Positions 1-64,000 of a stretch of 64,000 nucleotides of DNA are shown here, in pieces. The stretch is taken from the NCBI RefSeq assembly GCF_009834535.1, contig NC_045696.1, positions 68,574,001 through 68,638,000 of the forward strand, read 5' to 3'. The DNA is from Camelus ferus. Lineage: Eukaryota. Under the pieces are notes generated by a model. That model did no database searches, was not told the origin of the DNA, and was given only the letters and a program-made list of their open reading frames with translations. Every line of letters begins with the position of its first letter. The first letter of the stretch is position 1. Both the position numbers and the translations under genes were made by a program.

Positions 1-150
1 GGGATAAATGGGAGAGGGAAGGAGGAGATAAAGAGGAAGGGAATGAAAAAGTAGGGAGATAGAGGGAGGAAGGGAATTAGGGGATATGGAACAGGAATGA
101 GAGGGTGAGAGAGATGAAGGGAGAAAATTGGGGAATAGAGAAAAAAGAAT
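1..150. repeat. GA-rich low-complexity tract
   Basis: Runs of ggaga/gggaa/agag motifs, strongly purine-rich on the + strand. Confidence 0.8.
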
Positions 151-582
151 GTAGCCATACCTTTTAAAAAAAATAAAATTAAAAATATAGAATCATGCCC
201 ACCATTCTCAGTTAGCAGATACTCTTTCACTGGACACGCAACAGAAGCAAAACAATCCCATGACCTCAAAATCCCACAATTAACCTTGAAGAAGTTAGGG
301 AATTGTTAGCCATGCTGTTAACAAGAACAGCTTCACTTTGAATGTTGCCACCACGCATTATACTTCCTAGATTCTCTCCTCCTCTAAGAGCTTTTCTACT
401 TTTGCTTGGATTTTAGTATCCTATTGGGGAAAGTGGTTTTATTTCCAACTACACTTACACACTTTACTGTAGCAAATATTTGGGGAAATAAAGGATATAA
501 AAATATCCTAGGGATTGCCTATGCAATGACAAAACCAATAGGCAATTTGATGAAAAATTTTAATTAGTCAAACCTGTCTATG

Positions 583-960
583 GATTCTTCAATTCACTTA
601 TTTGCCAAGCACCTGCTAGGTGCAAGACAATGTACACACATGGTGAGAGATACTTTGCCTAGACTCAGATGACACCTGCCCTCAGAAAGGTTTCAAGCTA
701 TTTCAGGATAGGAAACATTTACACAAATAACTATGACACAGGACAAGAAAGGTATAAAATGAGAAGTGATATGGATTGTATAAAAGGGAGATTGGGGCTG
801 AAGAAATTGAGATGACACTTGAATGAACCTTCACAGTCACCGAAATGGGAGAGAAAGCCAGAAGCACTCCAGGTGAAAAAGCACAAGTAAGAATAAAGGT
901 AGAGCAGTGGGGAAGAGAAGAATGCTTGAGGACCAGTGGACAGATTAGTTTGGGAAGACT
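583..960 (-). mobile_element. L2 LINE 3' fragment
   Basis: attcttcaattcacttatttgccaagcacctgctaggtgcaagac...cctgccctcagaaag resembles the antisense L2 3' end. Confidence 0.65.
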
Positions 961-1824
961 CGAATTTTACACACTTTATTGATGGAAAATAACAATTTCA
1001 CTTTTGAGAGAATAGTGGGAGAGAGAATTCGGAGGAGAAAGTCTTATTCTTAAGGATGTTTTTCAGCTTAAATTAAAACTGTGTTAGAAATATTTTTTGT
1101 ATAGTTTTTTTTATAGTTCTCCATTTTTCTGTTTGTATTTACTTTCAAGTTTCCTATTCTAGGATATCTGAGACATTTCCTGGGCTCCACTACTCTTATA
1201 TGAGACAAAGGAATCATACCATTTCCTTTGCAGAGGTACGATAAACAGGTACTCATCCTTTTGCTGGGAGCCAAAGTAATCCTGAAGTGACAGTCTTTCA
1301 GGGGCCTAAAAGGATCACACAAATTTCTGATCCTGAGAAATCTGACTCATGCATACAAATGAGGAAGACAGTCAGAGAAAGAGACTCATTCCACAAATGT
1401 TTATTTAGCAACCATAAGGATTCTGTCCGAGGGATACAGAGATGAGTTATGCACGTGAGGGGCTTACAGTGGGGTCAAGAAGTCAGGTATCATTATAACT
1501 AACCCAGTCAACCCAGGTAAACATGCTTTGGTCGAGGCACCTTGGAAGGAATAATTAGTTTAAGCTGGAGGCAGTGGTACAGCCAGGAAGGCTTCACAGG
1601 GAAAGGGACACTTGGCTCTTGGAGAAGAAGCTGTGGCATGGCCTGAAGTACATGATGTAATGGTGATGCTCAGGTGGTTTCAAAGGAGGATGCTGTGCAC
1701 TGCTTGGCATTTCCTGGGGGCCCTTCTTGGAAAGGCCTCTTGGTGACATCTCTGAATTAGCTTGCCTTTGGCATTGTAAAAATTGATTGCTTTAACAAAA
1801 CTATTTGGCCAGCTTGCCTTTTAT

Positions 1825-2060
1825 ACCTTTCGTTGTGGAGAATTTTAAACGTATACAAAGGAAGACAGAAGAATATAATGGACCTCCATATACCCATCAT
1901 CCAGCTTCAGCAACTATCAACCTGTGGCCAATTTTGTTTTCCCTAAGCCACTATTCTACCTCCTCCTCTTCCATGTTATTTTAAATAAATCCCAGATACC
2001 AGAATATTTTGCCCATTAATATGTCAGTATGTATTTCTATGAGATAAGGACTTCTTAGCA
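1825..2060 (-). mobile_element. Old L1 (L1MC-type) 3' UTR fragment
   Basis: aattttaaacgtatacaaag...cctccatatacccatcatccagcttcagcaactatcaac is typical of L1MC4/5-like 3' ends. Confidence 0.55.
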
Positions 2061-2909
2061 CTATTTTTGTAGTATAATTTGTATTAAAACAATTTAAATT
2101 TCTTTTAATCACTACTTTGATTATGTAAGAAACACATGCTCACTGTAGATAAATCAGAATATACAGATCAACAAAAAGAATAAGAATCTTAAAATCACCT
2201 ATATCCCTCCTACCTAGAGACAGTTCTCATTTTCATTTTGTTATATTAATTCCCAAGCATTTTTCTTGTGTATAAATCAAAATTACTTCACATTTTACAT
2301 AGCATATTTTAACCATTTCTTTTAATCTTAACAGTGTAATCACACAAACACATATAAATACATGCAATAAATTCTCTGTCACTGGGAATTTTGTTTGTTT
2401 TCTAAATTTCCCAAATTTGACTTTTTCTCCATGTTCCTTGGCATTCTATGTTCCTACAGGACTCTGAACTTAAAGTTCTTCACTGCTCTACTTATTCTGT
2501 GCTTGTTTATTTATGAATAAAGCTCTGCTTACTCATAATAGACAGCTTTTCCATTATTTTCAATTCTTAACACTTTAAAAGAAGTATTTGGTATTTAAGT
2601 AAACTTTAAACTTTTTTTTTCAAAGTTCTTGTTAATAAATTAGTTTACCTTTATTTCTCCTTTGTTTTTTCCTTTGTATAAAAGAAAATTAGAAAATAAT
2701 TTTTTCATAAATTAAATTTGTGACAAACTGACCACAGTGATATACACTGAAGGGATTCATTATTTAGTGTTTAATGCATTTTTAATCCAATTCTTGAAAG
2801 ATAATTTTTAAAGTGCAAATTATATCAGTTGATACAGAGCCAGTAAAATTTCTTTCCTCATAATTATGTTCAGAAAGAAATTGTTTTACTACTCCAAATT
2901 TATGTGCAC

Positions 2910-3085
2910 TTTTAAAAACAATTTTACTGAAGTATAATTAGTGTAGAATAAACTGAACTCATTTAAAGTATAAGTTATGAGTTTTGACAGATGTATACAG
3001 TGGTAAAACCATCATCATCATCGAGATATAGGACATTTCCATTACCCCAAAGTTTCCTCATACCCTTCTGTTCCCTCTGTTCTGT
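2910..3085 (-). mobile_element. L1M 3' end fragment
   Basis: ttttactgaagtataatta...gacatttccattaccccaaagtttcctcatacccttctg. Confidence 0.6.
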
Positions 3086-3104
3086 TTTTATTTAATGTTT
3101 CTAA

Positions 3105-4430
3105 AATTTTTCTTAAGACTTTATATTTTAGAGCACTTTTAGGTTGATAGCAAAACTGAGGGGAAGTACAGCGATGTCCTATATGCTCCTTGCCCCCTAC
3201 ACATGCACAGCCTCCCACACCATCAACATCCCCCACCTGTGTGATACACTTGTCACAGTTGATGAACCTGCATTGACACATCATTATCACCCAAGGTGTG
3301 TAGTTTACACTAGGGTTCAGTCTTGGTGTTACACATTCTATACACCTGGACAAATGTATGTGACATGAATCCATTAGTATGGTGCTACATGGACTATTTT
3401 CATGGCTCTAAAAATCCTTTGTCTTCAGCCTATTTATTCTCCCTTTACTACCCCAACTCCTGACAACAACTGATCTTTGTTACTGTCTCCATAGTTTTGC
3501 CTTTTCCAGAATGTCATATAGTGGGAGTCATACAGTATATATAGCCTTTTCAGATTGGTTTCTTTTACTTAGTAATAAGCATTTCTTTCCTCTGTGTCTT
3601 TTTATAGCTTCATAGCTCATTTTTTTTAAAAATCAAAGTATAGTTAGTTGATTTTCAATGTTGTGTTAGTTTCTGTTGTACAGAATAGTAATTCAGTTGT
3701 ATGTATATATGTTCTTTTTCATTATAGGTTATTACAAGCTATTTAATATAGTTCTCTGTGCTATACAGTAGGACCTTGTTGTTTATCTATTCTGTATATA
3801 GTAGTTTGTATCTGCTAATCCCAAACTTCTAATTTATCTCTCCACTTCCTTTGCACTTTGGTAACTGTAAATTTATGGTGAATCTAAAAAAAGACACAGA
3901 TAACACATTTCTTTTTAGTGCTGAATAATGTTCTGTTGTCTGTAATGTACCAAAGTTTATTTATCAACTCACCTACTAAAGAACATCTTGGTTGCTTCCA
4001 AGTTTTGGTAGTTATGAATAAAACTGTTATAAACATCTATGAGTACCCCTCTCTGTGGACTAAACTTTGAACTCCTTTGAGTAAATACCAAGGAGCACTC
4101 TTATTAACAAGGAATGAGAGTTCCTCTTGTACCACAAACTTATCAGCATTTGCAGCACTTAGCACTCCAGATTTTGGCCATTCTAATAGGTGTATAGTGG
4201 AAATTTCCTATAATTTGCATTTCTCTAATGACTTATGGTGTGGAGTATCTTTCCATATGCTTATTTTCCATCTGTTTATCTTCTTTGGTGGGGTGTCAAT
4301 GTCTTTGCCCATTTTTTAAATCAGTTGTTTTCTTACTGTTGAATTTTAAGAGTTCTTTGTGTATTTTGGATAATAGTCCTTTATCAAATGTGTGCTTTGC
4401 AAATATGTTTGCAAATATGTTATCACAATC
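3105..4430 (-). mobile_element. L1MC1-like 3' region, interrupted by a younger L1 at ~3620-3902
   Basis: aagactttatatttttagagcacttttagg...gatgaacctgcattgacacatcattatcacccaa; continues after 3903 with catcttggttgcttccaagttttgg and ccattctaataggtgtatagtgg. Confidence 0.75.
3620..3902 (-). mobile_element. Cetartiodactyl-type L1 3' end, 5'-truncated, with a short inverted 5' piece
   Basis: Poly-T, then tatagttctctgtgctatacagtaggaccttgttgtttatctatt...ctgctaatcccaaac; degenerate TSD tagctcattt/taacacattt. Confidence 0.75.
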
Positions 4431-6559
4431 AAATTTATGTGGTTTATATTATCTTGAAGTAATTTGTCTCTACAATTATGTCATCAATAGATGTAGAGTA
4501 GTTTCATTTATTTTGTTGTTTTCAATTTAATTTATTTAAAAAATTAAATGTTATTTTAAAACCATATATTTGTATAGCACTAAAGTCAAGTCTACAAGTA
4601 AAATATATTCAAAGGAGTCTACCTTTTAGCACCATTGCTCCCTCAATACCACTTATCCTTATGGTTAACATTTTTTTAATGTTTACTTATGTTTAAATAG
4701 AAAAATAATCATCCAAAATCATGATAAGGATTGTGATAGTGACAGTAGTAGTAGTAATAGTATTGAATTATAGAAATGCTTCTTAAATTTATATAGGGTG
4801 TTAAAATTGATACGTTTTCATCCCACCCATTATATTCTTTGCAGAATGACTCTCTGGGAACAAATGCTATTTCCATTTTATAAATATTTGAATTGGTTTA
4901 AAAATGGAAATTAACTGGCCAGCTCATGGAACTCATGACTTTCTGAACAAGAGCTGGTCCCAGTCTTCTGGTTACTCAGTCCAGTGCACCTCCTGTCACA
5001 TCATACTCTTTGTCCATTGTCTCTTCAGCTACTGTACCTTATGCAAGTGGAAAGGAAAGAATCATGGATCTTAGATTTTAACAAAGCTGTATCTGAATTC
5101 CAGTTTTACCAATTCTTAGAAATTTTGCTATTTTGGGAAAAGTAAATTGTGTGATATCTCTGGGGTTTAATTTTCACTTCTGGGAAAAGGGGGATTGCAG
5201 GGGCTAAATGAGGTACTGTGACATGGTGGGCCACATAAGACTATACCTGCCCCAGCCTGCTCAGCCAGGAAGCACTCATAGTGAGACAGAAGGTATATGG
5301 TAATGGATCACAGTTCTGCCCGACGGTGAGAGTTTCAGCTCAGATACAATCAAAAGTCATTCTTCCTGCTAAAATGATAAGGAGTGCAACACTTTTCTCT
5401 TTAAGTAGCAACTGGGCGGAGCACTTAGGAATAGGATCCAGTACACAGATATGAATGCACAGAGAGACACTGAGTCACTATGCTTCAAAACCTCCATTTA
5501 GAAGTCATTCACAGGGTAGTAATTAATTAGTGACATGGGTTTTATGGGAAAAAAATTAGAGGGAATCAAAGCTTCCAAAGTATTTTGAGCAAACCCATAA
5601 GCAAAACTTAGGACCATTTCTGCTAATCAAAATAAAGTTTCTTCTTTTGAAGAACCTTGTCATTTCATTGCAGAATGTGTAGCAGAGGGCAGTTTGGGGG
5701 ACACCAAGACAACTAATGATACAACATGAATTATTCCAGAAGCAGCAGAATCAGGACAAATAAGCATCTTCTTTTAGCCTCACTATTACCTATTTCTTTG
5801 TGATGAAGGATCAGAAATGAATGCCAGGAACACATTGTATCCAAATTTACATTTCAGTAAATCTTACAGAAAAAGTACATAGTTTTTAATTCTTTGAGTC
5901 AGTTTGGTCAGTCTCAATTAAATTTTTCTTTTTCTTTATAAAGTCCTGAGATAAAAAGTCTCCAGGGCATAGATATAGTTATATATTGAGACTTGCTGGG
6001 GGGCAGTCCAAATTTGACTGTTTTATTTAATTACCCAGAGAAAGGTGGCATTAGATAGCTATACTCAGGGAAAGTTGACTAAGCCAGGGTTATTTCTGTC
6101 TTACTGAGCATCAAACCTGACACATTGTTTCCTCATCTTCCCTTTCCTTCTAAGCATACAAAAAAAAAAAAAAAAGTTTCTTTAGACACCATGTTTAAGG
6201 GTCCTGTAGTTAGAGGGTGTGCAGAAGGTGATGCAGCCACATCACACTACCTTATACCTGTACTGATGGTTCCATATTACTTCTGCCATGAGACATAGGA
6301 TATGTTGCAGACCTAGCCACTTAACATGAGGTTAGGTTAGTTAAAAAACCTTCACCTGAATGTTCTTGCCTTCTTGGTCCTTCAGGCGCACATAAACCTC
6401 TAAGAGGCCATCCTCTTACAAGTGTCAACTTGTTTAGCCCTGTCTCGTAGCCAGTCCACCCCTTTTGTCCGCATATGGTCCGCTGTTAGATCTCTGCTCT
6501 ATAGAAACAGATTTTCAGCTATTCCTGCCTATTTCCAGATTTAAAGCCCAGCATACCTG

Positions 6560-6740
6560 GGACTTAGACTCCCTTTTCCACCTCCCAACCCTGCTCCAGC
6601 TTCTCTTCCTGGATTCCCTTCTAAGTGAACGGCACCAGTGTTCATCCAGCCACTTGAGTCTGCTTGACTCTCCCAGTTCTACGCAGTCACTAAATATTTT
6701 CAAACTTCTCTCAAGTCTGTCACCTTCTCTCCTTCCTACT
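6560..6740 (+). mobile_element. L2 LINE, left half (interrupted by the duplicated segment)
   Basis: cctgctccagcttctcttcctggattcccttctaagtgaacggcaccag...caccttctctccttcctact resembles the L2 consensus. Confidence 0.6.
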
Positions 6741-6757
6741 TTTTTTTTTTTCTTAAT

Positions 6758-7172
6758 TGATTTCCTTTTAAACCAAAGAAAATGGGGTTTGGAAGATGCT
6801 TTCATTAGTAGAACTGACTTAGCTTTTTTTGAAATATACAAAAAAAAAAAAAAAAAAAGACACTCCTAAAACCCTTAAGTTTTGTTAGAAAGGAACAACC
6901 AATGATGCTGCGAAATGGCTCAAGGGTGTAGTTGCTCTAGGTTTCCCCTCCTCCCTCCAGCCCTCCACCTCCTCTAACTCAGTGTCACTCTCATCCCACA
7001 GGGCATGAAACACGCCCCCCCCCCCTTCACTCAGGCAATGACCTTGTGCACCTGGCCCGACTCCTGAGAGTCCGAAGATGAGGCACCTTCCACAGTCACA
7101 GATGCAGCAGTGTGACTACAGAATTGACAGAGCTAAGGAGAAAATCTACCAGGAGGCAGCATATGGCAAACT
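6758..7172 (-). repeat. Inverted copy (arm A) of the unique segment 15755-16140
   Basis: Manual alignment to the reverse complement of 15755-16140, ~85% identity with homopolymer-length indels. Confidence 0.95.
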
Positions 7173-7780
7173 AGCTCTCCTAGTCTACACACCTGCCATG
7201 CCTTACCTGGACCTCAGCAGTGCCTCCTGGTCCCTCCATGGTTACTCAGTCCATTGTCCACACTGAAACCAGAGTGACTGTCTAAAGCTTTAATCTGATA
7301 ATGCTGCTCCCCATGGTTAATGTCTCTTCGTTTTCTTTAAAGTCTAAGTCTCTTAAACTTCCTATGATCTTTAATAATCCAGCCTTTTCTTACTGCTGCA
7401 CCAGCATCTCTCATCATTTGCTGCCTCCAATTTTCATTTTACCCATTAAATAACTAACAATCCTTGAATGTTTCATGTTCTCTTTTACTTTTAGGACTTG
7501 GTGGAAATTGTTCTGTCTTCCTCAACTGCTGTCCCCCTCTGTCTGCTTCTTGTGCCATCACTTCTTTAGTGAAGCCCTCCCTGACATCTCAAATCTGGAT
7601 TAAGTCCTCCTCCCCTCTTCCTCAGCCCTTAGTAGTACTGATTACACTATACTATAACTGCCTATTTACTTCTGCCTCCTCAAATGAGACTGTGAGCAGC
7701 TTGAGGGCAGGGACTGCCTACTGCCTGTCACAGGGCATGATACCTTGTCGGGTGCCCAAGGAGATTTGTTGAATATTTGT
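7173..7780 (+). mobile_element. L2 LINE, right half to the 3' end
   Basis: cctagtctacacacctgccatgccttacctggac...tccattgtccacactgaaaccagagtgac...ctgtgagcagcttgagggcaggga...atttgttgaat. Confidence 0.7.
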
Positions 7781-10194
7781 AGCCATTAATACTAATTTTT
7801 TATTTAGTGTCACTATTAACTCTTCTAACACCTCTGCTCTTACCACAGTGGCTGACATGTTAGGCACTCAGAACAGTTAACTACCTTAAGCAGTCATCTA
7901 TCATCTATTATGTCTCTGATAAATTGCAGTGCCCTTTTGTAAATATGATTTAATTTAATCCTATCAACCTTCCCACCTTGAAGTAGGTTTTATTATCCTC
8001 AACTAAAAGATTTTTAAAAAACTAAGGCTCAGAAACTTTAAATGGTTTTTTCATAGTCAAATTATTATCAGGAATTGTGTTCAAGCCCAGCTTCTCTTTC
8101 CAGTTGAAGTAAGTATATAAGTCTAAGAATAAGGGAAGAATAATATGCAGCTTCCAAACTCTCTGTCCAGTCTTCCCTTTATCAGATTTGTTTAAAGAAA
8201 AATAACTTAATGTCTTTGCTACACATTTTCCCAGTAAAAACTAAGAGAAAAGGTCTTAATACTAGGGATATAGAAGAACACTTATTTCCAATGCATATCT
8301 GTGAAGTCTATCAAAATGGAATGTAACTCTGAGAAGCAAATGACAACCCTTGTATGAGCAAATCTTTATCTGCAGGTGTTTGATAGGCCTGAGAGTCAAC
8401 ACAGAAAAATGATATAAAATCACAGAATTTTTAATCAGTGCATCAGACTGGAAAAAGAATGATGTGGATAATGATCATGACTGTCTCCTGACTGGAATAT
8501 AGAATGCTTACGTTTTCACAGTCAAGTTAGACAGATTAGTATGTGTAGACGGATTAAATGGCTGTCTATCTGATATTGTTGGAAAGGTGAAGTAAAGGCA
8601 TCTCTGAATAAATACTTCTCACCTAAAACATTATCTAAAATTCTACTATGAGAGAACCCAGGCAAACATTCTTTTGGGCAGAGAGTTTATATAAGAAATC
8701 CTGATATAACACCCCCAGGAGGTCATGTAACAGGAAAAGCATCTTGGCTTTTGAAATCTGCTTTCTGTCTCTGATGATTACTTGTCCTATGAGCTGGGCA
8801 AGTGACTCTTGCAACACACCAACAGGGCTTTTTTCTCCTCTGTAAAATGAGGAGTAGGAGCACATGGCCTCTGCATCCCCTCAGCATTACCATTGCTGTG
8901 GATCTAGGGGTAATCAGTGATCGTATCACCGCACGAAGGCTGACCTATCTCTAATTCCTCCCCTCCTGGATTCCTATATTCTCTCCAAATACTATCAGTG
9001 CTGGGTGGACCACTGGACAGCCAGGAGTTGGCAGTATATTTGTGAAAGTTATATAAATCAGGGAAATCCCAATTATTCCTATTTATTTCTCATCATCTTT
9101 TTTTTTTTTTTTCTTGGCATCTGACATGGATTTCTAGAGTACGTATCCAGGTAGAAAGCATTCCTGGTTTTTACTGAGCCCTAGTTTCATCTTTATTAAA
9201 ATGAAAATACATATTATGTACTTAGTCTCCTTTGCAGACTTCTTTTGCCTTGCCTTGAGTTATGTGAGGTTTTAATGGGCATTTAAGATAGTGTTTAACA
9301 GGATGCCTGGCACAATTAGGCAGTTCAGGAATTTAGTTTTGCATCCCTAATTTTGCTTTTCCAGCTGCAGGATCAAGTAAAACCAACATACCCATCCTTA
9401 GACCAAACTTGGCCTATACAACATGCAGCATCTGACTTTTAATGGTTCCTCATGCCTGGAGAAGTAAACCAATAATATTCTTCTGAGTCAACCACCTCTC
9501 AGTAAACATGGTTCCTTTTGCAGAGCCTGATTTCCCTTATATGTGTGAAAGTGAGGCAGCATCTAATTAGAGCGAGGTTGCCTTAACGAGAAGTTGCTTC
9601 TCATTAAGACTCTCATCCTTGAATTGCCTTCCCTGATCTGGAGACACCCACTTAGCCAAGACTCCCATTGCTGCTTCCTGCCACTAAGAAATCATAAATG
9701 ACTAGAGGGTTAAATGGTTAGATGGTCTGACAATGATGTCAGTTGCTGTAACTGATTTCATGTGACAGCCAATTATAACATTCATTCAGAAGAAAATAAA
9801 GAAGCCTGTTGTCATAGTAGTGGTTGGCTCCGAGCAGGATGCATACCTCCAATTGATGCATGTGCCAAATATCAACTTGTTGGGTACACTCTAGGAATAA
9901 TTGAGACTGTACTTCAGGGAGAAAAAAAATTTGATATGGACAGTGTTTTCCATGCTTGTGCCACAGTGCCTCCCCTCTGTACAACCATGATGTCCCTCTG
10001 ATTTCTAATTCCTCTTGCAAGAATGTTGCCTTTCAGGGATTTTTACACTTGTTAGGTACATTGTGTGAAATCGATGCTGTGGGGGACACACACAGCAGCG
10101 GCGATGGTGGGGATGCTGTGTGATGGTAGTCAAAAGCTGCACCTGCCAAGGCAGCAATAGCCTGCGACAAGCAGAAACCTCATCACACAGCAAC

Positions 10195-10410
10195 TCCTAG
10201 CTGGACAGACCTGGGTTTGAATCCTGATTCCTCCAATCTATAGCTTTAAGACCTTGGGCAAGTTGTTTCATCACTCCAAGCATTATTCTCCTCATCTTTA
10301 AAATGAGACTATTAAAACTCCCTACCTTATGCAGTCACTATGAGGATTAAATGAGGTGGTCTGTAAAGTGCTTGGCATGGGGTAACCACTCGGTGAATCG
10401 TGGCTACTGT
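10195..10410 (+). mobile_element. MIR SINE
   Basis: cagacctgggtttgaatcctga...gaccttgggcaagtt...cctcatctttaaaatgag...gaggattaaatgag. Confidence 0.8.
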
Positions 10411-11979
10411 CCTCTTGACAGGGGTGAGGGTAATAATACTGTGGTGTCCTCAATACTTTCACAAGTCCACAAACTGAGAAAGAAAATTGGAATGTGGATT
10501 TGGCCCCCAAATCCAGTCCCTTTAAGCCTGAGGAAATATTGTGATCTGGATTTTTCTGTTTTTGTCCCCAATCTTCCTAATTCAAGACAGCTTCCTCAGA
10601 GAACATTTGGTAAAAATGGTGGGTTGAAAACATGTATGTTGTTTTGCTCCAGTCCCAAATTCTATTTAAACAACAGTGAAGAGAGGTATCTTAAGAGGAA
10701 AAAATCCATAGGACTAGAGAAAGTAAAGAGACAGAGTTGCAAGCAATGAAATTTCAGGAAGTGAAATGCAAATAAATGAGTGCTAATTAACATAGCAGCC
10801 CAGGAAAAGCTGAATCTTAAGCCAGCACTGGTAAAAGTGGAAAAAGAACCCATTTACATGCAGAACCCCTCAAAAAATGAATTCACACCAAGTACCTCAG
10901 GACTTTGGAGTGAATAGGCTTGCTTACATGTCTGTTTATGACATAGTTAAATCTCTAGATCCCCTCCCTCAAGTGTACACCTTCCCCACTGTGGTAGAAG
11001 ACTGGAAATGTATTCTCTGGATAGAATAAAACAGTTGCTCCCTGGACTAGAGGATCCTGGGCACAGTTGACAGTAGGGTACCATAATGAAAACAAGGACG
11101 AGAAAATATGTGTATTCAGCTGGGAAGAGTGTTTGTATAGGTGTAATAAAAAACAGAACACTGACCTAAACCAAGTTAGGATGTAACTGTCATGAGAATA
11201 TTTGGGTAGGCTGAAAGGATGTGTATATCTGATAATGGAAGAGGGAGAAAACTGAAAAATCAAGACGTAGTAATATCTAGAATAAATACAAGACAAAACA
11301 AAAACCTAGCTGAAATAATTAAAAGCAGTTGACTCTAAGGAGGGGACCATATAAGGTTGGAGGAGTGGAGGACTACTCCTTTCTGAAACAAATCTTGTGG
11401 AATCATCTACTCTAAATGTAAATGTGTAACTGATTAAAACAAGCACATAAACTAAAAAGCAGGAGTAAACCTTCTCAAATGGACGTGAGCTCTCTGCCTG
11501 TGGACTTCTCTGACTCTAACAGGTTTCTGGGCAAGCCCAAAACACAGTATATTTTCCTCACCCATCACAGGAAGAGTGTGAAAGAGGATGTGTTTGGGAA
11601 TGTAGTTGCACTTACCTACCCTATTAGAGTGACCAATGTTTAAGAACAGTCACAGTTTTTATAAATGCAAATCCCACACAATTTTTCCTAAGTATTTTCC
11701 CCTTGCAGCTTACCAAGGGATTCCTAGGTAGCTGCATCTCGACTGAGTCACTGGGCACTAAAAACCTGCCAACACAGACAGGAAGTAGTCAGGAGAAACA
11801 TCCAGTCACTGATAGGATGGCGGTTAGCAAGGTGCTAACAGCCAGTAGTCAGCAGTACGTAAATAATCACAATAAGAACTATGCACATGAGTGTAAAACT
11901 TCTAATTTATGAAAGACATCCTTAAAAAATGCATGCCCTCATTGTGTCTATTTAATAAGATACTCAAGTATAAGTATCC

Positions 11980-12232
11980 TGAGTCAACAACCCCATCTAG
12001 GCTCCCAGCCGATAGGCAGGATGAACTGCAAGGCACGTAAGCCACACCTTGGATGTCCAGCCCATTGAGCCAGGTATGCCAAGCCCGACTTCTATCTGAC
12101 TGCAACCCCGTGAGTCCCCCAGGTGAGAATCACCCAGCTGAGCCAAGTTAGTCCAAAGAACGATGAAAGATAATAATACAGTTTTGTTTTAAGCCACTAA
12201 GAGTTGGGGCAGCAACAAATAAACACTACACA
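11980..12232 (+). mobile_element. MaLR MLT1-type LTR fragment
   Basis: ccttggatgtccagccc...cacccagctgagcc...gttttgttttaagccactaagagttgggg. Confidence 0.7.
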
Positions 12233-12974
12233 GATGATCCACATCAGCCCCCTCATTTACCAAAACAGGGGGTGGCTTGGCCAATGTCTCAGAGCAGAGC
12301 GATGGCTGAGTCAGGACCAGACTCAGGCTTCCAGACCTTGAGGCTATGGGTTCATCACCAGAGACATTTAATCTATACTAAATGCTGCCAATACTTTCTT
12401 CTCCCCTTCTTCCTCCTCCCCTTCTCTTCTTGTAACTTTTTATTTTGATATTTCAGACTTACAGAAAACTTCAAGTACAAGAGACTCCCATATACTCCTC
12501 ACCACGATGCACCAATTGTTCGCATTTTACCTCATTTGCCAATGTTCTTTCAAAGAGAACATTATTCCACGGGGAGGCTGCCCACAATGCTGATTCCCGC
12601 CGAGTGGTTAGTCACTGCTCAGATCATCCCAGCAGGACTGAGAGTAGGGATGGACACCTGGGAGTGAGTTGGGACTAGGAGGAAAAGCTGTGGAGAAAAG
12701 GGAACTGTTAAACAAGGAGAAAGGGCACAGAGAAGGGAGAGCAGAATCACGCCAGACCAGTGTATTCCCACCAGACATTCCTGGGGGCAGTCCCTTAACT
12801 GGCCTGACGTACTGAGTCCATGCTGAACTTGAAGTCAGAAGGCACAGGTTTGAACCTTGCTACTAGTTGTATGACTTACAGTGACTTTCCTTCTTGCCTC
12901 TGGGCTTTGGTTTTAGCTTTCTTTATAAACCAGATTAAATAAGCCAATGCATGTGAACTGGCTGAGTGAATGGT

Positions 12975-13155
12975 GCTAAGGAAAGGAATTTTAGTCATCT
13001 GTATCTGATAGAATCATTTGGCAAGCTTTTTAAAATGTTGGTGCTATGGCCCCATCTTCAGAAATTCTTATTTAGATGATCTGGGGTCCAGGTACCATAG
13101 TATTTTAGAACTCCTGGAAAGCTGTTAATGTGCTGCCAAGGTTGAGAGCCACTGG
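12975..13155. mobile_element. MER5-type hAT-Charlie DNA transposon
   Basis: agaatcatttggcaagctttttaaaat...tgctgccaaggttgagagccactg. Confidence 0.65.
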
Positions 13156-13754
13156 GATAGAAAACAATGCCTTTGTCCAGGGTAGGCTGACACTCTTGGA
13201 CCCTCCTGGCCTAGATGTCCTCCGCCATGGCCCCTTTCTCACTTCTGCTACCAGTCTCCTCACCAAAGTAAAACCTCACAATTAGGTATCCTCCATTCTA
13301 AGCCTGGTGTGCTTCACTGTTATTTAGTCATCTCATTTCTGCATTGTCCATTTCTGCATCCTTAATAATTTATGCTGGAAAGATTTCTTCCCGGAAGTAA
13401 TTCCTTGCAGATTCTCAGTCTCTCTTTTCCTAGTCAGAGTTTAGCCTTTGTGCACAGGTTTTCTGTCTTCACAGCAGAGCTCAACAGCTGTCGTTCTTCT
13501 CTACTAGCTCTTTATGCACCTAATTGCTACCATACAGATCTAGGTAATTTGGCAGGAATTGTGACTCATATGCAAATACCTCTGAAAAGAAGTGTGGGAA
13601 GGATTTTATATTCCTTGGTGGTCTCAGGGCAAAAGAATAATTTCCCAGATGAGTATGACTCTTCTTTTATTATAACATTTTTTTCTGGTACATTTATTTC
13701 CTATTTTTACTACAAATATCCCAGAGATGAACTACTTACTTCATTTTGCAGTTT

Positions 13755-13923
13755 AAATCCTTCCTTACTTCCTTTCCTTCTTCCTACTTTCCTACATTCC
13801 TTCCTCCCTCCCTCCTTTCCTTCTTTCCTTCCTTCCTTTTTTCCTTCCTTCTCCCTCCCTCCCTTCCTCCCTCCCTCCCTCCCTCCCCTCCTCCTCCTTC
13901 CTTCACACCTCCCTTCTGCCTTC
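13755..13923. repeat. (CCTT/CCTC)n pyrimidine tract, resuming at 14379-14440
   Basis: Directly visible. Confidence 0.9.
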
Positions 13924-14378
13924 TGTTAAAAAATTAATCATGACACCTGTTAAAGACAAGGCAGACTTTATTCAAAGGGGACTCACACTAGTTGTAGGGA
14001 CCACTGCAATGGAGTTTTACAATAGGAGAGAGAGTTTGGGCTCAACTCTGAATACAACAAAGAAAAGTGGAACTTACAGCCAAGGAGCAGGATGGGGATC
14101 AGTGATGGAAAATTACTAAGAAAAACATTAGAGATAAGGGGGATGGCAGGCCTGAGTGATCAGACATCACCTAGGGGATGATGGAGGATGAGGAACCTGC
14201 ATGAATGAGAGTGATCAGATATGGAGGATGAAGGATTCTAGCTAAACCAACTTCACAGGATTCTTCCTAAAATCGGACAATGTGAAGATAAACACAGAAG
14301 CCTGAAAGTCAAGGCTTGGTTGGGAAGAGAATTCAGAGGAGTCTGATCAGAGTTTGGTCAAGGAGAGAATCTTTGTCA
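13924..14378 (-). mobile_element. Solo ERV1-type LTR (MER31/MER67-like)
   Basis: TG...CA termini, tttatt (minus-strand AATAAA) near 13967, end gtttggtcaaggagagaatctttgtca; ccttc on both flanks. Confidence 0.75.
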
Positions 14379-14429
14379 CCTTCTTTCCTCCGCTACCCTT
14401 TTCCTCCCTTCCTCCTTCCCTTCTTCCTT

Positions 14430-14830
14430 TCCTTCCTTCCTACAAAGCATTTACTGAGCCCCTGCCATGGATCTAGTGGTCTGTTGGGCACTGAGGCTGA
14501 AAAGATGAGTAAAAATGTGTTCTGCCCTGTGAGGCACTCCTGGTCTAGGATTAGAGAGAGAGAAACACAATACAATTGGAAAGATGTCATAATGGAGTTA
14601 TACAGACTTCTGCAGAAGCATTCACCTGTGTTTGGGATATGTACAGAAGAGTGTATATTTTAGCTGAATTTGGAAGGATGGGCTTGAGATTCCTTCAGGC
14701 AGAGGTTGGAGGAAAGGCATTCTGGACAAAGGGACAGTATGTGCAAAAGCCTGGATGTGAAGTAACAGGGTGTGTTAGTAGAATTGCCATGGTAGTTCAG
14801 AAAACAGAAGGGTTTTCTTAAGGGAGGAGA
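14430..14830 (-). mobile_element. L2 fragment
   Basis: caaagcatttactgagcccctgccatgg...ggaggaaaggcattctggacaaagggacagtatgtgcaaaagcctgga. Confidence 0.7.
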
Positions 14831-14984
14831 GATGATGAATGAGGGATTACTTCTAGGACTGGCTGGTAGAAGAACTTCTCATGGAAAACATGTGTCTTAA
14901 TCCACTTTTGTCTGAGGTCTGGTTAGGCCCCCATTTCTTAGGTTCCCAAGCTGTATTTTCTTAGCATCTGTGGAGGCTGCTTTC

Positions 14985-15436
14985 CAAGCCCACCTCTTAC
15001 TGCTCACCCTGTGTTCACTATGTTCCAGACACACAGGCCTCCTTCCTGTTCCTGACTGTAAACTCATGCCTCAGGACCTTTGCTTGTGCTATTCCCTTTG
15101 CTTAGAAATCCCAGATCTTCACATGGTTACCTCCTTTTTGTCATTCAGGTCTCAATTCAAATAGCACCAACTCACAGAAGCCATCCTGACCACTTCATTT
15201 GCAGTGACCCTTCCCAAATCCAGCCACTCTCCCTGAACTCATTCTGTAAAACTTTCTATGACTTTCATTATTATATCAATTGATCTTATTTGTTTACTTG
15301 TTCATATGTTTACTGTCCATCTTCCTCTTTTAGAATAGAAACTGCATGAGGGCATGGCCTTTCTTATTTTCCTACTGAATCCCCAGAACTCAGCCAGTGC
15401 AGGGCATTCAGTAAAGGTTCAACAAATTTGCTGAAT
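14985..15436 (+). mobile_element. L2 3' end
   Basis: tgttccagacacacaggcctcc...cctcaggacctttgcttgtgctattccc...tcattcaggtctcaattcaaat...caacaaatttgctgaat. Confidence 0.75.
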
Positions 15437-15754
15437 AGAGCAAGCTCGAACATATTTTTGTCTGCAGCCATCCCTTCCCAAGGACCACAATACTTACATC
15501 CTCCACCCCCATTCCCGGTGTTAAGGTATCTCAAAGAGAAGATCAGAATTGTTATTGATGAGCATGGGAAGAAAACAAAAAGAAATTGAGAGCCCTAAGG
15601 AATACTCTGGCTTGGTGAGGCCTGATAAAATGCCCATGCACTACAACAGAGAGCTTGTCCACCTACACCCCGCACGCAGGCATCTCCCAGATCCTACGTT
15701 CTCCTCCCTCCGGGTGATGTTGGAGGCTCAGCTGCTGCTCTGCCCTCATTTTCC

Positions 15755-16140
15755 AGTTTGCTGCATCCTACCTCCCCGTAGATTTTGTCCTTAGCTCTGT
15801 CAGTTCTGTAGTCACACTGCTGCATCTGTGACTGTGGAAGGCACCCATCTTAACACTCTCAGGAGTCGAGCCGTGTGCACCAGGTCATCGCCTGACTGAA
15901 GGGAGAGCATGTTTCATGCCCTGTGGGTGACACTGAGTTAGAGGAGGCAGAGGGCTGGAGGGAGGAGGGGAGACCAAGAGCAACTATAACCCTGAGCCAT
16001 TTGGCAGCTTCGTTAGTTGTTTTTTTCTAACAAACCTTGAGGGTTTTAGGAGTGTCTTTTTTGTATATTTCAAAGCTAAGTTGATTCTGCTAATGAAAGC
16101 ACCTTCCAAATCCCATTTTCTTTGGTTCAAAAGGAAATCA
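15755..16140 (+). repeat. Source copy (arm B) of the inverted duplication; unique non-TE-like sequence
   Basis: Reverse complement of 6758-7172; embedded in continuous unique sequence. Confidence 0.95.
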
Positions 16141-16924
16141 TTTCCAAAAAAAATCTTTAAAAAAGAAAAAAAGCAAATAATCTGAGGAATGTGTTTATTT
16201 TATCTTGCTTCCAAGGAAGGAAGACTTTGCATCCACGTAAGACAGTCATTTTTCTGGGCCATGAGTGTTCAGGAGCAAATCCTGTAGCTAAAGGCAAATT
16301 TCCATTTCAGCCTCCTAGACGGCCTTAATTACCTGGCAGAAATTGCAGAAGGTGATGCCAAGTGGTATTTGAACCTGTCATTTTCTCGTACTGTTTTGGG
16401 GATTCAGATGTTTTCCACTCTAATGTGGCAAAATATTCAATCAGCTTAAATTATGCATGCACTCCAGATCAAGCCAGCTAGATGTCAGGAGCAATTGGAT
16501 TTTTTTTTTTTTTTTGAATTTGGGAGACTGAAAGCCAGCAAGATAAAAGTTTAGAAGAGCTAGATACAAATTAACTTTGCAGTAAGGGGGAAAACAAGCA
16601 TAGAAGTGAGAAAACTTTTCCTCCCTGGCTAGACCAATTTCTGGGATCACTAGACAACTTTCATTAGTAACATTCTGGCAGTAATGAACAGACAGTTTAA
16701 ATGTCCAATGCCTGCTTTGAGTTTCTAAGTCTCCTTCATTTTTAAAAGTAGATGTCAGGTAACATGTTATATTTGGCACCTACTTTGTGATTGTGACAGT
16801 ATTGCCACTTCTCTGTGTCATTGCATTCATTTTTCAGGGTAGGAAACTGTCAGGGTCAAATTGACTGTATAGAGGTGGTTCTGGCACTTCTGGTTACCTT
16901 AAATGGTAGACCTGATTAATTCTG

Positions 16925-17500
16925 GGAATTCAACAAACATTAATAAACATCTACTATGTGACAGAAACTGAACTAGGATCAACATGAATGAAACATTGGC
17001 ACTGCATGCAAGCCATTCCTGAATTCCTGACATGTAGCACAGTCACTCTGACTCACAGTAGACTGGAACAAGGGTCAGGGAGGTGATGCAAACTAAGGGC
17101 TCATGGTGGGAGCCTGGGGAAAGGAAGTTAATTACAAGTCAGTGATCCAAGAAGAACTCAAGAGATTGTCAAGAATGGCTTAGATCTAATAGGCAGAGGA
17201 TGGTGTTCTAGACAGAAGAAACAGCTTGAGCAAAGGCATAAAGCTGTGCAAAAGCAAGTATGCTGTGACACCAGTGAGTAAACTAGTGTGGCTGGAGACC
17301 AGGATGTTTACGGTGCAGGGGAGGAGGTGTTGAATGAGGGAAGGAGAGATGAGCAGAACACATTAAACCTCAACGAGGGATATGGCAGACTTTGGAGGAC
17401 AGACTGAGGGATTTGATGAGTATCTAGTAGGTAAGAGAGAGCCATCTAAAGCTTCTGAGTAAACGCATGACAAATAAAACTGTTTCTGGAAGATAATTTG
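16925..17500 (-). mobile_element. L2 fragments
   Basis: attcaacaaacattaataaacatctactatgtgacag...acagcttgagcaaaggcata...gagagccatctaaagcttctgag. Confidence 0.6.
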
Positions 17501-19219
17501 AGCTGCGTTGTCACAACTGCATGAGCCCGGGGAAGTGGCTGTCAGAATGGCATGGAGGATGGACCTGCTCTATTGCTGCCCCAGCTCATTTGGCCACCCT
17601 GTTAAGTAGGGGACACCGTGGACAGGGCTGTAAATCAAGTTGTCTCATTTCAAGAAGTTCACCATGGACTAATACCACGTACAACTTGCCTTGCTTTCAG
17701 GGACTCCTGCTCTTATAACCGATGACTTTCTAACTGTGTCTCTATAGCTAATATCTAATCCTCAAAAAGTGAAAAGTTCCAACAGTCACCCAAAATTGGA
17801 ATTTCTGGATAGCTTGATATTTTGGAAAGTGTCAAAAAGAAACTGATTTTTCTTCTTATTCAAATGTTTGCTAAAAACACACATGAAAACCCATTTTTAA
17901 AAAGGAGACATCACCTTTATCTCCAATAATTTGGATTCAGGGAATCTGGGTTCTAATCCTGTGATTTACCTGATCTGGACTTCATTTCCCTCATTTGTAA
18001 GTTACTGATAATATACAGTCTCTCCTCTTCAAATGAGATGATGGGTATTAAAGTATTGAGTCAACCATGGATATTAAAGAATTGTTGTAAATGGTTAAAT
18101 TTTTGGTAAAATCAAAGCTGCATTGTAAGATGCCTATAGTAGGTGATGGATTGAGTTCTCCCATTCCCTTGTCACACTGTTCAGAAGTTCAGAACTTGAT
18201 ACTTGTGACCACCTTGTATATTTTCAACAAGTATTTCCCCAAACAGATTGTAAGTTCCACACTGATAGAGGAACCATGCCTGTTATTCATCACTATCTAA
18301 CACAATACATTTCCTACAACTTAGTGTAGGTAATTCATTAGAGATCGGCTGAGTGAAATAAAATAATTAATGATATGATTGCTTTCCCCTTCATACTGGA
18401 TATAGTCCTTCCATTTTGGGCCTTTTGACCACTTAATTCTCAGCGCACATTTACATTATCTTTTCTTCCCCATTCAAATATTGCTAAATATCTACTATGT
18501 GCTGGATGTTATGTTAAAACACTGAAGATAAAATGGTGAAAAAACCTTGGTGCCTGCTTTTATGGAGTTGGTAATGAATGCATCTTTATCATATCAGCTT
18601 CATGAATACTATCTTTTCCAAACTAATTCTTTACATTACTATTTCTATTTAAACTGTTTAAAATTAAGTAAAACTTATGCCCCTAGGATCATTTGAAACA
18701 TCTTGCAGTATCTCAAGCCCAAGAGAAAAAGAACTTTGTCATAAAGATTGATAACTAAATTTTTAAAAAATTATATAGTGTAATAGTAACCAATATCCAC
18801 ACCACTGATCTTTAAAAACTAATTATATCAAAGGTTTTTTAAAGTGAATTTCAATTATTGACAAGATCTTTAATGCCTAGGCTAACATGGAAAAATGAAT
18901 TTTTAAAATTCAGCTTGCTTTTAAAATTAAATTATGTTAACCAGCCAAAGTGAGCATGTATACTTACATCCATATGTGTGCTACATGACACTAGAAAACC
19001 AGTTTACACACTGTTCATGCTTCAACCAAGTATTCTGTACATTAAAGAAAAAATAAGACAGAAGGGTCCAGAAAAATGACAAGATATGAATTTATCAAAA
19101 TTGTCAATCAGCAAAGCCTAAAAGAAAATTTGAGATAAATTTGTTATTGGAAGAATTCTTCCCTCTGTTGATCTATTTTTGTCTTTTTCTTCGGGGAGGG
19201 TATTTGTACTATGTTCTTC

Positions 19220-21300
19220 TTAATATTTATAGGAACTTCCCCGGTCTAACATGAGGCAAAGATTCCATGTGGGCTCAAAAATAATATGTATTCTCCTGTT
19301 GCTGGATGCTGTATATATGTTTTTAGGTGCTTGTAAGTTTAGAATTATTTCCTCAGCTAATTAAAACTTTATTAATATTTACTAGACCTTTTTATCTCTA
19401 GTAATACTTTTAACATCAAGTCTGTCCTGTTTGACTTTTTCTAGACTTTCTTTTTCCATCTGTTCATTTTAACATCTCTCTGCCTTTATGTTTTAGTTGT
19501 ATCTTTTGTATATACCATATAGACTGAGTTTGTTTCTAAATCCCATTGGAAAGCCCCTGTCTTCTAACTGGAATTTAGTTCATCCACATTGACAGATTTA
19601 AATGATATGTCTTTTGGAATCATTTCTTTTATTTCATATTTTCCATTTTTGTGCTTTTTTTAATGTTCTTTTTAATTCCCCTTTTCTTTCATCTTTTGGA
19701 TTGACTCTGTTCCCTGCTTATACACCATTCAATTTATTTTCCTCCATCAGTTTGAAAGTTTTACATTCTACTTTTTGGGCTACCCTTAAAATTTTAACAT
19801 GCTTATTTAACTTAACAAAGTCCAAAGCAAACTTGCATATTCATCTTCCTTTTCAACAACAAAATAAAATTAAAATGTTTGAGGCGCTCACTCACTTCAC
19901 TCCACATGTCATTGCTGTCCAAGATATAAATTTTGTCTTTATTTTTTAACACCACAAATTGAATTATGTTGTTATTTTTTTATAATCAGTATCTGTTTAG
20001 TTTTACCCACAAGTCCACTGTGGGTAAAACTGTTTTTTATTTGGTAGTCGTTTTATTTCTTGGATCTTCCTTCTGGAATTCTTTTCTTTTTCTGAAGAAC
20101 ATCACCTATACTTTCCTTTATTAAGAATTTGTTGAAAGTGAAGTTTTTTTTTTTTTTTTTGTCTGAAAATGTCTCTATTTCAGCGTTGTACTTGATAGAT
20201 GATTTCATTAGTAAACAATACTATTTTGACAATTATTTTCTCTTAGCACTCTAAGATATGTCTTCTAGCTTTAATTGTTGCAGTTGAGAAGTAAATTATC
20301 AGTTGTGTAGATTTTTTTCTCAACTGCTTTTAAGATTTCATTTTGCATTCAGTTTTTGCATGCAGTTCCTCTACAGTGGGTCTCAGTGTGGATTTTTTTC
20401 CCTTTATTCTGCTTGGGATTCACTGGGCATTCTGAACCCAGTGTTGGTGGGTGTCTTTCATCAATTCCAGAAAATTTCAGTCATTAGCTCCTCAAGGATT
20501 TTCTCTCTTCCATTCTCTCCTTCTGAAATCCTGATAAGTACATTAGAGGTTTGTACTCCATCACCTATGTGTCTAAATTTTTTACCATGTCATCTATATT
20601 TTCTAGATAATGTCTTCAAATATATCTTAGAGTCCAATAACTCTTCCTTCTGCTGTGTCTAATATACTGTTTAACCCATCCATTAATCTTCTAATGTCAA
20701 CTTATATATTTTTAATAAATAAACATTCTATAGTTAGGTTATCCTTCAGTTCTACCTGGTCAAATTTTACAGTCTTTGTTCATCTTATTTCAATACTCTC
20801 TTTTATTACTTTAGGCATTTTAATTATATTTATTTTATATTCCATTTCTAGTGATTTCAGTTAGCGATCCCCATAATTTGTTGTTTTTACTGATTCTCAT
20901 GTACAGGCTAACTTGTGTGTGTAGTAGTTTTTGCATGAGTTCATGTTCCTTGAGTGTTCCGTGCAGAAATCCTTTGAAGTTTGGCTTTGAAGTGTGTTCC
21001 TCCATAGAAGACTTGTGTTTGCTCCTTATAGCCAGCAAGAGGCACTGCCACCCAAGGCCACTTTAAACTTAATTTTTAGCTTGGATTTTTTGGTGCCACA
21101 CAAGTGGTTTCAAATCCTCAAACACTGCTTAGGTTTAGGAATTCTCAGAGGAAACTTATGTTTTTCTTTTTTTTTTTTCCTGCTCCACCCAGAGTCAAAA
21201 TCAAGTCAAGTATGTTGTCCATTTTCTTCCTCTACTGGTTGTAGGAGTTTCTTCTTAGGGACATCCAACTTTATGTGGTAGTCTAATCTTACCCCCACCC
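19220..21300 (-). mobile_element. Ancient L1/HAL1-like element (decayed ORF1 and downstream region)
   Basis: T-rich; gtctgaaaatgtctctattt, tcaattccagaaaatttcagtcattagctcctcaa and ctgctgtgtctaatatactgtttaacccatcc are typical antisense ORF1-region motifs. Confidence 0.65.
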
Positions 21301-22539
21301 TGCCCAGCTCAGACTTTGTCTCCAATTAGAAGCCAGACACTAGAGCACCTATGATCAGATCTCACACAAGGGCAAACTATCCCCAGGGATCAAAAACTTT
21401 CTTTTATGTCTGGCTTCCTTTATTTTCCAAGGAGCTCATCCATGCATTGCCAAAATATATGATTTTTATATTTTAAATGGGTTACATGAGAGGTTTATAT
21501 AGGCATCTCTTTTACTATCTTGCTGCTCAGTCTTTTCCTTAAAACCTTCTTCTTTTTGTTCCTCTCTCTTCAAAAAGCCACTATAAAGGAAAAACAAAAT
21601 ATAAAATAAATTGTGCTTATTGTAACACTGTTAATTTATTTGACATTTATTGGACAGAAAATGTCTACTTTATGGATGTTTTTAAGTTGATGTTCCATCC
21701 AGGGTTAACACTACTTTTTGAGTGTCCACTGACATGTTTATCCTGCAAGCTATTTTCTTTGGCTAACCTCAGTAAGTAAGTCTATGGTGTAATGCCACGT
21801 ACATAAAAGATGTTGTTTAAGATAAACAATAGTGTTTCACAGTAAATATTCAGACTTGGGATATACACAGCCATTCTTAATCCCAGTTCTGAATTCTGTG
21901 TCCCTACAACTTCAAGACACCTTTGCTACTATAATATTTCTGTTTGCTAGAGGATTCCAAATACCAATTAGGTGCTAGAGAATGAGATGGGGGACTAGAG
22001 AAGGAACAAACATTTATGGAAAGGTGACTCTTAGCAAGGAGTCATGCTTTGTGTTGTGAGCATCATGAATGAGTAATAAACAGTCTCTGCTTTTAAGTAA
22101 CTTACAGATATAAGGGCTAGAAAACACGGTTTCTAAAACCTCTTGGATCCATTTTTACTGACCTCTCAGGTCCTATAGGAGGAGAAATGTGAGGCATGGG
22201 AGTTGGGTATAAAATCAACAATGTCTGCTTTACTAGGGATTGCAACTGGGCCATCTGGTAGATTAGAGGAACCTCTAGAAAAAGCTAGGTTGCAATGAGG
22301 GATGCTGGGATCATTAAGGACAGACAAATCACTGCTAAATAGAGTCTAGCATGGAAGTGCACACTCCTAAAAAAGGCAGGCCCAAAAGTGAAGAAATTAG
22401 ATATCTGAAAAAATTCACGATGCTGTACTTTACACCCTCGTTGTTCAAAATGTGGCCACACTCCAGACCCGCTGTATCAGAATCTGTAGGTTAACAACAT
22501 CCCCAGGGGATTTGCGTGCCCTGTTTGAGATGATGTCGT

Positions 22540-22636
22540 AGGGTAACCAACTATCCTGGTTTGCTCTGGGCTGAGTTGGGGGAATTTCAGTGCTAAAACT
22601 GGACTGTCTCAGGCAAACAGAGACTCTGATCACCCT
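22540..22636. mobile_element. MER81/MER94-like hAT-Blackjack MITE
   Basis: Terminal inverted repeats agggtaacc...gatcaccct; internal tttcagtgctaaaactgg. Confidence 0.65.
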
Positions 22637-23386
22637 AGAAGCACTACATTAAATGGTCCCTGCGAGTTTCCTCAGGGGTCCTATGTGCTGGGTAAGAGAG
22701 AAGTATGTGTGAAATTATGAAGAATTCTATTCCTGGGTATCCAAGTGGGACACAGAAAGGAGAACATGTATCCCTGTTTATAGAAGAGAGTTTTGGATAT
22801 GGAAGGTAAGCAGGGAGTCGATGGCAGAGCTTCAGGTGGTAGTAGTGGAGGGAGCAGTTTTCTCAAGCATTGCTTGTCACCAAGGTGTTACTGGTGCTAC
22901 ATCATGGAGAATGGAGTGGCACCTAGACATGACAGATGCAGAATCACAACAGTAACCAACAGTGGTGCAGGTCTCCAGCCCCTGGTGTGGAGAAGAACAG
23001 CAGGGGCACCTGCACGAACAGAGGGGTCAGGGGTTCAGAGGTGGTCAGTAAGGAGGCAGTTCATAGAGGCAGATGATGGCCAAGAGAGGGTAGAGGGTCG
23101 CATTCAGAGCAGAAATATCCAGAGGAACAGAGGGCATGGACTGATACGTGAAAGTCAACATCCCCCTTTTGGTTACTAGAGGTTGTAATATTGGAGAAGG
23201 GCTCAGGGCTTGCTGCATGAAAGGTAGGAATTCAGGTTTTCTCTTGGGCTCCAAACCCAACTATCAAGGGAAGGGTTTTTACCCAGATTTTCTACCACCC
23301 AGAAGTCATCACTGGGAATAAGGTGTGGTCATACCTTCCATCTGTTCTCTCAAATGTAATTTTTCTGCTTAAAAGCTATGGGCTTT

Positions 23387-24039
23387 TGTAAGAGCAAATA
23401 TGAATTAAAAATTTAAGGTTTGATTTTCCCTGTTGAAAATAAAGATTTCCCTCTCTTCTTTTCTCTTAGAGCATTTACCTTAGAAAACTGTTAAGTGCTT
23501 TTCCATCTCCTTAACATGTAACCGTTGGCAGTTTTATGACCTAGGAATGCCTTTCTGGAAACCATCTTTATGAAATGCGAACGTTAAGGGAGATAGTGCC
23601 CCTATTTCCTAGTTCCCATGGGAAGGTAAGAGCCTAATTTCAGTGGATGCCTTGCTCCAGTTTGCAAAACTACCCCTTGTCATAAAGATGTGAGAAGTTT
23701 GTTTCTCTTGCAGGTAAAGCCAATTAGCTAATACAGGCGTTCTCCCCAGTTCCTACGGTAAAGTTAGATGAACTGTATGTGACAAGAGGTGCTGTCAAAA
23801 TCCTCTTACTTGAGGACTAGTGATTGTTTACTCACATGTCTAATGACTTGTATATGCCTGGCTGTATAAAAGGGTGTGAGTCCTTTCTGTCTTTGTGACC
23901 ACTTAGCAGATTGCCTGTGATGCATATCACATGGTTTAATGCTTATACAATAATAAAAGTGTTTTCCTTTTCTACTACCTTTGTGGAAAGGTTTTCTGGG
24001 CTGGGAAGAAATTTTGTTTTTAATTGTATTTTCCCAACC
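23387..24039 (+). mobile_element. ERV1 LTR (MER34/MER39 group)
   Basis: ttagagcatttaccttagaaaact, TATA (tataaaa ~23865), aataaa ~23952, end ttttcccaac. Confidence 0.7.
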
Positions 24040-26369
24040 CTTTTCAGTAGACTGATACCCAGCTTAACTTCTTAAACACATTTGGCCCTGTCTGTTTCCT
24101 CCACTGAGCTCCAGTGTTCTGGTACAAGCCTCCTCAACAGTAGTGCCTTGTGTTAGCGACACCCTCCAGGGACATAAGCACTCCCCTTGAGATGCTGTTC
24201 ACTGGCTGAAATGGAGATGGAGTTTGACCTGATATCTGGATAGCATCCCATCACTCACAGACACAGGTTTTATTCAACAAAAATGTATGATGATGTGCTA
24301 AAACTCAAATATGGTTTAGTCTACAGGTTTGCTCATTCTTAACCCTAAGGTAGTTTTTTTTCTTTTACTATTTAATAAAGACCATATCTCTAAATATTTG
24401 TGTCCATGTGGTCTACATAAGCAATACAAGTTAAACAGATTGACCATCAGCTGTATTATTTCTTTAAATTTATATAGTGATTTTTCTTTTTTTCAAAATT
24501 ATTTCCATGCATAATCTCATTTGAGTTTTACAGACATCCTGGAGTCAGGGTGAGTGCTATTATCCCTATATTTCAAGTGAATATACAGTCTTAAGACGAA
24601 CAACTTTCTCAAGGAAAAACTAAAGTCCACTGTGCAGGTCCCCTGACCCTGGTTCCAGGACTCATTCCACATAGCCAACAGCTCCCGTTTTCAAGCGTAT
24701 TTCAGGAGTAACTCTATAAAAGTTAGGAGCAGCTCACTAACAAATGTGTGTGTGTCTCAGTAATGACAGATCAGAAGAATGGAAAGTCCCAGGGCATTTG
24801 AGCTGTTGACAAGATGGAGCTTTGGTCTGCTGGCAAGCAGTGATAGGTTTCTCAGGCTTTTCAGCAGTGATGAGATAAGATCCAAGGTGACGCTTCTATT
24901 TCTTTTATCTTGGCTGAGACCTTGGGAAGAAGTTAAAAAGCTGGAGGAAGATTTGTTATTCAAAGAGGAGACTTTTCTTGAGAAAACTTTGTTTTGTTAA
25001 GCTTTCAGGAAATTAATAGGCTGCATTCCAGCCTCAGGAACTGGGCTGGAAGCGGCTATTGGATATTTGGTCTGTTGATTAAAAAAAAAAACACTACTGT
25101 TTGAAACTTTCTGCCAATTAAGACACCTTCTTTGTTCTTCCTTTGCTGGGGGAGACACATTTGCCTTCTCAGCTAGAACTAATTAACTATACCTGAGAAA
25201 ACTGCCACCTGTGATCATGATCTGTTTCCTCTGTGAACTACCCTCCAGAACTTTCTGTTCTTGGCTGTCTTTATTACCTGGGAAAACTTAAAGAACTTTT
25301 ACATGGCGTGGAAGACCAAGATGTGAAAGAACAACTTTCCTCTTTATGTGTGTGTCTTAATCCTTCATTGGGATTACTGTATTGTGTTAGGCTGATATCT
25401 ATCCCGGAGCTTTTGTAAAACTGCTCCTCTTGGTGATGGGTTGAGGCCTCACTGCACTGGATAGATTTGGTAAGCAGAATTGATAACCTGAATTAAAGAG
25501 ATTTGTTTTGCCTCATTAAAAACTACTCTAGAATGGAAACTTAAAATGAGAGTTGACAGAGTTGGATGGTCCAAGAATGTCATAAAAGTTTGAACCAGAA
25601 AAAAAATTATATCCTAAAAATAAAAGCTGCTTTGGCTCACTGAGTGATTTTTAAGTGCAGGATCTGGGTTCTGTTTATCTCTGTATGCACAGCCCTGTTT
25701 ATGACACACAGTAGTCCTCAATATGTGTTCCTTGTTGAATGCTTACTGACCTGGGAACGTGTTCATGGAAGCTGGTTTTGGATGACACAACAGAGAGAGA
25801 ATCCCTTGGCAAGACTAGGACCACTGGAAGGTTCTTAGTGAAATGCATTGAAATTCCATCCATATTATGACTGTGACTTTACAGAGTGAGTGGCTGATGC
25901 CCAGAGGTCAAGTCTGATGATAACTAGAGACTCAAATGAGAGAACACACAATGGAGTAGGTCTTAGGGGCAGGGTGAAGTTACTAATATTGATATTCCCT
26001 CCAACCTGCAACAATTTCTGAAACCCTTTGCTCAGACCCTGTTTAAGGATACACTCAGGGGGTTAGACAGTCTGTTTTAGCAATGATGGCCATTCACATC
26101 CTCATGTGAAACCTTGGAGACCTTTTGCTTATTTACTCTTTTAAACAGTTTGACCAGGTATCTGTGTTAACAATACAAGACTCACTGGTTTACACCACAG
26201 GATTTGCTCAGGAAAATAATTGATTTTTCTGCATGGAACACAAAGAAAACCATGACTACCTCTGAAAACAATGCACCTGTTCAGAACCAAAGTCTTGAGC
26301 AGCCCTAAGGTGGCATATCCTGGAGGAGGGTAGAGATCAGAGAGTTGAGCAAGGAGCATGTAGCCTGCT

Positions 26370-26740
26370 AGAGGGTGTAAGACAGGTACCTAATAAATAA
26401 AAAACAAGGCAGAAAGAAAAGAGTGCAATGAGAAGTATACAAGCAAAACTACTGTGAAATGGTAGCAGAGGGGGAGAGTATTTCTGAGGATTCTTAGGTG
26501 AGGTCATATTTCAGATAGGCTTTAAACGATGGGTAGAATTTGGACAAGCTGCTTTGAGAGTGAGAAGAAAGGAGATTCCAGTTGGAGGAAAGAGATTGAG
26601 TGAAATTACTGAAGTGAGAAAGAACTGACTGTGCTTGGGAATAAGCGAGTGGTTCCATTTGGCTGGAACATATGTAGAATGAAAGGGGATATTGAGAGAC
26701 AAGATATGAGGGCTTTAAACACCAGATGAAGGCAGCCAGG
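26370..26740 (-). mobile_element. L2 fragment
   Basis: ggctttaaacgatgggtagaatttggacaag...gagtggttccatttggctggaacat. Confidence 0.6.
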
Positions 26741-27274
26741 TCTTATTTGGAGTCAAAATGAAAGGCATATACTGCAATAGTGGCAGGTCAGCATTCTTGT
26801 CCATAGATAGAAGATTATTAGAGCTTCTAAGGAGCTCACAGATTTTCACCAGCCTCTGATTCTTTATAAAGAGCAGAGACTGTGATTAAACTTTTCTCAT
26901 TTCAGATGAAAAAGAAGTCAGCTGATATTCCAGCATGGAGCATTAGAAAAAGTTAATTATCAGACCAGGGCTTAGCAGTCAGACTTCACAGCCCTCTTCC
27001 AAATTATATCCTATTCTTAAGGGAAGCTTAGCCCTATTTATCAGCTATCCAGGCCACACAAGCAACCACTCTGTTCCAAGAGTAACACTAGCACTGAAAT
27101 CCAAGTCTGATGTCTGACCATTTTTAGGGCAAGTTCTTAGGCGATAGAACTAGGGCAGCCTTACCTAGGACCAAGGCAGTGAAATTGGAGAAGAGGAAAT
27201 AACTTGGAGAGAGAGTTTAAGGATACACTCAATAGAACTTATGGACTAAGATGATGGGAAAGGAGTGTCAGAGG

Positions 27275-27702
27275 TGCACGTCAGTTCATGTCCTCCAGGA
27301 AGCAGATGTCAAGACAGAGTTAAAAGTGTAAGAGATGTATTGAGGGGAGTGTCTATAAAAATAAAGAAGAGAGCAGAAGTGAGTAGAGAAAGCCTTCAGA
27401 CTATGATACACATCTGATATCTGTGAAAGAGAGGAGGAAAGAAGGGTGATTAGAAAGGAAGTGCCTCAGATTTTGATGAAGCTTTGAGAATATTTTGACC
27501 AGCCCATTGGACAGCTCTAGTCTGACAGGAATCCTGCTTTGGGCAGAAATGTTGAGGCTCATTCATTGATTAAGATGGATTTAGCTCAAATGCTGTGATG
27601 TATCTAAAAACAGCACAGGCAGAGGCTGTCAGCTAACTCTAGTCCTTGCAACAAACTGACTCTTCAGGGGGGATCTGAAAGGGTCTCTTCCATGGCTGTC
27701 AT
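27275..27702 (-). mobile_element. ERVL LTR (LTR33/LTR16-like) inside an L2 relic
   Basis: gtcctccaggaagcagatgtcaagacag...agccttcagactatgatacacatctgatatctgtgaaag. Confidence 0.6.
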
Positions 27703-28184
27703 GAGGAGTGAGGGGAGAAAGGAGTCAAAGATAAATCCAAAGCTCCTGGATGGGTGGCTAGACATTTCCTGATACTATGAACACAGTTTAGAGAAATGGT
27801 GTCTTCTCCAAATGTCTTCTACATAAACTCTGCTTGGAGGCAAAGCATATGACAAGGTGACACTTTTAAGCCTGTAATTTAATATTCTTTCTTCTAATAC
27901 TCTGCTCAAGAATCATGTGTCATATTGCAGCCTACACTCTAAAAGCACTGCTATAAGCCTCTTTTCTAATAAACTCTTCCATAAAGCCAATCTGAATCAA
28001 CCTAGGCTTAAAATATGGATGATAGAATGCTGTTGATCCAAAGCCCTGTGCCTAAGATATTACAGCTTTTTCTTGAGTATTCTTTCTACCAATTATTCAA
28101 TGTCTTTTCCTCTTACATGCTTTTCTCATTGAGGATTCTGTCAAGATCACTGTTAACAAAATTTTGTCTTTCTTTCCTCTTTTC

Positions 28185-31100
28185 TTTAAAAAATTATTTG
28201 CAACTTTACTGATATAAAATGTACAATAAACTGCACATATTTAATATGTAAAATAGGACATTTGTATATACCCTGTAAACACACCATAATTAAGATTACA
28301 AGGAGTTCCATCATCCTAAAAGTTTCCTCATGCCATTTTGTAATATATCCTTATCTCTACTCTTATTTGCATGAAGCCACTGATTTGCTTTTTGTCACTG
28401 TAGATTAATGTGCATTTTCTAGAATTTTATACAAATGGAATCATGCACTGTGTACTCCTTTTTGTCTGGCTTCTCATATACTCTATAGTTAGTTTGAAAT
28501 TTATCCATGTTGCATGTGTCAATAGTCTGTTCCTTTTTATTGCTGAGGATTATTCTATTGAATAGATTTGCCACAAATGGTTTATATCGACCTGGTGAAA
28601 GACTTCAAGTAGACTCCAGTTTTCGGCTGATACAAATAGCATTGCTATGAATATTCATGTATAACTCTTCTTGTGAACATATACTTTCATTTCTTTTGGG
28701 TAGATACTTAGGAGTGGAATGACTGGGTTTCATGGCAGGTGTATGTTTAATTTTTTTTTAAAGAAATTGCAACTGTTTCCCGAAGTAGTTATACCATTTT
28801 ATATTCCCACCAGTAGTATATGAGAGTTCTAGATGCTCGACATCCATTAACATTTGAAATTACCTTCTTTTGTTTTGTTTTTTTAATCTTAGTCATTCTA
28901 ATCAATGTGCAGTTGTATCTCATTGTAGTTTAATTTGCATTTCATTAATCACTAATGAAGTTAGGCATTTTTAATATGCTTATATACCATCTATATATAT
29001 ATATATATCTTCTTTATTAACTGAAATCATTAGGCCATTTTTTAAAATTAGGCTGTTTGTCTTCTCATTATTAAATTGCAACAGTTATTTATACGTTCTG
29101 GTTAAAAGTCCTTTGCCAGGTATTTATTATGCAAATGTTGTCCCCTAATCTGTGACATAAAACTTTTACTTTCTTAACAATTCCTTTGAGGAGCAAATTT
29201 GAAGAAATCCAACATACTTATGTTTTTATTTCATACTTTATGCTTTTAGTGTCCTACTTAAGATATCCTAGCTTAGGTCATTAAGACTTTTTCCTGTTTT
29301 CTTCAGATTGTTTTATTGTTTTATCTCACAATTAAGTCTATGTTCTATGTAAGTTACTTTTTGTATATTGTTAAAAAGGTTGACATTGATTCTTTTTCTT
29401 TGCATATGGCTGTCAAATTGTGCCAGCACAATGTGTTGAAAATGCAGCCTTTCCCCCTTTAAATTTCCTTTGTATTTTTGTCAAAAATCAGTTGGCCATA
29501 TATTTTTATATGGATCTAATTCTGTACTCTATTCTGTTGCATTGATAAGTTTCTCTAGCTTTATGCGAGTTCTACATTGTCTTTATTATAAATTTATAAA
29601 TTTTGAAATCAGTTAGTATGAGTTCTGCAACATTGTTCTTGTTTTTCAAACTGTTCTTGGCCACTGTAGGTCCTTTGAATTGTCATATAGATTTTGCAAT
29701 CAGCTTGAAGATTTATTCTTGTATTAAAAAAAAATGGACTTTTAACTGAAATTGCACTGGATCAATAGATCAATTTAGGAAGAATTAACCTCTCAAAGAT
29801 ACGGAGTCTTCCAATTCATGCGTGTGATATATCTCATTTCTTTTGCTGTTCTTTCACATCTCTCATTAATATTTTGTAGTATTCAGTATATAAGCTTTGC
29901 ACATCTTTTGACAGATTTATCAATAATTACTTCATATTTTGATGATATGTTATTGTTTTAAATTCTATTTTATGACAGTTTATTGCTTGTGTAAAATATC
30001 TTCTGTTGCTTGTAAGTAATGTTTATATATTCATCATGTATTCTGCATATTTGATAAACTTACTTATTAGTTCTAGTAGCTAGCTTGGAGATCCTTAGGA
30101 TTTTCTACAAATATATTATGCCATCATCCAATAATGACAATTTTATTTCTTTTCCAATTTGTATGAAAACTTTCTTGCTTTACTGCAGTGGATAAAGCTT
30201 CTAGTGCAATGCTGAAAAAATGCATTGACTTTTCTTCCCCAAATTACAGGAAAAGCATTCAATCTTTATTATTAAGTGTAATAGTAGCTGTAATTTTTTT
30301 TTTTTTTTAATAGATCCTCTTTGTCAGGTTGAACAAGTTCCTTCTATTTCTGGGTTGCTGGGAGTTTTTAATCATGAAGAGACATTGAATGAATTTTATC
30401 AAATGTTTTTCTGTATCTATTGAGATGATCATGTAGATTTTCTTTTTTTTAGTCTATTAGTATGGTAAATTCCACTGATTGATTTTCAAAAGTTAACGGA
30501 AACATACTTCTGTGATAAACCTCACTTACTCATGATATGTCAGCCTCTTTCTACACTGTTAAATTAAATTTGCTTAAATTGTATTAGGAATTTTTGCATG
30601 AGGAGGGATGTTTATGTTTCCTTTTTATGAAATATCTTTGTTTAGTTTGGATATCAAGGACCATGCTGGTCTCAAAGAATAAGAAAGTGTTCCTTCTGCT
30701 TTTATTTTCTGGAAGAGATAATGGAGAGTTAGTATTGTATCTTCTTTCAGTACTTGGTAGAATTCACCAGTGAAACTATCTGGGTATGGTGATTTCTTTT
30801 TTTCTGAAAGGTTATTAGTTATTTATTCAATTTCTCTAAGAAATATGAGTATATTAGGGTTATCTGTTTTTCAAGTGAACTTGGGAATTTGTATTTTTTT
30901 CAAGGCATTTGTCCATTTCAAATAATGTGTAGAATTTTTTGGCATAAAGTTGTTCATAATATTCCATTTTATTCATTTCTGAATTTCATTCAGATTTTAA
31001 TGTTAGTAAAATCTACAGTGATGCCCTTTTTTCATTCTTGATATTGGTCATTTTGTATTTTTTTTTTTCTCCTGATCAGTATGGCTAAAGGTTTACCAAT

Positions 31101-31220
31101 TTTAGTAATCTTCTCAAGTCATTGATTTTCTCTATTATTATTCTGTTTTCTATTTCATATATTGCTATTTTGATCTTTATTATTTCCTTTTTTTGGCTTA
31201 TTTTGCCTTTTTTTTTTTTA
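28185..31220 (-). mobile_element. ~3 kb decayed L1M (3' UTR plus ORF2 C-terminal part)
   Basis: ggagtggaatgactggg, cattcccaccag-like motif, ttttctgtatctattgagatgatcatg, ggtagaattcaccagtgaaactatctggg; no open frame remains. Confidence 0.85.
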
Positions 31221-31739
31221 AGTTGTGTAAGATGGAAGGACAATTAAATCCCTGTGACTCTATCATAGCCCCAAATAAGATTCCCTGATCAAATCTGTTC
31301 TGAAATCATCCTCTCTGCTTCCACCTTTTTTGCAATTACTCAGGATTTGATCAGTAATAATACTCTAAATTGAAAGTGTCAGGTATGTTGGGTGTGGGCA
31401 GAGGGATTTTTCTGGGGGTAGTGAGGGAGTTGAAAGCAAGTCCAAACAAAGAACAAGGGAGAGGACTAGAAATCTCAATTTAGAGAAGATTCTCACAGTA
31501 AGGGTCATAAAAGCAATCCTCTCTTATCTAAAAGACTACTTTGTAAAATAAATGTTACACTTCTTGGTGGCCTTGCAGCATTATTGGATCAATGGGTACA
31601 AGCTATACTCTGTCAGTTTTACTCTGTCACCATCAGAGTGTCCCAAACCAGGGTGATCTCTGTGAAGATGGGAGTGAGGTCTTAGTCCAAGAATGGGACA
31701 GTACTAACATTTGAACATTTGTTAACCTTACAGTTTCCA

Positions 31740-31950
31740 TCTCTGAAGTCAGACAGGTAGATGTTCAAATGCCACTGTCACCACACATGAATTATGTAAC
31801 TCTGAACTAGTTACTTAACCTGAGTTCCAGCTTCCCCATATGTAAAAGGCAGTAACAAATATGCCTACTTTATGGGGATATAAATATTAAATGAGATATC
31901 ATATGGAAAAAAATGTTTCTTATAGCATCTGGTATATAGTATGCACTTTA
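31740..31950 (+). mobile_element. MIR SINE
   Basis: ctctgaagtcagacagg...agttacttaacctgag...tattaaatgagat. Confidence 0.65.
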
Positions 31951-32072
31951 TTTATTTGTTTGTTTGTTATTAGCATTTACTGAAATCACAAGTTAGATAA
32001 CTTTGGAACTGGGAGGAGTCTTATGGGTCATTTAGTCTAAACCCATTATTTCATGGATAGAGAAGGTGAAAC

Positions 32073-32529
32073 TGAAGGGAAAACCGGGCTGGTCTAACAA
32101 GATAACTCACAGGTCTAGGAATGTGAAGGAGAGGCTGGGCTGGGCTAACAAGGCAAATCTAAGTATTGGAATACTAAATCTGAGTTCTGCTGGACTAACT
32201 TGTAAATCTAAGTTAATTAGTGTTGGTTTGCTGTTTATGTTTTTTTGCTAGCCAGCTGGATTTTCAAAGCTACTTATCTGGCTTTGGAATGTTGGTTTGC
32301 TGCCTCCCCACCTCCACTTTTGTGATGATAATGCTGCTAAAGCTGTTCCATGCCTATTGGCCGAATACCCCAAGCTTGTACTTTACCCTATAAAACCTCA
32401 TGCGCACATCTTGGAGGTGCTCAGAGCTTCGGAGCAGAAGCCCCTCTGAGCCCGCCGGCGTAATACATCTGAGTACTCCAACCCTCCGAGTGGTGCTTGT
32501 TTCTTGACTGGCCTGTCGTTTCCGTAACA
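32073..32529 (+). mobile_element. Young 457-bp solo LTR (4-bp TSD, ERV1-like) inserted into a MIR
   Basis: TG..CA ends; TSD AAAC at 32069-32072 and 32530-32533; ATTGG 32356, TATAAAA 32389, AATACA 32462; CpG-rich 3' half. Confidence 0.85.
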
Positions 32530-33895
32530 AAACAAGGAAAAGTGACTTGCCCAAAGTTGCAGAATTTGTAGTTTGATAAAATCTGGAGCTCAGGTATTCA
32601 GACTCTGATCCACTGAGCTTCCCCCTTTCAACATCACATATATCCAATAGACCCAGGGAACAGGAAATTTAGTTCTAGATTCTGGCATTTCCATTGGTGT
32701 GCTCTGTGATTTTGGTGTCAATTCTTTTTTCTCTCCAGGTCTCAGTTTCCTCCTCCATAAGATGGGAACAAGGCAGTATTTCTAAAGGCCATTTCTAAGT
32801 TCAGTGTGTTGTGTCTTAAACAGTTCATTTAAGCTAGTATGGAAGGAATCGGTGTTTTCGAATTGTCTTCCTCTACAAGCACTTCCATTGCTTTGCTCAG
32901 GGAGACAAAAGAAAAAAAAAGAATGCTTTTGTTTCATGTGCTGTTTTAAAAGGAAATCGATTATTCATTTCTAATCTTGTTTGTTTGCAGCTGTGTTGAG
33001 TTAAATAGCACACCAGGCTTACGGTTAAGCTAGGCGGCTTCCTCAGAAAGCAGCATGAGGGTTGCTACTTTGTTTTCCTTATCTCCCTCAGGGTGCTGAT
33101 CACACGGCCTGCCACCCGCCCGGTCCTTGTAAATCGGTTTAGGGATTTGCAGAGACCACACTGTTCCTCCCGCTCCTGGGACCCTCGCCACCCACTTAGA
33201 GATAATTACTCATTCTGCCTGTTCCCAAGTTGGTGAGGAGCCAGCCAGCTCCATTTGCCTGCCTCATGAATGCCTGAGTTCATCCACAAAAGAGAAGTAA
33301 TATTCTGAAAAGATATGTTAATTAACGTGCCTCCCAACTTCCTTTGGCTGCAGTGAAAGAGGAAAGTTTTTCCTTTTCTCTTGTGGTTCTCATTTTGCAA
33401 GTTTTCTTTGTTGTCACTTTGAATGGATATGTAGGCTGTCAGAGATGTGTGCCTTCCTACCAGAATGTACTTACTGAGCCCAGTACTCTACTGAGACTTA
33501 GTGCCTGTCCTCAAGAAATGTAGAAACCAGGGGTGGTGGGAAAATGGGTGACTCCTGGGCTAAAGTCAGTATATTAATTAATATAATTCGAATGCTAGGT
33601 GTAAAGGAGATATGAACTGTGCCTGGGACTCAATAAAATTTCCCTGGAAGTGGTAGAATTTAGGACTGAAAGATAGGTAGAATGTAAATGAGTAGAAAGG
33701 ACAATTTGGGCAACAAATTTCTTTAACAAACTTTATAACTGATATTAATTAAATGTCAACTCAGCAGCATGCCCTATGCAAATTAGATGTTGGAAGATTT
33801 ACTTTCAAGATGGAAAAGATGAATCTGTTGGTCAAAGATAACATTCTATGGGTGATACCTAAGCTTTTGGCCAGAAGAACTGGGTAGATCATTTT

Positions 33896-33935
33896 GAGAT
33901 CCTTCAGCTTGGATTCTAGTAGGACAATAAGAAAC
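33896..33935 (+). repeat. 40-bp perfect direct repeat, copy 1
   Basis: gagatccttcagcttggattctagtaggacaataagaaac, identical to 34654-34693. Confidence 0.95.
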
Positions 33936-34653
33936 AGAAAAGTAGATTGGGGAGTGAAAGGCAATAGTTCAAGATGAGTCTAAAGTAATTTCCAACTAGA
34001 AAATTCAATTCTGTAATAGAATTTAATATTGCCCTTTAAAAATTTTCTCCAGAGACCTCAGTCTACCCTCTCCCACCTCCACAACACACATACCACACAG
34101 ATGCACACACAAAGAGCTATAACAAAAACAAGTGTGCTTAATAATGACACAGTAGGAAATCACTGCAGTTTCCAAACTTCCTCATGCGTGCAGAGATAGT
34201 ATTGTGCCTGACAAGCAAAAAGAGAGTTTGGAAAATCATATTGGATGAGATCTTGTCAATGGGAGGTTTTGCTATCAAGAAATCTAATGAGGCTTAAAGA
34301 AAATTGATAATTCATTAGCATTCTTGAACATGCCCCCACTTAGCTGCATGGTAATTATTGAGTAGCTACAGAGCAGCTCAGAAATATAGTGACAAGACAG
34401 ACTGCTCCATCCATCAAATCCCAACAGCTATAATCATCTAATGAATGCTACATGAATCAAACAGTGAAAAATAATAATAATATCTTTGCTTCCCCCTGAG
34501 TCTTTCAACAAGGTTTCCAGAGCCTAAGGCAAATAGATTCACTGGAAAGTTTGACTCCCTCTATGGTGCAAGGCCACAGTTGACTAACAGCTATAGAACA
34601 ATGGTACTCCTTAGACACAGGGAGGAAGTAGGGTAGATGGTCCTTTAGTCTAG

Positions 34654-34693
34654 GAGATCCTTCAGCTTGGATTCTAGTAGGACAATAAGAAAC
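34654..34693 (+). repeat. 40-bp perfect direct repeat, copy 2
   Basis: Identical to 33896-33935. Confidence 0.95.
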
Positions 34694-34851
34694 TGAAAGC
34701 AGGCATGGCTCTTACATGAGGCTTGGAGTTTTCAGGGCTCTAAAACAGAAATGGGCTTCTCTCTAGGGCTGGCATCAGGGAGACATCCCCAGAAGCCTTA
34801 GATCCAGTCCATCCAGCACTGAAATGGAGAGACACATGGAATAGTGACAGG

Positions 34852-35485
34852 TGAAAACTATAAAACTCTTGGCACAAATGACTTCATCTACCCCCAACAC
34901 TAAGATACTTGGACAAACTCTAGTATGACTTCCATTCATTCAAGGCTATACCCCCAGGATGACAACTCCAACCCCCCTCAAAGTCCCTGCCTGAGAAAGC
35001 TCAATGTTGCCAAAAGAATATACTGCTTGTTCCAGCCAAAATCTGACTATAAGCCTCTGATCTCCCTTTTCTTAGAGCATATACTCTGGAAAACTTAAAA
35101 TGGCAAATCCTTTCTCTGTCCTTTTAAAATATATCTTCTACAACCAGGAATGTCTTCCTTAAGGACCTATGAGTCATCCCTTTGAAATGCAATCATCAAG
35201 AAAGATAGAACCAAGGTCTCCCAGTCTCTGTGGGAGAGTGGGAGTCAAACTTGGATAAGTTCCAGTTAGGAAACACAGATGGCCTAATCACATTGACAGC
35301 CCACCCCTTAACAGCCCTCAGTACAGCCTTCAGCATCCTCCAGCATTTAAAAGGTCTCTTGCTTTTCATTCAGAGCAGTTGAGCTCAGTTAATACACTGA
35401 AGTCTCTCCCCTCCTGCAGTTATCTCAAATAAAATCAGTCTTGACAGTTTTAACAAGTGTCTGGTGCAATTTTTTTTCTTTTACA
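34852..35485 (+). mobile_element. ERV1 solo LTR (MER39/MER34 group)
   Basis: TG..CA ends, cctgcctgagaaagctcaa, ttagagcatatactctggaaaactt, aataaa ~35428; near-TSD cagg/caag. Confidence 0.7.
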
Positions 35486-37334
35486 CAAGCCCAGGGTCTG
35501 GGTCTTGGAAGATAAAGTAGCAAATCTGGGCTCAAACTCCTCTACTGACATAACTCTGGATAAATGACTCCATTGTCTGAAGCTTTAACTTTGTAACTGT
35601 CAAATGGGGTACTAAAATATACTCTGTATCTCTAAATTGTTGTGATCATACAACTGCATAATGCTCCCAAAGGTTTTAGGACAATCCTTAGACTTGAAGA
35701 CACATGCTGCTGCCTCTCCAGAGAGAACCACAGAAGCAGGAGGCAAGGGAGACAAGCTTCATGTTAAACTCTGATCTGCACTGCTGGAGTTGAAACAGAT
35801 TTTTGAAGTCCTGTGATCCATCTCACCCCCTTATTTTATAGAAAGGAAACCACGATTCAGAAGGGAAGAGTGAAGAAGGGAGAGTATTGGTGGTTAGAAC
35901 TCAGCTTTAAGGGCAGGCTGAACTAGGTTTGAGATCCAGCTCCTCCATTTGTTAGCTGTGTGACCGTCAAATTGTATAATTTTTTATTTGTAAAATGGTT
36001 ATAATAATTATGAATTTCATAGATCTTTCTAAGAATGGATGAGAACATGAAAATGAGCATGTACTGAGTGCCCAGCATATCTTAAACAGTCAGTAAAGGT
36101 CAAATATGTTAATGGCAGAGTTTTGGGATAAAACCCCTATCTCTGCTCCTTTTGATTATATAATTGGAAGCTTTGTTTTATAGATCTAGAGGGTAAAGCT
36201 AAGTGAAAGATGCCAGTGTCAGGAATGGTTGATTTTCTTGAGATAAAACATCTAAAAAAATAATAATAATAACGTGAGACCAATGGCTATACTTTGATAC
36301 AAATAGTCTGAGCATGAAGATTGCTGACAAATTACTGGTAATTGCAGAGATTGCTGGAGGAGACATCCGGATAATCTTGCAGAAATGGTTGCAGAGGACA
36401 GGATAGAGCTGTGATAAATGGAGCATAGGGTGCATATGGCGTGGAGAGAGATGGAGGTCCTGGCATGTGATTGGGAAAGGGGAGTGGTAAGGGAGTATCT
36501 GGGACAGGCAAGCAATGGTGGTGACATCAGTCAGCAGTCTCAGACCCTTGGATGTAGAAATGGAGAGAGGACTGAAGAGAAAAGGCAGGGTTTCAGTCCT
36601 AAAGGCATGCAAGACCTCAGGTATTTGCTTAGAAGTTCCAATAGAAAAATGCCCAGTGACCATTGACTGAGAAGAGGCCCTCTTCCATTGAGAAGGTCAT
36701 CCTCTATGTTCAAACTCTGAAGGGACGTACTTGAAACAGTGAAAGGGGAAGGGACCACCTACTTTCACTTGAATAGGTGGAAGAGTGCCTTAAGCCTTGG
36801 TCTTGGATGAGAATTCCACGTTACAGCCATATCCCCCTCTCATCCATCAGAAACAGAGAGAAATCAGGATACTTTCCAGAGAGCCCAAGCAGGGGCCAAG
36901 GCAGAGATGGAATTTACAGGACCAATAATATGACATAGGGCTTAGTCAGAAGATTAAGACAGAAGACACCTATTTAGAGACAGAGACCTAAGCAGGACCA
37001 GAGGCCAGGCCATCTGGATGCCAAGTGCCCAGCCCCTCACCATAGGAAGCCTGAAACCCCGCTGACAATGATAGGATTGGTCTTTGAGTCAGATATGGGA
37101 CCAGGTCAGTAGGAGGCTACTGAGAATAGGGTATGAGGAGGTCAGTAATACCACTGCCTGGGCTGAAGAAGTGTGGGGCATACAACTTGTTTAAACTCTT
37201 TCCACAGTACTGTGCACATATCGTTACTGCAATAGTCATCATGCTCTAGCATGACTGTCTGTGGCCCTCTGGACTACAACTTATTTAGAGCTGAGATTTT
37301 GAAAGACGGTGGTTACATTCTCTCTGAAGTTGTA

Positions 37335-37510
37335 CAGCACGGATTCAAATTCCTGCTCTAACAGTCACTAGCTGTGTGACCTTAGGTAAGTTTCTTGATG
37401 TTTCTATGTCTCAGTGTTCTCATCTGTGAAATGGAGATAATAACGTGTCTTATTGTTGGAGTAAGAACTAAATTCACAATAAACCAATTAGAACAGTGCC
37501 GAATATATAG
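37335..37510 (+). mobile_element. MIR SINE
   Basis: ggattcaaattcctgctct...cactagctgtgtgaccttaggtaagtt...ctcatctgtgaaatggagataataa. Confidence 0.8.
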
Positions 37511-39104
37511 GAAATGTTATATAAGTTAATATATAAATTGATTTATAATAAGTTAAATAAAATATAAAGTAAGCTACAATAAATAAAAATCTACTTCTGT
37601 TCCCAGCTCTTGGTATGGTGCTCATCTTCAGTGTTTGATAAATGATTGTTAAAATAAAAAATTAAATGACAAGGCTGGGCATTCTTGCCAAGTAGTGGTT
37701 AGAGCCTTGAAGTCCTGGCCGACAATCTGTGACCCCACCTTCACCTAAGACACGAGCACCATAGGGTGCAGGACTGGGTGAGACGGCCCCAGCACCCAGC
37801 CATGGATGTGGCCAAGCTGTCACCATGAGTTAAGAGGATGCTCACATGTTTCAGGCTGTGCACCCTGTGAATTATTCCACCCCATCAGGCTGCCACAGGA
37901 GACAATGGCCACTGGTCCCCCAGCTCCCACCCCACCCACCTTCTTTCCTTATCAGGCTTCAGAGTGTGGATGTAGATAGAATTACAAGGCGCCTATAAGG
38001 AGAATATCTGTGTTCCCAGCCTCCTGAACACAAAAAGGTTCATGATGAAGGTGTATAAATCTAGAAAGTGGATGCCAGTAAAGGCTGAAGCACAAAGCAG
38101 AAGAAAGCTTCTTCTTCATCCGGGGGCCACTCAAAGCGAGCCTGTACCTTGATTCCAGAACCTTGTTCTCTGAGCCACTCTCTCCACCTCGGGTTTTGCC
38201 TCTCTCCACCTCGGGTCTTCCCTCTACCGGACTCCCACCCTTTCCTTTTTCCCTTCCACTTCTGTTCTAACATCTGTCACCGCCAACCAGCACTAACAGC
38301 ATGGCTTCTTGTCAAAAGACAGCTAATATGACTTAGTTCCAAGAGACAGAGTCTCAGCTTCCCTCCTCTGTCAAATGCGGATCTGGTGAGGATCAAAAGA
38401 GATTGAATGGGAGAAAGCATTTTGAAGAGTGTTTAGTGTTGTACAAATGCAGCAAAGCCATTTAAAATTGCACTGTTTACATAGCCAACAGTTAACTTTT
38501 TTTGGTTGTGAACACCCACCCACACACACCATGAATTATATTTTGGTGGGTTTGTGTAAAACTGATAAAGTCCAATGCAGTGTGAATCAGAGTATGTACA
38601 TCTAGACACTAAGTGAGTCAACTTAAAGCACTTTTAATGGTTTCATCTACTGGTAAACACTATACAAGTGAAGGCTAACATGTATGTGGAAATGTCAGTG
38701 TGGGGGAAAGTTCTGGACTCAGTCCTAAACAGGATTCTAGATCTGGTTCTGTCTTTCTGTTTCCTCATTTAAAAAAAAAATGCTAATATTTATACTTTTT
38801 CCAACTAGTTCATACAGGGGCTAGTGTTGAGAGTCACAGTAGAGATGTTAGTGGGTGAACGTGCTTTATAAGCTGTAATATACTTTATACTTTTGAGAGA
38901 GTATTAATGTTGTGTATGTGTCAAACTGATATGCCACTCTACCTGTTTATGTCTTTTCAAATATTTCTATTTCTAGTACTTTTTTTTTTTTTTGCAACTG
39001 GAACACAGAACATTAATGAGGATGATTAAGTAATTTCTAGACAACTTTTACAACATTTGCTTTAAAATTTACCTTGTAGTTACTAGGGTTTGGAAATAGT
39101 ATAG

Positions 39105-39123
39105 ATGCGCGCGCACACGCGCA

Positions 39124-39156
<33 letters not shown>
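39105..39156. repeat. (GC)/(CA)n compound microsatellite
   Basis: Directly visible alternating purine-pyrimidine tract. Confidence 0.95.
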
Positions 39157-39159
<3 letters not shown>

Positions 39160-40764
39160 AACTCTAATACTTGGTGTCAAAAAGGAATAAAATATTTAGC
39201 CTGAACAAGAAAAAAACAGTGAAATATTTGACCTGGAGTGTTTATTCTGCAATGTAATTGAACTTTATTGGCTGAGTTGGGAATAGGAGTTAGCTCTTAA
39301 TAGGATTAGAAAGATTATCTAAGACTCTTTGCTTAGTAACCTGAGTGTTGAAATCTATATCGGATTTTGAGGCCTTGAACCTACTATGACTTTTTCCTGC
39401 CCACCAGAATGACTCCCTCAAGTTTCTCTATTCGGAGTAGAGTCAGATTATATTTAAAACAGCAGTTTGCACCTATCCTGGTTTCTTTTCTAGGAGAAAT
39501 AAATAGGATTCAAGGTTTAAGGATTCAGGATTGAATGACAAAATATAATTGTGATCATAGGATGTTGGCAGGAGTCAAGGCTTAATGTACAGCATGATAT
39601 TGAACTGGGCAACAAAATACCCAAGTCTCATCCCAGTGGTACCATTACTTAGCTGTGTGAATTTGGATAATCCAGGCATACTCTCTGAGCGTCAGTTTCT
39701 TCATCTGTGAAATGGAAATAATAGTACCAATCACACTTCAGGTTTGCTGTGTGTCTTATATGTAATCCTGTTCTTTGTTAACCAGGCCTTGCAGACAAAT
39801 CCAAAGGTCAATGAAAACACCCAGACTTTCAAAGAAAGAAAGTGATGTCCTTGAAAAACTGTCCTATTTGTTGAGGGAATATTCATAATACATAATTCAG
39901 TTTTCAGAGAAATTGATGACAATTATTAATCACTTTTGGTCTTGTTATCAGCAAGGATTATTGCTTGAAAAGAGAAGTATGCTTCCAGTTTTTCTCAAAC
40001 TTTGCCTGTAGATCCAAAAAAAAAATTCCCTTTGATATTTTTCATGCATTGCATGAATTGAAAGTAGCTACAAGGTAACAGGTGTCTGTTGACACAATTA
40101 TGAGCAACAAGGTTTCCTAAAGCTTGAAAGATACAGTAGTCATTGTTCCCAGGCTTTGATGGAGCTGTGGTGGGCCCCACAGAGACACTTTCCTGACTCT
40201 TCCTGGATTAGAAAGGGAGCATGCTGTTCAGATTTTATCTTGATGTGGATTTGGGTTGGCACAGCTACCAGGTGTACTGGGATTCTGGGTGGGCCCCTCC
40301 TTGTTTTCTGCCCTCTGAGTCAGGTGCCTAGGCCACTCCCTCTGGTAAACTCAGAGAGGAAGCTGCTTTCTTGCAGGATCCACAAAAATTCCTTCCCTGG
40401 ACTTCCATCTGTATGGCACTGCCTTCAAGGCACCTCCTCTCTCGCATTGCATTTTGCATGTTGTGCTACTGTCAGCTCCTCTGGGCTGGGTGCTGCACTG
40501 AGTGTACATACTCGGTGTGTACCCTCAGGGGGCTCACATCACATGGGGAGGGACAGGCTCATGGCCAAGTGTGGCCCTCTGGCTGCAGTGACAGATGTCT
40601 ATATAGGTACTATGGGGATCACAGAGGGGATTGACAGGCAGTGAGTATGTTGAATAATAAACCACAGTCACTCTTTATTCCCCTTCAACTTGTCTCGGAT
40701 TCCTTTCTTAATCACCTTTCTCTCTGCTCCCCTGCTTTGGCCCTGTGACAGCTCCCAAGAAGAG

Positions 40765-40965
40765 AAGCAGTGTAATGGATGGTACTCACTTTGGGGATCA
40801 AAAGAACGTTTGAATCCTGGCTCTGCACATTACCAGCTCTGTAACCACAAACAATTCCCCCTGAGTCTCTGTCTCAGATTCTTCACCCACAAAAAGTCAA
40901 GTGTAAAGATTAAATATGAACACATAGTAAAAACTCCTGGCTCATGATAGAAACTCAATAAGGCT
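40765..40965 (+). mobile_element. MIR SINE
   Basis: tttgaatcctggctctgcacattaccagctctgtaacc...aagattaaatatga. Confidence 0.7.
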
Positions 40966-42524
40966 TAAAACAACAATGATAAAGTGACCTTCCAGAATCC
41001 TATCATTAGAGCCTAACAACCCTTTGCACATGCAGAAATAACAGGAGTGGCTCACCCACTGTCTGTAAGAGGTGGATTGATGCTTGCATCAGCCCTTCAC
41101 AAACAGACTGATCGATGGAGCCAGTGATCAGGAAAATTGAATTCCACTGAATACACATTGCTGTCTGCCTGGCATCATCATATTTCAATGAAGCGAAACT
41201 GTAAATAGTGGGAGGCATTTCTGATGAGCTATGTGTTTGGGAATAGGGGATTTTGAAATGTCATTTTGAGCTCAAATTAATCAAATTTTGAGTAACAGAG
41301 TTTGGAGAAAAAAGTTCAATACTGTCTAAGTGGTGAACGAAAGTGAATTTAGTCTTAGCCACAAAATAGCCACAGACAGAAGATTGGTGCTTTCTTCGAC
41401 CTTAGGATAAAGCCTTCTAATATGCTTCCTGTATTGTGCATTCTCCAAACACGTATTTAGAGCATCTCATGTGCCAAGAATTGGGCTAGACACTAGGAAA
41501 ACTTGGATGTAGTGGAGATAGTTAGGTCCTGCCATTAGTCACTGTTCAGTGGGCATAGAGAATGTTTGAATAAAATCCAGGTATCCTTTGAGATCACTGT
41601 GCTCCTTGGAGCTCTGGTTAAACCTGGCCGTAATCCACATCCCACGTCCTGAGATATTCCAAAGCCCTCCCTCACATTTCGGTTAGAACCCTCTATTTAC
41701 TGCTTGTCTTTGAGCCAGTGCCCACATGACCTGTCTTTGCCTGCAATACTCTGGACTCAGACCCTTCAGCAGTGCCCTGGGAAATCGACTTTTAGCAAGT
41801 ATTTTGTAATGGTTTATAGAATTTACTCAAGATTTTAAGGAAATCATGGTATGGGTCACATCATAGAGTGGTTGACCTCATATTTCTCCTGTAATAATAA
41901 TAATCCCTCTTTGATTTTGAGCGAAGTAGTTCTGATTTGTTTTACATCCCCCTCAGTATAAACTACACCAAACACTTGAAATTTTTCCAAATAAGTACAG
42001 TTCCTTTCCCATAAGAAATTCTGGTGGCTGCTGTCAGCCTAACACCTTCCCCTCTCGTTATATGGATATAATGTCCTAACACATGATGTAAATGCTATTA
42101 GAGAAGTCTTTCTACCTTGGTATGGGATAGGCAGAGGTGGCTTCACAGAATGGGAAACCTTGACATGGGTTTTAGCAGGATAAGTAGGCAAGAGTGGGGA
42201 AAACACTATTGGGAGGAAATGGCAAAACACTTAAAACACAGTGGCATGTTTCTATCTGATCCCTGCTCTGAAGATAAAGTAGAGCCATTGTAGAGCAACA
42301 GTGTTGTGTCTGACACGTGTGAACAGAGTAGTATGTAGGACACCAGTGCCAAATGGAGCCGGTAAGAGGCATCAGGGGATCAGGAAAAATGACGATAAAA
42401 CCAGGAAACTTATTAAGTGAACCCAGCCAAAAATTTTGAAAGAGAGGAAATACCCAGGTATCAGGCATGGGGTGGAAACTAGATGAGGGAGAAGGTTTGA
42501 AGGGAAGCTGGGAAAGTGGATCTT

Positions 42525-42700
42525 CAGCACTGATTCTCAAATTAGCTATACACTGAAATCACCTGGCAAGCTTCCAAAACCTTCCTGCCTGAGGCCACCC
42601 AGAGATCTTGACTTCATTGGTCTGGGGTGTGGCCTGGGCATAGGATGGTTGATAGCTCTCCAGGTGATTCTAATATGCTGCCAAAGTTGAGAGTCGCTGC
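42525..42700. mobile_element. MER5A-type DNA transposon
   Basis: gattctcaaa...gaaatcacctgg...ggtctggggtgtggcctgggcat...ccaggtgattctaatatgctgccaaagttgagagtcgctg. Confidence 0.8.
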
Positions 42701-43124
42701 ACAAGGAAATGCCCAAAGATGATGCTAATAACAGTAGCAGCTTATTTATAAAAAAACTTCTACCCGCTTTGAGCCTGGGGTTGGAGGGGAGGGTAAAGAA
42801 GAGACATTGGAAATTTTAAAAACAGAAGCCTAGCATGGGAAATTTTGAACCATGAACCAGGACTAGTCATATTTTAAACTTAAAATATAATTCTAAGGGG
42901 ATATTTTTTGAACTGTGATCAGAGGCAGATGTAATACTTGCTAAAATGCGTATTTCTGAGCTCCATATTGGAATCTGTTGAAGTGGAATGGGACTGAGAA
43001 TCCACATTTTACAAACTCCATGGATGATTCCTGTGCACATTAGAGTTTAAGGATCACTGTTCTGTAGCAGGTAATTAGCATATTTTATATTGTGTAGGAT
43101 AACAAATAGCACCAAGAGTAATGG

Positions 43125-43340
43125 ATCTTCTCAGTGAACACATACTATGTCCAAATGTTGTATATATAGATTATTTCATTTTACCCTTAGATGAACACTT
43201 GGAAATAAGTATTGTTTACCTTTGCTTTACAGATGAGGCAACTGAGGGTCAGAGATGTGAAATAACTTGCCCAGAACAGTAGAGCTAGTTAGGGGCAAAC
43301 CCAGCCTTCAAACCATCATCTTGATCCAAAGCCACAGTGC
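43125..43340 (-). mobile_element. MIR SINE
   Basis: tttacagatgaggcaactgagggtcagagatgtgaaataacttgccc. Confidence 0.8.
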
Positions 43341-43346
43341 TATGTG

Positions 43347-43475
43347 CATGGTTATATTCAAATTTCTGTCAGTAAGACCACAATAAAAACCCTGGACCCC
43401 AGGGGTTGAGATAAGCTTCCTGGTAGGTGAACACATTGATGTGCCAGGAGGGCGATTGTCCTGATTCCACTTTTA
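43347..43475. mobile_element. MER21-like LTR fragment
   Basis: caataaaaaccctggac...agcttcctggtaggtgaacacattgatgtgccaggaggg. Confidence 0.55.
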
Positions 43476-44947
43476 TGGACACTTTGTAATAACCCCTTAT
43501 GTTCCCACCAGTATATGAGGCATGTTTATGTCCATCTCTGATATGTTGTGGGCAGACTGGCACTTATGGAATGCCTGCTGAAGGTATAGGGAGGCAGAAA
43601 TTCCCACATCATTTGGATTTTTCTGAAAGGGCCTATCTTTTCCTCCAAGTAAGGAAAGCTAGAGGTCTGTTTTCAATTCAGGGCAAAATATTTTTTTCGT
43701 AAATGGATATAGCAGCCCAGAGCACAACAGCAGATTCTCTGAAGTCTTGGTGGATTAGCTCGAGAATGTAGCCCCAGGCAGACGGGCTGCAAGAGCCCTC
43801 TGACACAGTCACATTGGCCCAGTGGCTGGCTCCTGCCTTGTCTGCAGTCAAACCCGACCTTGACCTCATCTGACCTGTTTCCTGAGACCTTCCTGGAAAA
43901 CCAGCCTGGTCCCCCTCTCTTCTCTGCTTAGGCCCTTGCTGTGCTTTTTCCGTTTTCCTCTGTCCTGCCCTCTCCTCAAAGACATGGATCTCATCTTTTA
44001 TGCTCAGCCTTTTCCCGGGTGCTTGGCCCACCTGCTATGACTTTGCAGCTACACGTTACCAACACAGGTGTCTATTACCCTGGCAGCTGTGGTGAAATGT
44101 AAAGAACCCCAGACCTGGAGTCAGCAGCTCTGTTTGTGCCTTAGTTCTACAGCATGGCATTGGGTGAGCCACTTGCTTGTTTGAACATTTCCTCAGAAAT
44201 CAGAACACAATTCACCATATCATCCAGATATAATTATTTGCCCACATCCCTGAACTTGTTCATGTAACCTGGAGTGGGACTGAGCCCAGTCCTCCATCCT
44301 GAATTTGTCATTAGCCATGTCTTTTACCCAAGACCCTGGTGGAGGAGGGAATGTTTTTGCTGTTCCCATGAACTCATTCAAGCTACATCAGGTCAGTAAC
44401 TCCTCCTGCACTGATGGGGGAGAGGGAGGTGTAGTAGGGAGCATTTTCTCTCCAGCTACTCCCCCTTCCAAGGCAGAAGAATTTGCTAATTGTCCAGAGC
44501 TAGGACATTCAATAAGCCCAGTTTACTTGTAGCCCAGTTTACTGTACCTTATATAAGCAGCTGTGTTCTCTCTTGCTTTTTGGCCTGAAACCCAGGTAAA
44601 GCCTGGCCCTAGGCTAGATTGGTCATCTTTGTTGGCCTTTGACTTCCACTCATGGCTGATTGAGTAAGCACATTCCAGGTCCTTCTGGGGCCAATTCTCT
44701 TTCTTTTTGCATGGATATCCCTGAATTTATGAGTCCCCAGATAGAGATTTGATGCTTAGAAAGGCAGTTAATCGGCTTAACTCATGTTCTCTAAATCAGC
44801 TTTTAACAGACAGCCCTTTATCAGGGATTATCAGACCCTGGGCCTCAGTGGCAAGGTGGCAGTTTTGTTACCCTACTGCTGCAGCTTACCGTGTAATCAG
44901 CAACAACCAAGAGCTCTGTGCTGAAGAAAAGAGTCAGGCATTCTCAG

Positions 44948-45620
44948 TGTTACAGAAGCACAGGTCCCGCTGCTTGCCACTCAAAAGCTAATACTCAAGA
45001 GGCAAGTGTTGGTAGAAAGGAAAGTTTACTTTGTTCTGGAGGCCAGCACCTGGGGGAGAGGGTGGACTTATGTTCAGAGGCCCACTCCTCACTGCCAATC
45101 AGTGGGCAAGAGCTTTTAAAGGGGACTTTCAGGGTTGTATAGGCAGAGGGAGGGGCTATATGCAGAACAGCACAGTCAACTCTGATGGTCCTCTTGAAAT
45201 TAGTCATTTGGTGGTCTGATCAGTGTCATCTTCAGTTCCAGGGTTGATTTGTTTCCATTTATTTGAGGCCTGATCTCAGAATTGTGGCAGCTTATGTCAT
45301 GGCTATAGTTTGGTCATCAGGTAGTTAACTTCTCCCACCTGGTGCATGTTTCAGAATCTACAAAACAGCTCAAAGGATATGGCTCAGAATATTAGCTATA
45401 GCCCTTGAAGGAGGAACTAAAGGCCCTTGACTTTGCTTAATGACTAAAGTGTTATTATTTTGTTTTGCTTAACTATTTCCCTTTATATCTGTATTTTCTT
45501 ATTTCTCTGATTAAATTTATTCTTTGACTAAAGTTTTTCTACAGACAAGAGGCAGGCAGAGGACATGGGATTTAGGGGGGTCTGTCCTGGGAAGGCCCAA
45601 TGGGGTCCTGCTCCATTTCA
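44948..45620 (-). mobile_element. Cetartiodactyl ERV1 solo LTR (MER41_BT/ALTR2-like)
   Basis: tgttacagaag...ggcaagtgttggtagaaaggaaag...ggatatggctcagaatatt...ggggtcctgctccatttca with TG..CA ends. Confidence 0.75.
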
Positions 45621-45887
45621 ATCAAGCCTTCAGCCAAAATACTATTATTGTGCAGCCAAAGTGTCCTTCTTTACTTCTAACCATGCCTACATGCTCTCAC
45701 CCACCAAGCACCCAAGTCCCATTCTGACTGCAGACACCAGAAATTTTTTTTTTTTAATTTTATCTCCCCCATCTCCACCTACCCACCCAGTGGTGGCACA
45801 CAGCAGGTATACAATGCTACTTGATAAGTTACTAACACCCAAACCTACCAACAACTTTGGCGAACATCTCACACACACACACCCACC

Positions 45888-45888
45888 C

Positions 45889-45936
<48 letters not shown>
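45888..45936. repeat. (TCA)n trinucleotide microsatellite
   Basis: ~16 units visible. Confidence 0.95.
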
Positions 45937-45941
<5 letters not shown>

Positions 45942-47432
45942 CAAAACAAAAAATTTGATGCTAAGGGAATTTGGTCCTCAAGTTGTCATTCCTAAGTGGG
46001 CGATTTGGGATAATTAAAATCATGAGGAGTCCAAAAGTGGAAGAATTTGTCATGTTTGACGTTGGCATATTTTAACCAATTTAAAAAATTGCTTCCGCAT
46101 CAGCAACATGGCCAATTTACATGTACTTCAGTAATGAGGAAGGAAATATGCAGACACTGAACGTGAGAAGGAGAATAACCATGAGGCAGGGGAGACAAGG
46201 AGCCATCTTAAAAGGAGGAGGAGAAAGAAATGAGAAAGAAAAGGAAAATAATTTAAGACACTAAAGAGAGGGTAAGTAACACAGGAGAAGACATCAGTGT
46301 AGATAAACATCCTCCTTATCCAAATTTAGAATGTTAGAGCAGCCAGGGAACTGTAGGATCCTGATATACGGGAGAAGAAACAAAAGCTGAAGAGGAAACA
46401 AATGACTCAAAGGCCCTTTCGGTGTTGGGGCTGGACTGCAGGTCTCCTGGTGAACAGAGATGTGCTCCTTCCCCGAAATCATGATGGTTCCGTAGTTATG
46501 TTGTCATATTCTTTTCAGCGTGATCAACCCCCGGTATATAATAGGTGAATAATAATTGTTTGTGGAGGGGAGAATACAATGCAACATGCTGACAGAGTCT
46601 AAAACCATTTGTATTGCTGTTGGGTTATTTTTCAAGGTGAAGAATTTTGAATTGTGTATGATTTAATGCCTCTCCATTGAGCCTCCCTGGGTTTTGCCTT
46701 ACCAGGTACCCCTACCCTGATCCATATCACAGCCTTCCTAGCTTCCCAAAGCCCTCACTTGTTTCTCTTCTTTTATTTTGTGGTGGTCACTTTTTACTTG
46801 GTAATACTCTCCCTGCCCTCTTTTTTTGGTCTGTCTTGTCTTCCTTACTAGATTACAAGCACTTTGAGATCCGAGATCCCACCTTGTCTGTTATATGGAC
46901 TCAACTGCATTGAACTCGGAGACTGGGTTGAGAGCCAGCTCTCACCCTGTTAAACCCTGAGGGTCAATTGTCTCAATCTGTAAAATGCTGATAAGGAGTC
47001 TCTGGACTCTGCATCTCACAGGATGCCTATGAGACTCACCTGTGCTGTTATGAACTGTTACAAGAGTTTGGTTGGGTGTTATAGAAATGGCAGGAGTGTG
47101 GCTGCTGTTGATGTCCGCCTCCCTTGCGACACTTGTCATTTAGCCTTGTGTAGGGTACCACCCTGCAACGTGTTGGTTGAATGAACAATACAGCAATCAC
47201 ATTAGCATCTTCTATTTTAAACTAAGCCCCTTCTCCATCCAAATGAACAGAATCTTCTGTTTTCTACATCTTTAGTGACAGCAAAACTTCATTTTGTGTT
47301 TCTTTTCAAGTTTTCAGAACTTCCTATAAATATTTTTAAGGAATAAAAATTCTCAATTCTCTTCTTATAATTCTTGGACAAGAATCTTGGGTCAAACCCC
47401 TCCACAGACCTCAAGTCTATCTGCAAGACTAA

Positions 47433-47858
47433 GTACCATATGATCTAGCAATTCCACTTCTGGGTATTTATCTGAAGAAAACAAAAACACTAACTCAATA
47501 AGATATATGCACACCGTATTCCCATGTTTATTGCAGCATTATTTGCAGTACTCAAGATATGGAAACAAGCTAAGTGTCCACTGACAGACAAATGGATAAA
47601 GGAATACTACTCATAAAAAAGAATGAAATTGTGCCATTTGCAGCAACATGGATGGACCTCAAAGGCAGTATGCTAAGAAAAATAAGTCAGAAAGAGAAAC
47701 ACAAATACCGTATGATCTGTCTTATATGTGGAATGTGAAAAACAAACAAACAAATGAAAAACAAGCTCATAGATACAGAGAACAGATTGGTGGTTGCCAG
47801 TGGCAAGGAGTAGAAGGTGGGAGAAATGTGTGAAGGGGTTCAAAAGATAAAAAGAAAC
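47433..47858 (+). mobile_element. L1 3' fragment (end of ORF2 and 3' UTR, L1MA9/laurasiatherian type)
   Basis: ccatatgatctagcaattccacttctgggtatttatc...ccatttgcagcaacatggatggacct...cagattggtggttgccag. Confidence 0.85.
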
Positions 47859-47859
47859 A

Positions 47860-48050
47860 AATTTTAGGCTTTACAGGCTGTATCACAACCATTATCTGTC
47901 ACAATCACTCAACTCTCTCATTGTGGGACTAAAGTAGCCATAGACAATATGAATAAATGAGTAAGTATGGCTGTGTCTCAGTAGAACTTTATTTACTAAA
48001 GCAAGCAACAGGCTGGACTTGGCCCAAGGCTGTAGTTTACTGATCCCTGA
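47860..48050. mobile_element. MER58A-like DNA transposon
   Basis: attttaggcttt...gccatagacaatatg...aactttatttactaaagcaagc...gtagtttactgatccctg. Confidence 0.75.
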
Positions 48051-48377
48051 TCTAGAAGATAATTATTTATGGTTTCTGCTGTTTAGTAGGTTAAGAGCTG
48101 AACATCATAATTGTGGTTGTTTTTCTAATAGATGGTATGGAGATTCACTGTTCTACTGACTTCGCTTATGTAGACTAAGTTATGCAGTAAAAAATAATTG
48201 AAGGTCACTGCATCACACAGCTCTGAAATCATGAAGTGCCTAGCCTGTGTGGCCAAATGCAGCAACACTAAATGTATGTAAAGTGGTTTTTCTGTAGTTC
48301 TCATTTGAGACCTGATTAAGGCAAAGAAATTGATAATGTACTCATTCGTTTATCCATCCAATGTATTGACTTAGAAA

Positions 48378-48445
48378 AATTAAATTAAATTAAATTAAAT
48401 TAAATTAAATTAAATTAAATTAAATTAAATTAAATTAAATTAAAT
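48378..48445. repeat. (TTAAA)n pentanucleotide microsatellite
   Basis: ~13 perfect units. Confidence 0.95.
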
Positions 48446-48449
48446 GTTT

Positions 48450-49860
48450 CTGGGGTCATGATACTTCTGAGGCACTAAGCAAAACAAATGCAGATCTTCT
48501 CTGGGAGGACATTTCCACAACCCATATCATGCTGAATTCCCAGTCACATCCATATTATCATTGAAAATATGCCCACACTCAAAAATTCCAAGAGAAAACT
48601 GCATAAGAAAAAAAAAAGAGTAAATACACACAACAAACAGGAGAGTCTGCACGTCAAGAACTTACCCCACCTAGGGGAGATTACAACATAAATGTTTAAT
48701 ATGATAAAGATGTGAAATTAACTATCAAACTATAAGAAAAAATAAGACTCCATTAAAAAAGAAAAAAGGAATGGGCAGATTTGCGATAGAAGCAAATGGT
48801 ACCTCTAAAAATGGAAAAACCAAAATCATTGAAATTGAAAACTTGATGGACAGCTTAGACAACAGATTAGACACAGTTGCAGATAGAACTAGTGCCTGGA
48901 AACAGATCTTAGGACATTAACTAGAGACAGCTATCCTTTAATAGGAATTCAAAAGGAAAGAAGGAAGGTTGGAAGGGAGTCAGTATTCGATGAGATAAAG
49001 GCTGAGAATTTTCCACAGTTGAAAAAAGACATGAACCTTTGGACTTTGGAGATTTATAATGCACCCAGAGCAGCAAAAAGAAAAAAATGAATCCACATTT
49101 AAACATACTTTGAAGTAAAAATGAAGAATACCGAGACGAGAAGGAGATCTTTAAAGTTACCAAAGAGAGAAGAGAAATTATCCACAGGACTAAATTGGAC
49201 TAAAATAACTTCTTTGCATCAAACCTAAAAACCTGAGGACAGTGGAATATTATCTTCCATGTGTTGAAGGAGTGATATACGACAAACGATGAAGAGAAAA
49301 CATATATAACTGTTATGCCTAAATCTAAATAAGCATTAAAAAAATTAGTGACTAATTGAGAATGTTTAAAACAGGCAGTACAAAACTGTTGATAACCAAT
49401 TACATGGGATTTGGGATAAGGATTATCAGTGGTTCTGCTTAGGAGGAGGGCAGAGGTTCTGATTAAATAGGGATCATTTTGAATATCAACTAGGCATATT
49501 AAAGATGTAAAGGTAATACCTAAAGACAAGGGATAGAAGGTAGGATTCCAAACTAGTAGAGGGAAAAAATAATAAAGCTCAATAAATCGAATAGATAATA
49601 AATAGTTCATATGTAATAAAAATATTAGCAATAACAACATAGGAATAATACACACAAACTTCAGGATGGTGGTTACTTATGAGGATGGTCATTTGAGGAT
49701 TTGGAATTCAGCTGGATTTTAATGTTGTATTGATAGCGAGAGAGAAAGAAAGAAAAATAGAATAATATGGCCAAAGGTTAACTGTTACACTAATTAGGTG
49801 GAAGCTTTATGGGAGTCTGATAACTTGATATATTATGTACGCTATTTTAAAACTGTGATA
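48450..49860 (+). mobile_element. HAL1/ancient L1 ORF1-like relic
   Basis: gaaattgaaaacttgatggacagcttagacaacagattagacacag, ggctgagaattttccacagttg, gacagtggaatattatcttc, cttcaggatggtggttac. Confidence 0.7.
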
Positions 49861-51189
49861 TAACTAAAGGAAAAGAAGCGAATGGCACAGATTAGGAATT
49901 AGGAAGTCTGCATTCAATTTCAGGCTCTGACTCTAACCTACTCTCTGACCTTGGACATCACTAACCTGTTCCGGGTCTCATTGTCCTCTATTGAAGAATT
50001 AATGTATTGGAGTAGATGATCTCTTAGTCACAACTTTACATTTCTATGACTTCCCAGTCATCTCTCCATTTTGATTTGCTCCCTGAGCCATAGAACTGAA
50101 AGGAAATGGGGATCATCTCATCTAAACCTCTTATTTTATAGCTGGGAAACTAAGGTCCAGAGAGGAGGCATGGCTTTCCCAGAGATCTGGTAACATAAAC
50201 CCCAATTCAGGCTGTTTCCATAAGCTCTAAGGATTTATCTGCCTCTCCATGGTGGTCTGAGGGCAGAGGAGAGAATGTCTACAGTGGAGGAGTCACCAAA
50301 ATAGGTAAGGACAACCTATTAGCACTAAACATTGACTAAATGAGACCCAGTATTACTCTGTATTAAGTCAAGCTGTGAAGTTGGATGCAGGGGGCATTTT
50401 ATATGTCAGCACTGTAGCAATTATGAATGAACTGACTAATAAGTAAACAAACAAATACTAGGAAATTGGGCCTCTTTTAGTGCTTCAAATTCACAGTAAC
50501 ACCCTGTTAACACAAACTTCAAGTATTAACACTAATAACCACACTAATCACAGGCATGAAAACTCCAAATTAATTCAAATGCTGCTCAATAGATCATCAC
50601 TGCGTCCTCACTGCCTGTTCCTTTCCTAACTGTTCAGATCTCCATGCGGTAATTAAATACATTAAAATGTAAAACCAGCTTTTGTTCTCAAGGGGAAAAA
50701 TGAAAAAGGGAGCTGAATAACATCATTGGTGATGAAACTGTGACTTCTCAGAACATTACATCCAAATTCTTGGCCCTTTTCTTCTGAAACAGCAGCTCTC
50801 CCACACTGGGATCCAGCTGCCAGGCTGGATGCACAGCATTTCTCATGGAGGAGGAAGGCATGGCTTAATGAAGAGGATGAGCATCGGACTTGGAGACAGA
50901 AGACCTATGCTGAGGCCATTGCTCTGCCTCATATGGCTATAAGACCTTGGTTTTATAAATCATGGTTTCTCTCTGGCCTAAATTTTTCTCATTTGTCATT
51001 TGTAAAACAGAAATGAGATCTCCTCTTCCAGGCTGATTGTAGGAATCCAGTGAAATGATGAAAATGAAAGTGACATTAACATACTTTACAGAATGAGCTA
51101 TTATTCTCCATGATGCTCAGAAGTTCACAGAAGCATCAATTTATTCTTGTAGTGAGGTGTGGGAACACCCAGTGCAGTGTGAGAAAATA

Positions 51190-51560
51190 AGGTCTATGTA
51201 TTGTTTACACTAAGACCTATTAAGGGTTGCATTTTAAGATAAAATATAATCATGATTCCTACACAGATATAAAATCAATATATGTCAGAGATTTTATTTA
51301 ACTCATTAATTAATGAGAGAACCAGTAGATGGTACAGTGAATTCAGGAGCAAACTCGCAGTCATATATTTTTAGCCAAGAATAGAATGCTGAAATGAATT
51401 TACAAAAGGATGCAAAAGTGGCCACTATCTACAGGGTGATAATTATTTGCATTCCACTAGACACAATTTGCATTTCTATGGGCCGGGATTATTTGCATTA
51501 CTATCAGTTTTCTACAAATTAATTTCTATCTGTACTGAGTTGCAAAATAGTCTAGTCAAA
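51190..51560. mobile_element. Probable old LTR (LTR37-like)
   Basis: ttaactcattaattaatgagagaaccagta resembles the recalled LTR37 motif; boundaries uncertain. Confidence 0.4.
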
Positions 51561-52099
51561 GGCAAGGTGAGGCAGAGATAACCCAGGTGGATGAGCTAAT
51601 CAGGACAACCACTAAATGTCAAAGTCACAATTTTTCCCTTGCAGACCCTTGATTAAAAGAATCCCAAACCTACTTAAATTCTAGTTTCATTACTTTCCAA
51701 TGATACAAACTTTAGGTAAAAAGTGGGAAAAACCCCGGGCTGGGCTCTGGGCTCAACAGTCCTAGCTCCCCAGCAACTTTATTGTGTGGATGAACTTGGC
51801 CAAGCCTCCCCCCTCCAGGTCTTTGTTTCCCTGTTTGAAAAACAAGTGCATTGGACCAGCTGACTACTAGTCCTATGTGAGAAACCAGTGAGTGTGGACT
51901 GAAAAATGCTTTATACAACCGAGACAGTTTTACCTCCAAAGAGGATATATTACTATTATTCAGCCGCTCTGCAAAGAGAAAGAAACCTCATGTGGCTTTC
52001 CAATTGCTTTGTCTCCTAACATTCATTAGTTTAGAAAGACAAAGACAATATAGGAATTGTCAAAGAGAGATAATGGAAAGAGTATTTTTGCATGCTATC

Positions 52100-52510
52100 T
52101 GTGATGGTTAACTTTATGTCAATTTGGAAGATATTTTTGGATGAGATTAACATTTAATCAGTGAAATTTGAGTAAGCCGATTGCTGTCCAGCATTTGGGT
52201 GGGCCTAACCCAATCAGTTGAAGGCCTGAATAGGACCGAAAAATTAGTCTCCTAGAGCAAGAGGGAATGCTCTAGTAGATTACCTTCAGACTTCATCTGT
52301 ACCATCACTGTCCTGGGTCTTCAGGCTGCCAGCCTTTGGACTGGAATGGCACTATTAGCTTTCCTGGGCCTTTAACCTGCTGGTTCACATTGTACATTTT
52401 GGACTTATCAGCCCCCAGGATTGTGTGAGCCTATTCCTTATAATAAATGTGTTTGTCTCTATATACATATCCTGTTAGTCCTGTTTCTCTGGAAAACTCT
52501 GACTAATACA
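52100..52510 (+). mobile_element. MLT2 (ERVL) solo LTR
   Basis: tgtgatggttaactttatgtcaa...tttggatgagattaacattt...tgtttctctggaaaactctgactaataca; TSD ctatc/ctacc. Confidence 0.85.
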
Positions 52511-53878
52511 CTACCCATTACCCAAATGGGAGTCTCCACAGAGGTGGTAGTAAGCACTTATAGCTCTACTCATGGACACTCTGTGCAACCTCAGGAGGTA
52601 CTTTCTAATAAGAGCTGGGAACCCTACTTTGTGGGAGGGAGCAAGGCCTGGTTAGTGGCCCCAGTGACCATGGAGTGTACCTGGCATTCCCACCGAGGAC
52701 CCTTGGCTCTGGTCCAGAATGACTACCCCCTCTCCAGGGCAGAAGTCATATCAACAGACATTCTTGGCTTTCCTGAGAAGTGAGCTATGAGAAAATGTCA
52801 GGGAACTTGAGAACAGGAGGGCAAGGATAGAGGGAAGGTTATGGCCAAGTCATAAAGCTCCTGGGAGAAGAAACAGACTCCTGGAATGAGGTTTAGTACC
52901 TACTTTTACTGAGACTCAAAATGAGGACACAGTAGTACCACTGTACTATCACTGATTGAGTCCAGCTGATGTGCCAGACACTGTGCTAAGTACACTGTGC
53001 ATAAGTTATCACATGTGATCATATCTGTGCTGGAAGTAGAGATATTATCCCATTTCCACAGATGAGGACATTGAGCTTAGGAAGGGCAAGTAACTCACCC
53101 TAAGTCACCCAGCCCCTGGAAGAAATGAGAGACATCCCTAAGAAAACAGTGTGGCTGAAGACCAAGGCCAGTGAAGGAGAAACTAAGAACAGCCAGTGAG
53201 CACCCACTACAGGAGCTCAGGAGAAGAGGAAAGAGAGTGGGAGAATTGGAAAGGGGGTCAAGCAGGCAGTCAGCTACCTGAGAATGGCTCAGATTGGGGT
53301 CAGAATCTTCATTTCTCCCTCCCAAAGACTAGCTGCTGCTCCTTTGTACATTTTGCTGGCAATCAGTGATCACCAGCAACATGTCATCTTTCCTAAATTA
53401 AACCTTGTTAGAGTCAGCCAAGGAAGGCGTTCTGGTTGGCAGGATGTTGCTTTTGTGGGCTCAGCCAGCTCCAGCACCTCCCATGAACAGAGGCCATTTA
53501 CCAGTTATTGATACTTTTCATTTTCTAACAATTACCTCCCATTTTAGAGATACTGAGGAGCCACTGATGCAAGGTCACATTTCTGCATGCCCAGGTTTCT
53601 GGAGGGAACTCCTCTGGCATACTGAGTGAGGCATGTGATAGAGAATGAATTACAAGGCAAAAGAGTTTCCTCCACATTGGGCTTGCTTGAAGAGTGGTGC
53701 AGGTCTATGTGTGGTCAGAAGAGTGGGCTGGAGACTACCAGCTCTGCCACTTCGAAGCTGTGCAGTCTTGGACAAGTGGCTTCACTTTTCTGAGTTTCTG
53801 AAAATGGAGATGTACTGCAGGCCTATTATGAGAGCCAAATGAATGTGCAAATGTAAAGGAGGCTTTACACTTTAAAGC

Positions 53879-54210
53879 TAGGGTCAGCAAACTTTCTCTG
53901 TAAAGGGTCAAATAGCACATAACTCAGCCTTGGTGGGTCAGATAGTCTCTGTTGCTGATACTCAATTCTGCCATTGCAGCATGCAGGCAATTGTAGTCAA
54001 TACATAACAATGGATGTGGTTATGTTTTGATAAAACTTTATTTGTGGATGCTGAAATTTAAATTTCATATAATTTTCATGTCATGAAATATTATTCTTCT
54101 TTTGATTTTTTCCAACTATTTAAAATGCAAAAACCACTCTTATATCTAAGCCAGACAAAATGAGAAAGCCCGCCAGATTTGGCCGCTGGGCCACTGATTG
54201 CCAGCCTCTG
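53879..54210. mobile_element. MER58B-like DNA transposon
   Basis: agggtcagcaaactttctctgtaaaggg...aaaactttatttgtggatgctgaaattt...cagatttggcc...ttgccagcctctg. Confidence 0.8.
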
Positions 54211-54686
54211 CACTGAAGTGCTGTATATGTGTGGAAAACACAGTAGGGGAAGAAGTTTTGTAAAAAGGTAAAGACTGTATTTTTTCTATATTAATGCTGA
54301 ACTTTTAAAAAGCAATTACTTACTAAGCTGGGTGGTGCTACCACAAAGGGACCAGAAGTCTGGGAAGAGAAGCCAGTGTAGACTGGGGCAACCAGAGAAG
54401 GGATTCATGGAAAGTGGGGCATTTGGTTTGAGCTGGAACAAGGAGTGGGATTTTAATAGGTGAGGCCAAGGTCAGAGGGTTTTTTTTTTTTTAAGGTTTT
54501 TAAGGAGGGAAGAACTGTGAGGGCACAGAGGAGAACAAAGGACACCTCATGGAAGACAACAGTGGGAGAGATGTGGTAGTCATGGGCAGGGTCAGGACTC
54601 CAGCCTGAGGCTTCTGGCTCCCACATCAGTGCTCTTTCCGCATTCTAACTGCTTGGTAAATTGTGTGGAATATAGAAAAATCTAAA

Positions 54687-54841
54687 GGGGGAGGGTATAG
54701 CTCAAGTGATAGAGTGCTTGCTTGGTGTGCAGGAGGTCCTGGGTTCAATCCCCAGTACCTCCTCTAAAAATAGATAAGCCTAATTACTTCCCTCACCCCC
54801 ATGAAAATAAAATAATAAATAAAATACTTAAAAAAAAAAAA
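54687..54841 (+). mobile_element. tRNA-derived SINE, camelid Vic-1-like
   Basis: ggggagggtatagctcaagtgatagag (A box), ggttcaatcc (B box), A-rich tail; TSD agaaaaatcta(a/g)a at 54674-54686 and 54842-54854. Confidence 0.85.
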
Positions 54842-56525
54842 AGAAAAATCTAGAAGTGCCCTGCTCTAGGAGAACTTACCATCAGATTGGGAGGCAGAAA
54901 GATATTCTGGAGAAAGTTATTGAAAAGTAACCTACTGACTAATATGACAGAAACAATTATGAAATAGTAATGACCTTCATTTAAGCACCTACTCAACTGA
55001 GCACTATGTATTTTGCAGACCTTGTCTCACTGGGGACTCATAATAACCCTTTGAAGAAGGTCTGGTTAGCCCCATTATCCCCATTTTACAGACAAAGCGG
55101 CTGAGAAAAGGTGAGAGAGTCCCACTGGGCTCAGTGACCACACTTAACAATAAACATTTGCATATTGTTTTCCAAAGACTCTCAGCAGGGATTGAGAGAA
55201 ACTTGGTGAGTAATCATCTCAGGGCTGTGGTCAGCCAGCCTTGAAGGTAGATGGAAACATGTCATGGGTGGGCCAGCCTGAGTGTTTCTAGGGAGTAGCA
55301 CAAGAGGTGGTCCAGGTAGATGACTCAATACCAGCCTGACTGGAGTGATGGCAGACTTCTTACATCTATTGGCAAGCCTGGAGCAGTTCATAAATATGTT
55401 TACAGAAGCCTTGCTGGGGACAGCATGCTCTAGAAGGAGTTGCTGTAACAGCAGCATGGGGGTTAGGAATAATTAAATAACATTTTCAGCTCCCCCAAGA
55501 GCCATTAGACTAAAACAAAGAAGCAGGTGAGAAGAGGAAGTTGAGAGTTATTTGTGTTTTGTTAATGGGCCTTGAATCAACAGACCTCCACCCCGCCACC
55601 AGCAGCAGGCAGTCCCTGCAATCTAGGGAGACTGTCTACTCACAAAGCTCCCATTCAAGTGCCATGGAGGCTGGCACAATGCAGCAATCAGACAAGCCCT
55701 GGGTTCTCCATGGCGCTACACCTGCACCTGTTATCCCAGCAGAAACTTCCTTATCAGCCCTTAGAAACTTACAAAATGGAGGAGGCTGCCTATAATCAGT
55801 TCTTTTCCAGCCTTTGTGGGTAGAAATATATAAGCCAACATCATGGGCTAATTGGCCTCTTTGGAGAACCATGGAACCTAGGCAGGTCTGAGCAGCCACA
55901 GGTCTACCATATAGTGTCGACATGACTGAGTCCCTCGGACTATGAACCAGCTCTGGCTGTGAGGGTGGGAGTCGGGTGGGATTGATGGCTGTAGCTAGAA
56001 CCAGGGGGATGGGAGCTGCATTAGCATCCACCCCACTAATGTTGGAGAGAATACATGAGCTGGCTTGTCAGGTGCGGAAAGAGGCTGAATGCTTTTTTGA
56101 TTGCTATAATTGCGGCAAATTGGACACTTGAGAGCGCCTCTTTAATGAGAAGAATCTCATGGATGAGACTTAGGGAAGAGGCCCCTCTTCGGATCCCTCT
56201 CCTTTGTCCCATGTGTATGAGATAATTCCCCAGTCATTATGGATTGTGAATGGGCTGCTAATTTTAGTTGTGCAAGCCAAACAAAGACCCTGGTTGGTGG
56301 ATCCGGAAGGTGATTCATCTGATACGATGTTTGTATGGTGGAAGTGAAAGGTCTTGATAAGTGCCCCTGATGATTTCAAACTTTTCAACCAAAGAGCTGG
56401 AGAATTTTTTAAGTGGCCATCTCAGCACTGGCAACCAAATGTGGCCTCTGCTACCTTCTTTTCTGCCCAAGGTCCTTCTGTCTTGGCAGTCCCGGGCGCT
56501 TTGAGTGTGGGTGTCCTCCTCTAGG

Positions 56526-56586
56526 TCTTCTTCTTCTTCTTCTTCTTCTTCTTCTTCTTCTTCTTCTTCTTCTTCTTCTTTTTTTT
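56526..56586. repeat. (CTT)n / GAA-type triplet repeat with T tail
   Basis: ~18 units visible. Confidence 0.95.
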
Positions 56587-57490
56587 AACTGGGGAGAATC
56601 AGGAAGGCAACAGTGAAGCCAAAGTCAGTGAAAGAGCCACAGTAAAAAGGCCCAGCAAAATAAAGTGACTTAGCCAGGGGAAATAACAGGTACGTAAGCA
56701 AAGCCAACTTTGGAATCAAGCACAGTACAATCTTTTGGCTATTATGACCCTGTAACTCTCAGCTCAATGAGCTCAAGTGCCTCTTATAAGCAATAAGCAA
56801 GCCAAAAAAAGGAGTCAAGTTTCTCCAGTCACCTTCAGCTTTCCTCAGACATTCCTGAACTTCTGTCCCCACTCAGGTTCTGTTGGGCCTTAAGGAGACC
56901 AACTCATCTCAGTTTGCCGGAGACTTTCTGGTTTTAGCACTGCATCTTGGGAAGCCCCTCAGCTCCAGGTGAACCATACGTCCTGCCTCACCAGGGCAGA
57001 GTATCGGGGGATAAGAGAATGGAGAGGTAAGAGCTAGATTTGATGAACTTTGGATATAAAGCAAAAGGCCCTGATGTTATCTTTGTGCCCCATTTTTCAT
57101 CAAGTGCCAACCCAAAATACTACCATTTTCCCTCTCTTACAACATATGCCTCTTCAGCCTTTATTGTGCTACTGATACAGTTGTCTTCTCTGTGAGCAGC
57201 TTGAGGGTGAGGACTCCTCCCTGCCTAGGGGCAGAGTACCAAGCACCTAGCAGGCCCTCAGTAAAGGTATTATTGAAATGGATCCATCACCCCCTTGACC
57301 TTTCTGTCTGTAGGTCCAAAGAACATTCATATGGGCATGCTCTTTGTGGTAACTTGGAGGCTTGCATGATAGAAGTAGAAAAGAATGGGCCAAGGCCCTT
57401 GTTAATCTCCTACAGATTTGCTGTGTGACCTTGATTAAGTTACTTTCCTTCTCTGTCAGTTTTCTAATGAGTAGTAAGAGAAACTGATAA

Positions 57491-58661
57491 TATGGTGACT
57501 TTGTATTATGTCAGTTTAGCTAAGCTGAAACTACAAATCCTAGAATTTCCTTCTGTATATGTTTCTAAGTTAGGGTTAGAATTCCAAGTTATGGCTGGAA
57601 TTTCCTTCTCTATATTGTTCCATGTTAGAGTGAACCACAAGTTAGTGTTCTAAGTTAGGGTCATGTGAACTTTGGAAGGGGGTTGTAAAGGAGAGCCTTT
57701 ATTTTCCACTCTGAAGGTCAGTGAGGCCAGCATTTGTGCAGCTCATGCACATTGTCAGTGGTCTGCTGCCTACTTGATTGGTACAGGATACAGTCAGACC
57801 TTCATCTCTTCCACCTTCTGGCAACTTCCCTGAGTCCTTCCACTTCCCCGAGTCCTGGATCAAATTCAGGTGCTACTCTGTGGTGCACGTTGTGGGACAC
57901 AATGCAGCAGCTGGTTGGTGAGCCAGAGAATCATGGGTTGGTAAAAGAATTAACCAGAGATAAAGTATGAGAATAGAAAAGGAGTTTATTAGGGTACACT
58001 GCTAGATGCAACAGCGAGAGGTGCTGTGTGAGCACCAAGGGCCAGTTATTGAAGGGTCTTTTATAAGGTAGGGTCACCAGGTGCCTGATCTGCTTGTGTG
58101 CAAGTCTCTGATTGGTTGTCGGTGAGGTAAGAGGTTAGGGTCCGTGAAGGACAGTGGGGTTTATGACTCTGGTAAGTTGGGCTGAAACAAGCCAGCCTGA
58201 GCTCATGTGAGATTAGGCATCACCTAGGGCTATTAGTTTGTTAGGGGAAACACACCCAGTAAAGAATGTATTTTATCTGTTGAGGGATCACAGGCAGACA
58301 CCTGAGAGCCCAGAAATGGGGGTCATTGAATTTTGAAGGACATTAGTTGGCCCAACAGTGCAGGGTGCCAACTCATCTTGTAGGTCAACAGCATCATTGA
58401 GATTGAAGGAGGTGAGAGACAGATACTGTTCCAGCTAATTCTTACAGGTTCTAGTCTGTTCTTGGCATCTGTACTTTATGTCTATCTTTCCTTCTACATT
58501 TCCAGCCCTGCTGACTTAAGGCTCAGCAGCAAATGTAGAAACTACAGCCTTAAATAGTCAACATAATCAGTTCCCATAATTGTGTGTTGCCTAATCCTTG
58601 TAATATATCACATTCTATATCACTTGAAATAGTTCTGTTTCTCTGAATTTTGAATGATACA
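57491..58661 (+). mobile_element. Old ERVL-type LTR (LTR50-like) interrupted by a younger LTR
   Basis: tatggtgactttgtattatgtcagtttagctaagctgaaactaca...; 3' end gttctgtttctctgaattttgaatgataca. Confidence 0.6.
57888..58357 (-). mobile_element. 470-bp solo LTR with 5-bp TSD GTGCA
   Basis: Ends (c)gttg...caaca; GTGCA at 57883-57887 and 58358-58362; tttatt ~57985, ttttataa ~58059 and gattgg ~58110 in minus-strand LTR order. Confidence 0.8.
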
Positions 58662-58669
58662 AATAATAC

Positions 58670-58915
58670 CTATTAAATGCTTACTACATGCCAGGTACTT
58701 TCTCAATACTACATATATGTTAATTTATTTAAACCTCCAGAATCTCTTGTGAGGTATGTGATTATCCCCATTTTATATTATCTCCATTTTATAGATGAGA
58801 AAATTGAAGCACAGAGAATTTAAGTAACTTGCCCCAAATTGTTCTGCACGTAAGAGGCCAAGCCAGGAATTTAACCTGGCAGTTTGCTAGAATCTGTGCA
58901 TCAGTCCACGATGTG
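58670..58915 (-). mobile_element. MIR SINE
   Basis: ccattttatagatgagaaaattgaagcacagagaatttaagtaacttgccc. Confidence 0.8.
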
Positions 58916-59019
58916 ATGCTGTCTCATTTCTAGAGTGAGAGGTTGTTCTGGAATTCCTTGAAACCTCTTCCAGTTTTAACACTCCATGAAATAGGTTCTG
59001 TGTTTAATTTTTAACCTAC

Positions 59020-59202
59020 AGAATAGTGCGTGTCCAAGTGTGATCGAAGAATCATCTACATCAGAATCACCTGGAAAACTGGTTAAAACACAGATCCCCT
59101 GATGTCCATGGGAGTGTGAGGTGCAGTAGAAGAAGGGGTCCTGCCATTTATAGTGTTTTCAGGTGATTTTATGCACACTGAGATTTGAGAACCAATCACT
59201 GC
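59020..59202. mobile_element. MER5-type DNA transposon
   Basis: catcagaatcacctggaaaactggttaaaacacagat...caggtgattttatgcacactgagatttgagaacca. Confidence 0.75.
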
Positions 59203-60173
59203 CCTAGAAGAGTAATAGTTGGAATAATGAATAAAGATATGTGGGGTTCTGGGTTTTGGTTTTAGGTTTTTGGAGAAAGGAAAAGTGGAAATGAGTCCAT
59301 TTAGAGGTGGCTCCTTCTCCAGGTCTACATTGTGCTGCAGCCTTAGGTCTATAGTCAAGAAAACATGGGATAGAGCTGGTATCAGAAAGCTTCAGAAGGA
59401 TTAGCCTCTGCTTCTCCCAGGAACGCCCCTGGAAACAGCCTCAGAGAGGTCTCGTGGGATAGATGGTTATCAGCCTGCCCCATGGTGGGGCCAGGAAGCA
59501 GTGAGAGTGGCAGCAGCCACAGGGGCCCCAACACCACCTGCATTCTGCCTTTCTGCCCAGCCCTGGGTCGTCTGCTCCAAATTGTTAATTAGAAGTGTCT
59601 CTCCCCTCTTGCAATGGGCCTGTCTGTCATTTATCTTCTCTTGGGAAGTCACCCAGGCTGGCTGGAGGTGGGCAAAATTTCACCCTGGGTGACCTTGTCT
59701 ATCCGGGTGACCTTGTCTATTAAGGGCCTCTGGGGCTTGGGCTCCCGGAAGCAGAGCAGCCATGGGCTGCACAAATTGGAGTTAGAAAAAGTCCTGACAA
59801 TAGAAAACCTCTCCACGGTGCTTGTGGTCCTCATTAGCCAGCATGCAGGGCTGATAACGAAGACCTCTTGTACACAGTGATGCTGGCCTCGCGCACGTGT
59901 GTTCCTGTGCTAAAGCAGGGAGCATGCCCGTTGGCCAAAGCTGGCCCCTCAGATGTGGAGGGTTCTTAATAGTTTGCAAGGGGCTTTCCTATACATTTTC
60001 TCATTTGAGCTTCCCACCAATGTGGGATGAATAACCTAAGGAACTTCCAACCTGACTAGGTAAAATGTTAACTATTCATAATTTCCCACTTTTTAAAACT
60101 AAATTTCTGTTACAAAAGGTGAGGGGAAAATTGCTTTTTTTAAAAGTATTTTACTTATCCTGGATATGATGGT

Positions 60174-60345
60174 GGTACAGGAAAAAAAATATGGGACGTG
60201 AGAGGATGGCCATGTCCCAGGTCTGGGTGGAGTCCCTGGGTTGCACGCCATCAAGTAAGGGTCCTTGGCTTCGCACAGGGAAGAATTCAAGAGCAAGCCA
60301 TAGTTGAGTAAAAGTAGATTTATTCAGAGAGATGCACACTCCATC
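60174..60345 (-). mobile_element. Partial cetartiodactyl ERV LTR (U5/R part)
   Basis: gaggatggccatgtcccaggtc...gggtccttggcttcgcacagggaagaattcaagagcaagccat...agatttattcagagag. Confidence 0.6.
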
Positions 60346-61778
60346 TATGGATGTAGTGCAGAATTTGCCTAACAACAATAGAAAGAAGGAATTTTCACTG
60401 AACAAGCTTATTTACATCTCTGGAAACATGGCAAATCAGTGTTCTTGGCTTTGACTGAGCCATAGTAAAAAGCCTTCTTAATTTCTTATTCAAGGCTCTC
60501 CATGGTTCAATTACATCAAAAGACTATAATCAAACTAACACAGAATTCCAAACCAACCTCCCCACACTCCCAAAATGAGTCATCCCACATCCAGCCAAAC
60601 TTCTCCACTCAGTACCTGCTAAGCACCCCAACACATTCCTCTCTGCTTATCTTGGTTCTTAACTCGCTCCTTGTCAGTGTCTTTTCCTGTGCTTCCTTTG
60701 TCACTATTTTTTCCAGGTTCAGCTTCGTGCTCCCTTCCTCCTTGAATTGAGCCCTGGTTATTCCTCCTCACATGTAGAGAGTAAGAACAAAGGAGGAACC
60801 TCTTGTACTGCCTCTACCCTACACCACCAGGGCAGGTCTGCACTGAGTTGAGTGAGAAAAAGGACCTGGGTTCTAAACTTCCTAATTTTAAGAACTTGAC
60901 ACACTCACTTAACCCCCCTGAATTCCAATTTCCTCATCTAGAAAATGAGGATAATTTTACTTCACAGTTGTATCAATTAAGTGATGCCCAGAATTGACCC
61001 AACAGGCATTTACCAAGGGTCTTCTAGGTGCCAGATGCACAGTGACTGATATATAGTAGGTAATTAATAAATATTCCTAAATATTATTAAGCACTAAATG
61101 AATTTGTAGGACTTGTCTAGTTAGAGAAAAGAATTATTAGATTGGTCATAGATCTTTTTACACAGTCTTCTTCCCTTTTCTTTTTTGAGTAGGTACTAGA
61201 CACAAAAGAAGAGAAATAGAAACAGAATTAATGACTGAACACTTTATGTTCAATATCCCATCCATTATCCATATTCTGTGTCTAACCATTTGGATTTCTG
61301 CTAAATGCATGACAGAAATATCTACAATAAAAACAACAAATGTGAGTTTTCTCAGAAATAAATTTTCTTTTTTTTCGTCAATAAAGTGACATGTGTCAGA
61401 TAACATTTTATTAAGCCAGCCTCAATATTTAGCTAAGAGAATAGACTTGTGAAGGACATGGTAATTATCTTGAAATACATGAAAGCCTCTCATAAAAGAT
61501 GAATTAAACCTTGTCTGTGTGAAAAATCATTACTGGTGGGTGGAGGTTACAAAGAGGTAGATTTTTTCCAAGATATAGTAAGAGGAGTCAGCACATCCCT
61601 GTGTCCATGTGAGGTTGGACATAGGGACCACTATTCAGTGGGCACAGATTGTTATGATTTTGGCAGGACTGAGTAGAAGAGAAACCAAATATGTCTCATT
61701 CAATAGCAGAGGTTCCATTGACTCCATTTTTATCTGAGAAAGCTCACTATACTCCAACTGTCCCCTTCTCCCCACAAA

Positions 61779-61822
61779 TACATACATACATGTGCGCGCA
61801 CGCACACACACACACACACACA
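61779..61822. repeat. (TACA)/(GC)/(CA)n compound microsatellite
   Basis: Directly visible. Confidence 0.9.
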
Positions 61823-62545
61823 ACTGATTTTGTTCTTGGGAGCTGATCTTATTTTAATAGATCCTTGGCAAGAGGAACTGCCAACATCAGTCTTCACAAG
61901 AGGATGTAAAAATGGAAACTCCAAAAGGCAACTCCACCCTTCCTCCGCGCCCTGCTGGGGGATCCAGAACTCATCATGTGACTGACTGCCTATGAAATCT
62001 GGCTGATGACCAGCATTAGTGAGGGCTTGGTGTGCAAAGACCACAGGATTAAAACTGAAGTCATTTTATATCAGGAAAGGGCCAGAATCAAGGGAGAGGG
62101 GGAAATCTCTTCCTTTGCAAAGAGGTAAATTTTCCTAAAAGGAAGTGGAGCAAAGGTGGAAATTTGGATAGTGACCCTTGAACCAAGAGACATTTGAAAT
62201 GAGGGAGGAGGAAACTCTTGAGCTTGAAGATGGAGGATCCCGAGTGACAGTCTGAAAAGTGGCCACAGAGGATCTCTTCACAAGCCTTTACATTTCTTCA
62301 TTTTTGAGATCCAAGGCAATGTTCAAGTTTGCTGCAATTATACTTTCTTCCTTTCTGTATGATAATTATCTTCCCAAATTATTGAAACCCTTTATAAAAT
62401 AAATTTGTGTATAACCATCTACCCAGCAACACTGGTCTTGAGAAAATGAAGAAACAGAGTGGCAAGAGAGACGAGGAAAGCTCATGTACTCCATCTGGCC
62501 TTCCTGCCTTCTGTACTGACCTTCTGTGAGTTCCCGCAGAAAGGG

Positions 62546-62990
62546 TGCGGGTAGACTGAAGAACATGCCACAGCCTATCAAGAGATGAAGTCTGTTTTCC
62601 TACCCTGAATCTGGGCTGCCTTTGTGATTTGCTTTGACCAATAGAAATGTGGCAAAAACAATGTGATAATTTCAAGATTAAGCCTTAAAAAAAGTCATGC
62701 AACCTCCATTTTCACCCTCTTAGAAGACTGACTAGAGATCACCATTTAAGAACCACGGTTTATTCTAGTGAAGAAAGAGTGGCCACTTAGAGGAGAACTA
62801 AGGAGTCCCGGGACACTGACAGCACCAACTGCTAGACATGAGAGTGATGCCAACTTGCCTCTTCCAGCCCAGCCATGAGAGCCCAGGAGGAGCCAGCAGG
62901 ACAGTTTCCCAACCAACGCTCAGAATCATAACAAATAATGTTTTGTTCTTGTTTCAAGTCACTGAGCTTTGGGGAGACTTATTAAACATT
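62546..62990 (+). mobile_element. MaLR MLT1-type LTR
   Basis: tgaatctgggctgcctttgtgatttgctttgaccaatagaaatgtggc...cagcaccaactgctagacatgag...gtttcaagtcactgagctttgggg. Confidence 0.8.
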
Positions 62991-64000
62991 GGCCTATTTA
63001 TTGAAGCATGAGGTCCAGTTGATGCCCGGGGGACTGAAGGGCAACCATAGAGAAGCCATAAAGCAATAAGAGAGCCCCCCAAGTGCTAGGGAGCCCTCCA
63101 GAGAAGGCAGGGCCATGAGCAAAGATAGGGAGGAACCTCTGCTTTCCTGTACAAATGAGAGGATGCTGCTCTCTGAAAGGAGAAAGAAGGTGACTCAGCA
63201 GATGCCTCAGGTCCTAATATAAGAAGGAACTTTCTATCACAGCTGTCTAGGAATGGAATAGACTGCTTTAATGGGTGCTGAGTTCTCCAACATCAGGAGT
63301 ATTCAAGAATGGGCAAGAGGGGTGATTGAAGCGGAGAATTTGAGCACCATGTATTGACTCTGAGGTCACTTCTAAAGCCAGGCATCTTATTAGTTTCTCT
63401 AAATCCTATTCGCGAAGATGGCAGTATATGTATAATTATGTCAATAAATCTGTCACGTTATCTTGAAAAGAGGCTCTGGTTTATCAAAAGCAGCAATAAA
63501 GTGTATGAGCGAGACAATTCCTCTGTGTACATAGCTTACTGATGAATCTGGCCAGGCTGGTCAGAGCACACAGACCGTATCCACATCAGGCATCAGAGGA
63601 CTATGAGAATAGATTACTGGAAAAACATCCGGCTCAAAACTGAGGCCTCTAGGCAGAGATTACATCTGTTTTGAATCTCTTTTTGGGGCCAGGCCCTGTT
63701 GTTACCATTAAGTGAATTTGCAACATGATCATAATAATGGCAGCAGCAATAATAATAACAACTGTAATAAGCACTGCTCCAACTCCCCATTGGCCCCTTG
63801 CTGCCTGCAGTGGATCTGTTGCTGAGATGAGCTGTCTCTCCCCTCCCTTTAGAAAGTTTGTAAATTACCAAGGGGTATGTCTGGCTGTGTAGTAAAGTGC
63901 TACTTCCTTCCAGAAGCAGGTATACTCTCTTGAAACTTACTTGTAAGAAAGGCCCCAGGCTTGATGTATGCTCATTATGTGGCCTTTCCTTAACATTCTA

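What the first reader, a model, noticed from the sequence alone, without database searches (positions are those of the whole stretch)
6740..16173. ~400-bp unique segment copied in inverted orientation 9 kb away, splitting an L2 element
Seen: 6758-7172 aligns end to end to the reverse complement of 15755-16140, at roughly 85% identity by manual count with homopolymer indels. The segment does not resemble any SINE, LINE or LTR I recognise. Arm A sits between two halves of one L2 that would be contiguous without it (...cttctctccttcctact | agctctcctagtctacac...), whereas arm B lies in continuous unique sequence. Inference: B is the source and A is the derived copy. Arm A's left poly-T (6740-6751) corresponds to B's genomic A-rich tract (16146-16173). 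There is no long TSD, only an 'act' microhomology. This fits a locally templated repair insertion, or an internally primed reverse-transcribed copy of a local + strand transcript. If the region is transcribed through, the arms could form a ~400-bp non-TE dsRNA closing a ~8.6-kb loop (ADAR substrate or circularisation aid). Alternatively the event duplicated a regulatory element.
Basis: partly seen in the sequence, partly recalled or inferred. Interest (0 to 1): 0.7.

Follow-up and report, generated by a model that had tools for sequence, protein, structure and literature searches.

The report
Old local inverted duplication, camel genome
A 420-base piece of non-coding DNA was copied upside-down about 8.6 kb away, millions of years ago; this is a known kind of small copying accident, and nothing yet shows that the two copies do anything.

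Summary
Arm A (6740-7172) is an inverted copy of arm B (15755-16173): 88% identical over ungapped columns, BLAST E 4e-119, and no third copy in the window. K2P divergence is 0.13 (roughly 10-45 My, depending on rate).

The junctions show 3-nt and 2-nt microhomology. There is no target-site duplication of 5 nt or more, no L1 endonuclease site and no canonical poly(A) signal, and A's T-run can be templated on B's genomic A-rich tract. Best reading (0.55): a DNA-templated local non-tandem inverted duplication, a class catalogued in human genomes. The real rival (0.3) is an RNA-templated copy made in cis: the copy ends in an A-rich tract (0.7% of positions), starts on an initiator/acceptor-like motif, and its ancestor was probably CpG-rich.

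L2 identity of the flanks is recalled, and their contiguity could not be shown with window data. The arms could form a ~370-bp duplex, but there is no G-U bias or homogenisation, and transcription, editing and genome-wide copy number are untested. Probably neutral.

The parts
6560..6737 (+). Left flank of arm A: old pyrimidine-rich repeat relic, L2-like (name recalled)
   Evidence: Pyrimidine fraction 0.68, top 1.3% of windows; weak placement on another relic at 27253-27176 minus, 23 of 500 shuffles as good
6738..6740 (+). ACT at the left junction; its CT matches the last AG (16172-16173) of B's A-rich tract, a 2-nt microhomology
   Evidence: Sequence
6740..6757 (-). 3' end of the copy: T12 run plus 6 nt; on the minus strand TT, A2, G, A12, G, resembling the second half of B's tract (TTT, A6, G, A7, G)
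   Evidence: B's tract is 2.5 copies of a 16-nt unit
6758..7172 (-). Arm A, the inferred derived copy, with longer homopolymers than B (T7, A19, C11 on the + strand)
   Evidence: 341 of 386 ungapped core columns identical to B; 5 of 5 interior indels longer in A
7170..7172 (+). ACT at the right junction, equal to the first 3 nt of B (AGT, 15755-15757); 3-nt microhomology or 3-nt target duplication
   Evidence: Sequence
7173..7770 (+). Right flank of arm A: continuation of the pyrimidine-rich L2-like relic (name and continuity recalled)
   Evidence: Pyrimidine fraction 0.62-0.66; its 3' part hits another dispersed relic at 57182-57241, E 8e-4; contiguity with the left flank not shown
15640..15754 (.). 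CpG-richer sequence just upstream of arm B, not copied; possible old promoter or enhancer (inference)
   Evidence: 15640-16039 holds 9 CpG; 1.3% of 400-nt windows hold as many
15741..15757 (+). Start of B lies on a pyrimidine tract plus CAG (splice-acceptor-like) that also fits an initiator consensus with +1 at 15755 (consensus recalled)
   Evidence: about 9% of strand positions lie this close to one or the other motif
15755..16145 (+). Arm B, the inferred source; no Rfam match, no Pfam-positive ORF, no unusual fold of its own
   Evidence: z -0.50
16146..16173 (+). Genomic A-rich tract at which the copy ends
   Evidence: 21 A in 28 nt; tracts with at least 20 A in 28 cover 0.7% of strand positions

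Best explanation
A one-off, local, non-tandem inverted duplication made at DNA level in the germline of a camelid ancestor. A broken or stalled DNA end inside an old L2-like relic (ending CCTACT on the + strand) annealed by 2 nt to the end of the A-rich tract at 16172-16173. It copied about 420 nt of the opposite strand and returned to its own locus through a 3-nt microhomology at 15755-15757 (template switching, MMBIR or microhomology-mediated patch repair). Both copies have since drifted about 12% apart without conversion, and the pair is most likely a neutral scar. Shown: the two copies, their divergence and the junction letters. Inferred: polarity, mechanism, age and neutrality.
For: Source and copy are 8.6 kb apart and there are only two copies in 64 kb. 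Junction microhomologies are 3 and 2 nt; there is no duplication of 5 nt or more, the target does not fit TTTT/A or even four pyrimidines plus two purines, and neither arm has AATAAA or ATTAAA. The tail need not be untemplated: A's end has an internal G between A-runs like B's tract, which is a 16-nt tandem repeat. The class is common: 21 of 166 localized rearrangements in a human long-read survey were opposite-strand non-tandem duplications (PMC5829575, passages), and 277 inverted duplications of median 284 bp, mostly with 1-15 bp microhomology, were found in 1,019 humans (PMC12350158, passages). A second, 45-bp local copy sits in the same window. Mismatches run along the whole arm (0-20% per 40 columns) and the longest identical run is within chance (p 0.17).
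Against: The copy ends in an A-rich tract in the orientation that reverse transcription would use; such tracts cover only 0.7% of strand positions. Its other end sits on an initiator/acceptor-like motif (about 9% by chance). Four TG/CA-opposed columns suggest a CpG-rich, possibly promoter-like ancestor (P 0.003-0.013 under background CpG in simulation). The empty site was not seen in any outgroup, so microhomology versus a 3-nt target duplication cannot be told apart.
Confidence: 0.55

Rival explanations
1. RNA-templated copy made in cis. A + strand RNA starting (or spliced) at 15755 was primed at the genomic A-rich tract and reverse-transcribed by L1 ORF2p without endonuclease use, or by a repair polymerase. 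The cDNA patched a nearby break (class 2 TSIP-like, but local).
For: 3' end in an A-rich tract in sense orientation (0.7% of positions) with a purer, longer A-run in the copy; 5' end on an initiator/acceptor-like motif; CpG-rich ancestor and upstream sequence. RNA-derived patches with microhomology and no TSD are described (PMC5110952, parts 1-2 of 4), and transcripts can template break repair in human cells (PMC12065846, abstract). Two RNA-seq runs of one study hold 0.97 and 0.93 of the words of 15400-16600.
Against: Described TSI donors are distant, not nearby. A-tracts may also attract DNA-level switches (PMC5829575 notes simple repeats at some target sites). The 5' and CpG features were noticed after the fact. 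The two RNA runs hold flanks as well as the arm, have 937 and 847 million letters of contigs (about half of the DNA runs' 1.8-2.0 billion, so DNA carry-over is likely), a third run of that study holds none, and none was laid. Strand skew over 48 kb is weak (0.021 +/- 0.012).
Confidence: 0.3
2. Both arms are independent insertions of an unrecognised low-copy retroposon or of a third, distant source; or B is itself part of an old retrocopy that A re-duplicated.
For: Both arms end in A-rich tails, and a CpG-rich ancestor decaying in both copies is also what a young insertion looks like. Genome-wide copy number and Dfam were not testable. Local re-duplication of a retrogene is described (PMC5829575).
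Against: Two independent insertions within 9 kb need a high copy number, yet 64 kb hold no third copy. No target duplication around B (best candidates are 10-mers with 1 mismatch, three of four A-rich). B's tail is a 16-nt tandem repeat. No look-alike in earlier scan notes.
Confidence: 0.07
3. The arms are the scars of an inversion of the 8.6-kb spacer made by staggered breaks.
For: Inverted duplicates bracketing a segment are what staggered-break inversions leave (own knowledge). L2 contiguity, which would exclude this, was not shown with window data.
Against: Both flanks of A keep the same strand composition and, by my recall of L2, continue each other; CpG-rich sequence runs across B's left border.
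Confidence: 0.05
4. Whatever the origin, the pair is now used as a long intramolecular RNA duplex (ADAR substrate, splicing or circularisation aid) or as a duplicated regulatory element. Not exclusive of the origin models.
For: Predicted pairing gain about -398 kcal/mol on either strand, 368-373 base pairs, longest helix 44-54 bp, similar to edited human duplexes (median -410 kcal/mol, 297 bp; PMC11838218, passages). Camelid SINEs are nearly all ancient MIRs (PMC8605555, passages), so such duplexes may be scarce there.
Against: Any 88%-identical inverted copy pairs this well. No G-U bias (14 vs 19, p 0.49) and no homogenisation. Only 4,597 of 497,429 predicted non-repetitive human duplexes are edited, with a median loop of 509 nt against 8582 here. 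No credible coding exon among 137 of 345 ORFs of at least 55 aa, so a host transcript is not established.
Confidence: 0.07

Closest known systems
Localized non-tandem duplication, opposite strand (Frith and Khan, PMC5829575; passages read)
   Same: Short segment inserted nearby in inverted orientation, source left intact; span within their 50-20,000 nt range; template switching suggested as cause
   Different: Theirs are recent human variants; this one is 12% diverged in a camelid, and its end lies on an A-rich tract of the source, which the passages I read do not describe
Inverted duplications of the 1,019-genome long-read map (PMC12350158; passages and one section read)
   Same: Size (median 284 bp) and short junction microhomology, read as replicative origin
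   Different: I did not check how many of theirs are dispersed rather than adjacent; theirs are polymorphic
Class 2 templated sequence insertions (Onozawa and Aplan, PMC5110952; parts 1-2 of 4 read)
   Same: Patch of 73-414 bp-like size, microhomology, no TSD, no poly(A) signal; RNA or DNA template possible
   Different: Donors there are distant; here the donor is 8.6 kb away
Class 1 TSIP / L1 target-primed retrocopy
   Same: A-run at the 3' end abutting the target
   Different: No TSD of 5 nt or more, no TTTT/A site, no AATAAA, tail explicable from genomic sequence
Non-repetitive long dsRNA candidates (dsRNAscan, PMC11838218; passages read)
   Same: Long, stable predicted duplex from non-TE arms
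   Different: Loop far longer than in edited examples; no editing or transcription shown

Membership tests
Localized non-tandem inverted duplication | Two copies, opposite strands, nearby, not adjacent | tested here: met
   88% identity, 8582-nt spacer
Localized non-tandem inverted duplication | No further copies (source is unique) | tested here: inconclusive
   None in 64 kb; no genome held; metagenome scan empty but so was its control
Localized non-tandem inverted duplication | Short microhomology or blunt junctions | tested here: met
   3 nt and 2 nt; the empty site itself is inferred
Localized non-tandem inverted duplication | Ancestral empty site, spacer not inverted | tested here: inconclusive
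   Same-strand composition of flanks; left flank places weakly and right flank does not place on a local relic; no outgroup
Class 1 TSIP / L1 TPRT retrocopy | Target-site duplication of at least 5 nt | tested here: not met
   At most 3 nt, itself matching the source
Class 1 TSIP / L1 TPRT retrocopy | Insertion at TTTT/A | tested here: not met
   Target reads CCTACT then AGC
Class 1 TSIP / L1 TPRT retrocopy | AATAAA 10-30 nt before an untemplated poly(A) | tested here: not met
   Only rare variants (AATGAA, TTTAAA, AAGAAA) found; tail matches a genomic tract
Class 2 TSIP | End-joining features without TSD or poly(A) signal | tested here: met
Class 2 TSIP | Donor from a distant region; polymorphic | tested here: not met
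   Donor 8.6 kb away; 12% divergence argues for an old event; polymorphism not tested
Transposable element family | Many dispersed copies or a library match | not testable with these tools
   No Dfam or genome; only the window-level negative
ADAR-edited intramolecular dsRNA | Long stable duplex possible | tested here: met
ADAR-edited intramolecular dsRNA | Both arms in one transcript, A-to-I sites on both | not tested
   No reads laid; word-sharing RNA runs may hold it as DNA
L2 LINE (flanks of arm A) | Match to L2 consensus with contiguous coordinates across the insert | tested here: inconclusive
   No consensus library available; identity recalled; local-copy tests weak or negative

The most novel reading that the evidence does not exclude
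Arm A is a fixed germline record of RNA-templated repair in cis: a transcript from a then CpG-rich promoter at 15755 was reverse-transcribed from a genomic A-tract right to its first base and used, without L1 endonuclease, to patch a break 8.6 kb away. If so, part of the local inverted duplications now filed as DNA template switches would be RNA-derived and recognisable by A-tract ends and start-site ends, and each would plant a long non-TE duplex in its own locus.
Probability: 0.25. Interest if true: 0.5.

Novelty: new member of a known kind. Interest (0 to 1): 0.2.

Why it matters
As a single locus it matters little: local inverted copies of a few hundred bases are a catalogued class, and unchecked notes from this scan list several more on the same piece of this genome. 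Its value is as a test case. If ends of such copies are enriched genome-wide for A-rich tracts and transcript starts, RNA-templated repair in cis would be a measurable source of heritable structural change. A 370-bp non-TE duplex might also be a rare ADAR substrate in a genome poor in young SINEs, but nothing here shows that.

Tried and rejected
Whole-genome copy count: no genome held. Reads on the locus: nothing was laid, so transcription, strand, splicing, editing and any outgroup empty site remain open. Metagenome scan with a 22-nt piece of the arm found 0; the control with the window's SINE also found 0, so the negative is uninformative. L2 contiguity by a local relic: left flank 23 and 91 of 500 shuffles as good, right flank placed elsewhere (95 and 26 of 500), anchored start ranked 75-207 of 220; nhmmer linked neither junction-proximal flank to another copy. 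Coding content: 137 of 345 ORFs of at least 55 aa scanned (all 106 starting in 1-22000, 31 elsewhere); 4 had Pfam hits at E up to 0.01, none credible. Rfam: 1 tRNA-like hit in the window, 0 in 15400-16600. Own structure of B: z -0.50. The 38-nt identical run as a sign of conversion or constraint: p 0.17. G-U bias: p 0.49. B as a retrocopy with its own TSD: none found. Strand skew as a sign of long-term transcription: weak. Host gene from earlier notes: nothing. Assembly artefact rejected: the arms differ at 12% of sites, and 14 runs (10 flagged as possible sources of this DNA) hold the B region at share 1.00 (arm A was not queried).
Full report
OBSERVATION. Self-BLAST of the window gives one strong internal match: 6745-7172 against the reverse complement of 15755-16153, 428 columns, 81.8% with gaps, E 4.5e-119. 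The next of 10 hits is a 45-bp repeat. An affine alignment has 356 matches, 49 mismatches (33 transitions) and 6 gap events, K2P 0.134. The core without tails has 45 differences in 386 columns (11.7%, 95% interval 8.6-15.3%), and K2P 0.096 after dropping CpG-affected columns. There is no third copy in the window. The spacer is 8582 nt.

SETTING. The window is mammalian non-coding DNA, 40% G+C. Of 345 open frames of at least 55 aa I scanned 137 against Pfam; 4 had weak hits and none is a credible exon. Rfam finds only a tRNA-like element at 54691-54763. I recall it as the camelid SINE vic-1; SINEBase names vic-1 as a simple SINE of camels (PMC3531059, two passages), but I did not test the sequence match. 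Unchecked earlier notes also call this genome camel. No host gene was identified. With the rate cited in PMC8605555 (2.5e-8 per generation, five years; passages) the copy is 10-13 My old; with slower rates of 1.5-2.2e-9 per year (my recall) it is 22-45 My old.

POLARITY. Both flanks of A are pyrimidine-rich on the + strand (0.68 left; 0.62-0.66 right), unlike B's flanks (0.54, 0.49). By my recall they are consecutive pieces of L2. The window could not prove this. The left flank places weakly on a relic at 27253-27176 and ends at the same ACT (23 of 500 shuffles as good for 80 nt, 91 of 500 for 50 nt). The right flank placed elsewhere, and its expected start ranked 75-207 of 220 offsets. All 5 interior indels are longer in A (two-sided p about 0.06), a soft hint that A is the freer copy. 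B as source is likely, not shown.

JUNCTIONS. Read on the minus strand, A starts with AGT, the first three bases of B (15755-15757), and ends in an A12 run followed by G. B's tract at 16146-16173 holds 21 A in 28 nt and is part of 2.5 copies of a 16-nt unit. A's end (TT, A2, G, A12, G) resembles the second half of that tract (TTT, A6, G, A7, G), so the tail can be wholly templated, with the tract's last AG matching the target. This alignment is not unique. The three marks of L1 target-primed insertion listed in PMC5110952 (parts 1-2 of 4 read) are absent: no duplication of 5 nt or more, a target reading CCTACT/AGC rather than TTTT/A, and no AATAAA or ATTAAA in either arm.

MECHANISM, BEST READING (0.55). 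A DNA end in the relic annealed to the end of B's tract, copied about 420 nt and returned through 3 nt of microhomology. Proximity is the main argument: an ordinary retrocopy would rarely land within 10 kb of its source (inference). The class is known. In PMC5829575, 21 of 166 localized rearrangements were opposite-strand non-tandem duplications, with template switching proposed (passages). PMC12350158 reports 277 inverted duplications of median 284 bp, most with 1-15 bp microhomology (passages; section 16); I did not check how many are dispersed. L1-induced breaks can also leave local inverted duplications (10.1101/2024.12.14.628481, passages), but no L1 lies at this junction by my reading. 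Unchecked notes list similar cases on the same genome piece, for example a 550-bp inverted copy 12 kb from its source; these are leads only.

MAIN RIVAL (0.3): AN RNA TEMPLATE IN CIS. Three features point this way. The copy ends in an A-rich tract in sense orientation, and such tracts cover 0.7% of strand positions. It starts on a motif that fits both an initiator and a splice acceptor; about 9% of positions lie that close to one or the other (consensus recalled). Four TG/CA-opposed columns imply a CpG-rich ancestor: P 0.003 and 0.013 from background ancestors at 10- and 15-fold CpG decay, and up to 0.29 with 16 ancestral CpG (400 runs each, background runs reached only 9.3-9.5% divergence against 11.7% observed, so these P values are somewhat too low). 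The 400 nt from 15640 still rank in the top 1.3% for CpG, though arm B alone does not (12%). All three were noticed after the fact. RNA-derived patches are described with distant donors, RNA-templated repair is shown in human cells (PMC12065846, abstract and outline only), and new retrocopies insert somewhat non-randomly relative to parents, between chromosomes (10.1101/2023.07.12.548661, passages). Searches (listings only) showed no paper on fixed RNA-derived copies within 10 kb of the source; the library lacks most subscription journals and I read no supplements.

EXPRESSION. Of 24 runs listed for 15400-16600, two RNA-seq runs of one study hold 0.97 and 0.93 of 116 words, four hold 0.04-0.10, and a third run of that study holds none. 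The two holders cover flanks as well as the arm, and their contig sets are about half the size of the DNA runs', so they may hold it as DNA. Nothing was laid, so transcription, strand, splicing and editing are untested. Strand skew over 48 one-kb blocks is 0.021 +/- 0.012, no clear sign of long-term germline transcription.

FUNCTION. A read-through RNA of either strand could pair the arms: gain about -398 kcal/mol, 368-373 bp, longest helix 44-54 bp. Any such copy would. Transition mismatches give G-U 14 times on one strand and 19 on the other (p 0.49), the longest identical run is within chance (p 0.17), and B alone folds no better than shuffles. In humans 4,597 of 497,429 predicted non-repetitive duplexes are edited, with a median loop of 509 nt (PMC11838218, passages). 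I put present use of the pair at about 0.07.

OTHER RIVALS. An unrecognised TE or third source (0.07) cannot be excluded without a genome; the metagenome scan and its control were both empty. An inversion scar (0.05) is disfavoured by the flank composition but needs an outgroup.

VERDICT. A real, old, local inverted duplication: a new member of a known kind, probably neutral. The one open point of interest is whether its template was DNA or a local RNA. Interest 0.2.

Noticed in passing
window 33896-33940 and 34654-34698: A 45-bp direct copy (97.8%, one gap-free mismatch) 758 nt apart; the second copy abuts what looks like the start of an LTR-like element. A second, younger local non-tandem duplication in this window.
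   Followed up: partly
window 32801-33200: Most CpG-rich 400 nt of the window (11 CpG, observed/expected 0.54); looks like unique sequence, a candidate promoter or enhancer.
   Followed up: no
window about 32070-32530: CpG-rich LTR-like element (9 CpG in 32151-32550), apparently young and lying in a MIR-like relic (labels recalled).
   Followed up: no
window 54688-54843: tRNA-derived SINE with A-rich tail (Rfam tRNA 49.2 bits at 54691-54763); recalled as camelid vic-1.
   Followed up: partly
window 15803-15838 (+), shared by arm A: A 13-bp stem with G-U pairs on the + strand of B, overlapping the longest identical run between the arms; the whole region's fold is not better than shuffles.
   Followed up: partly
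window 15764-15775 and about 16154-16172, minus strand: On the minus strand B has a donor-like site near 15773 and a pyrimidine tract plus AG at its other end, so a minus-strand exon nearly matching the arm is conceivable; the copy runs about 19 nt past the donor.
   Followed up: no
runs X17-X20: Four RNA runs labelled viral, pig gut, gut and liver metagenome hold 4-10% of the words of 15400-16600; this could be a short conserved or expressed piece, or chance.
   Followed up: no
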